Assembly: GCF_000150275.1 (NCBI RefSeq)
Contig: NW_002060944.1
Coordinates: forward strand, 8,198,735-8,262,734
Direction of reading: 5' to 3'
Source: Trichoplax adhaerens
Taxonomy: Eukaryota; Animalia; Placozoa
DNA length: 64,000 bases
The notes below the pieces were generated by a model. The model did not search any database. It worked only from the letters and a program-made list of their open reading frames with translations, and was not told the DNA's origin. Position numbers and translations under genes: made by a program. Below are positions 1-64,000 of the stretch, in pieces (the stretch's first letter is position 1; each line of letters opens with the position of its first letter).

Positions 1-1149
1 CAAATGTGAACAAATTGGGAATAGCTTCACGAATACTAGACACTTTTTGTTGATAGCTAAACTTCGACACCACGACATTACCATAAGGAGTGACTACTAC
101 TACCGTTCTACTTGATATCATTTTAATTAAATTTTAAAATTATCATGTCTAAACATTGTATTTTACAATAATAAAAATTGAAATAAAAAACTATTAAAAT
201 ATTCTTTCCTAATCGTCTCGCAATTACTGTTGATGAGTATGCATGATATCGTTTCATAGACATAAATTACGACAAGATTGGAGCTGTACTGTAGTAGATC
301 ATTCCCGTCTGCGATAGCTTTTGACTTTGCTGTGACTAATTTTAGCAATCGCATATTGTAATCTTGCCAAGTAGTTGATCTAGTCAAAGAATTGCGTTCC
401 TGTAGGATAGGATTGCAATCTTTTACTACATGCATGCAAAATTACCTTGCTAACTGCAATCGAGTTATACGCCTTAATGAATTATAGACGTAAAAGTAGA
501 TGACTAACGGTAGGTAGAAAAATATGTTGGTTTGCATTTAATGCTCAACTGTTTCCTTACTGTCACAAAGCCGAGAAATGCTTTGAATACCTTATAATTT
601 TCTCGACTTAGTAGCTCATAATTAACACATTTCAAATGGAAGCAGTAAAAGTAGTTGCAGGAAATAAGATGATAAACGTTTTCTTTATTCAATTGCTTAC
701 ATAGCCATAACGAAATATCCCAAAACATCCTTCTTCGCCTACCATATATACACTAAAATTTTCTAAAACCATTGATCGATTCATCAAGGCCGTAACTGAA
801 AACTATACCCAATACACAAACAAAAAATCTCCGGTATCATTCCAATTCGATAGTGAAGACTGAGAGGGAAAAAAGAGTTAAAAATTTCCGAACTAAACAT
901 AATTACAGTATTTGTAATGTCGTTTAATAACGAAGGTTGAATAGAATAACTTTAATTTTCTTGATATTTTTCTGCAAATGTTGGTTTGTAAGCCGATCGG
1001 ATTGCCGTAAGAGTTGGATGGCAGACGATGAAATAAAATCGATAGCCAAATACAGTCATGTAACAACGAGTGATACATAAACTGGCATTCATGGCTACTG
1101 TGCAAGATAATAACATTAACCTAAATGCCACTAATAATTCAAATAAACA

Positions 1150-4100
1150 TTAAACAAGATCTTTATCTTCTAAGTAACGATACTCGAAGGTAAAGCCTTC
1201 TTTCTTCCGTTGTTGCCACTTTTCAAAATCGAAATAAACGTAAGTTCCCTAAATTAAAGTTTTGATAACAATAAATTCATGTAGTGAGTACTACAATATG
1301 TATAATAATGTATATATATATACATTAGGCTGATGGAGTTATGAATAGCCTGTCATTTATAAGATTGAATGAACATTCCTCTAGTGTACAGTAAACAGAA
1401 TGAAAGGCAATTCGATTAAAATAGTCTCTGTACCTGTTCGAATTCTTCTGTAATCTGCTTAGGCTCTTCGTGACGTTGAAACCACATCATGTACTTGGTA
1501 TGAAATCTCCATGACAACTTTTTCAAAGCCTTAGCTGCTAAATACTGGGCTCTTGTTCCCTGCAATAGAATACCATGCATTATAATTTGCAAATAAAGCA
1601 AACTGAATAATATACTTCATTCTCGCTTAAATTAATGTACTAACTTCAAGATAGTAAAAGATAAAGAATAACGACTCTGGATGTAAGCGTTGAAAGTACT
1701 CAAAAGAATCTGAATGTGCAGGTGGATTTAGATAATGATACGCTGGGATTGGACATGGATTCTTTGGTAGGTATGTTCTACGAGTATAAGAATTTAGACA
1801 TAGAGTCACAAATATTAATAAAGCCAGTAACCCCTTAAATCAAATAGTTACATATAAAGTGGCCAATTTTTTGAATCAAGATATGTTGCCACCATACCTA
1901 ACACGGTGAGAGTCAATGGGTTGAGGAATATGATGATAAGCCGATTCTAACATTGCAAGTTGATAGCATTTCTCCTTATTTAAAGGTACAGGTCCAAGAG
2001 GAGCAACACCAAGTATAGGTTTCACACTGATATCCGGTAGCATTGAATCAGTTGAACTATCTTCATTAAGTTTTGCTGCACTTACTGGCAAAATACCTGC
2101 AATAAATGAAATAAAAGGCCCCAGTTCATCTATTAAAGCAAAAGTCGCAAGAGTTACGATAAGCATTCTACCATAGTTTACTTACTATTCTCTTGGCCAA
2201 AATCTAAAGGTACATGATTTGTTACTGATGGAGTTGAAGAGCGTGAATTGCTACTAGGTACAGTTGAATTACTTTCTTGTACAGCTTCAACCGCCTGTAA
2301 GATAATATAAATGTTCTATTAATCCCAAATTTATTGCATTATTAGTTTTGTTATGCTTCGATTTCCGTACCTCAAAAGCAGTTCCTTGAAGTTTTGTTAC
2401 GGAAGCAACCGGTGACATAGAAGTCTGCGATAGTGTCGTAGCAGGTTGAGATAAACTCGAACTATTATTATTATTACTATTATTATCGCCAGGTATTCCA
2501 ACTATTGAAGGCGATATCGCCGAGTTAGGAATCGAACCTACTCCAACATTAGAGGAACTCGTCGCACTAGCATAGCTATATACGTTAGTTCTGGTCGTTA
2601 AATTCTCTTCAGATAAATGACGTTGAGGTAGACTAGGTGATGGAGCTGGGGATGCAGAAACAGGTAATGGTGAAGAAGATTCCGACGTTTTGGTCGATTG
2701 CGAACTAGATATGGAAGGGCTATTTTGACCCTCTAAAAATTCTGCAGCATCTACAAAATCAGGATAGTTCTTGTCATATAGAATTCTGTATAGCATGCAG
2801 CATCAAAAGTATTCACGATGTAACAAGTCTATAATATTCGCACCGTAATTGACAGAACTATCTTGTTTTACACCCTGCTTTTTTGCTAATCCACCAGCAA
2901 TTGTTGCATATCCTGTCATCCCGGTTGTTGAAGTCGCTATTGCGGATGTTACAGCACTTTTTGCGTTCGATTCAGAAACTGATGTACCTTTGCTACTAAA
3001 TAATCCAAAATATAAAGCTCATTATAATGTTTTTCTACCTTAGAAAAGTCATGCAATCATGTAGCCAGTAATTATTGTATTATACCTTGATGACATGAGA
3101 TCCTCGCCGTTACTTGAAAGTGGAGTAGAAGCTAGAATTTTGTCGGAAACAACAATTATATTATAATGAAGAGTCGCACAACCTTTCAGAGTCCTCCAAC
3201 ATTATCAGTAATAAGGACTGAGATATAATAGTTCATTTACCATTTGATTTTATCTCGCTTGTGCTTGTGATTGATGCTGTGGTTGTCACTGCTGAAATGA
3301 TAGTCGTTGGAGTTGAGCTTGAAGGAGAAATGGTCGATTTCTGAGATGAACGTTGTCCACCGTTATCTTTCGAATTTCTTCCTTTTTTAGAACCAATCTT
3401 AGAAAAACATTAAAATGGACGGTACGGTATAAATAAATAAAAAAATATGATGACGTACATAACAATTATAATAATAAATTCATAGGTATTATATAAAATT
3501 TAACGACTACTTTAAAAGTAGAAAAATATGATTAAGTTTACATACATCGATAGGATCTGATTTGGCTGGTTTCTTCTTATCGTCTACATCGTACTGCAAT
3601 AGAGTTGGAACGGATTTTAAGAATAATGGCATCGTAACACTCCTTACAATAATTATATTGTACCTGCTTTGAAGGAGTTCCAGAAATTGCTGAAACTGGC
3701 GTTGTCCCTATAATTATTATACATGCATTAATACAATCTTTTAATACCATACATTGTCATGTAATGCTCAAAAATGTAACGAATAAATTATATAGACGTG
3801 CAACCCATATTATCAAATAGAATCTTTGTAAAGAAGATGCAATAGAGAGCTAATTTAATCATAGTAACAAACCATGGCAGAAATTTTACAGTAAAATATA
3901 GATTTTAAAACAGCATTTCACACTAAATAGGTATGCTAACCTTGAGCTACATCATCTAAATTTAAAGCATCATACATGTCTTCATTTTCGATAAAATCAG
4001 GATCCTGTATTATCATAGAATTGAGCGACATTAGATGAAAACTGTAATAATCCTACACCAAGATGCTAACACTAACCTGGCAATCGTTTACATAGTATTC

Positions 4101-7100
4101 GACATCTTCTTGGAGGTCTTGGACCTATTATTAGCGCATAATGGAAAATTATACAGATGGAATGACTATCGAGTAAAGTATTGTGGAATACTATACCGCG
4201 TCTGGGGAAAGCGTATTGTTTTCCAGGAGTCTCATTACTAACTAGTGATAATTAAAAGGTGTAACATTAGAACTGCGTTTACATTAAATCAAAACCGATA
4301 AAGTTAGCCTACTTCCAAATTTGTGATGTGATAGTTATGTTTTTCTACTAGTTCCTTTAAACTCTCGATTCTATCACTCCGCTGTTAGATACACATAGCA
4401 AAAAAGATAGGTAAATAAAAAAAAAATTATACAAAGATCCAAAAACTGAGCTCTATCGTAAAGCATCAACGCTTACTTCCTTGTCCATTTTCTTCTTTTT
4501 CGTTACTGCACTCATTGCTTCAATTTCTGATTCAAATTGATCGACCTGTAAGAGTTGCATATTCAGGGTAAATTAAGTCGATTTAAGAGCAAACGATATG
4601 TTCCACTATAGCAAGAAATTGACAACTATTTTGCTACTTTACCTGTCTTCGGAGGTCGTCAATGGAATTCTGGAGATTCAATACAATACAATGAATATCA
4701 TGTGTATTAATCTCAAAGAGTGCGCAATAAATTGCTCAATATTCAAATGATTCAGTATAATATTCTCCTAAGCCTACCGTTAGCCAGTGCCTAATTTTCA
4801 CCTTTACTTTTTCCATAGGGTCTAGCCTAGTTGTCATACCTAAACCTAATATTAAGCAGAGAAAGAGTAAAGCAAAAGGTATCAGAGTGTGCAAGGATAA
4901 TAGGATTGGTTGGTTATAAAATGGTCGTGGTAAAATTACTAAATATAGATTGATAATAGCAGATTCTATTTTGAATTATGATATAAACAATATACTCGCA
5001 ACTCGAACTATGGTATTAAGGCAAAAAAAGCTTCACGTAAATACTCAGTTATGTACCTTCTTTAGAATATGCTTTAGTTTTTGTTTCTCTCTCCACTACC
5101 TTAAATCTCTCCATTTGCTAGGTAAATAATTCAAATAGGGGTGGATGAATTCATTATTTCAATGATTCGTATCGCTTATAGTCAGTCAAGGGAAAAAGGC
5201 TTTGAAAGACCAAGCAGTTATGATTGATTTGTTAAAATGAGAAATACCTGTTCAATTAATTTTCGGTAGTCGAGTAAATGCTTTTTATCTTTGACATCAT
5301 TGGATGATAACCAACTTTTCAGTTGATCTCGATGTCGCTGTATAGGTGGTAAATAAAATAAGTCATTGATTAACAATCAATTTCAGAAAGACATTGAAAT
5401 AAAAAATTTCACGAGCAAGTCGCTTACCTGCAATTTTTTAATTTCTTTCTTTAAATCTGCCTCATACTTTTCTTTCTGATTGGTATTGCTGGCATTATTT
5501 AACTACAAGTCCGCAATAAATAATAATTATGTTCTAATTCATTATATCATGCTGGATTGCTTAAGGTAGTCAAAGCATTGATGATATATGTTTGATGTAC
5601 ATCACAACAGCCGATGAGTGTGACGACACAAAAATGTTGCGAAATTCACTCACTGCCATCCCATGCGAGAAAGAGTTAAAGCAAAGAGAATGTTTTATGG
5701 CAATACTTTTATAATCAATTTTAGTATATTATCCATGCATATATCATACTGTAGACTATTCAATCGGTAAATATTATCATTCATTTTATCGTTGGCAAAT
5801 GCAATTTTTTTTCAAATACTGAGAAAATTAGATCATTTATTGCAAAGTTTTAATTGTTATTCTTTAATTATTTCTTGAATAGGATTCGATTGGAATATAT
5901 TACTATGCCGTAGAATCAACGACAAGGTAAATTATTAAACCGTTATTTCGATTCGATCGTATTATGAAGAGTAAGCGTCTACTACGGGCAAAGTTCTTCT
6001 ATTTCGTTGTCAAGTTCGTAGTTGATGCCTTATTTTTAATATTACTGTACTAGTCCATCATTATGTATGAGAGTATTAAAAGGCGCAGATATACGTACAA
6101 GTACTCGTATAGTAGTATAACAAGGATACTTCCAATCGCCTAAGTAACTGAAATCGCTAGCATTACAGTGATCGCTTGGTCCATTTCAATTAATCATTTC
6201 AGTAGTAAATGTAATTTCAATGGCATGTACAGTTGGCATTTAATGTAAAATTACTAATTACGACACTGAATAGAATCGATTAGTAGTGATTCATAAAGGG
6301 CTATTTTAAAAAAAATTAAATTATACAGTATTGCCGTCTATTCATGCCACCTTCTAGGTTAACTAGTACAAGTATTTGTTTGAAAATTTTGATCTAAAAT
6401 ACTACTTAGCGTGGGCTACAAGATAATCACAGGTGCCCAGACATTATCGTAGTCCCCAATTTCTATTACTCATGGCAGACGGAGCACAATTTAATTATTT
6501 ACGATGGTGAAATTTAGTCAAGAAATAAAATACTGATGAATCGATTCAATGTCGCCAATTACTCGTACCTTTTTCCAGACGTCTTCGAACGTTTCAATAC
6601 CTTCGTTGACTTTTTTAATACAACGGTCAATTTCCACTTGATGATGAAATGATAGAAAGAGAAAGTATAGCAAAAAATGAATAATACGGTCAATACATCG
6701 TATAATATGATTAAAGTCATAATGTAATTCAATTCATAATTTCATCTACAAGACCATTTCCCACCGACGATTGTCGTTACAAATCAAGTAAACGATGTGA
6801 ATATTTTTTTGGTAGACAAGAGTAAAAGACAGTTTTGAGTGAGTGGGCTAATTAATATATATATACGATCTCGTCAAATTAGGGTTAATAGGAAAAGATA
6901 AACTACGCGTGGTGGACAGTTGTTGATATGACGACAGTATAGTAAAATAGTGGTATGGAAAACGCCAAGAAGATGACTGAAGATATTGTAAGGAATGATT
7001 TCCTACAGCGACTTTATTCATTTGCTAATAAGTGAAGGTGAAATTTCATCGACCTCAATGTGTTATCTAAACAAAAATCATGGACTAAAAGATGATTACA

Positions 7101-9102
7101 ACTACTGATCCAACGCCTAGGGAGAGAAAATGGTGGAGCGAGTATGTAGAAGAGATTGATCTGATTGGAAATGTTCTAGTCCAATAATATTACAATTTAG
7201 TAATCATCGAGTACGAGCCAGAGTAAGATAACCATCCATTCTACGGTCATTTGTGACACAATTTAAAACAGTGTAGTCTGTTATCAGGCAGAAAAATGCT
7301 TGGGAAATATTTCTATCGTCCATTTTGGAAGCAGTAGACCTACTCTGATTGTTTATGATTAATGACATGTAGTCGAATAAAAACCTCATTACAGTGGCAT
7401 TTCCTTCAGCAACATTATTTAATTATCATGACGCTGTTTTGACTAGACTCCTTTGGCTTTCAACAGTAAACTGTAATCAAACTCTCCACTGGATGATTGA
7501 ATTGAAGCGTAATAAGTAATCAGGGCTAGTCATACTGTAGTGGATTAGGGTACACATAGACTCAAAAATGCTTTCATTACTCTATTTCATCGTCTTCTTG
7601 TTTATGATTGTAATGAAAGACCCAATACAAAAAAAAAAGTCTCTCTTTTCGTTTTCTCCCTCAATACAGTAGGCTACTATAGTCCATTTGTATCCTTGTA
7701 GCGAGCAATCCATGAAGTCAATACTGTTGGCAGCGTTGTTCACAAATCAATGTTGAATGTTATGGTCAAATGGCGTAACGTTGTCCGCCATCTATCATTT
7801 CCAATGTTGAATAATATTAAATACGGCAATGTCGATGAAGTATGATTTGCCCTAGCTGGACTGTACAGCATGTATTTTCCTAGTGTGTCAAAATAATGTA
7901 GGCTATAACTGAATAAGTACTGATTGGGATGAAAATTTGCACTGTTATAAGCTAGAATATCGAGCAATTGTGGTGTTTCCAAACCGTCATCAGCATGGAT
8001 CAAGTGATCATCTACTGATGGTGGATAGAGCGTGTCATGGGGGTCCAAGCTAGACTGTCTTTCTCTCTTTCCTAACCTGTAATGTAGACTACAGCTGTAG
8101 AAATATCCATTTTCATAGTAAGATTGTCTATTTAGAGTGGATTTATTGTAGACTAGTCCAGTAGTACAACTGGATCGATCGATCAAGTGGTCATCGATGC
8201 TTGATGAAAGGATAAACCCGCTTTAGTTAGAGTGTATTGAACGAGTTCTTTCCTACCGCCGCGTTTGATGTCGATTACAACTCAAGTTATAACAATTGAA
8301 ATCAAAATGATAACCTTGACAAAGGTATGATGGACCAACTAGGATTGTAGAAGAGCTCTTGCCTATCTGCTTCTTCTTCTGAACTGCTTTGATCGTATTC
8401 TTCAATCGTCGATGAGCACCATTGGCAACAAAGAAGCCACTAAGCTGATCACTGGGCCCCGTCGTAGTCCTTGCGTATGACTGACTGCTAGTAGTAGTAC
8501 TATTGGAATACCGTGGACAAGATAGAATGGGGATCCTTTTACTTGGTGTCAAGTTATCTCGCCTAGAATGGATTTTGTTGTAGCGTTGAAGTAGGAAAAC
8601 TACTACCATGTTGTTATACTATGGCTTACGATCATCCACTTGCTTTCCATGTTGCTATTGTAGCGTTGCAAAAGGCCACTGTTTCTCTCTTACTACAGTA
8701 TTATTCTACGGCCAAGCGCAAGCTGACGATGGACTCCTTTCTTTAACAGCTCTTTATCCCCTCATCCACTCGTCGATAGTCCTACTCTTGTTGCCCTATA
8801 ATCTATCATGATACAAGATGCAAACCATGTTGATAGACTGTATAGCTAAGCTACTCCTGTGTGGCAAATGATGCCATGATAAAGTGAACAAGGAGGAGAA
8901 GAGTGGCATCAAGTTATCAACCTCTTGATCATCTCTTCAGTCGACTCTTGCTGTTCAACTAGACCCCTGACCCCTGGCAAGCCAGTATCCCCTTCACTTT
9001 TGTCCATTGTAGATGAAATCGTCTACACTCTCTCCATTAAAATACACCTTGCATCATGATAAACAGTCTCCGCTTACCTTGTAACCTTCTTTTATCTGCC
9101 AT
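1150..9102 (-). CDS. CNOT3: CCR4-NOT complex subunit 3 (multi-exon)
   Basis: Spliced by hand: exon 9078-9102 MADKRRLQ, 6569-6636 [22 protein letters not shown], 5428-5502 [18 protein letters not shown], later [21 protein letters not shown]. An S/T-rich linker precedes the NOT box: [83 protein letters not shown], stop TAA at 1150-1152. Confidence 0.97.
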
Positions 9103-9260
9103 CGCATCCAACTAACCTCTCCTTTAACTTGTCGAACCTGCAGTTGCCAACTTTGTTGACCATACTACTAGACGCCGCTAACCGTACTGTGGCTTGATAG
9201 TCCGATCCGCTTAGACTAGTACTGTATGGGGCTGGTGGGCGACGACGTGATCGCTGCAGT

Positions 9261-9272
9261 CAAGATGGCGTC
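9261..9272 (+). promoter_or_regulatory. YY1-like motif CAAGATGGCGTC in the CNOT3 promoter region
   Basis: Matches the YY1 core AAGATGGCG about 160 bp upstream of the CNOT3 ATG, in a locally GC-richer island. Confidence 0.45.
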
Positions 9273-9616
9273 GAGTACAGTGGAAAGTCTACAGTACAAG
9301 AAGGTGTCGGCGCCTACAGTACAATATACTGTAGGCTAGGGCGCACACTCAGAGTAGTCTGCGCCGTTCAGTACTAAAGATAGACTACTTTATACTGCAC
9401 GCTCGAGTTGGACTGTCGAGTCTGCCACCATCGACATTGCCAAGGGTGGTGGTTGATGTGTTGAAGCCAGTCGATGCCGTTGGCCAAACTGACACTCGAT
9501 TCAACTGCACTTTGACTCTTGTTCTATACAGTATACTACCAGTAACGCTACCACTGGACACGGGGAAGACGAGACTGCGCAGTGCCTTGCACGGTCATTG
9601 TATTGTAATCCATTGT

Positions 9617-9653
9617 AAACCGAAACGGACCGTACCGAACCGAACCGTACCGT
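9617..9653. repeat. ACCGW pentamer microsatellite-like run
   Basis: aaaccgaaacggaccgtaccgaaccgaaccgtaccgt. Confidence 0.75.
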
Positions 9654-9789
9654 CACTGTGATAAAAGCCTAGCTGGGCGGTCAAGGACTGCAGTAATGGG
9701 AAAAGAGAAAGATTCTCTTTTCGACCAGGCGTTGGTTTCTGATCTACAGTATGTTTACAGTAGTAGTCCATGGTACTGCGCAGAGTGGC

Positions 9790-10790
9790 ACAACATTTGC
9801 ATATTCAATTCATGCATTCATGGATGGATAGCAATAGTTAGGGCGACTTGGTTCAACAAGCCAAGAAATCTACAAGCTATCCAAGTATAGCAGTGAAAAC
9901 ACCTTCCTGTAGTTGAGAAGCGCAGCACAGTTCTGCAGTACTGTCCATTGTGAGTGTAGACTCTGCACTAGCATCTATACTGTAATACTATGCTCTAGTA
10001 CACGCAAATGGACTGATGCTCAAAATGCGAGTAGTACAACATTTGCATATTCATTTCATGCATTCATGGATGGATAGCAATAGTTAGGGCGACTTGGTTC
10101 AACAAGCCAAGAAAACTACAAGCTCTCCAAGTATAGCAGTGAAAACACCCTGCTTGAGAAGCGCAGCACAGTTGTAGCAGTTCTGCAGTACTGTACTGTA
10201 CATTGTAAGTGTGGACTCTGCATTAGCATCTATACTGTAATACAAGTAAATGGACGGATGCTCAAAATACGAGTTGCAGAACTCTTGCATATTCAATTCA
10301 TGCATTCATGAATAAATAGCAATAATTAGGACGACTTGATTCAGGAAGCCAAGAAAACTACAAGCTATCCAAGTATAGCAGTGAAAACACCCTCCTGTAC
10401 TTGAGAAGCGCAGCACAGTTCTAGCAGTCTGCAGTACTGTCCATTGTGAGTGTAGACTCTGCACTAGCATCTTTACTGTAGCACTATACTGCGCAGTATA
10501 CTGTACTGTAATACAAGCAAATGGACGGATGCTCAAAATGCGAGTAGCAGAACTCTTGCATATTCAATTCATGCATTCATGAATGAATAGCAGCAATAAT
10601 TAGGGCGACTTGATCGAAGAAAACTACTAGCTAGCTATCCAAGTACGGCAGTGAAAACACCCTCCTGTACTTGAGAAGCGCAGAACAGTTCTAGCAGTCT
10701 ACAATACTGTACTGTAGTACTGTACATTGTGACTGTAGACTCTGCACTGTACAGGACTGTACTAGCAAATAGACTGGATGCCCGTAATGA
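9790..10790. repeat. Tandem array, about 4 copies of a ~245-270 bp unit
   Basis: Units start near 9791, 10037, 10279 and 10550. All share ttgcatattcaattcatgcattcatg...tagggcgacttg...tatccaagtatagcagtgaaaacac...ttgagaagcgcagcacagtt...gactctgcac...aatggac.gatgctcaaaat. Confidence 0.95.
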
Positions 10791-11741
10791 GAGTGTGAGA
10801 GTGAGGTATTGTACCAGCGCCAGCAGACGTTTAAACGCGATGTGGAACTGCTGTCCAAAACTCCCATGTTGAACTAGTCTGCAGCTTTTTTTCATCCAAA
10901 GGTGAAAAAAATCCCTTTCCTCTTTCCATCCACGTGCTCACGTCTCTTTGGCTTTCCTTTTATTGCCTTAGAGTATAGCAACCGCAAATTAGCAAGTATC
11001 CCTTTACTGCTGATGCTACTCTATTCCATGCTAAATAGACCTTAGCTTTGTAGTAAAATCAGTACTCGATCCAAGCTTATCCCCCCAAATGACTCGTCTT
11101 GTTCAACATCTTATCCATCAGGTCGAAGGGCCATCGACTGTACAGTCTACACTAAGAGTGTAGAATGTACATATAGAAGTGTCCGTACAGTGTATATGGC
11201 TGTTTAGGATGGCACTCGAGAGCCTGCTTTAGCACTCTCAAACAGTACCAATTTAGTAAAGTACACTGTATGTATACTTCTTCCTGACTGGACCATGGAC
11301 CCCTGGCTTGTTAACAACTTGCACGGGAGGATTTTCCACTTACAGTCAGTACTGACTGTATCATATTGCTGACATGCAACATCGATGAGAACGCTAAACT
11401 GCAGCTGTACAGTACTTAGCTGTCCCCGTAGATGGACCTCTGCCTTGCTAGTAAACAAATGCCACGATAGACAGACAGTAGACGTACAGAATCATAGATT
11501 TACAACGCCAACTACAACTACTATATGGACGTAGAGAGTGAATTCCTGCTTGCAAGCAAGATGAGAAATAGTGACATTTTAACCCTTCTAATGCTGAGTA
11601 CTATTTTAAGAAGAAATTTTTTCAAAAACGAAGCGATTTTTTAGCTTTAAAACCTTGTAAAAGACTAATTTATAGTGCTAGAACTGCAGGATAACGTCCA
11701 TCTTGTTCGCCATTTTAAATGCTTCTAGTATAAACTGAATT

Positions 11742-11757
11742 GTTTCCATACGGCAAC
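11742..11757. promoter_or_regulatory. RFX X-box-like site (long spacer) upstream of CEP131
   Basis: GTTTCC-ATAC-GGCAAC: two good half-sites, spacer longer than the usual 2 nt. Confidence 0.45.
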
Positions 11758-11955
11758 AAGAAGTCTAAGAGCAACTGCGACAGCGGCTGCGCGACTAATA
11801 AAGGTTAAACTACAGCAGCATTACTCTAGTGGGCAAGATGACAACGCTAACTGCAACTTCCACTTGAACTGTATAGGATTTTATCCATTGCCTTCGCACC
11901 TACAGTATGCCCAGTACCATCGAGAAAATTTGAAAACGTCACGCTTGCGCAATGA

Positions 11956-11969
11956 GTAACCTTGGAAAC
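11956..11969. promoter_or_regulatory. RFX X-box upstream of CEP131
   Basis: GTAACCTTGGAAAC (reverse complement GTTTCCAAGGTTAC), a 14-bp X-box. An NRF1-like ACGCTTGCGCA lies immediately upstream at 11941-11951. Confidence 0.65.
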
Positions 11970-13090
11970 GAAAAATTCCCTCGCCTTGTAACGTATTTTG
12001 ATGATCATTATTCGAGCCGTGGATAGGAGGATATTCTATCACGTTGCAGCTCGATTGCAAGCCAAATAAGGTTGATTATTTTCATGTTGGTGCCAATGCA
12101 ACACCTATTTTAAAACCTATCATTTTTATATCTTATCCAGTACGATCGTTGCTATCCAGTTTACGTTGCTACCCTTGCATACGGACAGTATGCGACCACA
12201 ACGTTGACTGTTGCAAGTGCAGCATCCTGTCGCGCTCATAAAGTAATACATAATGACATAAGCAATCTACAAGAAAACTTACCAATGTTCATACATAATA
12301 ACAATAATAATAACAATCATAGTATATTGCTTGAACCATTATACCGTAGTCAGTACTAGCCTAGGAGAAGCGATTGAAGATACAGTACATCACCTACTCT
12401 CGTGTAATTGTCATCTTAAAGAATTAAATAGTATTAAAGTAATTCAACATACGAGTACAGTCAACAATTCAAGCCGGGCACAACCGCATACTGTAATCGA
12501 TATCCAATTGGATTATTTATATATATCGCCATATATAAACTACAGGAACATCAATAAGTCACTTCCATGGCCTAGGATTGACTATATTTTTATCCGTAGT
12601 AATAACCATCTTGATATGCTATAGAGATAGTATAATACGCTTTGACCTGAATGCATCGTTATAGTAAACAGGTAAAATTGGACGTCAAAAGTTCGATATC
12701 TGCAGTGATCGATTTATATTTAAAATATAGCATGCTCGTAATATCTTTAATTCAATCATTGAGTTATCGCATATCGAATTTTTGTAGCTTAATGATGCAA
12801 GACACTTCCTTTAAAGATACCGCTTTTTTTTTACCGTGATTCTTCAATCTTATTGCTAATTCTTATGACACGATATATCACAAAAATTACATAACGGTCT
12901 TATTCTACTGATTATAAATTCTTAAATTTACAGTACTGTAGTGATATATTCTTCCATAATTGTAATTAATCACGCAACTTTAAACAAATAACGGCTAATC
13001 TTCAATATATGTAGGTGATTAATTCTATTAGGAGCAATACCATCGACTTGTGTCCGTTAAATATCGATAGACTATAGTTGGTCACTCGAC

Positions 13091-16000
13091 ATGTCATCCA
13101 ATAAGAGAGTATCAAGTAGCAAATTTGGCATCGATGGAACATCCATTACTTCTGGTAGATCGAATTATTCCGCACCTAATTCTGCAAGGAGTACATCTAG
13201 CCGAAGCTCGCTCAGTAGCTTTTTTAACTCACAACCAGTAAAAGGGGCTAGAGGGAAGGTGAGCCCATACACTATCATACTATTTATACCAATTCTACGA
13301 ATAACGTTTGTCTATATTTATGCGGTACATAAGTAGTAAGCCGATAAAATCATAAGCATAAAACTAGTAACGATATTCCTTTACTTTGCTTTTTACCTTT
13401 AACTCTTGTAGCAATTTTGTCAAACAGTAACTCGATGCACAGATCTATCCTTATAGAAATTCTACCATTACAGTAAAGCTAAAATGAAGTTCATTAGGCA
13501 GACCGAGATTCCTATCGTACAGTACAAATTAAATGATAAGCATATTTAATTTTTCTATTTCGTTTATACACTGATAATCTTTGTATATAAGTAGATGATT
13601 ACAAAAAGACTATCTCTTAAGGATTTTCTACTTATTCAAAATATAGCTGATATCAGATAGCACCTATAGAGAAAAGTATTTGAACAAGACTATAGATTAT
13701 CACATGTATCGACTGAAAATAATAAACTAGCTGGATCTAGACAGAGCTTTATTAATGTAAAATTACTGATATTACTTTAATAAAAACGCTTTAATTCCAG
13801 CCATTTTTTAATTCTGATCAATTATTCACCATTAATATATTTACCTGTACGGTAATCTGATTAATAGACGAGAAAAACTACATCATCTACCAACAAAAGT
13901 AAATCAACTGCAAAAGTTTCCAATGCACCTTCCAAGAATAGTCATACTTCAGATAGCTTAGAATCGACATTTAAACTTTCAAAGAGTAATGTTCAAAATA
14001 TTCCACACATATCCCATGGACCATTACAAAATGTCATGGAAAATTCAGCGATTAAAATTCAACGTTGGTACCGAAGACATGCAGCACGTAATAAAACGAG
14101 TAAAGCCGCGGTTCAACGCTTACTGATGGAGAAAAAGACAGCGATGGAGCGAATGAGAGCAGACCCAACAACTGCTTTGCCCACTGTAAATGTTAACTTA
14201 ATCTACATAATAAAAAAGCGATAGACTCACTTATAAGCTACAATCATTTACCTTTAAAGATAAGGATACCAAATAAATGCTTACCACATTATTCGTTACA
14301 CCTTTACTTTTAGAGCGATATCATTCAAGCTAATGAAATCGAACGAAAGAAAAAGCGAGAAGACAAGGAACGTAAAGCTAGACAGTCAGCTATTGAAGAT
14401 TTACGCAGAAAGAGAGAAGAAAAACGATTAGAAAATCAACGAAAAGCTGAAGAAGAATTGGTATAAAACTGCAACGAATAACTATCTAATTCTATCTCTA
14501 GCACTTATAATCTATCTCAGTGGTCAATAATAAGCAGTGGCATCGCTTAAATTACCGTATATACATATATTAACGTTCATATTTATATGACAGCGATTTC
14601 TAGAAGCAAGCGGGAAAGTCTCCAAACTAAAATCAAAAACGACACCAAACCACCACCTTCCTAAATCGAGTAGCCCAAGAAGGTCACAGAATAAAAGTAG
14701 TGACATTATAGAATCTGGAAATGAAGTAAACAGACCTGGAACTTCAGCAAGTACTTCAAGAAAAGTAGACGAAATATTTCAAGTAATAAAACAAATCGAT
14801 AATAGAATCTGATAATTATAATAATCCTGATTGTTACCAAAAGATTGATTACAAGTTTAATTGATATTTAACATATTTCAAAAGAAAGAACGACGCTAAC
14901 AAATATTATAAATACTTTTAGGAGGGAATATCTTCTACAACTTTCGATCAAGGCGTCTCTTCAACAGTTTCTACTGCAAGAGAGCCAACGTAAGAATGCA
15001 CCAGAATCTATTAATATTTGATATAGAATCTTTTGGGTCATTTCTAAGACATGAAATATTAAGTTTGAGTAATTTACTGTAAAATAAAACTCACGCGTTA
15101 CATAATTGCTCACTACTTGATAAAATAGATTATCACTGATAAAGCAGCGATTCTACCTCGCGTATCGACTTTTCGAATGTTTCATTCGTCTATCTTTATA
15201 TGATGATTTATAACTAATAGATATTGTTGTCTTAATCAGTATAACTAAGCAACTTTGACTAGGCATATGTGTTTTATCTAGATTTATTTATTTACTCATT
15301 ACCGTAATTTTTCCACAATTTAGAGAGAATTCAACAAGCGCTAGCGCTAAGAAAACAGCACTTGATGATCTTATGGAAACACTAAAGCTGCTCGAGGAGG
15401 CTCCTGAAGAGCTAAAACATCCAAAAGAAGATACTACTACGCGATCTAACCTATCAAACTGGGGTAAGACAGCAAGTTAAAAGTTACTAGCCTTTTGAAA
15501 ATTCAGGACATTTCTATTACCTGAATAAAGTACAATAGTAAATGTTATGTATTAATCATTTTAACTGCAATGAATTGTGCTTAGATCGTGATCACTTAGA
15601 AGATGATGCCGGTGTAGGAAATTACGAAGATAAGGCAAGTATCGAACTGTATAGTTATAGAATTAGTAAAAATATCGCAAAATAGCTCTTAAGAGCTGGT
15701 AAAATGTATTACTTCAGCATAATTCCTCTAAAATTTCATTATTGCATGCATATTAAAATTGATTACATTAAAATCAATCTAAAAGTAGCGCTCTATAATA
15801 TAGAGAGGCTTTTTATCGAATAAATTACTAAAGTCAATGTTAAGGAATTTAGTGAAATTAAAGCAAACAGTAAAAGCCTAAAATGTCTCTCGTGTACAGT
15901 TACCAGCGCTTTTAAAAATTATTTGAAAGTATGTGTACATATTGGCATGTCCTACCCATTAGGTTTAGATTATATGCGGATTCTATTAAATAAAAGATGA

Positions 16001-19000
16001 GTTACTTTCATGTAATATCAGATACGATAGCTTTACAATTTACATAATTATTAGCCAAATTTAATACGCTAGATATTTGAAGGTAAAAATCGATTTTTTG
16101 AAAATGTATATACAGGTATAATATACCGTAGCGTTAGACGTAGTATACGAGTGCTAATCAGTTACGTTCAAAAATTTTTTCTATCTGGCATATATAAATG
16201 CACTTGGTCTAAAATTATCATCTCGAAATATCAATTTTCCGATTGTTACTAGGTTTACTTGTCAGCAGAACAACTCTATAAGCTTAATTCGAATAAGTAA
16301 GTCTAATAAATTACACCTATGATAACTAAGCTCAAATATTAAGATTATCTTGCCTTTACTATCGTATTATTTACAAATTAATCTATTTCATTCCTTCATT
16401 CAATACACTAATCATACCAATCTATTTTACAACGATTACAGCAACAGAGCAACTGGAACTCTTTCGGACGCAAAGCTACAGTAATACATCATGATTCTAA
16501 TGCTAATCAAGAGCTATTAGTAAAAATTAAATATCCTCGTACTTTTAACTATAAGTTAAAATTTGCTTTCATTGGTAACTTAAGAGAATCCTAATTAACA
16601 ACAACATTTGAAATAATTTCTTATATGGCAGGAGTATACTTACTTATTTAGACGATATAGAGAAGGTTGATGTTGCAACGACTAGTAATAAAAGCCTAGT
16701 AAGTCTCTGGCCACTCAAATAGTAAAATGTTCAAATGCTGAGAAATCATCTTTCTTTTAGCTTGTATAAAGCAATTTTTAAATTTAAGCTGACAGAAAAT
16801 ATTTTCTAGTGACATTCCTTCAATGCTAAAAGTTGGGGTAAACTTTTATTATCATCTTCACCTAACGTATAGGATCCGATCGAAACTACGGCTCAAGATT
16901 TACAGCTACCAAGTGCTCGAGAATCAAATCGGTAACACTTGAAATTTCTGCAATAGAAACCTAGTATTTTAATCGCTACTATAGTATCAAGAAATATGGA
17001 TAAATTACATTCTGCTAAGTATCTAAATTTGGTACAGTCTAACAAGAAATGCAATGTATTTTCTCCGTCATTTTATCCGTTCGATTATGGCATGATATAG
17101 CTAGAACTCAAGCAATAGCTATTTTGGTAATTGTTGTAACTTTCTTTTTCTAGAGATGATGATCAATATATAGAATCAGCATCAGCAATGGCCTCTGATG
17201 TAAATGCCGCAATTTTAAGACAAAAATTACAATTAGATGAAAAGTCGCGAGCGGTCGAAGTGTTAAATCAAGCAATTGTACGCCAAGTTAATTTAAGCTA
17301 ATACCGTAGACGATTTAAAGTACTAAATTGTAATATTCCTATCACAGAAAGAACAACAAGAATTATCCATCAAGCACACTAGAGAACAAGAAAAAGATTT
17401 AAAAAGAAGGCTTGCAATCCAGCGTCAAGAATATGAAACAACAATACAGCGGCATGTTACTTTCATTGATCAGGTAGGTTTTAGAGATGGAAGTTTTATT
17501 TTACAAAGTATATTTCTCCTTAGGACACACTATTCATATTTCAATTTCATTACTAGTTGATAGATGATAAAAATACGCTTAGTCAAAAAAATGAAGAAAT
17601 AATTCAAAAATTGAAGGAGATAGACAAAAAGTATTATCACAAAGTGAAAGCGATGGAAGAGAGGTAAAGTCCTGTATTTTTGCAGTTTTTACTCGAAAAT
17701 GGTTAAAGAGATTTAATTTTCATTCTAAGGCTGATCCTAACATTTTTCTTATCGACACTAAATAAAATGTTTTATTAGGCACGCTAGCGAAATTAACAAG
17801 CTAAAAGAAGTAACATCTGCAGCTGAGAAAATGCGACGAGAAAAATGGATTGAGCAAAAAAGTAGAGAAATAAAGGTGGGAGAAATTAGTAATCATAAGA
17901 TAAATTTCATATCTTTATGTAAGAGCGCTAAGATCATATTCTTACGCTATGTTCGTATGACAGGAAATGACGGTTAAAAGTATGGAGCCAGAAATTCAAC
18001 GATTAATTGCTAAGCATAAAGCGGAAATTAAACGTCTTCAGTCGATGAATCAAGCAGAAGTTTTGCAAGCAGATGAAAGAGCTAGCGTTCGTTTTGTAAA
18101 ACAAATTGAAAATTTACGAGAACAGTTAGATCAAGAAAAGGACGCTGCTTGTGAGAGGGAAAGACAAACTGCAAAAGAAAGGTCTGACTATATTTAAATG
18201 TGATCGATAGATTTAATTATTTTGGAACTACTAAAGTAAACATTTTTACGTATGTTAGGCTGCCGTTTTAAAATTTGTGATACATAGTATGCCATCTATC
18301 GATCATTTTATTCTTAAAATGAATCCACATTTACATAATTAGCTGTAATATTTCGCAAGAGAAATACAGATCGAGCAAATTATGGCAATATTTAGTTCAA
18401 TTTTTGAATCTATTTTCCTTGCTGACTTCAACATTTTAAAGCCAATTTTATATGATATAGTATGCATGAAGTGTTATAATAATCTACGGGTTGTAATTAG
18501 CCTTGCTTACCTATTTTATGCGGGGAAAAAGAGCATAAACCCATTCAGTTCATAGCATGCATAAATTTAACTTATATCATTTAGAAAGTGATTATACTTT
18601 GCAATATCAGATCAAAACCTATATCAATTATCTTCTTTAAAAGTTCCTTAGGGCGATTATCCCTAAATACAATCGTTGTTAACTTGCATTATAAAATTTT
18701 ATGACTTATTCATAGCTATTAAACAAGCTATTTTAGAGTATTAAAATGAAGTTTGTCAAGTAATTTTGTAGACAGGAATATCTATATCCTGTGATAGAGT
18801 GTAGTGACTTTGGACAAGGATCTTTTCATGTTTCATATTTTAAAAAATTCATGCTTTCCAAAGTCAAGACCTTCAATGTCATATAATATGAGCGCTAAAG
18901 TCCTTTCGATATTCATTTCATTTTTTAATATAAAGTTAGCACTATCTTTATGTGAATATTAAACAGAGTTACAATATGAGGATAAAGCTAATTTGGCTAT

Positions 19001-21760
19001 CAACAATCCATTTTTCAAAATGTGTTAGAATGGAAAAACAACTTGCCATGGAAGAACAATCTTACCAACAACAACGTCGTAGGCTATATACTGAAATTCA
19101 GGAAGAGAAGGAGCGAATGGCCGAACAAGCTAGAAGACAACGAAAAGAATTGGATCACAAACTAAGAGACATACAAGTAAGTAGAGTTTATAGTCATTAT
19201 CATGGAAAGCTTTTTGAATTTATGACCACTGATAATAAAGAAATAATTTCTGCGAGTATCGCTATTTCACTAGTGGAAAGAAGTAATTTCGCTCTAAGCT
19301 TATGGACTGTTTATAAATTTTCTGCGATAGGAAAATCAAGAAAAAGCATTAGAAAAATTAAAGATACAATACGAAGCAACTATCTCAGAGAAAGAGAGAC
19401 GACATCAGGTAAAGCGGCATTTACTATACGAGCGATATTGGCTAATTTCTATTTACTACAAAATAACGGCAACATATTAACTATGCAGTAACTCTTTAGC
19501 CTAGTACCAAGTGTACTGTATGTATAATAAATAGTAAAATGTTTTATTTGATGATGGCTAGAATGAAGTTAGAGATATTGATGAGAGGTTAAAAATCGAA
19601 AAGGAGGCCTGGGAAGAGAATTATATGAAGAAACAGGTAATCGCTCATACCCTACTATCGAAAAGCATATTTTCACGGGTATAGATATCTATAGTTAATT
19701 TTCTACAATACTGTAATTCTCAGCTACAAGGGAGGATATTCATGGTTATGATATAAGCTACATCGATATTGCGAATATTGAAACTATTGTAAATGAATAG
19801 ATGTCTATCATTTATACATAGTCAATGGTATAAAATTATTAGCCTGTGCTTGTACTGCATTTGCCATCATATTTTGATCGGCTTAGTAGGTTTCTGAAGA
19901 ATATAGAGTATATCACTATATTAAAGTGATTGAATTAAACGATATTAATGATTCCAATATGCATAGGGAGTAATTCTAGCTGCGAAAGAGCGAGAATTGA
20001 AAGAAGCTGTTAAAAGAGGAAGAGATCAGGTAAAGTATATCGAGGAGATAGTATATTGCCATAGCACTGTATAATACTTGTTATTCTCTCTGCTAAAATC
20101 GGTTATCATTGTAATTTTTTACATATTTCGATTAGGAAATTGAAATGGTTATAAATCGGCTAGAAGAAGAAGCCCAAAAGGCTAGAGAGGAAACAGAAAG
20201 ACAAGCGGAATCTCGTATTTCGTAAGCGATAATTGCAAGAGTCCAATTTTGAATATTTTCGATTCTTTCCCAATCTCAATACGGTTATCAATAGGCTAAA
20301 TCATTCATTTCGATATAATATAGATCCATATTTAATTAAATCTACAGTCTAATTCTCAAGCTATCGAGATTGTATTTAATTGATTAATTTTGTACAAAGA
20401 TTGTAATGTTACAAGACTATAGGATGATCCGCCATTAAAATGGCTGAATTGTCCCACACTTTATAAGGCGTAGTTATTATATTCAGGCTATTTATTAATT
20501 ATAATCAATCAATTTCGTAGGAGAATTCGAGAGAAATACACCATTGAGTTAAAAGAAGCTGAAAAATCAGAGAGGAATACAATTGAAAAATTTAATGAGC
20601 TTAAGGTAACATTTAGAAAGAAAAGATTTATTGTTGCGCCGTGCAGAGCTCTTATCGAGATGAAAATTAAGCCATGCTGTGACGTTCATTAATATTGTAT
20701 AATCTTGTATTTTTATTCTTTCTTTTCTGATTTTAGGATCGTAATATCAATTTAGAAGGTGAATTAACCGAATGTAAAAGGTTATTAGCTCAACGAGAAC
20801 AGTACATCATTGAAATAGAGGAGGTAACTTTTTCAATGCTATATAGCACTGCAAAACTGAAAGATTATCTAAGAAACTTTGAGTTTGCAATAATTCTTCT
20901 TTTCTACTTAAACCCACGATTAAATTCTTATATCGGTACTCATATGACGATTAGGTAAAGAACAAGTTAAGTAAAGAAAGAGACAATGTAACTGACATTG
21001 TCAGGCAAGAATTTGCTGATAGGTAAGATTTAGCCTAAGGTGATCTCGTTGATAGGATGAAGGAACTAGCAATAGTCAATTCGTTTCATATTGTTATCCA
21101 CAAGAACTTTACCTTTAAATCGATGCAAGTAAATTGCATTCATTGAACCCATTTATTTTGATACTATAATTAATAGATTAGTGGTTACCGAAGAAGAGAA
21201 TAAATCTTTAAAATTAGAAATGAACGAACTAAGGGCACGTTGTAAATTAGAAGTGGATCGAATTACAAAACAGAAAGATGAAGAATTGGATACAGTTCAT
21301 ACTCGGTATTTCTATCATAACAGAAACGAAGCGTGCATTGACAATTTAAAAGTAGAAATGTCTTGCCGTTGTGGTTGTCTTAAAATATCTTTGAATTTTT
21401 TTCTCCTATCAGAGTAAAACAAGCCCTGGCAAGAAAAGAAGAAACCTTGAATTCGCTGCGATCACAGCATCAGGTTTGTTTTTGTATCATTGCATTTATC
21501 ATAATATCTAAGGGCCAAGATTGTTCAAGGTCTAGCATTCTACTTTAAGAATCAATTTTGGTATGAATATTATTCACATGTAAAGTCCATTACAAGCTTT
21601 ATTATTGCGATTGTTATAAGCTGCTACTAGTCAATTTGGAAGAGGAGTAGCGTATACACTTACTATTACTAATGTTATTTTATTTTATTAGTCTGCCATT
21701 AAACGGGCTGATCATCTAGAAATGTTATTGGAAGCGCAACGAAAACAATTATTACGTTAG
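13091..21760 (+). CDS. CEP131: Centrosomal protein 131 / AZI1 (multi-exon)
   Basis: IQ motif AIKIQRWYRRH; GTLSDAKLQSILTYLDDIEK; QRQEYETTIQRHVTFIDQ; EMTVKSMEPEIQRLIAKHK; C-terminus KRADHLEMLLEAQRKQLLR* (TAG 21758-21760), all like vertebrate CEP131. Exon structure between 13259 and 13700 is uncertain. Confidence 0.93.
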
Positions 21761-22200
21761 TTTATTTTCGAATAATTTCACTGGTAGGATTCAAGAGATG
21801 GCTGTAATTATTGCTATTGTAAATAGGAATTGGATCATTTTTGAGCGGGTTATTTCTATCATGACAAATGTAAAACTTATGCATCTATTTTAACGATGGT
21901 AATAAACGATGACTTTTCTACGATACGTTTTCTGTCATAATATCTCAGCTTTTTATAGTCTCTACGCAAGAGGTTTAGGGAAAGAAATGAATAATTTCTC
22001 TAATTCCGAAAATTAAAAGAGAACCATTATGGATTTTGGAATTCTCTGTTCTGAAAATACAACTGATATCAAAAACTGACGGATACTTTTTATGTCAGTA
22101 AAATCAAATTGGGGAATAGAAATAATTACAATAATTATAATAATCAACTCTTTGAGAGAGACTGTTAAGCTGTAATTAATAGAATTAACTTGTTGGATAA

Positions 22201-24230
22201 CTATGTCGTCAACATTAAATTTGCCAATTCTGTATGATGTTGCTGCAATAGAAAATTCAGTTTCCACTGAATTTTAAACCTGAATAAGCAGATTAGCTTT
22301 TAAGACAAGTAATCGGGATTGCGGTAGTACATGTTTCTAGGAGTAGACATGTTTGAATCAGCTAAACTGTACTGCTATTTTATGCTGTCCACCAAAGAAC
22401 AAAATAACTCGACAGAATCGATCTCTAAAAGAAGATCATGATGATCAGCATAGTCTACAATAGAAATTGGATAGCACACCATTCGTAGATAACGTTATTT
22501 TCAATTGCATAAACTCTATGTGGAGTTGAGGGTAAAAGATCTTTCCCTTTTTGGACAAATACACTATCCATCATGTTCCTCGCATCATTGACTACGTCCT
22601 GCCATGATGCAGATAAAATCATTTCGTACGATAATGAATCCATAACAAGATTAGTGTGTAGAGAAATAAATCCACTGAAAGAAATATGGCTGATGTGATC
22701 TGAAGAAAATTGGATAGCACACTATCAGTACATGATGCTTTATCAAATGCAATGGAAATACATTAACCTTTCTACTGCATTCCAGCATCAAGGGTCTATA
22801 GCATTTTAGGATCGAGGTCATTAAATCCAGCAGCTCCCTTTTAGGATGTATACGGATCAGCGACAAGGTAAAATTATCAACTACTGAATTGCAGCATCCA
22901 GAATCTATCGTCTAATGCTTTTTAGGATAAGTCATCGAGATATATGAGAGTCCAGCAGCTTCCTCGTAGAATGTATACAGATGAGGGAGATGATAATCGT
23001 CAACTTCTGAATTGCTGCATGGAGAGTCTATCGTCTAGTGCATTTTAGCATAAATCATTGAGGTATACGATAGAGTCCAGCAGCTTCCTCGTAGAATGCA
23101 TACGGATCAGTAAGATGGTGAAATTATAATCATCAACTACTACATTATAGGATGGAGAGTCTATCGTCTAATGCTTTTTAGGATAAAAGTAAGTCATTAA
23201 GGCATACGCGTACGATAGAGTTTAGTAAATCCCTCGTAGATTGTATTTGGACTGGTGAAATGGTAAATTATAATCATCAACTACTGAATTGCAGCATGGA
23301 GAGTCTATCGTTTATCGCTATTTAGGATAAGTCACTAATATCTACGATAGAGTGTCGCAGCTTCCTCGCAGAATGCATATGGATCAGTGAGATGGTAAAA
23401 TTATAATCATCAATTACTGAATTGCAGCATGGAGAGAGTCTATCGTTTATCGCTATTTAGGATAAGTCACTAATATCTACGATAGAGTCCCGCAGCTTCC
23501 ATACGGATCAGTGAGATGGTAAAATTGCAATCAACTACTGAATCGCAGCATGGAGAGTCTATCTTCTATTGCTTTTTAGGAGAAGTCATTAAGACATACG
23601 ATAGAGTTTAGTAGATCCCTCGTAGAATGCATACAAATCAGTGAGATGGTAAAGTTATAACCATCAATTATTTGAAGAGATACAAACCAAGTGAAAGTAG
23701 TAATTTATGATTAAACTGCGAGCTGCACTTAATTTAGTATGGCCATTCCGTCATGGCATACGGAAGGCAAATTCATGAATTAAAACTAGACAGTATTCTT
23801 TCTTTCTTTGAGTAGTCCCGATCTAGAGGATGGCCATCAGAATGAAATTTTAAACTTTTACTCCAAATGAATATTCCACAATCTGAAAGGTTTTCTTTCC
23901 AACCGGCATGAAAAGCTGACGTATTGTTCATTCTTCATCCAGCTCTTGCAATTCCGCCATACTTTTCTGCAGGTAGCAGGAAAAGCGTAAAACTGGCCAT
24001 CACAGACGAACGAATTAAGTGGTACTACGCAAAGACGCATAGCATATATACGTATAGATGATAGAGATATGAAAAGTATTTTATCATCTGTATGGCATAT
24101 ACAGTACATCAATAATCATCATGACAGTATTATCATTAATAATTATTATTATTTTTGGGAGTACAAGTATTCCCTATGTAAGGGATAGCAATCGTCGTCA
24201 TCTCCGGCACCCCTGCAGGGTTTCATCCAT
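22201..24230 (-). CDS. Putative uncharacterised 132-aa protein (4 exons)
   Basis: Exons 24211-24230, 23862-23966, 22480-22674 and 22201-22279 join through three phase-2 GT-AG introns into a 399-nt stop-free ORF. Two donors (gtgccg, gtgtgc) are weak and no homologue was recognised. Confidence 0.5.
22770..23670. repeat. Degenerate tandem array, about 7 copies of a ~120-145 bp unit
   Basis: Recurring atcaactactgaattgcagcatggagagtctatcgt...ttaggataagtca...gatagagt...cctcgtagaatgcatacggatcagtgagatggtaaaattat, with anchors near 22876, 22997, 23131, 23276, 23408, 23530 and 23663. Confidence 0.95.
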
Positions 24231-24389
24231 GCAGGTTTTCAACTGGCGTTGGCTTTGCCTTGGCAGGATGTATTTATTTATGCTTGCTACGGGTTTCGAT
24301 TTCAGTAGCCACTTCTCCTCTTCGTCGAATGGTGTGCCTTTGCCCTTTCTTTCCTCGGCTCGAGCACTTTCCGCTAGGTTTCTTGATTC

Positions 24390-24600
24390 ATTTCGGCCAT
24401 TTTCTTCCTTGTACTGTAATATTGCAACATTGCACCGTGGACGGCCGGCATACTTTCAATGTACCATACCACCAATCGAGGCTACAGTAACAACATTGAC
24501 TAATGTAGCCAATAGGCTGACTATCAACCATCGTTTAGGATACTGGAGTAGTCGAATCGAGACAGTCAAGAATTGATCTTGCTGCTGGATTGCCATTTGC
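24390..24600. promoter_or_regulatory. Probable compact bidirectional promoter
   Basis: GC-richer island between divergent ATGs (24230 on -, 24605 on +), CCAAT boxes at 24472 and 24509, and a YY1-like CGGCCATTTT near 24394. Confidence 0.5.
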
Positions 24601-24604
24601 AACG

Positions 24605-27600
24605 ATGGATTTGATAGGCGAGATTAAAATCAAGCAAGAAAAGATTGATGATTATGAACTGGATAATAGGCAACCTTTATCCTATAACAGCAACAATTTA
24701 CTAACGGAAGTAGTCCAAATTAGCGACGATGAGAGCGATATTATCAATTTAACGGCCATGGGACGGCAAACCAATGCCGAGATAGTGGACAATATTTTAA
24801 CAAATGAGGCTAATACGGCCTTGACAGATGCTTATACTGATCATAGTGCTTTAAAGCAAGACGAAGGGATACAAGATATCTGTTTAAATGAACCAACAAA
24901 TCTTTCTATCCCGTCGCCCAATGGCGATATCAACCACTCAGGACAGCCTAGTACAACGGATGATCCACAACAGTTAAACGCCAATATTCACAGGCCCGAT
25001 AGGAATGGGGCAGTAAATGAGCAAAGTGCGATCGCTGAAAAACGCAAACATTCCAATAGTAATGCGCAAGAAAATGAACAACCGGCAAAGAAAGTAATGG
25101 GTAAGAGCTTAATTTCTATCGCACAATATTATGCAGGAAAATTGAGCCACTCAATTCGTTTCCATCATTGAATTCTAGTCGCCTCACTATTTTACCTCTG
25201 CTTCTTATATTGACCATAAGAACACTTCCATTTTGTAGTCTGTCCTGCTGAACCCGTGATGATCACTTTGTTTGTTTGCATGTCTTGCAGTAATCGGCTA
25301 ATTTTTCTTTCTTTATTTCCTACTGGTGGATCACCATGCCATGATTGCTTTCCCAATACATTATCTGGACTATCAATTGACTTTTCAAGGCGTTTATGGA
25401 GAGAAAATCAAGATTTCACAAATTAGCCATGCCCAGCCCATAGACACGAGCCCAAATCATCAACATGAAGACATCAATACGATCGCCATTAAACTCCCTG
25501 AAAACAACCAGATGACTCAGGAAGTAAGGCTTGACAATTCTAGACGATATCCATCATTTCTCATCGTTAGTAATCGATAAATATATTATCAATAGATGTA
25601 GTTGGCGATGACTAGTCAACGCTTTTTAGAATCTTACCTACAAACTACTGCTAATTGTTCACATACAGGATTGGCGTAGTAATAGAGAGATTTTAGAGTC
25701 TTCTCTACGACACCAATCTCCTAATCTACTGCACAGTATTGCTGGAAATTAAAATAGCATTACGTGAAATCGTATAAATTGCGACTTGCGTTCACTCGGC
25801 GCGTTAGCTAGGATGCAATTAGTGACTAATCATGTGGATGATGAATTTATTGAGCATTAACTTATCGAAGATAGTAAAGAGTGATTTGGTAGATTCTCAC
25901 TGCAATATCTATCTTTTGATACAATTTTATATAGCGCAATAAGAGTAGATGATCCAAGAGTCGTTTAATAGATATTTTACTTCATATCTCTCCTTAATGG
26001 TTAACTTTGACATAACTTTGCAAGCAAGTACGATTAGTAAAAGTCCCGTGTAGTGCCTATTTTATGCAGGGTTTTTAGGCCATTTAGTTGCTTGTTGTAT
26101 TGATCAATATACTAGATGCAGACTATTCCGTAAAAACTTGAAGATAGACATTTGCTCATTCACCTTGAATACGTCGACTACACATGCTAAACTTATTTTG
26201 GTAAAATAGGCCATCCTGTACTAGTATGATGTAAAAATTGAGCGCCCTATTATTATATATATGTATGTTTACTGCAACTAAGGGTGTTTAAATCAAACAC
26301 TATATGTAAGATAGACGATAGGAAGAATGATGTTTGTAAACTGCAGCATAGCTACTTTAAAACAAAACGTTACTAAACTGAATGCGCCTTTCATAAGCGT
26401 AAATGATAGAGCGGAGGACATATAAGAGTGCCTCGAAATGAAAACGAATAGCTAGGTGCAGCTACGTCGATAAATTGATCTTTGCAGTACTTTTCTATTC
26501 ATATCAGACAGAGTAATGTACTCGCAGTATAGCGTAGTTGAGATATTATTAAAAATATATAAATACAATTCGATTAGGTATGGATTACCTACTTAATGTA
26601 TAATATTATTAACGTTTCTATGAAATTGTTTATTCTAATAGTTCATCAGTTATTAACGTACATCGTCACTCTATTTCTTAATTTTCCTATTTTAGCAAAT
26701 TTCAAACTGCGTCTCTGAACATATCAATAAAATAAAAATGAAACTCCACCATGATTTTCAAGAAATGTACAAAATAAAGGTCGAAGAATTAAAAAATGAA
26801 ACTGATGCTATTGAGCAACAGTGTATAACCTTTAGAGACCTCTTCTTAAAATTTGTGGATATTCATTGTAAAGAAAAGTCCGATCAACTATACCAATCCA
26901 TTGTAAGTGTTATAAATCAACCTTGAATTACAATTTAGTATGAATGGAATTGATGGTATACACTGAGCTATCATATTTGATTGATAGAGAAAGTTATCCG
27001 ATGAAGCTGGTTTAGCTAAAAAATACGTTCCTGAAAATCGAAAATGTAACGTTGGTATCCAAGTTGCTTTACCACGTGTATCTACTCAAAATAATGTTGT
27101 AATTCCTATGGATTCGGCCGCTGTATCGAATTCTAATGAACGAGTTAGAACAAACACTATGAATAGCCAGAGCAAAGGAGAATCCATTAAAGTTTCGCTA
27201 GCTTCTCAAACTGCAAACCTGAGAACAACACAACCTGGGCCTATAAAACCCATTTTTACTTCAACTAAGACTCATTCTAACAGTAATTTAACAAATGGAG
27301 TCAACAACAGCGTGAGAAGCCAAGTCGACCCTAAATCAGTTCGCTATCAACCCCTTTCATCGTTGAGAATCAATGATCTACGCCCAAGTGATCCGAGAAT
27401 ATCATCTAGTGATGATCGATCGTTCTTCTTTCCATTTCCTGAAAATATTTGCAAACAGAAGCTTGTAGAAATTTATACGCCTGAGCTAAAGTCGATAAAA
27501 TCACAAGATCTAATAAAATTGATGTGGACCCTTCCCAAATGTAGCAATAATTATGATGCAGTCATTGGCTATGACATCTATTTTATTGAGGACTACAGTG

Positions 27601-27773
27601 TCATGCAGTCTTCAAAGACCCGTTGGAAATTTGTAGACACTGTAGAGCCTTTACCCTTGCCGATGGTTTGCAATTTAACACCAGCAAGTGCAAGTACTTG
27701 CTATTTTACATTGAGAAGTAAATTGAAAAATAATTGCTATAGCCGGTTTAGTAACATCTGTAAGGTTAGTTAA
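24605..27773 (+). CDS. ATF7IP: ATF7IP/MCAF1 (Windei)-like SETDB1 cofactor
   Basis: C-terminal FN3 domain LMWTLP...GYDIYF...RWKFVDTVEPLPLPMVCNLT...YFTLRSK carries the diagnostic LPLPMxC motif; central coiled-coil exon 26696-26902. Four exons: 24605-25100, 25390-25523, 26696-26902, 26987-27773. Confidence 0.85.
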
Positions 27774-28576
27774 AAGACAAAGGAAAGAATATCGTTACAT
27801 AAGAATGGTATAATCGGTCAATTTATAATGTAGTTGTTTTAACCTTAAGGCTGAAATTGACAAACGTTGCTATCATAAAACTTTCTCCTTACCATTGCTA
27901 TATAGTACTGTATTTTAAACGTTGTTTAATTAACTCAATTTTATGCCATTCTACCAATGATGTAAGTTTCGAAAGTAAATTGAGGTACCTTTATAATATC
28001 AACCGATAATTTCTAACGGTAGTTGCAATTGCTAGCGTCGGCTATAGTATGTATGGGCTACTTGGACTTCAACTGTCAAATTATATTATTATCGCTTGTT
28101 TCAAATGTTGCTTCTGTTACGCCAGTAATAATTATTTATATCTATGTTATATAAGATTGAGAGCAATGCTGCATTATTTATGTCATGTCATTTTTTGTAG
28201 GTATTCTACCTTATGACCGCTTTCTGACCTACGTTTTGAAATTGTGCAATACGTAGTTTACTCGTAGTTTATTAGCCAAATTGTGAATTTACGACTAGGT
28301 CGAGCATCTAGGTCAAAATGTCGTGTAATATTTCATTTCAAGTTTTCAATTTCCGTAGAAATAGATGGAAATAAAAATTTTCTGTAATGCTAATATAAGA
28401 TTCTAGAATAATGTGGCAATACTTTTGAATGATTTTTATAAAATCCAAAGTAATTCTTTATTAACCAATAGCCCTAACTTGGTATCATAGTCAGAAAAAT
28501 GGTGACAATACATCTGTAGCTGTGCAGATGCAACCCTTTAAAATCGTTCAAAAGGAAACTTGTTACTTTATAAACA

Positions 28577-31500
28577 TTATTTCGAGCGCTTTTTAAATCT
28601 AGCTCCTTTTAGTTTGACTTTCTTCGCCAGTTGATATGTTGCAGCGCCTTCTTCTTCATCATCTAGTGGCCTTCTCTTTTTATTCATAGTTTCCTGCAAC
28701 TCCTGTATTGTAGAACGTTCAGTTAAATGATATCGAGGCGTTTGTTCAATAAGTTAACTGGATTAATTACCATTTTAGCGTATCTTTGTGCTTCTGCAAC
28801 GCGTTCCATTAGCAACATAACTTCTTCCTCAACTGTCGGATATTCCGGTAACTTTTTAGCAATTAGCTGTTCGATCCTTTGAAATAATTCTACATCATAT
28901 CTGCATTGAACAGCGATACGAAAATTAAAATCGTGCTCAAGCATAAAAATAATTAATTGTAATGTATCTTACTGCGTTACGAAAATAATTGATCTTCCAG
29001 ATCTTCCAGCTCTAGCGGTTCTACCAACTCGATGAATATAATCCTGAAATGAAATAAAACACTTGGACGTTAAAACACAGTGCATATAGTTTCAACTAAG
29101 GGTTATATAACATTTTCCAGTTTTATGCACAGGTAACAGAAAAGTTAAATTTATGCGGTACTTATGAGCTTACCTTTGAGTGTGATGGGGCATCGAAATT
29201 AATTACAATATCTACATGTGGGATGTCTAATCCGCTATTATAGAAATGCACATATGTTAGTTTAATATGAATAAGATTATGATTTATTTGCCAGTCTATT
29301 AACTAAAACAACATATACATTTAAAGTAAATAAAGAAACGAGTAGAAGATGACTAATTAATTTTATATCTAATATGTAACGACTTGCATAGGTAGTATAG
29401 GCATCATAAAATGGTAGTTATTTATAAAAATGGCATACTTACCGACTTGCAACATCAGTTGCTACCAAGATAGAGCTCTCCTTTGACTTAAATTTATGTA
29501 AGGCCCCAAGTCTTTTGCTCTATTGTGCGCGTATAAATGAACCATAGTGTTTATAATGTACATCCTACTTACTGACAGTGAATAACCTTTCAATACACTA
29601 CCTGAGACATTTGACCATGTAAAGGGATTGCATTAAAGCCTAAATTGCGAAGCATGAGACCAATGCTATGGAGTTGAGAGATCAAAATACACGTATTACG
29701 TATTTGTGGATCATGGTTGCATGTAAATGTAATCCAACAATGTAAAATCGATAATATCATTTGAATCACTTCTCACCGCTGTGTGTTGATACAAGTGGCA
29801 CAAAATACCATAAAAGAGTTTCCAGCCAATTCGTTTAGGATGCTAACCAGGTAACAGTCCTAAAAATTAATTGTACCATTTAATCCTCTAGAAAGGTGCA
29901 TAATTCAAAAACTATTCAAAGATACGTGTTACACAGTATGTAATCAAACCTTGTATTTAGCCGGAACGAAGATATAAGTTTGCTGTAACTTTTCTACCGT
30001 AGTGTATCTGTAAAATGAAATAGTTTCATGTTATTGTGTTACTAATTAATTAATATAAAGCGAAAATGCCTGCCATAGATAGATCCTACTTGGTTGAAAC
30101 TTCTATCTTGACTGGATCTTGGACAGACGCTCTTTGTAATTTTTTTACCTAAGAAGTATAATTGAGTTGCAATTTTTTTTCGATCTGTAATGGTGTACCA
30201 ATGTACGGTATGTATGCTATAATTATTGATCTACCTTTTTGGTCATGGTAGCGGAAAATAAATATGTTCTTCGTTCTTTAGGTAACACGCTCAATATTTT
30301 ATCGACCTAGACAATTAAAAGTGGTGGTTATACGATACGTTAAAGTACTATGTGTACGATAAAGCAACTTACTTCAGCTTCAAAGTCCATATTCAAAATA
30401 CGATCTGCTTCATCCATCACCTATTTCAATAAAAATGTTTGCAGTTGATAACAATACCGTAGCAAATACGGGTATGTAAAGAACAAAGGTAGACTTTATA
30501 ATCAAGTTATTTACATACTATAATATGAAGTAGATCTAGAAAAACTTGCTAATCGAAGCTATTCTAATGCACGATAGTTATGTTATAATTATGACTTACC
30601 AAATATTTCAATGGTCGTAAACTAAAGCCTTTGGTGTTGGCTAAGTGATCCGCTAGCCTACCGGGAGTTCCTAAAAATTGAAATGATAGTCATTCTACCG
30701 GTATCCTGTTTATTTTATAATTAAGCGTTAAAAAAACTTTACGATATTGTAAATTATTAAATTGACGAAGTACCGATAATGATATGTGGTTTTTTAGCTA
30801 GCATGATTGATTGTGTCATCATATCGATACCACCAATTATGACAGCTGACAGTGAGAGATAACAGTAACATTGCAGTCAATAAGTTTTTCCTCGTCTGCT
30901 AATTAAAATTAAAAGAATTGCAATATTGGCCTTTACCACACTGGACTCCAATCGATGAGCCTAACGCTTCAATTTGTTCGCTTATCTGAAAAGCTAATTC
31001 TCTACAAGTTAAGCGAATAGCACCTTTCGTTAATGTATTACGTACAATATCTGCATACCATAATGACAGGAATACATTATGATACAATAGTGGAAAATGA
31101 TCAAGGTTATAAGAGATTACCTTGTAGGAGTGAGAATTAAGGCAAATAAACGCTGAGGTTTGTCTAATAATGCTTGTAGAATGGGTAAGACAAAAGCGGC
31201 AGTTTTACCAGAGCCAGTCTCAGCTAAGCCAATGATGTCTTTACCTTGATGTCAAATTGATAAATAAATTATAATCTATGTCTAGGTGTTCATATACACT
31301 GTCTATATACCGGGATACCTGTTCATACTGGCATACTGTATATCATTAGTCGACTGGACGTATGTATCCATATTGAATTGAAATTGAAATCATCGGTAGT
31401 GCAAGCTAAACCTTCCTTGCAAATACTGTACGTTATACAGTCAGGTAAAATCAGATATCCTTGATGAATTAACTCATCACAACAGTTATTAATCCATGAA

Positions 31501-32563
31501 CTGTCATATGAGTTAACTTATCACAACAACCATCAATGCATGCAGATTATGCGCTGACGTTTATCATTGATATCAGTATTTATTAAATGTAGTCTATTAT
31601 CAGCAATTTGGCTGCAACTATTTGCACGAAATGAAGTTGAACCATCGCAATTACAAGATTTCAACACCTCTTGTAAGACTGCATCATCACAACAGTCATC
31701 AGTCCATGCAGCCTGGGCGTCTTCACATATTGCATATATACGTATAAATAGGTCTAAATATATCATTAGTCCTTTAGTAAACAGCATATGTACGTGTATA
31801 TCTTGTTGATGTTGAATTTCAAGTTCAAAAGACTGGTAATGCAAGGTGAAAACATCTCTTGCAAACACGTCCAATCACACATGGATGAATGACTTTATGA
31901 CAGCAGTTATCAATCCATGTCGACTAGGGATATCTAGATGCATTGTGTATACCGGTGTAACTATATCATCGCCATTTGGCATACGTATAAAATGTTTACA
32001 GTAAATTCAAGTTGAATTACCACAGTTGTTAAGCTTAACAACGGCTAAAATACCTCTTGGCAACATTGCATTGCACAATCTACTACACTACAGTGTTGTA
32101 CGACGTCCATGCAAGCTTGCACAGTTTGTTCAAATTGTATGAAGATGATGCCTTGTTCTCTCTAATCGATCTATTCGATTCTATTCAAAGGTTAAAGTAA
32201 TGGACTACAGAATGTACAGTAAGTGTTAACGTAACCATTAGCTTACCTGTTAACGCAACTGGGATAGCTTCACATTGAATTTTAGTGGGTTGCTTCCATT
32301 GTAACCGATCGCATGCTTGACATAAAGGCTCCATTAATCCCTATCAATGAACAGCAAAAATATCGTTTAGGCAGCCTTGACACCAACACCATAGAATCTA
32401 GCTACGATGATGGCTTTGTCAAGCAGTTTCTTCGTTATTTATAATGCACATGAGATAGGGCAAGATAGGAAAATCAATGCCTCATCCTATAACTTACAAG
32501 AGATTGAAAAGTAATCGGAGTTTCTTCCTCTACGTTTACGCGATCGCTTTCCATGCTTGCCAT
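28577..32563 (-). CDS. DDX47: DEAD-box RNA helicase DDX47/Rrp3 (multi-exon)
   Basis: Q motif [96 protein letters not shown], and a basic tail ending KKRSK*. Confidence 0.97.
31300..32120. repeat. Highly degenerate tandem array (about 4 x ~200-250 bp) in DDX47 intron 2
   Basis: Recurring gaa(a/g)ttgaa..catc...caag...cttgcaa and acagt..t.a.tccatg blocks near 31374, 31629, 31812 and 32003. Confidence 0.65.
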
Positions 32564-32579
32564 GTTGCCTAGGTAGAGC

Positions 32580-32900
32580 TGACGAGCTAGCCAATACGCG
32601 TGCGCATTTTAACCTTGAATGCAGGCCTCCGTCCTAGACCCTGGATGGCTAGCAGTTGTAAAGCTTACCAATCCGATAACATACAGTGCTCTATATACTA
32701 CACTCATGTTTCAGCCATAAACCAATCTCCAACAAGACTGTCTGTCCGAGGCAACGCCTAGCTGCACCCTGTCAAGAGGAGACCGGCTAGTCTTTTATTC
32801 TATAGTACTACAGTATGGATCTGATCAGGCTTACGGCGCAGTATAGAGTAGATAGTATGGCCATATATGCAATCACTTTTTGACGCCATTTTGTCGTCAT
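32580..32900 (-). promoter_or_regulatory. DDX47 promoter motifs
   Basis: NRF1-like ACGCGTGCGCA at 32596-32606, CCAAT boxes at ~32591, 32668 and 32722, and YY1 motif GACGCCATTTTG at 32882-32893. Confidence 0.5.
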
Positions 32901-33932
32901 TTTATAACACTATTTCTTGAAATCAGCATCCTATAGTAAGACCCATGGAGGGATCCACACGGCTGTTGTTGTCTAATATTACCCTTCTATTTATTGATAG
33001 AGGTCAAATACTCTGTTTTAACAATATCTATCCATCGAAATAGGTGAAGTACTTACTGTATTAGATGGAGCTTTACAGTTGAAAAAGTATCATCATATTG
33101 CCATCATGGATAGGGCTCAGCTTTATCATGGTACTGATCTTTAAATATACAATCATGTTCATGATACAGTATATCGTAAGGCACTCCTTCCAACCTTGAA
33201 TCCCTGAATTTACCATCTCTAAATTCATTCATCCCCTTGATTGTACTATATTTGTAAGCACAGTATAGGTACTCTTATTTCGAGCTTTAGCAGGCTATGA
33301 TGCATAGCAGTCGGGATTGGGGCTTTCGCTGTAGCAAGATACGTCGATGCCACAGCTAAAACCCGATCAGGCTATCATGCATAATTCATAGATAATCCCC
33401 AAAGATGCAGAATGCACAAAATAATTGAAAGAGCATCCTATACAGAGGAAGATACTGCTTTGATTTTTCATCACCAAGATTTGCATAACAGTTGTTTATT
33501 AGGTAGGCAACTTGCTTTGTTGAAAGCAACGCCCTATATTACCCTTTTCTTATTGGTAGTTATCCAATACTCTATTGAAGAACATCTATTTATGTCAATA
33601 AATGGACTACCGAGCCAATTTGCCTGATCAATAAAAGTAGACGTCGAGCTAACTAGCTAACCTGTGGAGCGATGGAGAGCTACGTTGACTACAATCTAGT
33701 CCTCGATAGTATTACAGCTTGTAGCTAATTTGGGACATGTTTTCCTATCATAGACGTATAAAAATCGATCGAATCTTGACAGTACTACACTGTACTGTTA
33801 ATATCAAGCCAACTATCAACTCAAAAAGAATAAATTAGTTGCTTACAGTGAATGAATTAATAATTATACAGTAAATACAGCAATTAATTATAATATCAAT
33901 TTCCTCATCCATGATGATGTTGCGGACATGAT

Positions 33933-33956
33933 GGGTGGGGTAGGGAGAGGCGGGGC
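33933..33956 (+). promoter_or_regulatory. GC/CACCC boxes forming a G-quadruplex motif upstream of PEF1
   Basis: GGG-T-GGGG-TA-GGG-AGAGGC-GGGG-C. Confidence 0.6.
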
Positions 33957-34425
33957 AGCTACGAGGGCTCAGTACAGTACAGGGACAGGTGCTGCCTCGC
34001 TCCCTTTTCCATACAGTTGCCAGTAATGTAGAGGCTAGTACGAGGGACTACACTAAAAAAGTAAGAAGGAGAAGACCGGGGTAGTTACAGTACACACACA
34101 CGACCAATCCTCCTATACTGTACAGTATAGTGTAGAGTACTTACAAAAATCATGTCACCCCACCCCGGGGTATTTATTTCCTACTGTAGCACTGTATTGT
34201 AGATCGTCTATAGTAGATACTACTTTTAGCGATGATCTACAGTACATACCGTATTGGCTACAATGACTAGTCCATTGCCATCGGTGACATTAGCTATGTA
34301 CGTACCATTTGCCTCACCTAGACGGTGGTCGCCGTGGTAATTCTAATTTCTCTCGGCCTCTTCCACCTTCGACATCTTGATTCTGCCTATAATTGCTACC
34401 GAAAACTATCTATTCTACAGCAGCA

Positions 34426-37400
34426 ATGTCTTGGAATAATAATCCACGGCCATCAGCGTATCAAGTAAGTTAATATCTTAACTATAGAATGTGTCAGTAG
34501 AATTTTTATGGCCTTTTCTTATGTAAAATAAGACTTGGAACAAATCCGACAAGTTCATTTTCCTGACTGCTTAACAGTCTAAAATAAAAGCAAGCAGATT
34601 CTTCTCATCCATTCGTTCGCATATCTACAATGCTAGACTGCAAGTATACACCAATTATACAATCATTCAGTTCACGAAGGTTAATCATCATACTATGCTC
34701 TACTAACTGATAACATTAGATTTTTCTACCATCTTTACTGTATACGTTTACTGTAGACGAAGGAGTCACATCTCGATCGATTTGGATAAATGTCAAGGAA
34801 ATCGATTAGGGATGCAATGCTTCTAGCAGTTGATCATTGCTACAATAACATATAACTTGTATATTTTAGCTGTGGTCAGTTAGAGTAGATTTTACCAATT
34901 ATTCAAATACACCTACTTCTTCACTTTATTCTAGTGTTCACTACAGTACTTGCCAGTTGCTAAAGACAGATTCATAATACATGCTATCTACGTGTCCAGA
35001 TGATGGCTATATTAACAAATGGTAGGACTGTTACGATTGTAGATTGCTATCTGAACTCTATCGTTGGTCTGATCGATACTTCAGTTAAAGACTGAATTAA
35101 TATTCATTTTACATACATACTGTATGTTATTTGGGTTTATCCATTTCATCTCGGAATACTCACAGACTTGATGTCCTTAGTTTGCCCATCTACGGCATGC
35201 TATTGAGTCAATCAATCACATCTCTACGTGCAGCGTTGATGATAAGACTTACTAAGTATCTACCGCTTCGTTATTGTATACAAAACTCTCTTTCTTGAGA
35301 AGATCGCATGATCGGACGATATAGAATGGAAATGTAGCGATGCTGTTGCACTGATTTCGTAATTTTCAATGTTGATGTTGTCCAATAAATGACCTACAGA
35401 TAACCGCACTAAACTAGACACAAATACAAATGTATGCTAATCTATTTCATCATTAGAAGAGATCCGTTATTCGTTTATAAAGGATACAGATTTCATCATT
35501 TGTTAATTTTATCATAGTTGGTCCTCGGCCTATTACCTCAAATTATTCATTGCTCTCATTAGTTACTACAGTACTGAGTACAAATCCATTCCATAGCTAA
35601 ATAGAGTAATAGAACTAGACAGAGATTGCAGTACACCTACACGGTAATTGTTCTATATGCTAGAAAAATCATTAGCAAATTTGAATCCTAAAGTAGATAC
35701 AATGGATTATACATGAATAGAATCGTATCGTAGTTAATAGCATACTCAATTTACACCTCTTAATAAAATGGACAAAAATATTTAAGAGTAGACTACATAG
35801 TCAATCTCAGTGTGATGGAGGGTTCGAAGAATTAGCGGCTGCGGACTTAGTAGCCATTCACAGAAAATATGCAAAGGATTTTAAGGATTTTAATAAAGGT
35901 GAATACTTTATTGTAGATAATAATGGAGGTACAAGGCGGTAGTTAACGGTAGATCAGCGTGTAAGCTGTCGTGAAGTAACGTGAGGAAGTACTACTACTA
36001 CGAATAGTGCAACTGAACAAATCTGAGGCAGAAATCATCAGTATTTATAGTTTTAAAGAGAGAACACGTACAGAGAACAGTATTGTAGAATTAGATACAT
36101 TATATACTATAAACTGGCTATATAATAGTAAATGATTGTAGAAAATAGCGAAGACTGTAGGTGCTATGAATAACTAAACATGACAAGCTATATTTGAGCA
36201 TAGTTGAAATAGACTGTAGAGGTATCTATATTCGGAACATAACAAAATGTCTATATTTACGAACAAGTCTAAAAACTACAGTGAAACTAAATACACTACA
36301 CTCAGTAATCATCACGATAGTTTTGACAGTGAAAGGGACTTTGTGTTTTAGATATTTTAAACAACTTATTTTTTCTCCATCAATCGTAGCAAAATTATGG
36401 CCAGCAATATAATCCAGGTTATAACCAACAGCAACCAGGATATTCTCAACCGCAGCAGGGCTATGGGCAGCAACCTCAAGGTTATGGCCAACAATATCAA
36501 GGATATAATCAACCACAACAGGGATATGCTCAACAGCCGCAAGGTTATGCTCAACAAGCACATATGCATAATCAACAACAGCCGAATTACGGTCAACAAG
36601 CACCACCTCCGACTTACGGACAAACTCCAGGTGGGCAGTATCCCCCCACATCTAGTGTTGCTCAACCTCCACCGGGTGTTAAACCCCATGTATGGCAATG
36701 GTTCCAGGTAACTGATAAGAGAGTAATTGAATACAGTAATAGACAACATTTTCAACACTTGTTTTTATATATCAAGGAATGTTTCTCCTAAACGATTATT
36801 ATATAAAATTGTATATAGACTGTGGACGTAAGTAAATCGGGCCACATTTCAGTGACGGAGCTAAGGCAAGCCTTGGTTAACAACAATTGGACAACATTTA
36901 ACGAAGAAACCTGCCGTCTTTTAATTGGAATGTTCGATAGTAACAAGTGAGTCTGCTATGATTGCTCCAGCTTAAAAATTCTAAAATCATTTGCAAGGAA
37001 AAATGAATCTTAGTTTATGTAAAGACCTCACAACAACAGTTTATGTCGAATGTCTAATAGACGCGTAGTTAATTCAATGATTAAAATGATATTACCATAA
37101 TTCAGGAATGGTACCATTGATGTTCATGAATTTGAATCGTTACTGGAATATGTCAAGCAATGGCAAAATTGTTTTAATCAGTAAGTAAACAATGCGACGC
37201 GGCGCTGAGGATTATATCACTAAAATGGACTATTCTTCTTTTATTCCTTATTTTGAATACGTGATGTTAATATTGATTCTTGATTGTAGATTCGACAAAG
37301 ACAGATCCGGAAATATTGATGCTAATGAACTACAGCAAGCATTTAACACATTTGGTTACCGTTTGTAAGTTCACTATGATGTCCTAAGCCACTAAAATAT

Positions 37401-38262
37401 GAACATAGGCGGCTGACCAGCAGATAACCACAATCATTTTTCACATCCTGTTGTAATTATAGATCAACCACCTTCTGCAACTTATGCGTTCGAGTATTTG
37501 ACCGTGGAGATGTTAGAACCATGAAATTTGACGACTTTATTCAATGTTGCGTAATGCTAAAATCTTTAACGGATAAATTTCGCAAGAAAGATGCCGCTCA
37601 ATCAGGCGTCGTTCGTGTTTCTTATCCAGAGGTATCAATAATTTAAAAATCATTTAGTACTGGGATTTTGGCTAAGCGTTTCCTACATACATAGATCTTA
37701 TGTTAAATCTGTAATAATTTCAGGAGATTATTTTAGGCGAATATGTATATTATGACTCAACCGTTGTAATTCATTCAGTATGCAGTTTATCTACCTCAAA
37801 AATAAGATACAGTACGAATTAACCATGTTTCCGTAAAATACATGCAGTCTTCGCGTAGTCACACCATATCTCGGTACAAGAAAAGACGCTTTAGTAAACG
37901 AAATCACTAGCAAAGCCTATCTCGATTAGATTCTAAGTCAGACTAAAAGAAGATTTACTGTTTTACTTTTTGAAGCAAGTTGAAGTCAATTTATAAATGC
38001 AGTATATTTCATAATTAAGGATACTCTTTAGGGGTAAACTTTAAACTCAAATAGTATAATATTTAAGGTATACTTTACATGTACTCGTATGCAGTTCTGT
38101 ATTATGTAAATATTTGGATTTAGTGCCTCCCGCAATTGTAATTAGGCTTATGCTTTGACTTCTTAACTAATTAATGGCATTTACTGATCATTGCTCTCAA
38201 ATCGGTGTAAAATTTCGACTTTTTTTCAGTTCTTGGAAATGGCTATCGACAATACTTTATAA
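34426..38262 (+). CDS. PEF1: Penta-EF-hand protein, peflin type
   Basis: MSWNNNPRPSAYQ, then exon 36390-36707 with Q/G/Y/P repeats and PPGVKPHVWQWFQ. Continues TVDVSKSGHISVTELRQALVNNNWTTFNEETCRLLIGMFD, FDKDRSGNIDANELQQAF, MKFDDFIQCCVMLKSLTDKFRKKD and FLEMAIDNTL*. The long repetitive N-terminus favours peflin over PDCD6. Confidence 0.85.
36390..36620 (+). repeat. Coding 21-nt (heptapeptide QGYxQQP) repeats in PEF1
   Basis: QPGYSQPQQGYGQQPQGYGQQYQGYNQPQQGYAQQPQGYAQQ. Confidence 0.9.
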
Positions 38263-40265
38263 GGTCTGGTTAATACAGTTATTGCTTCAGTATCAATCAA
38301 CGAAAAATTCTGGCTTGGCTAGACTTGGGAATTCAAAATTGGACAAACTGTGCTCTTTTAATTCTGAGATTAATCCATTTATCACCCACTTACTATAAAA
38401 AAGTAATATACGAGTATCTTCAATAATCGTTAAATTGATTTTCTTACTACAGCCGTTACCTAGATTTTCATTGTTACATAATATTATATGATTAACGTGA
38501 TATGTTATCAAACTGTTCTATAGTCATTTGTATGTTGTATGAAATACAGTTACATGAGCTATATTATGTATGCATAGTCATTACTGGCTTTTCATTAACT
38601 ACACATAGAAAGTTTTACGATATAAGTGTGTGTATAGCTCGTATTAATTGAATTCTCCAGTTGCAGAATAACGGATTTTATGCTTTTTTCTGCTCTTCTA
38701 TCACTATTAAATTATGTTACGCATATTCTTGATGCATTCTGTCATCAATTGAGGGATGCTACATAGAGTAATGAATATTCTCATATGACGGAAAATTTTT
38801 TGATAAAATTTATGTTCATCGTTATACTATCAGCATTAAATAGCTAGCTGTGACTATTGTGGTAAATTGCTACTTTTCCTAACTTTTAGAATTCTAGTAA
38901 TTAAATTCCATGTATTTCGTTGTAATAACCATTAATACGCTTACTTTGCAAGAATCTGAATTGATTAAAAAATGAAATTTTTATGGTTACATTTAATAGT
39001 AAACTTGATAGTAAACCTGTAAAATGACATTCTAACTGAATGGCTCCATTCAAAATTAATTTAAAAACTATGAATCCCCTTGTTTCTTATATAGATACAG
39101 TATAAGAGTCGTTGACTGAAATAAAGGCTATCATCAGTGCACTTTTGAATTACTATCTTTTGCATATCGTGTTAATCATTATTCTTCAGCAAATTACTAT
39201 TAAAGTAGAAATTTGAGGATAATATTAGTACATACGATAGCTCGAATAAAGATAGAGAGGTCAAAAACTAATTGATAGAACTACGACTCATATCAAGTTC
39301 TATAATCTTTAATTAAATATATATAATTATTACTGTTCAGCTTTCTAACACTATAGAATTCTGCGTAATAGCGATATCCTAGTATGCCTATAATTACTTA
39401 CAGGACTCTATCAAGAAGATTAGATGCAATTCTAAAACTTTAATGCTAAATTTATTTCTCTAACGTAATATTGCAATAGGTTACACCTAGGTCACATTTT
39501 TGGTATAATAAAACCTTATTACGAACAGAATAAACTGGAAGTGATTATGAATAAGAATTCTAATAATATTGTAATACAGTAAACCGTAATCAAGAGGTTA
39601 TCATTCGATAGTATTATTGGATTACCCTAACTGACTTCTTGTATGATAGTCGAGTCAGTAATGTGGAACTTCATAAAGTTAACCATTAATTATGATATTA
39701 ACTGATTGATGTTCAGTTAATTAATTATACGAGTATAAGCAATAAATAAAGTGAGTAACGTCTTATCATGTCGTTTGCCTTGCGTAAAGTAAACAGCTAA
39801 TAGTAAATAAAATGAATGCTAACAAGAGCATACGTAAATCTATATACGACCATATACTCGTATTCTGATACCTAGACATAATGTCGACTACCGATGTTCA
39901 CGTAATAAATGTACGAATCTAAAAATAGCTACCTTAACTATCCAATTGTAATAAAATTAATTGTTCAGAATTAAGCTTAAGATGTTAAGATAACAGATAA
40001 CGAAACAAACATCACTAACCAAAAATAAATATAGATAATAAGATCTCATGAATTGCAGATTGTCCGAAAAATATTATAATAAGAGACTTCAATTAAATAT
40101 CTTAACATAAAATTTAAACCTTGCATAAATACAAACTACAGTACACGTGTATAAATAGTTTTAAATTATCATTACACTTTCTGGTTACAGAAATTGAAGA
40201 AAACTTTGGAAAATCACTCAATTTTGATTTAACAATCACAAATTTCATTGTACAGCTGTAATCCT

Positions 40266-43200
40266 TTATAATAATTTAAGATTATTGAACGTTCTCTTGA
40301 TATTTTCTACTACTCTCGATAATGTCATAATGAACCCCCTGGATAACGGTAAAAGTGGAAAATCAGGTGACCATTCTATGGATGCGGCTGGATCAGCACT
40401 TGTGTCGTTATCATCTTGACTAGTGTTAGATGGTCGGTCAGAAGATGGTTTCAAGAGTATTTCTAATCGCTCAATAATTCTGCAACAAAAAAAATTTCTC
40501 TGTAAGCTAAAAATCCATTTAGTAAACTTGTATATTATTATTGTTATTATATGCAGCTAACTAGACCTTCTAGCGTTCACTCTATAGAATGACGTGATTT
40601 CTTCTTTAAATACTTCAGGAGGATTACGTAGCAAGGTAGTAATAGTCTAAGATAACCAAAGTTTATCATTAAAACACTGTTAGTCTAAAATTTCGAGTAA
40701 GTATCAATAGGGCCAAATATTGCATATAATAATACTTTTTGCCACTACTTTCGGATAAGCCAGTAGTAACTAGTGCATGTATTATAATTATTGTTTAAAT
40801 AGTATCCAACAATATTTTGCAAATGAGAAATCACTGTAATGCAGCTAGCAATGCAATAGAATTTCGCTATCAGCTACCAAAATATCGATCTGTGTTCCAA
40901 AGTTATTACTAAATTAATACAACATGGTAGCACATGCACGATGAACTTAAAAATTATAGTAGAACCTATCTCTGATGAAACAGTAAGTCAGACTAATAGT
41001 TAAACTAACTTTATCTTACAATCATAGCATGTAACTACAAGTGCTTTATATCTAACCTCAGCCGCTTTCAGAATCACCATTTCATTATATAGGCGACTAT
41101 TCTCTTTGCCTTGGTTTGTCCCCTGCTGCTTTGTATAGCCAGCTTCATTAAAATATGGCTCTCTACACAAGATCAAGGCTAGCAAAAAAAGTCGATTTTT
41201 ACGTAATGCCTCAATATTATGTGTTTAAATGATGAACTGATTCTAATATAGATGTGATAACAATAACATCGACCTAAATCAATTAGCAAGAGTATCATTC
41301 AAAAGTTTACCTTGTATAGACAGCAGAGCTTGGAGCATATTTGATTTATCAGTCCAAACTTCTGTACCCTATGTCAACAATATGAAAATTTCGAATATTT
41401 TTATGCTTGAATGTCTATGATACTGTTTTAATATTACCTACCTTTCCGACCCAAGTTCCAAGCAAACTGACACAAACTTTACCATCTTGATATAAATTAG
41501 GATTAAGTTGTGTATTACTATACGTTGTGTAATGAAATATTGGGGGAGATTTGGGGTAATCACGCGGAAAATGGACGTCGAATGCGAAAAATGTATTTTC
41601 ATATGGCGTTCCTTCTGGACCGTAGATCAAAATGCTCATGACATCCTAGCATTAAAAATCATAAAGATTTAATAGCAAGTTGTACACTTCCTTCATAGAG
41701 TATAATATCGAATTATTATATAATTAGTCTTACCATTCTATCTTCATATGCACGCACAAGAATGTCACTAGGTAGTGAAGACTTTAATAAAGCAATCTTT
41801 GAGAGACAAAGGTGTTATTTCAGTTATATTAATCATACAGTCATTAAAATTTTTCTACCATCAAAATATAAGATTCATTTCTTTTAATTTTCTAGACTCA
41901 AACCTCTTTTTGAAATCGAACAACAAATTTTCGCATCTCAGCCGGCGGGAAAGATTGGATATGTTTAAATTTATGGCCTTCCGGAACAGACTCTAACATT
42001 TTGAAATTATCTGCCAAAAGTCATTATTATCAAGAATTAAATTATTATAGATAGTCAATTTGTAATGTTGATTTAATACTGTAATAGTCGAAAAGCAATA
42101 CCTGTTGATCTACTTAGTTCAGAATGGCTAATTTCCACAAAAGCATCTCCTTCTTCTATATTTTTTGTAATTTCCTGAGTAACAGATAAACTTTCCTTAG
42201 TTATAACTACATTTTCTATAACGTATCATTAGCAATATCAGCTATTGTTAAAGCCTGTACCATTGGTTCTTCTTCATCAGCTACATTAGACGCATCGCAA
42301 TTTGTATTCATTGATTTTTCGGTTGTAGAATCCTGCATCACCTTTTGATCTTCACCATCAGTAATCTTGCGTTCTTCTTTGTCGTCAACTAATTCATTCG
42401 CCATTACAGTGTTTTTACACTCTTCGACTGCTTCCATCTTTACAATTTCGAAACTACTATCACTGCAAGTAAATAAAATATTAATGTCGTTGTTATCGTT
42501 AAGTAGGTTATTTAACAGTTTTGATATCGATGTATCGAAGTAATACCTATCATTTGATGTTGATGTACTATTCTCAGTCTCCCATTCGCTATCTGAGTAG
42601 ATCTTTGCTTCTTCAACGTCAGATATAGGTTCTATCATTTCTTCAGAACCGTCGCTATAATCATCCTAGTATTATTTAAGCAATAGCTTAATTACCCTTT
42701 TGTTTAGAATACAATTGAATAAAAATCATGATATATAGCAGTGTACGACTTACATCGCTTAAGTCATCAATTTTCAATAAGGAATGAGGCTTCGATTTTG
42801 TAGTTGAACCATCAGTCCAACGAACGGTAATACTGCCGTCAATATCCAGATTGATAACCTAAATTGGAATTTATAATTGCAATCAGGAATAATTTTCTGG
42901 CGAATCTATCAAACTGATAGGTGTTATTTAGCATTGAAGAGGATAGTAATAACAAATCTTAAATATTATTAATAGAAATAAAAATATTTTTAAAACATCT
43001 AATAGATTTTATATGATGACCAAGATTCATAAAATCATCTGCTAATAATACCGCTGCAACGATTGCAATAGAGTTAGTGGATAAATACAAAAGGTCTATT
43101 TGTGAATACTAAGGCGACCATTGATCATCATTTTATTCTTACCTGGCCTAGATAAACTTGACTATTGGTTGCTGATCTGTCCCGGCTAGAACTACAATAC

Positions 43201-46200
43201 TATCAGAATTGAAAGCAATCCTACTTAGATTTAACAGCATTGCAATCCATACTAAGTAAGTATATTTTAAACACAAGCTACTGTAGTAGCAATTTTACAT
43301 TTAGAACCATACTCACTGTACATTGTGTTATCTTTACTACCAAGCAGCCGATAGAAAATGAATAATCTGGATGTGGTTTGAGATCATAAACGCTAACGTC
43401 TTGTTCTACTTCATCCAATATCAGACAACTAAAAAAGTAACATTGCTGTGAACATTTGTAAGCATCTATAGGTAAAAGTGTGTTTTTGCTAACCTTGTCC
43501 TGTTGTCACTTTCACTATTCTTGACCCATTGAACATGGCAAGTTCTACCTTCATGGTCATAAAATAATACTACTCCGTACATTCCATCAACTGAGAACAA
43601 TTCTATAACAAACAAGAAAGGAGATGATAGGAAATTAAATTCATTTTCATAGTAACCATTTCTCAACGACGTATTGAAAATTTGAATATGGCATTAATCA
43701 TAGAAATATTAATCGCTAATTAAGAATGATGTTTTCAATACCTCTCTTATCGATAACAAATTCTCCTGGAAAAAATTCCAATTCATCTAGATGTCCCTTA
43801 GTCAATAATTTTACTGATGAGACATCAAATTCTTCATTTCCGTCCTACATTAACGATTAAATATGAATGTAGACGTCTCAATTGGTTGCAAAATAGAAAA
43901 TATGGGAATATGGGCTTTGTTTTTTTATATTGCTTGTAAGACGTGGTGTTACCTGCCATCGGATATCAGCTTCTGTTTCTGTTTTCATAATTTCGCACGC
44001 GAGGGTCATTTGAGGTCTAGCTGTTGGGACAGCACTAACAGGCTCACTTCTTTTCCTACGATAACGTCTCTTATTGCGTCGATGTGAAAGCGAACTAGTC
44101 CGAGGTTTATTTTGACGATAAACTTTATTGTTGCTATGGCCACTATCAGAAGAGTCAAATGCCGATCCACTGGTAGTATTTGGTCTGGTGGATGATTTAG
44201 TTGACATCATACTTAGATTAGAAATTAACCGTTGTGCTAAATGTGGCGGTTTAGCTACTGTATCTACTGCTATTGCTGCAGTAGCCTCTTCACTGTATAA
44301 TTCTGGTGTAACCTGGGAACTGATAGCGTTGCTACTATGCCCTTTAACTTGATCAGTTTTAAACAAATCAGATTTTATATCATGTTCATCGTCGTTCTGA
44401 TCAAAATAGCCGAAATTATTGCTTGTATTATCGTGATCATGAATTTTTTCGTCTTCATGGTTGTCATCATTAATGCTATCGTTATCTTCTTCTGATTCTT
44501 CCAACATTTCCACTTCTTCTCCTTCATCTCCAGCTTTGTTATCTTCTTCTTTATCTAATTTTTTATCACTACATGAATCACTTAATGGTACATTACTATC
44601 AGATACTACCGTTGCAGGTAAACTAGTAGCAACGTTATCATTATAGCTTAAAATATGAGAATTGCATGCCATTAAGCTTTCTGAATCAGTTGCAGTTATG
44701 ACACCGCTAACTTCACTGCTAGTCTCAGCTGCTTGACTGGTATCAACTTGTTGCTGTGTTGTGTTACTGCCTCCTTGTACAGTCGCCTTTTTAACTTCTA
44801 ATAATTTGTCGGTAGCGGCATGAAAAGTATATAGGACTTTATCACCTAACTGAATTTGGTTTTGTCGTATGCTCCAAAAGGTTGTTAATCTGAAATCATT
44901 ATTTAAAAGGATAACTTAAGAAATAGCTATCCATGATAAAAGCATTAATTAATTAACAGTACGATATATCTTATGATATTTGAATATACTTATGGAGTGA
45001 TTGTTCTGGTACAAGTTCTGGAGGAGGATCAACACTTTCCTGAGATGGACCATATGCTGAAAAACCGCATATAATCCACTTGACACGAACACCAGTTAAA
45101 ATAACTTTTTCAACAGTAGCTCTGACTGTTGTCATACGCCGACTAAACGAAGGCCGAGGCTTTGTTAACCAAATTGCTTGACGGAATAACTTGACCGAAC
45201 CTTCCACTTTTTGTCCTGGGTAAAAATCTTCAGCAGCGAAACGTGTCCTTTCATCCAACATGGCATCACGCATTTGAAAAGCAAGATGCCATTCCATTCG
45301 ACATCTGTAGTTATAATGTATAAGTAACTTAATGGATTTCATAAAAATGTATAGGAGCCGATCGTATAAGGATATTTACGAGATCAATACTGTAAGGTGT
45401 AGTCAGCAATCGATTACAATACCAGCGTAAATTAAATAGATTGATTGAATTTCTCATTTGTTATAAATGCATTATAAATAAGATATAATCTTAGTTATCA
45501 TTCGTTTATTGAGAGCTATCTCTAGCATAAGATTACGAAATATGACAGAGGTATGACGTGATTATGCTATTATTAAGTGAAATCAAAGACAATGCTGAAG
45601 CACATGTAATAAGAAAACTGAAGATTGAAAATCTGTTTTTAGGATGCTACTAACTGCATTACTCATGGTGTGTTAAAGATTATATAAAACGTGTGGAGGA
45701 TAGTGATTTGCACAGGGCAGCACCTATCCTATATTGCTGCTTACGATTGCAAAGCATACATAATTTTTGTTCACGGCTATGAAAGAGATCAGATTAATAC
45801 CTAATATTGTATGTTAACGCATTTGTGATTATGGTGATAGTTTCAGCTTTAAAGCACTATCTGTATACACTAGCTAGAAGGGATTATTGCAGTAAAGGCT
45901 TCATTATAATATTGTTGAGATAAAAAAGTGACTTACTTTGATCCATTCTTTAAACGTAAAATTAAACGTTGCTTAACATCACGTATTACACCAATCCAAG
46001 GCCCCATAGTAATATAATCGTCTCGACTTGGTACCTATAAAAATATAAGGATATCCACAAAATTTTTGTAGAGTTAGAAATATAGGTCAATTTTGTGTAT
46101 TGATTCTTATACTTTTCTACTCTTCCATGAGAGATTTCGTATACCATGATATTTGTAGTATTATTGTTAGCCGTAATTTGTGTAACAGATGAATATCGAT

Positions 46201-49200
46201 AGTAGAAAATAACCTTTGAACTGATACTACAAGATTTAGTACTCGCACACTAATTTAATAACAAATACTCTACAGGTATCATTTTACTGCTTACATGTAT
46301 AGTAGTATGATGTTATTAAATTAGTTTCTTTTACAGTTTAAGTGCAAGAAAATTAACGATGATAATATCGTTTCCATAAGGTAAAATTTAGCATTGGTAG
46401 GCAAGAATTGATATCGTATTAAACATTCTTAAGATTTCATAGTGTAAATTAATCGTTTCTACTAACTTTGATTGTCTACGGTATCTTCAAATAATCTATC
46501 TAGGCGATACATACTAAAGTGATACAGGCAGCAGCGATTTAATATTCTTCAAATTACTATATTCTAATCAACTATCTCTACAACATTTATAATAGTGAGT
46601 GCCTGGAATAGCTGAAAATAAGCAATCTACGTCGACCCACTCTAATACGTTCGTCATGATGTTGTTGAATTTGTTACTAGGTTATTACCATGTAACCCAA
46701 TTACTCTACAAACGATAATTATTGATTGCCTCGAATACCTTCAAAGCAATCTATCGGTGCGATATACAGTACTTGTATGTATTTTAACATTTACGTAAGT
46801 ATCGTTCATCTATTGCTCAATTTTCAAAATGTAATCAATTAATTTGCAGATGATCATCCCTTCTTGATTCTATTAACTTCAAAATACATTAATTTATCTA
46901 TACAAATATATTATATAACATTGAAATAAATGTTATTAATCCATGGATAGGTTTTCTTACAGTCTAATAAGTTTATTTCTAGAGTACTATGTACAATATG
47001 CATTGCTAATGATAGTTTCGGAGCAGCTTAATTTATTACAGATGGAATTGAGTTAAGAATACGTGATGAATAATCTAGTAATATATAAAAGTAACTTCTC
47101 AAAACCAATAGAATGCAGCTTACCTGTAAAGGCTTTAATTCAGTACACCGGATACCTTTTAGCATTTGATTCGTACCAATGATCTTGATATCGGCATATA
47201 ATCGAACATTTACGACATAACCCCATTGAGATGAGACCGTACTGCGATCAATATGTTTAATAACATCACCGGGCATCAAGGACCTATCAACTAGTATCAA
47301 CTAATGATGAAAAGACAACAAAAGCGCAACAGATTGATTAGTAATTCAATAACTATCTTTGACTTTTACTAATGTACTCGTATAAGTCAATGTTATGCTA
47401 TGAATCATGTTGAAATTCATGTAGCATATAAAGTTATGCAAAAGGTAAATTCTGCCAAAATAAAAAAAGTGTCATGTTTACATCGTCAAAAGATGGCGTA
47501 GAGAAAATCTACGTGTAGGAAATATGTAAATATAATAAAGTCTGGAAATCATTATCTCCATCAATTCTTATAATCAATAGCGGAAAGAAGATAACGGAAG
47601 AGCTACTTTTCAATTGCCCTACTATATTAATCATTAAAGTCTATCGCTAACGCGCATAAAATCATCCCCATTTTTTGTTGCATAAGTTATAAATTATTGA
47701 CAAATTATGCAATAGCATTCCTCGAAAAAAGTCCACAATATTGAATAGCGGCGCCATTAAAGTGATTATGATAATTGCTGTTGAAGTATTTCTTTTGCCT
47801 TCTTGTAAGTTTATAGAAAGTAGTTGTAGACTTGCAGTGAATAGCGTTATTATATCAAAAATCTGTATATGTCATTCATCTATACAAGTAATGGTATATA
47901 TCCATATATAAACGATAAAATCGTGCGAGATATATTCTACTAATGAAGAGCGTAGTGTTACCACCATATTAAGACGCCAAAAACTATAGCCTAACGTGTC
48001 ATTATAGATTAAAGTGTTCTTGTACAAAACTTATATAAGATATATTTCAATAGACAGCTTCGGAGTTGGATGGTACTTATTACTTAGATGCTTATATAGC
48101 TTAATAAAGTTTTTCGAGTATCTCCAGTGGTCATCATCTTGCATTCGCACATAGTAACAGTAGTGATCAAACTACTTTAATATAAGTTTGGTTGATTAAA
48201 GAGTGCTTAGAGTTAGTTGCTTAGATAGTTAAGTCTACTTTAGAGGAAAGAATCCCGTTTAATTCTTGTGTTACAATCTCGGTTGTGACAGGGAAATTCT
48301 TTCTATCGGAATATTTAATTTATCAACCTACTGAAAGATCAATACAGAATAGTGTAGTTAAAGTAAGACCAATTGCTATGGGTGTCAGTGATCCATATAA
48401 AGTATACATATACCCTTGGCAGATTAAAATTGATCGGAGCCGAAGAATCTATAATGTATTAAGTACTGGATGTCTACATTGAATTTCTAAGGAATAGAAT
48501 GAACATTGTACAATAGACAAACGGGGGTGGCGAAACGACGATACGATGGAAATTAATTATTAGTCTGTGAGACGATATCAGATGATGATTGGCATTCAAG
48601 TAAGAGCATGGACTGAATAATCAATCGCACAGTATGTACGGTATGGTTCCACGGTAATAATTTAGAGCAGTTTACAGGATAGAAAGATGACTCATACAGA
48701 AAGAGTAAATAGAAAACTAGAAATATCTTTCAATCCTTCCTGTATAATGTTACTAACATTGATATTTGTTAGCTATCCATTTCGGTTGTTATCTGCTACA
48801 TAATACCAGCAGTCTTGATGTACTCGTACAGGTTGAATACAATAGGTGTTGTTCTTTTTACACAACTATCACCTAATATATCTACTGTACTTTTACCGGG
48901 AAATATCTTTCATCATTACTCTTCCTGTATAACATCTGGCAATAGGATTGATATCTAATTGCCCATTTCAATCGATATCTTTCGTATCATGCCAGCAGTC
49001 TAAATGCGCTCATATATGTTGAATACATGTTGGTCTCCTTTAATATACTGTACAACCATCCCCAATTCATCTACTTTAACTGGAAATATCATCCATCATA
49101 GTACTTCCTACATGATGTCCAGCAATAGGATTGATAAGAGTAAATGACTACTGTGTAAAGGCCTGTTTCGATCCATAACCATTTTACGGAATAATATCAA

Positions 49201-50554
49201 CAGTCTAGGTGCTCTGTAAAATCGTCTATTCTACGAATATAACGCTATCAATCTATATCAAGAGGACAGGGATGTAAATACGTACTTGTATACTGTACAG
49301 ATTTTGTTCTTTATACTATATACAACCATCACCTAATTCATCCACTTGAATCAAAAAATATCATCCGTCTTTATCCTTCTGCATGATGACGAGTGATCAG
49401 ATTGATATTATTAGTCATCTATTTCGATTAATCAATACGTACAATGCGAGTATAAAGCCATGAGTCTACATTAAATGATGCCATCAATATGCCTTAGTGT
49501 AAGAATATTCATCTACTTTTCACCGGAATATCTTTTCATCGTTATCCTTTCTATATCAAGGCTGGCAGTAGGATTGATATTTAGTCGATTATTTCGATCG
49601 ATATCTACTCTACGAGTGTCATATCCATTAATCTACATCACTATAGCGTAGAATAAAAAAGCTATATTGATGGTTCTTTTAATGTACTCCTATATCGTAT
49701 ACTACCTTCGGCCAATTTATCTACTTTAGCTGGGAATATCTTTTCATATTTGTCCTTTCTAGGTGATGATAGGCACTACAGTTGATAGTTTAATCGACTA
49801 TTTCGATCGATATCTACTCTACATGAGTAGAATATCTATTTTGTCTACTAGTCCACATCAATATACCATAAAGTAACAATTGATTTCCTTTAACTGGAAA
49901 TATCTTTTCATTCTTTCAGTATGTTGGCAGGCAATACGATTGATATTTAGCCGTCAATTATAATCAATATCGACTAGACGTGTAGAACTGTACCGGCGTT
50001 ATTTCTTTTATTATATTATAAGATGATGGCCCAATTTAACTATTTTAAATTTGTAAGATCACTTTTCACCGTAAAATAAATTGTCGAATGTTATAGTGGG
50101 AAAGAGTTTGCGTGCTATCATGAAATAGTAGGCAATAGAATCAGTTTGGTCATTATCTTCTAGAAACGCAGTTAGAGATGACATTAATCAATAACATGAA
50201 TATGCAGTAGGTATGGATAATTGCAAATCTATTGCCTCTCCTCCTCTAAAAAGTTAAGCTTGAACAACTGGTAAGGTATATCCTTACCAAAGATCATCCC
50301 TAGGCAATACAGTGTCGATAAACAAGTCGACCTACCTTTGTCTCATCCATAACTTCTTCTTCACCGTTTGGATACCAAGCTGCTATCACTTGGCCATTTT
50401 GTAGATGGTAGTGATCAGAATTTTCATCGGAAATATCTTCATCACTGTTATCTGTATCAAAGCTATTGGCAACAACAATGGCAAATTTATCGTCAAGCTC
50501 ATGCCTGACTAAATCTTCGGTAATAACACGTTGATTTAATCGATTGGATGACAT
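40266..50554 (-). CDS. UBE2O: E2/E3 hybrid ubiquitin-conjugating enzyme UBE2O (multi-exon)
   Basis: N-terminal WYPNG.../LILVDRSLMPGDV; FYPGQKV; EADIRWQDG; HLDELEFFPGEFVIDKR; VSVYDLKPHPDY. UBC domain GPEGTPYE...LNPNLYQDGKVCVSLLGTW (catalytic Cys), LILCREPYFNEAGY, and C-terminal PDFPLLPLSRGF. Confidence 0.96.
48700..49990. repeat. Degenerate tandem array (about 7 x ~160-275 bp) in UBE2O intron 1
   Basis: Recurring atctacttt..ctggaaatatcttt.catc...ggcaataggattgatatttag...atttcgatcgatatct, with anchors near 48720, 48900, 49083, 49357, 49526, 49733 and 49896. Confidence 0.85.
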
Positions 50555-51419
50555 AATCGGATCATTCCTTAATCTTCAATGGCTGACCAGAATTCAAATC
50601 TCAATGACAACACTGCAATGTCCAACGTTTCTACAGATATTATCGTCAGTTCACGCCAAAGGGACAAAGGATAGTCGGTAGAATTGCTGTAAATGCTTAA
50701 CGTGCCTACAAGACAGTCAATAGAATAAACTAATATCGTCAGTTATTATTGCAAGTGGGAAAAGCCCCCAAAAGATGTCGAAATAAGGGCAGTAACCACG
50801 GAGATGGCCCAATTACGTTGAACGGGATAGCTTATGCTACCGTAGTATACTGTCTAAGAGTAGACTACTGTAGGCAAGAAGTCACCGGAAACTTGGACCG
50901 ATAGCATACTGTAGGTATAGCAGGATGCTTCACATGCTACATACTATAGAGGAGGGAAAAAAACTCCATGCTGCAGAATCCATTAGAGCAGAGCACCCGA
51001 GAGTCGAGTATTATTTCTTAATTCCTATAGTAAGTAGAATCCTATCCGATTGGATAGCCAAAGTCTTACAATCTTGACTGAAAGGTCTGGCAAATTGTAT
51101 CATTTGAGACATTTCAGGAAATAATTGGAATGGAAGACGTGGGATATAAAATGCAATCCAAGTGCAGTAGTATGTAAACGATGAATGTCATCTTATTGAG
51201 TCTCTTCGTCTACAATCATACTGAAAATGGTGACCAAGGATTAGCTAAAATGTCTATTTTTCTTTTTCTATCTCATCCTTGTATGAGATGACAAGTGACA
51301 ATAGATTTGCGCACTTGCCAGGATCGAGGAGAAAAATCTCCATGATCGAGACATTCTAGTGTTAGCAACAGACCGGGAAGAATGACCGTAGTTTAACTTC
51401 TATCTCTTTCTAACATTAA

Positions 51420-51960
51420 AATTGAGCATAAATCATGAATATAGACCATTATGGACTGTGCTATCCACCCGAATAGCACTGCACGAAGAACGATATAAAT
51501 TGAATCAACTCCATCTCATTCATAACAGTAATTAAGATAGATTATCGTGAATAAGAGCCCAAAAATACTGTATGCGTATTTTAACGATATTGGAGTATAA
51601 ATTGTGAGTATAGGCCACCTATTGCATAATATTATGGACTATGCTATCCATTTGAATAGTAATGATGTACGCACAGTATACCATCATGCCACCGAAGAAC
51701 GATATAAATCAAATATAAATATGTATCAAATCAACTTCATTTCATTCATAACAATAATTGAGAATATGATAAATTCATATGATCCCCAAAATATTACACA
51801 CATATTCGAGACTGTGCTATCTACTTGAATGGTAATGATGGGCACATAAAATTATACCTGCTAAAACAACATCAATTAAACTCCTATTAACATTTCATTT
51901 AATGTAGTAATTGGATGTATTTATGAGCATGAGCCAAGTATACTGTATTATGGCTGTATT
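51420..51960. repeat. Degenerate tandem array (about 3 x ~185 bp) upstream of UBE2O
   Basis: gact(g/a)tgctatc...gaat.g, gaagaacgatataaat and tcattcataaca.taatt recur near 51447, 51630 and 51808. Confidence 0.8.
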
Positions 51961-52010
51961 CTCATCACACTTACAATGGTTTGCATAGTATTTTTTCAAA
52001 TGCTAATAAA

Positions 52011-52081
52011 CATATATTAATCTATGATAAAAAAAAAACTAGACATCATATATTTATCTATGATAAAAAGAAACTAGACAT
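52011..52081. repeat. 35-36 bp tandem duplication
   Basis: catatatt(a/t)atctatgataaaaa(a/g)aaactagacat, two copies. Confidence 0.9.
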
Positions 52082-53585
52082 AGGATCATCTTTCACTAGT
52101 GACTGGATAAATTTTCTCTCTGAACTCAGACAACAATAAAATTTGATCAAAAATATCCAAAAAAGCATAAGGAGAAAGATTTTTCCAGAGTTAGGATGCA
52201 AATGAATTGATAAGACGTAATAAAAATACAAAGTAAAAGCAATTTGATTATACGTATATTCAATTTTATTTCTTGTGCTAATAAAGAGTGAAATGCTCTA
52301 AAACTGCTGTAGGTTAACACAGTTGCTGGATTAGTAATAAAAAAAAAGTAAGCTGGTCTGCTGGTGCTTCTAGGTCCTTCATTGTCGGATGCAGGATACG
52401 AAAAGGTGATATGTGCTAAATTGACATTACTTTATCGTTATTAATCTAGCAACTCTTCCATAATAGCATGCCAAAAAAGGATATACATACGAGAATACTC
52501 AGGCATCGGCGGATGAGCGTAGCAGCAGTGCAGCACAGCCTATTCGTTCTGTAGCTGCTACATCTGGTTTGCTGTACTCAGCTTTGAAGAAGACTTCGTC
52601 TTCTACTGCAGCAAGTACCCCAGATTCATAATTTGTATATTTATACTGGATAGGTTAATAACACCTTTACATCGTATGATAACTTGTGCCCATGACAGCA
52701 CTATTTCAGTAAAGGACGATTAAATAATTTAAACAGTATTTTGATAAGCTAGATACTCCATTATGTATACAGGTATTAAAGACAATTCTACAATTATATA
52801 AACGCTACGATGGCATTACCAGTTCTTATTATAGTAACTACTCGTGTAGTTTGCCAACTCTAATTATGTTTTCAAGTGCTTTTCTATCTCGTGTAGGTAA
52901 ATAATTGTATTGACTTTAGTATTTGTGATGCCGGCACCTTTACTGACAAATAAACAGAACGTAATACCTATCATAGTATGAGACAGATATTACCTATCTA
53001 TAAAATGTTATCTCAGTAAAGTATGTGTGTAAACTTTAGATATGTTAGCACATTCTAGGCTGTCATACTTTGTTGATATGTAATGCAGTAGATGTTGTAT
53101 AAAGTAGATTTAAACGTATTCTCGCGTGCATTAGGGTAACTTGCCTCTACAGTATTGATGAGAGATATAATAAAGAACTACACCTAACGAATATCATAGC
53201 CGTTCATTTTCTCTTCTACTACTCTCTGCCAATCTATCATCATACCTGAAGGGTCTTATTTTTAAGCTAAACTTGATGAGATTTGATAATGTAATAGCTG
53301 TATTTAAAGTAATTTATCAGATTTAGTAATGATATCGATAACATTTATCATTTATATAATCGAGCTATATTAGCAAGCTAGCATTTTACCTCATTAAAAT
53401 AGGTATAAGTAATATTGACTTGCAAAGTAATTTATTCCTCAAGTATGCGAAGCTAAAGTAAGTTATCCGATGGTTATAGTTTGTACTATACAATTGATTA
53501 TCCAACTAGTTAAAGACAGACACACCAGTTTAGTTATATCATGATTATCAGTTTATAGTTATATAGATATGTTATACAGAATATA

Positions 53586-53730
53586 ATTATTTAATTTAAT
53601 TAGTCGTTCATATTTTGATTGTTACTTGCTAGTTATATCAAGTATCCACGACTGTAGATAAAACAATCAAAATATGAACGACTAATTAAATTAAATAATA
53701 GTGGATACTTGCAGCAACTAGCAAGTAACA
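53586..53730. repeat. Interleaved double inverted repeat
   Basis: Perfect 38-bp inverted repeat at 53586-53623/53662-53699 plus a 26/30 inverted repeat at 53620-53649/53701-53730. Confidence 0.95.
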
Positions 53731-53861
53731 GTCTATGGTATTATCCTTCCCGTAAGTCAACGACTAATAAGCACGTAAATAATTTTATTTGAAGCTACTT
53801 TATTAATTCCATTTAAACTAAATATAACTAAATATACGACTAAGGCAAGAGATCATAAGGA

Positions 53862-56417
53862 TCAAATGCTAATAGAAGAAGTTGGAGACAATGTCTGTAT
53901 GACATGTGGTAGTTTAGTAGTTAAGCCAAAATTTGGGCAAACAGAGGGACAAGTGAAGACTAATTCTTCTGTAGTTTTTGTTAAAGTTTCAATCAATGGT
54001 GGACAGCTAATGACAGTTCTTGAAATTGTAGTAGTGGTATAAACTGTTTTCGTTGAATGAATACAGATACTTGACAAACTTTCAAGTGGCTCAGTAGATA
54101 AACTTTCCAATTCGATAAAACTAGAAGTCGAAAGAATATCTGACTTAACTGAGCTAGTAACAACAGTAGTAACAATTTCTGGTACAGATGTTTCGGTACT
54201 AGTAAGAAATTCTTCACTTTCCTCTGAGGAAAAGACTAAAGATTCAGATTCGCTTTCTAAAATACTTGATATTTCACTTGAAAGAACGGATGTACTTTGC
54301 ACAACATCGGAACTGCTTACGCTGCTTCTTGTACCAATAGAAGATGATGAAACAACGCTTGTCGTCTCAATTATGCTCGAGATTTGACTAGTTATTTCTG
54401 ATGAAACAACGCTTATCGTTTCAATTGTGCTCGAGACTTCACTAGTTATTTCTTGACTTGATGAAACGGCCGTTGTTGATTCTATTTCTTCAGAAGAACT
54501 TTCTACCTCAGAAGAACTTTCTATCTCAGAAGAGATTTCACTACTGACAAATTCAAATGATGATATTTCGCTTTCTTCGACGATCGTGGTAGAAGGTTCG
54601 ATAAATTCGCTTGATTCAACACTAGTAGTAATTTCCACAGGAGTTGAAGATATAACCAGTGATTCCACTCTAGTAGTCGTCATCCTTCTGCTTGATACCG
54701 TAGAAACTGATCTGCTAAATATGAAAGTCGAGGTAGACGATGATGTCGGTACGCTAGAGGTTTCTGGTACGCTAGATGATGTTATAATACTTGAAATAAC
54801 GCTTGAACTTTCTATGGAACTTGTAATCTCTACTCAATGATAAAAAAAAAATGAATGTAAACTCATTCTACATATTCGTAAATTAGGCGCGCATATTATA
54901 CTATTTACTGAGTATTCATACTATCCATCAAGGCAAAATCTTTACATTATCACAAATAACTACAAAAAAAGCGTAGACAAAAATACAATCCATTATTTAC
55001 CATCTTCTCGACTTGATATCGGTTGAACGATAGAAGTAGTACTTGGCTGTGGAATGATAGACGATGTTTCCTTATCACATTCAATTTTCTTATACCATGA
55101 TTGACAGTTCTTCAAGGTTTCTATTACGGAGAATATTAGAATGTCATTGCATCCGAGATGTTTATTCTAAGGATAATCTAGGAAAGACTTGAATATAAAA
55201 CTTACTTCTTGATCCAAGATAAACCTTGCATATTTCATGCCAATTTAATTTACGATACCATACAGCAACTTGGCTAAATTTAGCATTTGTCGTTGTTTTA
55301 TGGTGAATCGATCGCCCAAGTAAAAATTTAGTAAAATTATAATGCGATGGAGCGTAATGGTATCGGCTAACTTCACATTCTTTTGTGTTCACAAAAAGAC
55401 GAAATTTTTTAAGTCCGTTAAAAGTAAAAAGAACATGAGCCCATTTGCCTATAATTCTAGACGGAATCGTGGAGTAGTAGATAAAATTGCCAACGGAAGC
55501 AATAAAGTAGGGGTGTTTGCCGGAAAATAATGCGATTCTAAAAAAATCTTTTAATCCGCCAGCACTAACATAATAACCATCATTATGATAACCATATCGT
55601 GCGATCATCTTGATCCATAAACTGACGGTTAAACCGTTAGTACAAAGTGATAAATTTCCTAAACATTCATTGGTATATTCACCAAGATGCACCCAGCTTT
55701 GGCCATCTGTACCAATACCACCCGGTTGAGGAGGGCATGGCCATAAAACAGCAGCATAGTGTTTAGCTGTACCATCATATTGACCGCAGACATTCTCAAC
55801 TGTTTTACCGTTCTTCAATTTACTTAACGGCCAAAATTCGTCGGCTCCACAAAACCAATTTTCTATTGATTTCAAAGTAGAATTCAGTTTAAAACCAGTT
55901 AGAAATATAGTTTACTGTCGTTTTTAATTAGTATACTGTATAGTCTGACAGCCTCCAAAAAGATTACTTCAGTTTTTATTAAAGTAAATTTATTGTTAGA
56001 TCCTATATTATTATTAACTTTAGATAAAAAAATTTAAAGAATGCGGAGATACAAAAGAAATACAGTTAGAGATCTACCTTGCTATTAAAAAATACAGAAC
56101 TTACTTTTACCCTTGTGGTGATGATAATAATCATCATAAACCCAGCCTGGAGGATATGAATCGTATGACCAATGCGAATTGTGATGATAACCGCCATAGC
56201 CATGCCCGCCCTGATGATCATATTGATCATTGCCGTGGCCATATCCTGCCTGACATAGCAAACTCGAACCTAAAATTATAACAAGCTTGATAGAGATATA
56301 AAGATTGTCAATATCGCAATCGATTATAGTGAATAAATCAGAAATATTAGTCGCTATTTAAAATGAAATTGAGATTTAAAAATTACGAAAACTTACAATT
56401 GAAGCTATTTTCAGCAT
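53862..56417 (-). CDS. Secreted His/Tyr/Gly-rich + LamG/pentraxin-like + Ser/Thr-rich mucin-like protein (648 aa, 5 exons)
   Basis: Exons 56397-56417, 56105-56285, 55206-55862, 55001-55120 and 53862-54829 splice in frame (1947 nt). Signal peptide MLKIASILVIILGSSLLCQA. Concanavalin/LamG3-type motifs FWPL, CLGNLSLCTNGLTVSLWIK, GKWAHVLFTF, LFVN, VAVWYRKL. About 300 aa of S/T/E-rich tail. Confidence 0.85.
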
Positions 56418-58666
56418 GGTGGTTGGTATTTGCCGAGAAATATCTGCAGCGATAGAGGCTGTTATTATATCAGCGATCGGCGAAAAAGAAGGCTGGTTTG
56501 CTGTTCTCACGCGTTTAAATCTACTCCTTGAGGGCTTCACAGTACTTTATTTGATTTTGAATCCGTCAACTTTACAGTCAACATCGTGCGAGATTTTATC
56601 CTATTATAGACGGTATAGTCCGTCCTGTGACTGATTCATTCTTGAGGTAAAATTTTTAGGACACCTTCAAGATGAAAGTTAAAGTTGAAAAAGATAAAAA
56701 TATTTTTAGTAGGTAAGATATCGTTAAACTTTTCATCACTATTCGATAAAAGAAACTTTAAGCTAGCTGTGATTGCGTTCATTTCCTCAATCATGGATTA
56801 CCGCGCCATTTAAATGAAACTTTTTGATAGCTTTTAAACGAAAAAATTATTGTCGTTCTAAATAATATCGCTATTACCTAATATGTGAGTATCATTTAGG
56901 CAATAAAAATGCCCTATCAAAGCGTGTCAATTATAAAAAATACTTACGTCATAAAATCAACAAATCAATACATAAACGCAAATAACCAAAGCTGTCACAA
57001 AGTATCCTTATTTGCCGGATTAGGAGGTAAGCAAGCAATCGTAAGCTGAGGCTTTGCCAAACCTTTATAAGCAAAATTATCACGTGGAATAAGAGTGATA
57101 TGCCAAAAATTAATACAGTTCGATCAATAATATCCCGTGCATAATAACCAGATTTCATCACGCTTTCATAACTTCGTGATTCTGCTCTCTGACGTCGTCT
57201 TAGTTGTTACGCAAAAGATCTCGTCAATGCAGGATAAGATAGAAGTAACCTTACGGTGGTGCTATATTTTGAATTTATAACTGGATAGTAAATATTGAAC
57301 ATGGCAAGCCTGGACTAAATTTAAACGCCTTCAAAATGATGATCTTAGATCAATAGCAGGATATAGGAAGGCAGATAATGTATGTGCACTACAATGATCC
57401 ATTTCACTGCAATAATTGCCCAACGCGCATTAAAACAAAATATAGTTTGTGTTGAATTCTTTATTGCTCACGTAAGGAATCTAGACCACCTCAACGAATG
57501 AAACAAACACCCCCAAAAATCTTACAAAGGTAGTAAAGATTATATCTGTTCCGTAAGATCTTATTCACTCCCCAGAAATTTCGGTTCATGAGCCGTTGAA
57601 ATATGGGTGGGTAGCAAAGCTACACTGCATCCGATGCTCGTTACTGAAAAGCCATTTTTTGTATGCACCTAAAGCTATTTTTAATACTGAATACTGGTTA
57701 GATAAGAAATTAATACTATTCTTTAGAAAGTTGTTCATTTTGGTGGTAATGCTCACTATAGTCATGCTCACTATATATAGATAATTAAACTTGTAAAAGT
57801 CAGAATGTGTTATAGTTTAGTAATGATGAGATTCAGATTCGAAAGGGTGCGGCTACTTTGCATACTTGTAAAATGCGCGAATATGTAAACGACAGCAACA
57901 TGCATACATAAAGACTTACATCTAGCTGTAACATGAGAATCATTTGTAATCATCTGTCGAACTACTTTTAGATTCCACTTATTCGTAAGAAAAGCAGAGA
58001 ATGCAGCACCTGATCCTCGTATTAAACATTATTTTATAACGGCTACTGTAAATTGAACATGAATTGCCATGTGTGCAATTGGCACCAAACTTCAGAAATA
58101 CTTGATCATTATTTTTTTATTTCTATATGTTGAAAAACTGAATCGATTATTCGTTTGTTTACTTCAACTGAGTTATCAATACTAGAAGTCCATGACTACT
58201 ATAAGATTAAGGATATCAAGTCTTAAACATACTTATCAATATGCAATATCTTCAGTGGATGTTGCTTGCGGATAGTTTAAACTACTGTACCGCGTTTAAA
58301 TAAATCCAAACAACGAATTATCTATTTATTGTAGACTATTAACGACTTCATTTTGGCCAAATGCGGTCATTATAATTTGACTCTTCAAGTTTAAATCCTT
58401 GGTGAATATTGCTCATTTCAAAGCATAAGAAATACGAGTTATTAATTTATTAAATCAATTTCCAATCGGATTATCGCGGTAAAACACTAAAAAGCGCTTT
58501 AGTCATACGGCTGCATTTCGTCCGCCAGAATAGTTAGGATAAAATGTGTAAAATAGATGTCGTACCATTTCTTGATATTATACTTCAATCAAGGCTTAAA
58601 TTGACGACATCTGTTTTACCATCTAGGTGTACAGTACTTTACTGTATTATGAACTAACGTTGGTAT

Positions 58667-58692
58667 TGTACTGTACTGTACAGTACAGTACA
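58667..58692. repeat. Perfect 26-bp palindrome of TACAG pentamers
   Basis: TGTACTGTACTGTACAGTACAGTACA. Confidence 0.9.
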
Positions 58693-58844
58693 GTACGAGT
58701 ACAGCTTTATACTGTACACTGTAGTGTACGCGTACTGCCACTAGACCAGAAAGGTTTGGTTCGGTTCAACACCTTTGTGATCAGTCTGCCACTGTAGCGA
58801 TTAATGGCTCAGTTGGATGAAACTGGAAAAGGATATGATGATCC

Positions 58845-58858
58845 GTTGTCATAGCTAC
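58845..58858. promoter_or_regulatory. RFX X-box upstream of CCDC40
   Basis: GTTGTCATAGCTAC, a 14-bp X-box about 300 bp before the ATG of a motile-cilia gene. Confidence 0.7.
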
Positions 58859-59155
58859 GTCGATAATATCTTCACTAGCTATCGACCCGGTGCTGTCGGC
58901 ACTCTGGACTTGGCCTGAGTCAACTACATATTCCTTTACTTTTCAAATAGACTAGCATATACGTCACATATTGGAAGGCTATTACCGTCAATTTAACTGA
59001 CTGTGAGTAGAAATTGGTATAACTGGAGCTGTTATTTTCAATCCATCGACTAGAAATTGTTGCTGTAGAAGATTGAAAACGATCAATTTCCATTCAATTA
59101 GAGTAGCAATACTGTAGAATTTCTATCATCAGATTGGATTGCCTAGTGATTTATT

Positions 59156-62100
59156 ATGGCTGATAACCGAGTCCAAAGTGATCCAAATGAATACGATGAG
59201 AATTTAAATCAGGGTAACGGTAATCTCGATAATCAATATGGAGATGATCCTGTCATAACCAATGAAGATAATGCTGATGCAGAGGAGTATCATCAATTTG
59301 ATCCAAATACTGTCCTTACGGATAATCACACTATCGATGAAGATGAAGAATCAATCAATGATGATAATGAAAATGACGACGGTGTTGATTTTGCTAATAA
59401 ATCTAGCAAGCCAAGTAGTGCAGAATTAGTGGAATATCAACCATCCAGAGATGACGAAGACTTAGAGGAAGATGATAACATCGATGATGACGATTTAGAC
59501 GATCAGAGTGAAATGATTGTGTTAGATCCTGATCATGTAAGTAGTAAAAGTACCAGTGTACAGTATTAAAAGGAACATTCTACATAACTTATATTAAATC
59601 TCCGTGGTATACAATTCTAGCCTCTCATGAAAAGGTTCCAAGCTGCTTTGAGGAAGCAATTAACAAAGCAATACGAAAAAGTCAATCTTGAACTAAGAGA
59701 AATGGTAAGTTTTGATAAACATTGTTAGAACTAGCAGCTAAATTAAAAAATCTTCTTTTCCCTTTTATGAATATTGTATTTCTACAAGTTAACTATTAAC
59801 AGTTGGACACTATCATGATGGTGCTACTAAAGAATTTGCATTGTTATAATTTATAATAATGTACCTAGTGGCATAACGATTCTGTCTTATGAATGTTACA
59901 TTAAATAGCAAGAAACGGTCAAAAAGAAGAAATTACAACGCGAAGAATTAGGTGTTTCACTATACAATTTACAACAAGAGTTGGCAAAACAACAAACCTC
60001 ATTAGAGAAAGAGCATGACGACTTTAATCAGCTATACAAAAATAGACAAGCGTCCGAGACTGATCTTAATGAAACTAGACAACAATATAAACAGCTAGTC
60101 GATAAACTGGATCAGTTAATTCAAAAGCGTAAGTAATTTATTATAGATAACTTAATTACCTGATATCTGATGATACATAACTCAATTTATTCCATAATTT
60201 TTACTGAACATCTTTACTACCGTATAATTAAAATGATCTATTTTAGGAGATCAATTGCAAAGTGAGATGGAGAAAACTGCAGCACAACTAACTTACATGG
60301 AGAATGCTAAACGCGATATCAAATCCGATATCGCCGTAATGAGGCGAGCAGCAGAAAAAGCCAATGAAGAAATCAGTAAGGCAGAAGAAGAAAAGCAGCA
60401 ACAAGTAAATTATGAAATTTAGAAATTTAGTAATTCAGTAACAGAATCAGACGTATTAAGTTAACAATTTCTTTTTATTACGTGATTAGGATTTATTTAT
60501 TAATCGGATTACTGAAGTTATACAAAAACAAGAAGAGAAAATTAGACTATATGAAGCTCAATGTAAAGCACAAACAGAGGAAACAAAAGCTGCTCGTACT
60601 TTAGTTTCTGATGCAACAACTGAAATTGAGGTAACTAGTACACATGAGGAAGAAGAGTTATCACCGCAACGAACACAACTTTACTGTCAAAGTATCTTTA
60701 TCTTAATAACTTAAAACCAATTATTAATTTCAGTCGATCAACTTTGAAAAAAAACAACTGATGCAACAGTGGAACAGTAGCTTAATTGGGTTAAGAAGAA
60801 GGGATGAAGCGTTGGCTGGGCTTCGTAAAGCAATCGAGTAAGCTATAATTGAAAGTTACATCGATAGATGGAAATAAAATTGAAAAGTTTCAATCATTCT
60901 AATAATAATACATTAGTTTTCGTTAACTAATTGCATTTTATATAAACTAATCCAACTATTCTTTATTTATAACTTGACACAAACTTATAGCCTACAACAA
61001 CAACAATTACTTGCTTACGATACTGAAATTGCTGTAACGAAAAAATCAATTGAAAAAGAGCAGAAACAGAATGAAGGGTTAACGTTAATAAATAATAAGA
61101 ACGAAGCTGAGCTAATCTTAGTCAAGAAACAAATTACAACTAGTCAGCAAAAATTAGACTCGGTTAAAATTGATTACAGCAAAATGAATAGAACACTGCG
61201 TGAAATAGAGCAACACTTAAATAAAGTTACTGCGGTAAGTTAACTGCCTCAAAGTCCTCTTTTAAGGATTAATGTAAATTGATAATGCTGGATCGCTCAT
61301 TTTAATAGTAAATTTAATAAGTTAATCACTAAAATTTCAATGTAAACGTTACTAACGTATAAAATGTCACCTTTACTTCGAAAATATTTCTTGCAATAAT
61401 ACTAAACTTACTTTATGTTGGAATGTCATACTATTTTTAGGATGTAGTATTAAAGAATAATGACTTAATCGCATTAAGAAAGAATATTGAGCGAGTCTAT
61501 GATGACAAAGTGAAATTGCAAAGTGCAATTGAAAAGGAATTATACTCGCGGCAGACCATTGATAAAGCTTCAAAATATTCCAAAAAAGTTACCAGTAAAA
61601 TAAGGCAAACTTTGATGTCTAAGGTATATTTTTTATAAGCCATATACTTATAACATCAGTAATTATTTAGAATTACGAGTACATAAATTTTTATACTTTT
61701 AGATCTTAATATTGTAAGAAGCAAATCACGATAATTCATTTTTATTAAATAAGTGTTCATACATCTGATAGATTTATCAATTTTATATTAGTATCTATAT
61801 CATTATTCACTACTCAAAACTATGAAACAAAAAGCTATACTTTTGCTGCAGTATGATGACAAATTTTTGCTATATCTTCACAAATTTTCCTATAGGAAAA
61901 TGAAGTTGCTGCTATCGAAAATGAAATCAGTCATACTGTATTATCTACAGTTCAATGTAAGAATCGTCTTGAAAAATCAAATCAACAATTAGATCAGTAC
62001 AACCAAGAAATACGTGAAAAGAATAAATTGATTGGTAAATATGAAAGTTCAGTTAATGGTAGTAATGCCACCATTGAAAAGAAGCAAACTCAAATTGATC

Positions 62101-63890
62101 AATTAAATAAAAAAATTGAAAAGATATTAAGCAGCCGTGAAGGTGGTGGTGAGGAATTAGGCCCGCTGGAGATTCAAATTAAGACATTATTAAAACAAAT
62201 TGAAAGCTTACATCAAGAGAATGAACAACTGAAACAATTCTGGTTACGTGGGCAAAATGAATTAGTAAAACATACTAAAGAGCGCGAAGAGCAAGGGGAT
62301 GGTGTTGAATCACTAAAAAAACAATTTACAGTATTAAATCAGAAGAAATTAAGAATTGAGAATCAAATTCAAAGTGAAGAGAAAGAAATTGCTGAAGTCT
62401 CTCATAGCACACGCAATTTACGCAATGAAATGATTAAATTAAATATGTTAATATCCAAAAAAAATAACCAACGTGAAGATATGGAACAAAGCAACATTCT
62501 AATGGAAAGTGAATTTATCAAAGCATTAAAAGAAGCAGAGATAGCATCTATGGAAATGGATAATAATTTGCAAATGTTAAATGAAGAAAAGGAGCGTTTA
62601 TTAAGTAGTCTTGTTGAAGCTGAGCGACAAATTATGCTTTGGGAAAAGAAGACACAACTAGCTAAAGAGATGAGAGCAGCTGTCGATTCTGAAACCGGTC
62701 AGGGTGAAATAAAAGCAATGAAAATGGAAATTCATCGTATGGAAGTTCGCTATGGCCAATTATGTCGACAACAAGAGAAAATGATTCAAGATATGGAGAA
62801 ATCAGTATTTAAACGTGAGTGTATTGTAACGCGCAGTGATGCGCAAGCTAAGACCGGACGTAATGAAAATACCAAGAGAGCATTTCAAAAGAATTTAGTT
62901 GAAATCAAAAAGAAAATCAAAAAAACTACCGAAGATGTAGCAAATGGTGATGGCGAGCTCAAACGATACCGTGAAATGCAAGTACAACTTAGTCAAGGTC
63001 TCGAAAGCAAAAAAGAATCATGCCATACATTGCAGCGTTCGATTGATGCAGTTGAAGCAGATGTAGATCAAATGGCTGAAATGAAGCAAAAGGTAAGAAA
63101 AATTAATCAATTGATATTTTCAATATCAGAATGAAACCATATATAATGCTCAAAATTCGAAATTGTTAAAGTATATACGTTATAAGTATCAATTTACAGT
63201 GGCTTTATATAGGATCAGTTTATAAATTTTACAATTTACAATAATCGCTCTAAAAATTATAATCCAAACTTGTTAATTAATCTATGTTCTGCAATCTATG
63301 AACGCTGCAGACATTTGCTTAACAATATTATATTAAGATGCTTAATTGTAAACAAATTAGTTTTAACATAAATTAATTTTTGTCACATAATCTCTTCAAT
63401 ACCAAAAAAAACGTCTTCATTCTAATGATTAGATACACAAAAGCAATAATTCCTTATCATTGTATCTCTATTCAGCTGCTGCATCTTAAAACTCTTTACA
63501 TATTCTTAATAGCTAATATTTTGCTAAGTTAAGCTTATAAATGGAAGATAACGCTATAAGAATTATTATCTTTTATAACAGTACTACATAACTTAGTTTA
63601 AAAAGTAAAATCTAAAAATTGTCTTTTTTTATTTAATTTAAAATAAGAATTTTTCGGAAATTCTGGAAGGCCAACAACGTGTTAAATATTACCAAGAATT
63701 AAAAGATGGTAAATATCGTATGTTATGCAAGACACATGAAGGTATTGATAACGAATGGCAGCGTCAACATGAAAAGACTCAGTCATTAAATACTTTAATC
63801 GATCGATTAAATCAAGAGTATCCCTATGCACAATCTTCGTTACGAAAAGTGACACAGATGATATCTAATAAGATGACTACCTTGTATTAG
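59156..63890 (+). CDS. CCDC40: Coiled-coil domain-containing protein 40 (axonemal 96-nm ruler)
   Basis: Acidic N-terminus, then MIVLDPDH/PLMKRFQAALRKQL, REELGVSLYNLQQELAKQQ, QQWNSSLIGLRRRDEA, ELGPLEIQI, LVEAERQIMLWEKKTQLAKEMRAAVDSETGQGEIKAMKMEIHRMEVR. Last exon 63648-63890 ends KVTQMISNKMTTLY*. Confidence 0.96.
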
Positions 63891-64000
63891 TTACTTTATC
63901 TGAATGAAAATTACTATGTCCTTTACCGCTGTTAGACTGTAAGTACACTACAGATTGCGAATACTGTATTTAGTTACGTTTTAATGATGGCAAAATTTAG

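Follow-up and report, generated by a model that had tools for sequence, protein, structure and literature searches.

A constrained Trichoplax gene for a predicted secreted protein that resembles the pentraxin-head-plus-stalk ectodomain of adhesion GPCRs

We analyzed a window of 64,000 nucleotides from Trichoplax adhaerens (H1), in which five exons on the minus strand (56417-53862) code for a protein of 648 residues, with GT-AG borders in 5/5 exons. All elements of the gene described here are on the minus strand. Exon 1 (56397..56417, 21 nt, phase 0) encodes MLKIASI, with which the signal peptide begins, and is identical to residues 1-7 of RDD45703.1 (P0001) from Trichoplax sp. H2. Exon 2 (56105..56285, 181 nt) contributes the remaining signal peptide (LVIILGSSLLCQA) and a His/Tyr/Gly-rich segment that ends in HHHKGK(K), and exon 3 (55206..55862, 657 nt), which has symmetric 1-1 phases, covers a whole Laminin_G_3 or pentraxin-like jelly-roll domain. 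Exon 4 (55001..55120, 120 nt, also phase 1-1) encodes a two-Cys linker and the onset of Ser/Thr-rich sequence. The first 250 codons of exon 5 (53862..54829, TGA included) form an acidic, disordered tract rich in Ser, Thr, Glu, Ile, and Val (54078..54829), and its last 71 codons plus the TGA (53862..54077) form a Thr-rich tail with four Cys (C..C..C...C). ACCACC precedes the ATG as a Kozak-like start, and the TATA-like ATATAATAA at 56462..56470, 45-53 nt 5' of the ATG, is a putative core promoter. An AATAAA polyadenylation signal is located 57 nt 3' of the stop codon (53799..53804), with a second AATAAA (53784-53789) 3' of the first.

The translated exons align without gaps to RDD45703.1, with 2 substitutions in 645 residues. 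The reading frame is intact in both Trichoplax H1 and H2, and the independent H2 annotation terminates the gene at the identical stop. An exon-2 acceptor at 56269 was rejected due to a frame clash, and the acceptor caag|CTTGTT at 56285, which is the same as in the public H2 model, was adopted. Read in an alternative, hydrophobic frame and worked through by hand, exon 2 could not be joined to exon 3 without a stop. The exons of the window were searched singly, and the natural H2 ortholog RDD45703.1 was used for full-length searches and folds. The original prediction that this is the sole secreted-protein gene among intracellular ones was checked for the immediate neighbors, annotated at the orthologous H2 locus as HID1/dymeclin, CCDC39, and UBE2O, and is to be read at this scope. 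A search for the gene identifiers in papers and supplements, including placozoan cell atlases and the H2 metaproteome, gave no expression or proteome record.

The signal peptide of 20 residues (MLKIASILVIILGSSLLCQA|GYG) that had been proposed is restored by the 56285 acceptor, and its prediction was made by eye and from the AF2 helix. The His/Tyr/Gly-rich segment behind it is present as expected, with a measured length of 47 instead of 45 residues. Residues 20-66 have AF2 pLDDT values below 50, in line with a disordered segment. His, Tyr, and Gly make up 57% of a 40-residue window of this segment, and its net charge is -3 when His is not counted. The motif HHHK-G-KK sits immediately N-terminal to the LamG3 domain, and the H2 paralog described below has the identical motif. 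There is no second copy of exon 2 in the H1 genome.

Exon 3 matches Laminin_G_3 (PF13385) with an E-value of 1.4e-21 and 77.6 bits (cut-off 27.6) over profile positions 3-151 of 151, and it contains 7 Cys and 2 N-X-S/T sequons. The AF2 core (residues 67-293, pLDDT 70-95) is all-beta and forms the two sheets of a jelly-roll. ConA-like lectin domains were matched by Foldseek at an E-value of 5e-9, and the VIA structure comparison with ConA-like lectin-like domains gave Z-scores of 15.5-16.7 over 190-210 residues with an rmsd of 3.1-3.7 Å. The single LamG/pentraxin-like jelly-roll of the original prediction is thus borne out by the Pfam match, the AF2 core, and the Foldseek and VIA comparisons. 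The Pentaxin profile (PF00354) found no match at E<=1 with exon 3 or at E<=0.01 with RDD45703.1, and the translation does not contain the pentraxin signature HxCxS/TWxS, the corresponding strand being GLTVSLWIK. A profile of the LamG3 subfamily reached the Limulus SAP-like pentraxin in the PDB at an E-value of 8e-14, and also PTX3 and NPTX1; a PDB search with the sequence of exon 3 by itself gave no match, and pentraxins were reached by the family profile only. No ligand-binding residues were identified in the LamG3 head.

At the linker, a helix is predicted for residues 275-303, with the AF2 confidence dropping beyond residue ~290. Exon 5 encodes 30% Ser, 15% Thr (Ser+Thr 45%), 13% Glu, 11% Ile, and 10% Val, with a net charge of -33 and four Cys within the final 67 residues. 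In the stalk tract of ~250 residues, Pro accounts for 2.4% and Glu, Ile, and Val together for ~37%. The tract contains internal tandem repeats (54-nt x2 and 18-nt x2.4), and its length differs in the paralog. The stalk has 17 S-x-E sites, a count that is attained in 225 of 2000 shuffles (z 1.4) and does not amount to an enrichment. The label "mucin-like", which had been given to this part of the protein, is doubtful in view of the low Pro content, the strongly acidic character, and the absence of VWD, C8, and TIL domains. Heavy O-glycosylation of the Ser/Thr tract is likewise uncertain, because the tract is Pro-poor and rich in Ile, Val, and Glu, unlike the PTS domains of classical mucins. All four Cys of the tail are retained in the H2 paralog. 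A second copy of the Cys tail was not found in the H1 genome, and an ESM Atlas search with this tail gave scores below 0.8, which is noise level, and no family lead.

The highest Kyte-Doolittle mean over 19 residues is ~1.0 in any exon, and therefore no transmembrane (TM) segment follows the signal peptide. The last 16 residues are polar, and a GPI-like hydrophobic C-terminus is absent. Hydropathy and the polar C-terminus thus confirm that the protein has no TM segment or clear GPI signal, as had been claimed. Downstream exons with a TM or GPCR module had been named as a finding that would speak against a secreted protein. None were detected at the locus, but a 76%-identical paralog in H2 does carry a partial 7tm_2 domain. 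None of the 101 genomic 7tm_2 matches are near the window on the same contig, the C-terminal 250 residues of the paralog have no match anywhere within the window, and no minus-strand ORF that resembles the tail of the paralog occurs in the 3.3 kb that separate the stop from the start of UBE2O. GAIN/GPS profiles matched neither RDD45703.1 nor the paralog.

This H2 paralog, TrispH2_002530 (a hypothetical protein of the RDD46... series, P0144), is newly reported here. It is 76% identical across all 648 residues and shares the five exons, the H/Y/G tip, the LamG3 domain, the stalk, and the four-Cys tail, with 13 of 13 Cys kept in both copies. Its stalk has a net deletion of 52 residues, and where our protein stops it continues with GFRRRRAV, followed by a linker and five TM helices. 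The 7tm_2 match is partial (Pfam positions 22-168 of 250), no reading frame for TM6/7 was found 3' of the five helices, and a word-based search with the 7TM region of the paralog returned only the paralog itself. The gene model of the paralog may fuse the duplicate with a receptor remnant. TrispH2_002530 is on a different contig, the flanks of which are absent from the H1 assembly. A suspicion that the gene beside it is a transposon gene was dropped, as this gene has no Pfam match and just three distant H1 paralogs.

The two loci are related by a 4.4-kb homology block on the minus strand (53873..58280), which has 77% nucleotide identity to the H2 paralog locus (L018:8138-12433). The block spans 1.86 kb upstream and the gene, and ends 9 nt short of the stop codon. 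Identity is 81-92% in the exons (87-92% in exons 2-5) and 73-81% in the introns and the upstream region. Similarity past the breakpoint, which was looked for because MAFFT suggested a 30-nt indel, is not above shuffle level in the local alignment (81 of 500 shuffles reach its score). In comparison to the paralog, Ka/Ks is 0.15 in exon 2, 0.14 in exon 3, 0.23 in exon 4, and within 0.14-0.23 throughout exons 2-5, the four computable exons, at a Ks of 0.33; these segments are therefore constrained. The gene is real, its locus is intact, and it is under selective constraint.

Among 5.8 billion clusters, full-length matches were found only with Trichoplax H1/H2 proteins, and no relative with the same full architecture was found outside Trichoplax in the cluster and representative searches. 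When exon 3 by itself served as the query of a word-based search, no match reached E<=1e-5, and fragmentary orthologs were thus not recovered. At E<=1e-3, the LamG3 domain had 143 matches among 1.84 billion representatives, with an identity of 24-29% for the best non-placozoan matches. The nearest LamG3 domains belong to ambulacrarian adhesion-GPCR-type ectodomains and to one cnidarian astacin; the best relatives of the head are EGF_CA+LamG3xN(+GAIN+7tm_2) proteins of Acanthaster, Ptychodera, Antedon, and Lytechinus, as well as an "ADGRD1-like" protein. One distant match (P0102) combines a similar head with a Thr-rich repeat tract. The search for paralogs and orthologs that had been recommended thus yielded the ortholog RDD45703.1 and the paralog TrispH2_002530, both from Trichoplax. 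Of the claim that the protein is lineage-specific and outside any named family, the lineage restriction stands within the reach of these searches, but the layout is known from the N-termini of PTX-type adhesion GPCRs.

A LamG3/pentraxin-like head with a long Ser/Thr-rich stalk is the known N-terminal layout of PTX-type adhesion GPCRs such as ADGRG4 (PMC10687090). ADGRG4/GPR112 and ADGRD1/GPR133 share with our protein the pentraxin-like/LamG jelly-roll near the N-terminus and the Ser/Thr stalk that follows. However, our gene lacks HRM, SEA, GAIN/GPS, and 7TM modules and has a soluble four-Cys tail, the protein adds the His/Tyr/Gly tip, its stalk is short (~250 residues), acidic, and Pro-poor, and the receptor heads are just 24-29% identical to ours. 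With classical pentraxins (SAP/CRP, PTX3, and neuronal pentraxins), the protein has the ConA-like beta-sandwich in common, but neither the Pentaxin match nor the HxCxS/TWxS signature. The placozoan mucocyte mucin is a VWD/TIL/C8/PTS protein and distinct from ours (PMC12013895). Gel-forming and membrane mucins resemble our protein in its predicted secretion, the long disordered Ser/Thr tract, tandem repeats, the length variation between paralogs, and Cys-containing ends, but our protein has no VWD, C8, TIL, CK, or SEA domain and only 2.4% Pro.

Placozoans glide and feed by means of secretions, and their abundant secretory products are mostly uncharacterized lineage-specific proteins. We favor, with modest confidence, the interpretation that the intact and constrained gene encodes a free, secreted version of an ADGRG4/ADGRD1-like ectodomain with pentraxin head and stalk. 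The signal peptide would direct the protein into the secretory pathway, and the mature protein would consist of the 47-residue His/Tyr/Gly tip, the LamG3 head, a disulfide-bearing linker, the acidic stalk, and the four-Cys tail, in this order. The head appears to be of the subtype of ambulacrarian adhesion-GPCR-type ectodomains, and the stalk is probably O-glycosylated and/or phosphorylated. As TM segment, GPI signal, GAIN, and 7TM are all absent, the protein is predicted to be soluble and released, expression and secretion both being predictions from the sequence, and it would amount to the N-terminal region of a PTX-type adhesion GPCR in free form. A glycan or protein on prey, on microbes, on the substrate, or on the surface of the animal itself may be the ligand bound by the rim of the LamG3 domain; the stalk may act as a hydrated spacer, and the His/Tyr tip together with the odd (13th) Cys might permit pH-, metal-, or oxidation-dependent cross-linking. 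Such properties would fit a secreted lectin or an adhesive part of the surface coat.

As the same ectodomain is followed in the H2 paralog by an RRRR site and by a 7tm_2 remnant of five helices, the head would exist in secreted and membrane-tethered forms. A more far-reaching idea, which we regard as unlikely, is that the protein and its 7TM-bearing H2 paralog represent a natural "free versus tethered" pair that arose by the 4.4-kb segmental duplication, with the free form as a coat component for sticking to the substrate or binding microbes and the His/Tyr tip as a pH- or metal-switched cross-linker. The truncated 7TM domain of the paralog and the possible fusion in its gene model weaken this reading. 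If the pair were real, it would illustrate how heads of adhesion GPCRs are gained or shed by exon-level fusion in a basal animal.

Other explanations have to be considered. The gene could have arisen by partial duplication of an ancestral receptor gene of LamG3-stalk-7TM layout, with a copy that was cut inside exon 5 and stops three codons further on, and be a functionless or decaying by-product. The end of the homology to the 7TM-bearing paralog 9 nt before the stop codon agrees with this, and in AT-rich DNA one would expect to meet both a stop and an AATAAA shortly beyond a random breakpoint. We nevertheless consider this explanation quite improbable, as the ORF is intact in H1 and H2 with 2 amino-acid differences, the low Ka/Ks in exons 2-5 goes along with exons that are more conserved than introns, 13/13 Cys are kept in both copies, and the damaged module, with only five 7tm_2 helices, is in the paralog and not in our gene. 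Such an origin would in any case be compatible with a function as a soluble ectodomain. It is extremely unlikely that the protein is membrane-anchored via missed TM or GPCR exons further downstream: the H2 paralog does continue into TM helices, but at our locus an AATAAA comes 57 nt after the stop codon, the 3.3 kb up to UBE2O have no minus-strand ORF similar to the paralog tail, 7tm_2 matches are absent near the window on the contig, and the independent H2 annotation ends at the same codon.

There are two further alternatives. The protein could chiefly be a pro-peptide precursor, with cleavage at the conserved Gly-Lys-Lys freeing a histatin-like, amidated peptide that binds metal or is antimicrobial; the LamG3 domain and the stalk would then be its carrier or a second product. 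The segment is disordered and under purifying selection (Ka/Ks 0.15), and HHHK-G-KK, which the paralog shares unchanged, abuts the LamG3 domain. We judge this clearly unlikely, however, since there is a single peptide copy, compared to the typical multi-copy placozoan prepropeptides, and the peptide has a net charge of -3 apart from His; moreover, the first domain Cys follows 5 residues past KK and the AF2 core begins at ~67, so that the site may be sterically within the fold. If the protein were instead a phosphorylated, acidic component of a matrix, such as crystal-cell aragonite or another mineral or coacervate material, the Ser/Glu tract would be its ion-binding part; the net charge of -33 and the 17 S-x-E sites of Golgi casein kinase type could speak for this. 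Tube worms have two-component cements that are reminiscent of such a pairing of a His/Tyr/Gly part and a polyacidic Ser part. This possibility is nonetheless very unlikely, as the S-x-E sites do not exceed what the composition gives (z 1.4; 225/2000 shuffles), the protein lacks the Asp-rich runs that calcifying matrix proteins typically have, and no link to crystal-cell expression was found.

The favored free ectodomain would offer a tractable case for studying the ligands of PTX/LamG3 heads in early-branching animals and the interconversion of receptor ectodomains and secreted lectins. The public H1 model of the gene, TRIADDRAFT_53836, is mis-spliced and lacks the signal peptide core and 156 stalk residues, and secretome surveys built on this model would overlook the protein.

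The gene lies on contig C1413 of the T. adhaerens H1 assembly (105.6 Mb, 1414 contigs) and comprises five minus-strand exons: exon 1 (56417-56397), exon 2 (56285-56105), exon 3 (55862-55206) with the whole LamG3 domain, exon 4 (55120-55001) with a two-Cys linker, and exon 5 (54829-53862, TGA included). All four introns (111, 242, 85, and 171 nt) are of the GT...AG type, and GC content is 23-31% in introns versus 32-45% in exons, as calculated with the initial exon-1/2 borders. An exon-2 acceptor at 56269 was rejected, since exon 1, which has a strong GTAAGT donor, would then be joined out of frame. Splicing at 56285 (caag/CTTGTT), as in the public H2 model, preserves the frame and yields the 20-residue signal peptide of the original prediction, whose architecture of five exons, His/Tyr/Gly (H/Y/G) segment, LamG-like domain, Ser/Thr/Glu-rich tract, and four-Cys tail was confirmed. 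Exons 3 and 4 are both symmetric (phase 1-1), the classic format for shuffled extracellular modules. A TATA-like element, ATATAATAA, was read from the sequence 45-53 nt upstream of the ATG, and an AATAAA follows 57 nt 3' of the stop codon.

At the orthologous locus of Trichoplax sp. H2 (L019), the annotated neighbors HID1/dymeclin, a CCDC39-like gene, and UBE2O agree with the ORFs flanking the gene in the window. At the DNA level, the H1 and H2 genes are 99.2% identical, and each translated window exon aligns without gaps to the 648-aa H2 orthologue (P0001, RDD45703.1, TrispH2_002736), with 2 substitutions in 645 residues. Residue numbers are given for this natural protein, which was the query in all full-length analyses, while window exons were used singly. 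Near-identity extends through the gene and its 3' flank; just downstream, H1 and H2 diverge by insertion or rearrangement inside an inverted-repeat region (window 53600-53700 versus L019:12700-12810). The protein is already in databases as a hypothetical protein. The 2008 H1 model (P0145, TRIADDRAFT_53836, 492 aa) uses a later exon-2 acceptor (tgtcag/GCA), so that the hydrophobic core of the signal peptide is absent, and treats the coding sequence for 156 residues of the Ser-rich tract as an intron; the H2 model and a paralogue support the longer form. Exon 2 is also open in a second frame (56066-56242, minus strand) encoding a very hydrophobic Met/Ile-rich peptide, but this frame was rejected as coding, as it cannot be spliced to exon 3 without a stop, and it is a by-product of GAT/CAT/TAT codon bias.

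The predicted signal peptide (residues 1-20) has a Lys n-region, an ILVIIL core, and C-Q-A ahead of the predicted cut; AlphaFold2 places a helix at residues 2-15. The following segment (residues 21-67), ending in HHHK-G-KK, is disordered in the model (pLDDT < 50), which carries no structural information in any of the disordered parts; its exon encodes 9 His, 9 Tyr, and 10 Gly. The Laminin_G_3 domain (residues ~67-293, Pfam E 1.4e-21) is modeled at pLDDT 70-95 except for the loop 93-113. Foldseek matched this head to lectin-like ConA-fold domains at E ~5e-9, and VIA-align gave Z 15.5-16.7 across 190-210 residues; the matches include a trans-sialidase lectin domain, clostridial Hc-N domains, and arabinanase domain 4. 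A profile built from 80 family members matched the Limulus SAP-like pentraxin, PTX3, and neuronal pentraxin in the PDB; the Pfam Pentaxin model did not match the protein. After the short exon-4 linker with its two Cys comes a stalk of ~250 residues (35% Ser, 15% Glu, 13% Thr, 11% Val, 11% Ile, and 2.4% Pro) that contains tandem repeats of 54-nt and 18-nt units, and then a 67-residue tail with four Cys. The mature protein has 13 Cys, all 13 of which are kept in the paralogue; the odd number would leave one Cys free for intermolecular bonding. As originally predicted, there is no transmembrane segment: no exon has a 19-residue Kyte-Doolittle window above ~1.0, and the C-terminus is polar.

Among 1.84 billion cluster representatives, HMMER found just 143 matches to exon 3 at E<=1e-3. 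The top matches beyond its own cluster were large proteins with EGF_CA and multiple LamG3 domains, some also with GAIN and 7tm_2, from Acanthaster, Ptychodera, Antedon, Lytechinus, and Patiria; further matches were an astacin-TSP1-LamG3 "toxin candidate" of the tube anemone Pachycerianthus, a hemichordate astacin/C-lectin/TSP1/LamG3 protein, and a crinoid protein named ADGRD1-like. Because of these best matches (24-33% identity), we assign the head by sequence to an animal PTX-like LamG3 subtype that is common in adhesion-receptor ectodomains and is marked by the conserved strand CLGN...C..G.T.S.W.K. None of the ~10 other LamG3 sites in the H1 genome matches exon 3 at E<=1e-3, and neither the H/Y/G exon nor the Cys tail has a second copy there. 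The second-best Laminin_G_3 site of the genome (C1413:5131605-5132132, plus strand, E 9e-20) is 3.1 Mb from the gene on the same contig and forms part of an open frame that continues uninterrupted for 1071 aa. A full-length word-based search returned three proteins only, all from Trichoplax, one of which departs from the others by a partial 7tm_2 module. In our searches of protein clusters and of the H1 assembly, the protein is thus restricted to Trichoplax.

The departing protein is the H2 paralogue TrispH2_002530 (P0144, 841 aa), which is 76% identical across the entire 648-aa protein, carries PF00002 (7tm_2), and lies on a different H2 contig (locus L018). The homologous block spans window 58280-53873, beginning 1.86 kb upstream of the ATG and ending 9 nt short of the stop codon, with 77% identity overall, 81-92% in exons (87-92% in exons 2-5), and 73-81% in introns and upstream sequence; past the breakpoint there is no significant similarity. 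The paralogue reads through the position of the gene's stop into GFRRRRAV, a putative furin-type polybasic site judging from the motif, a linker, and five transmembrane helices corresponding to 7tm_2 positions 22-168 of 250; 3' of these, there is no reading frame that would encode helices 6 and 7. The H1 assembly lacks orthologous matches to the flanks, 7TM exons, and neighbor gene of the paralogue; the paralogue is either H2-specific or unassembled in H1. The entire L018 neighborhood lacks an H1 counterpart, and the adjoining 391-aa gene (L018:15928-17836, minus strand) is without a Pfam domain; its only paralogues are three distant ones on H1 contig C1409 (50%, 30%, and 29% identity).

The gene product is thus a LamG3 head carried on an acidic, Ser-rich stalk, predicted to be secreted and lacking an anchor, and the sister copy is a membrane-tethered form. 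A less likely alternative is a decaying partial duplicate. The Nei-Gojobori comparison of the two copies gave a Ks of 0.33 and, for every one of exons 2-5, the H/Y/G and Ser-rich exons among them, a Ka/Ks of 0.14-0.23 (exon 1 has 7 codons, too few to allow an estimate). We therefore judge the duplication to be old compared with the split between H1 and H2 and both copies to be constrained in amino-acid sequence, and the protein is under purifying selection. Another alternative is that a membrane anchor was missed downstream. However, residues 596-841 of the paralogue were unmatched in the window by tblastn, none of the 101 genomic 7tm_2 matches lies near the window on C1413, the 3.3 kb separating the gene from the UBE2O start contain no suitable minus-strand ORF, and the H2 annotation ends the gene at the same stop codon. 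The gene therefore hides no receptor module; it is a PTX/LamG3 head-on-stalk ectodomain without its receptor.

Among described architectures, the nearest is that of the N-terminal region in PTX-type adhesion GPCRs, where a pentraxin-like head precedes a Ser/Thr-rich stalk (ADGRG4; PMC10687090), and a distant match, P0102, likewise combines such a LamG3 head with a Thr-rich repeat tract after it. We therefore interpret the gene as encoding a free form of a PTX-type adhesion-GPCR ectodomain. Its product may be a soluble coat component, lectin-like or adhesive, with a head that would bind a glycan or protein ligand. The suggested mucus, adhesive, or defense role would be compatible with this free-ectodomain reading. 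Taken as a whole, the original interpretation is partly supported. The long Ser/Thr/Glu-rich tract stands, but labeling it "mucin" calls for caution: it is acidic and poor in Pro, and the mucin described from placozoan mucocytes is another protein, of the VWD/TIL/C8/PTS type (PMC12013895). Two other, less likely alternatives are a precursor of an amidated His-rich peptide and an acidic matrix phosphoprotein, the latter with regard to the composition of exon 5 (net charge -33). No expression, proteome, or cell-type records for the gene's identifiers were found in the literature searched.

As a side aspect, the paralogue locus also contains a ~283-bp repeat (L018:19719-20001), probably a SINE- or MITE-like element, which occurs at 91-95% identity at no fewer than 40 H1 sites, for example at C1411:7736763-7737045.
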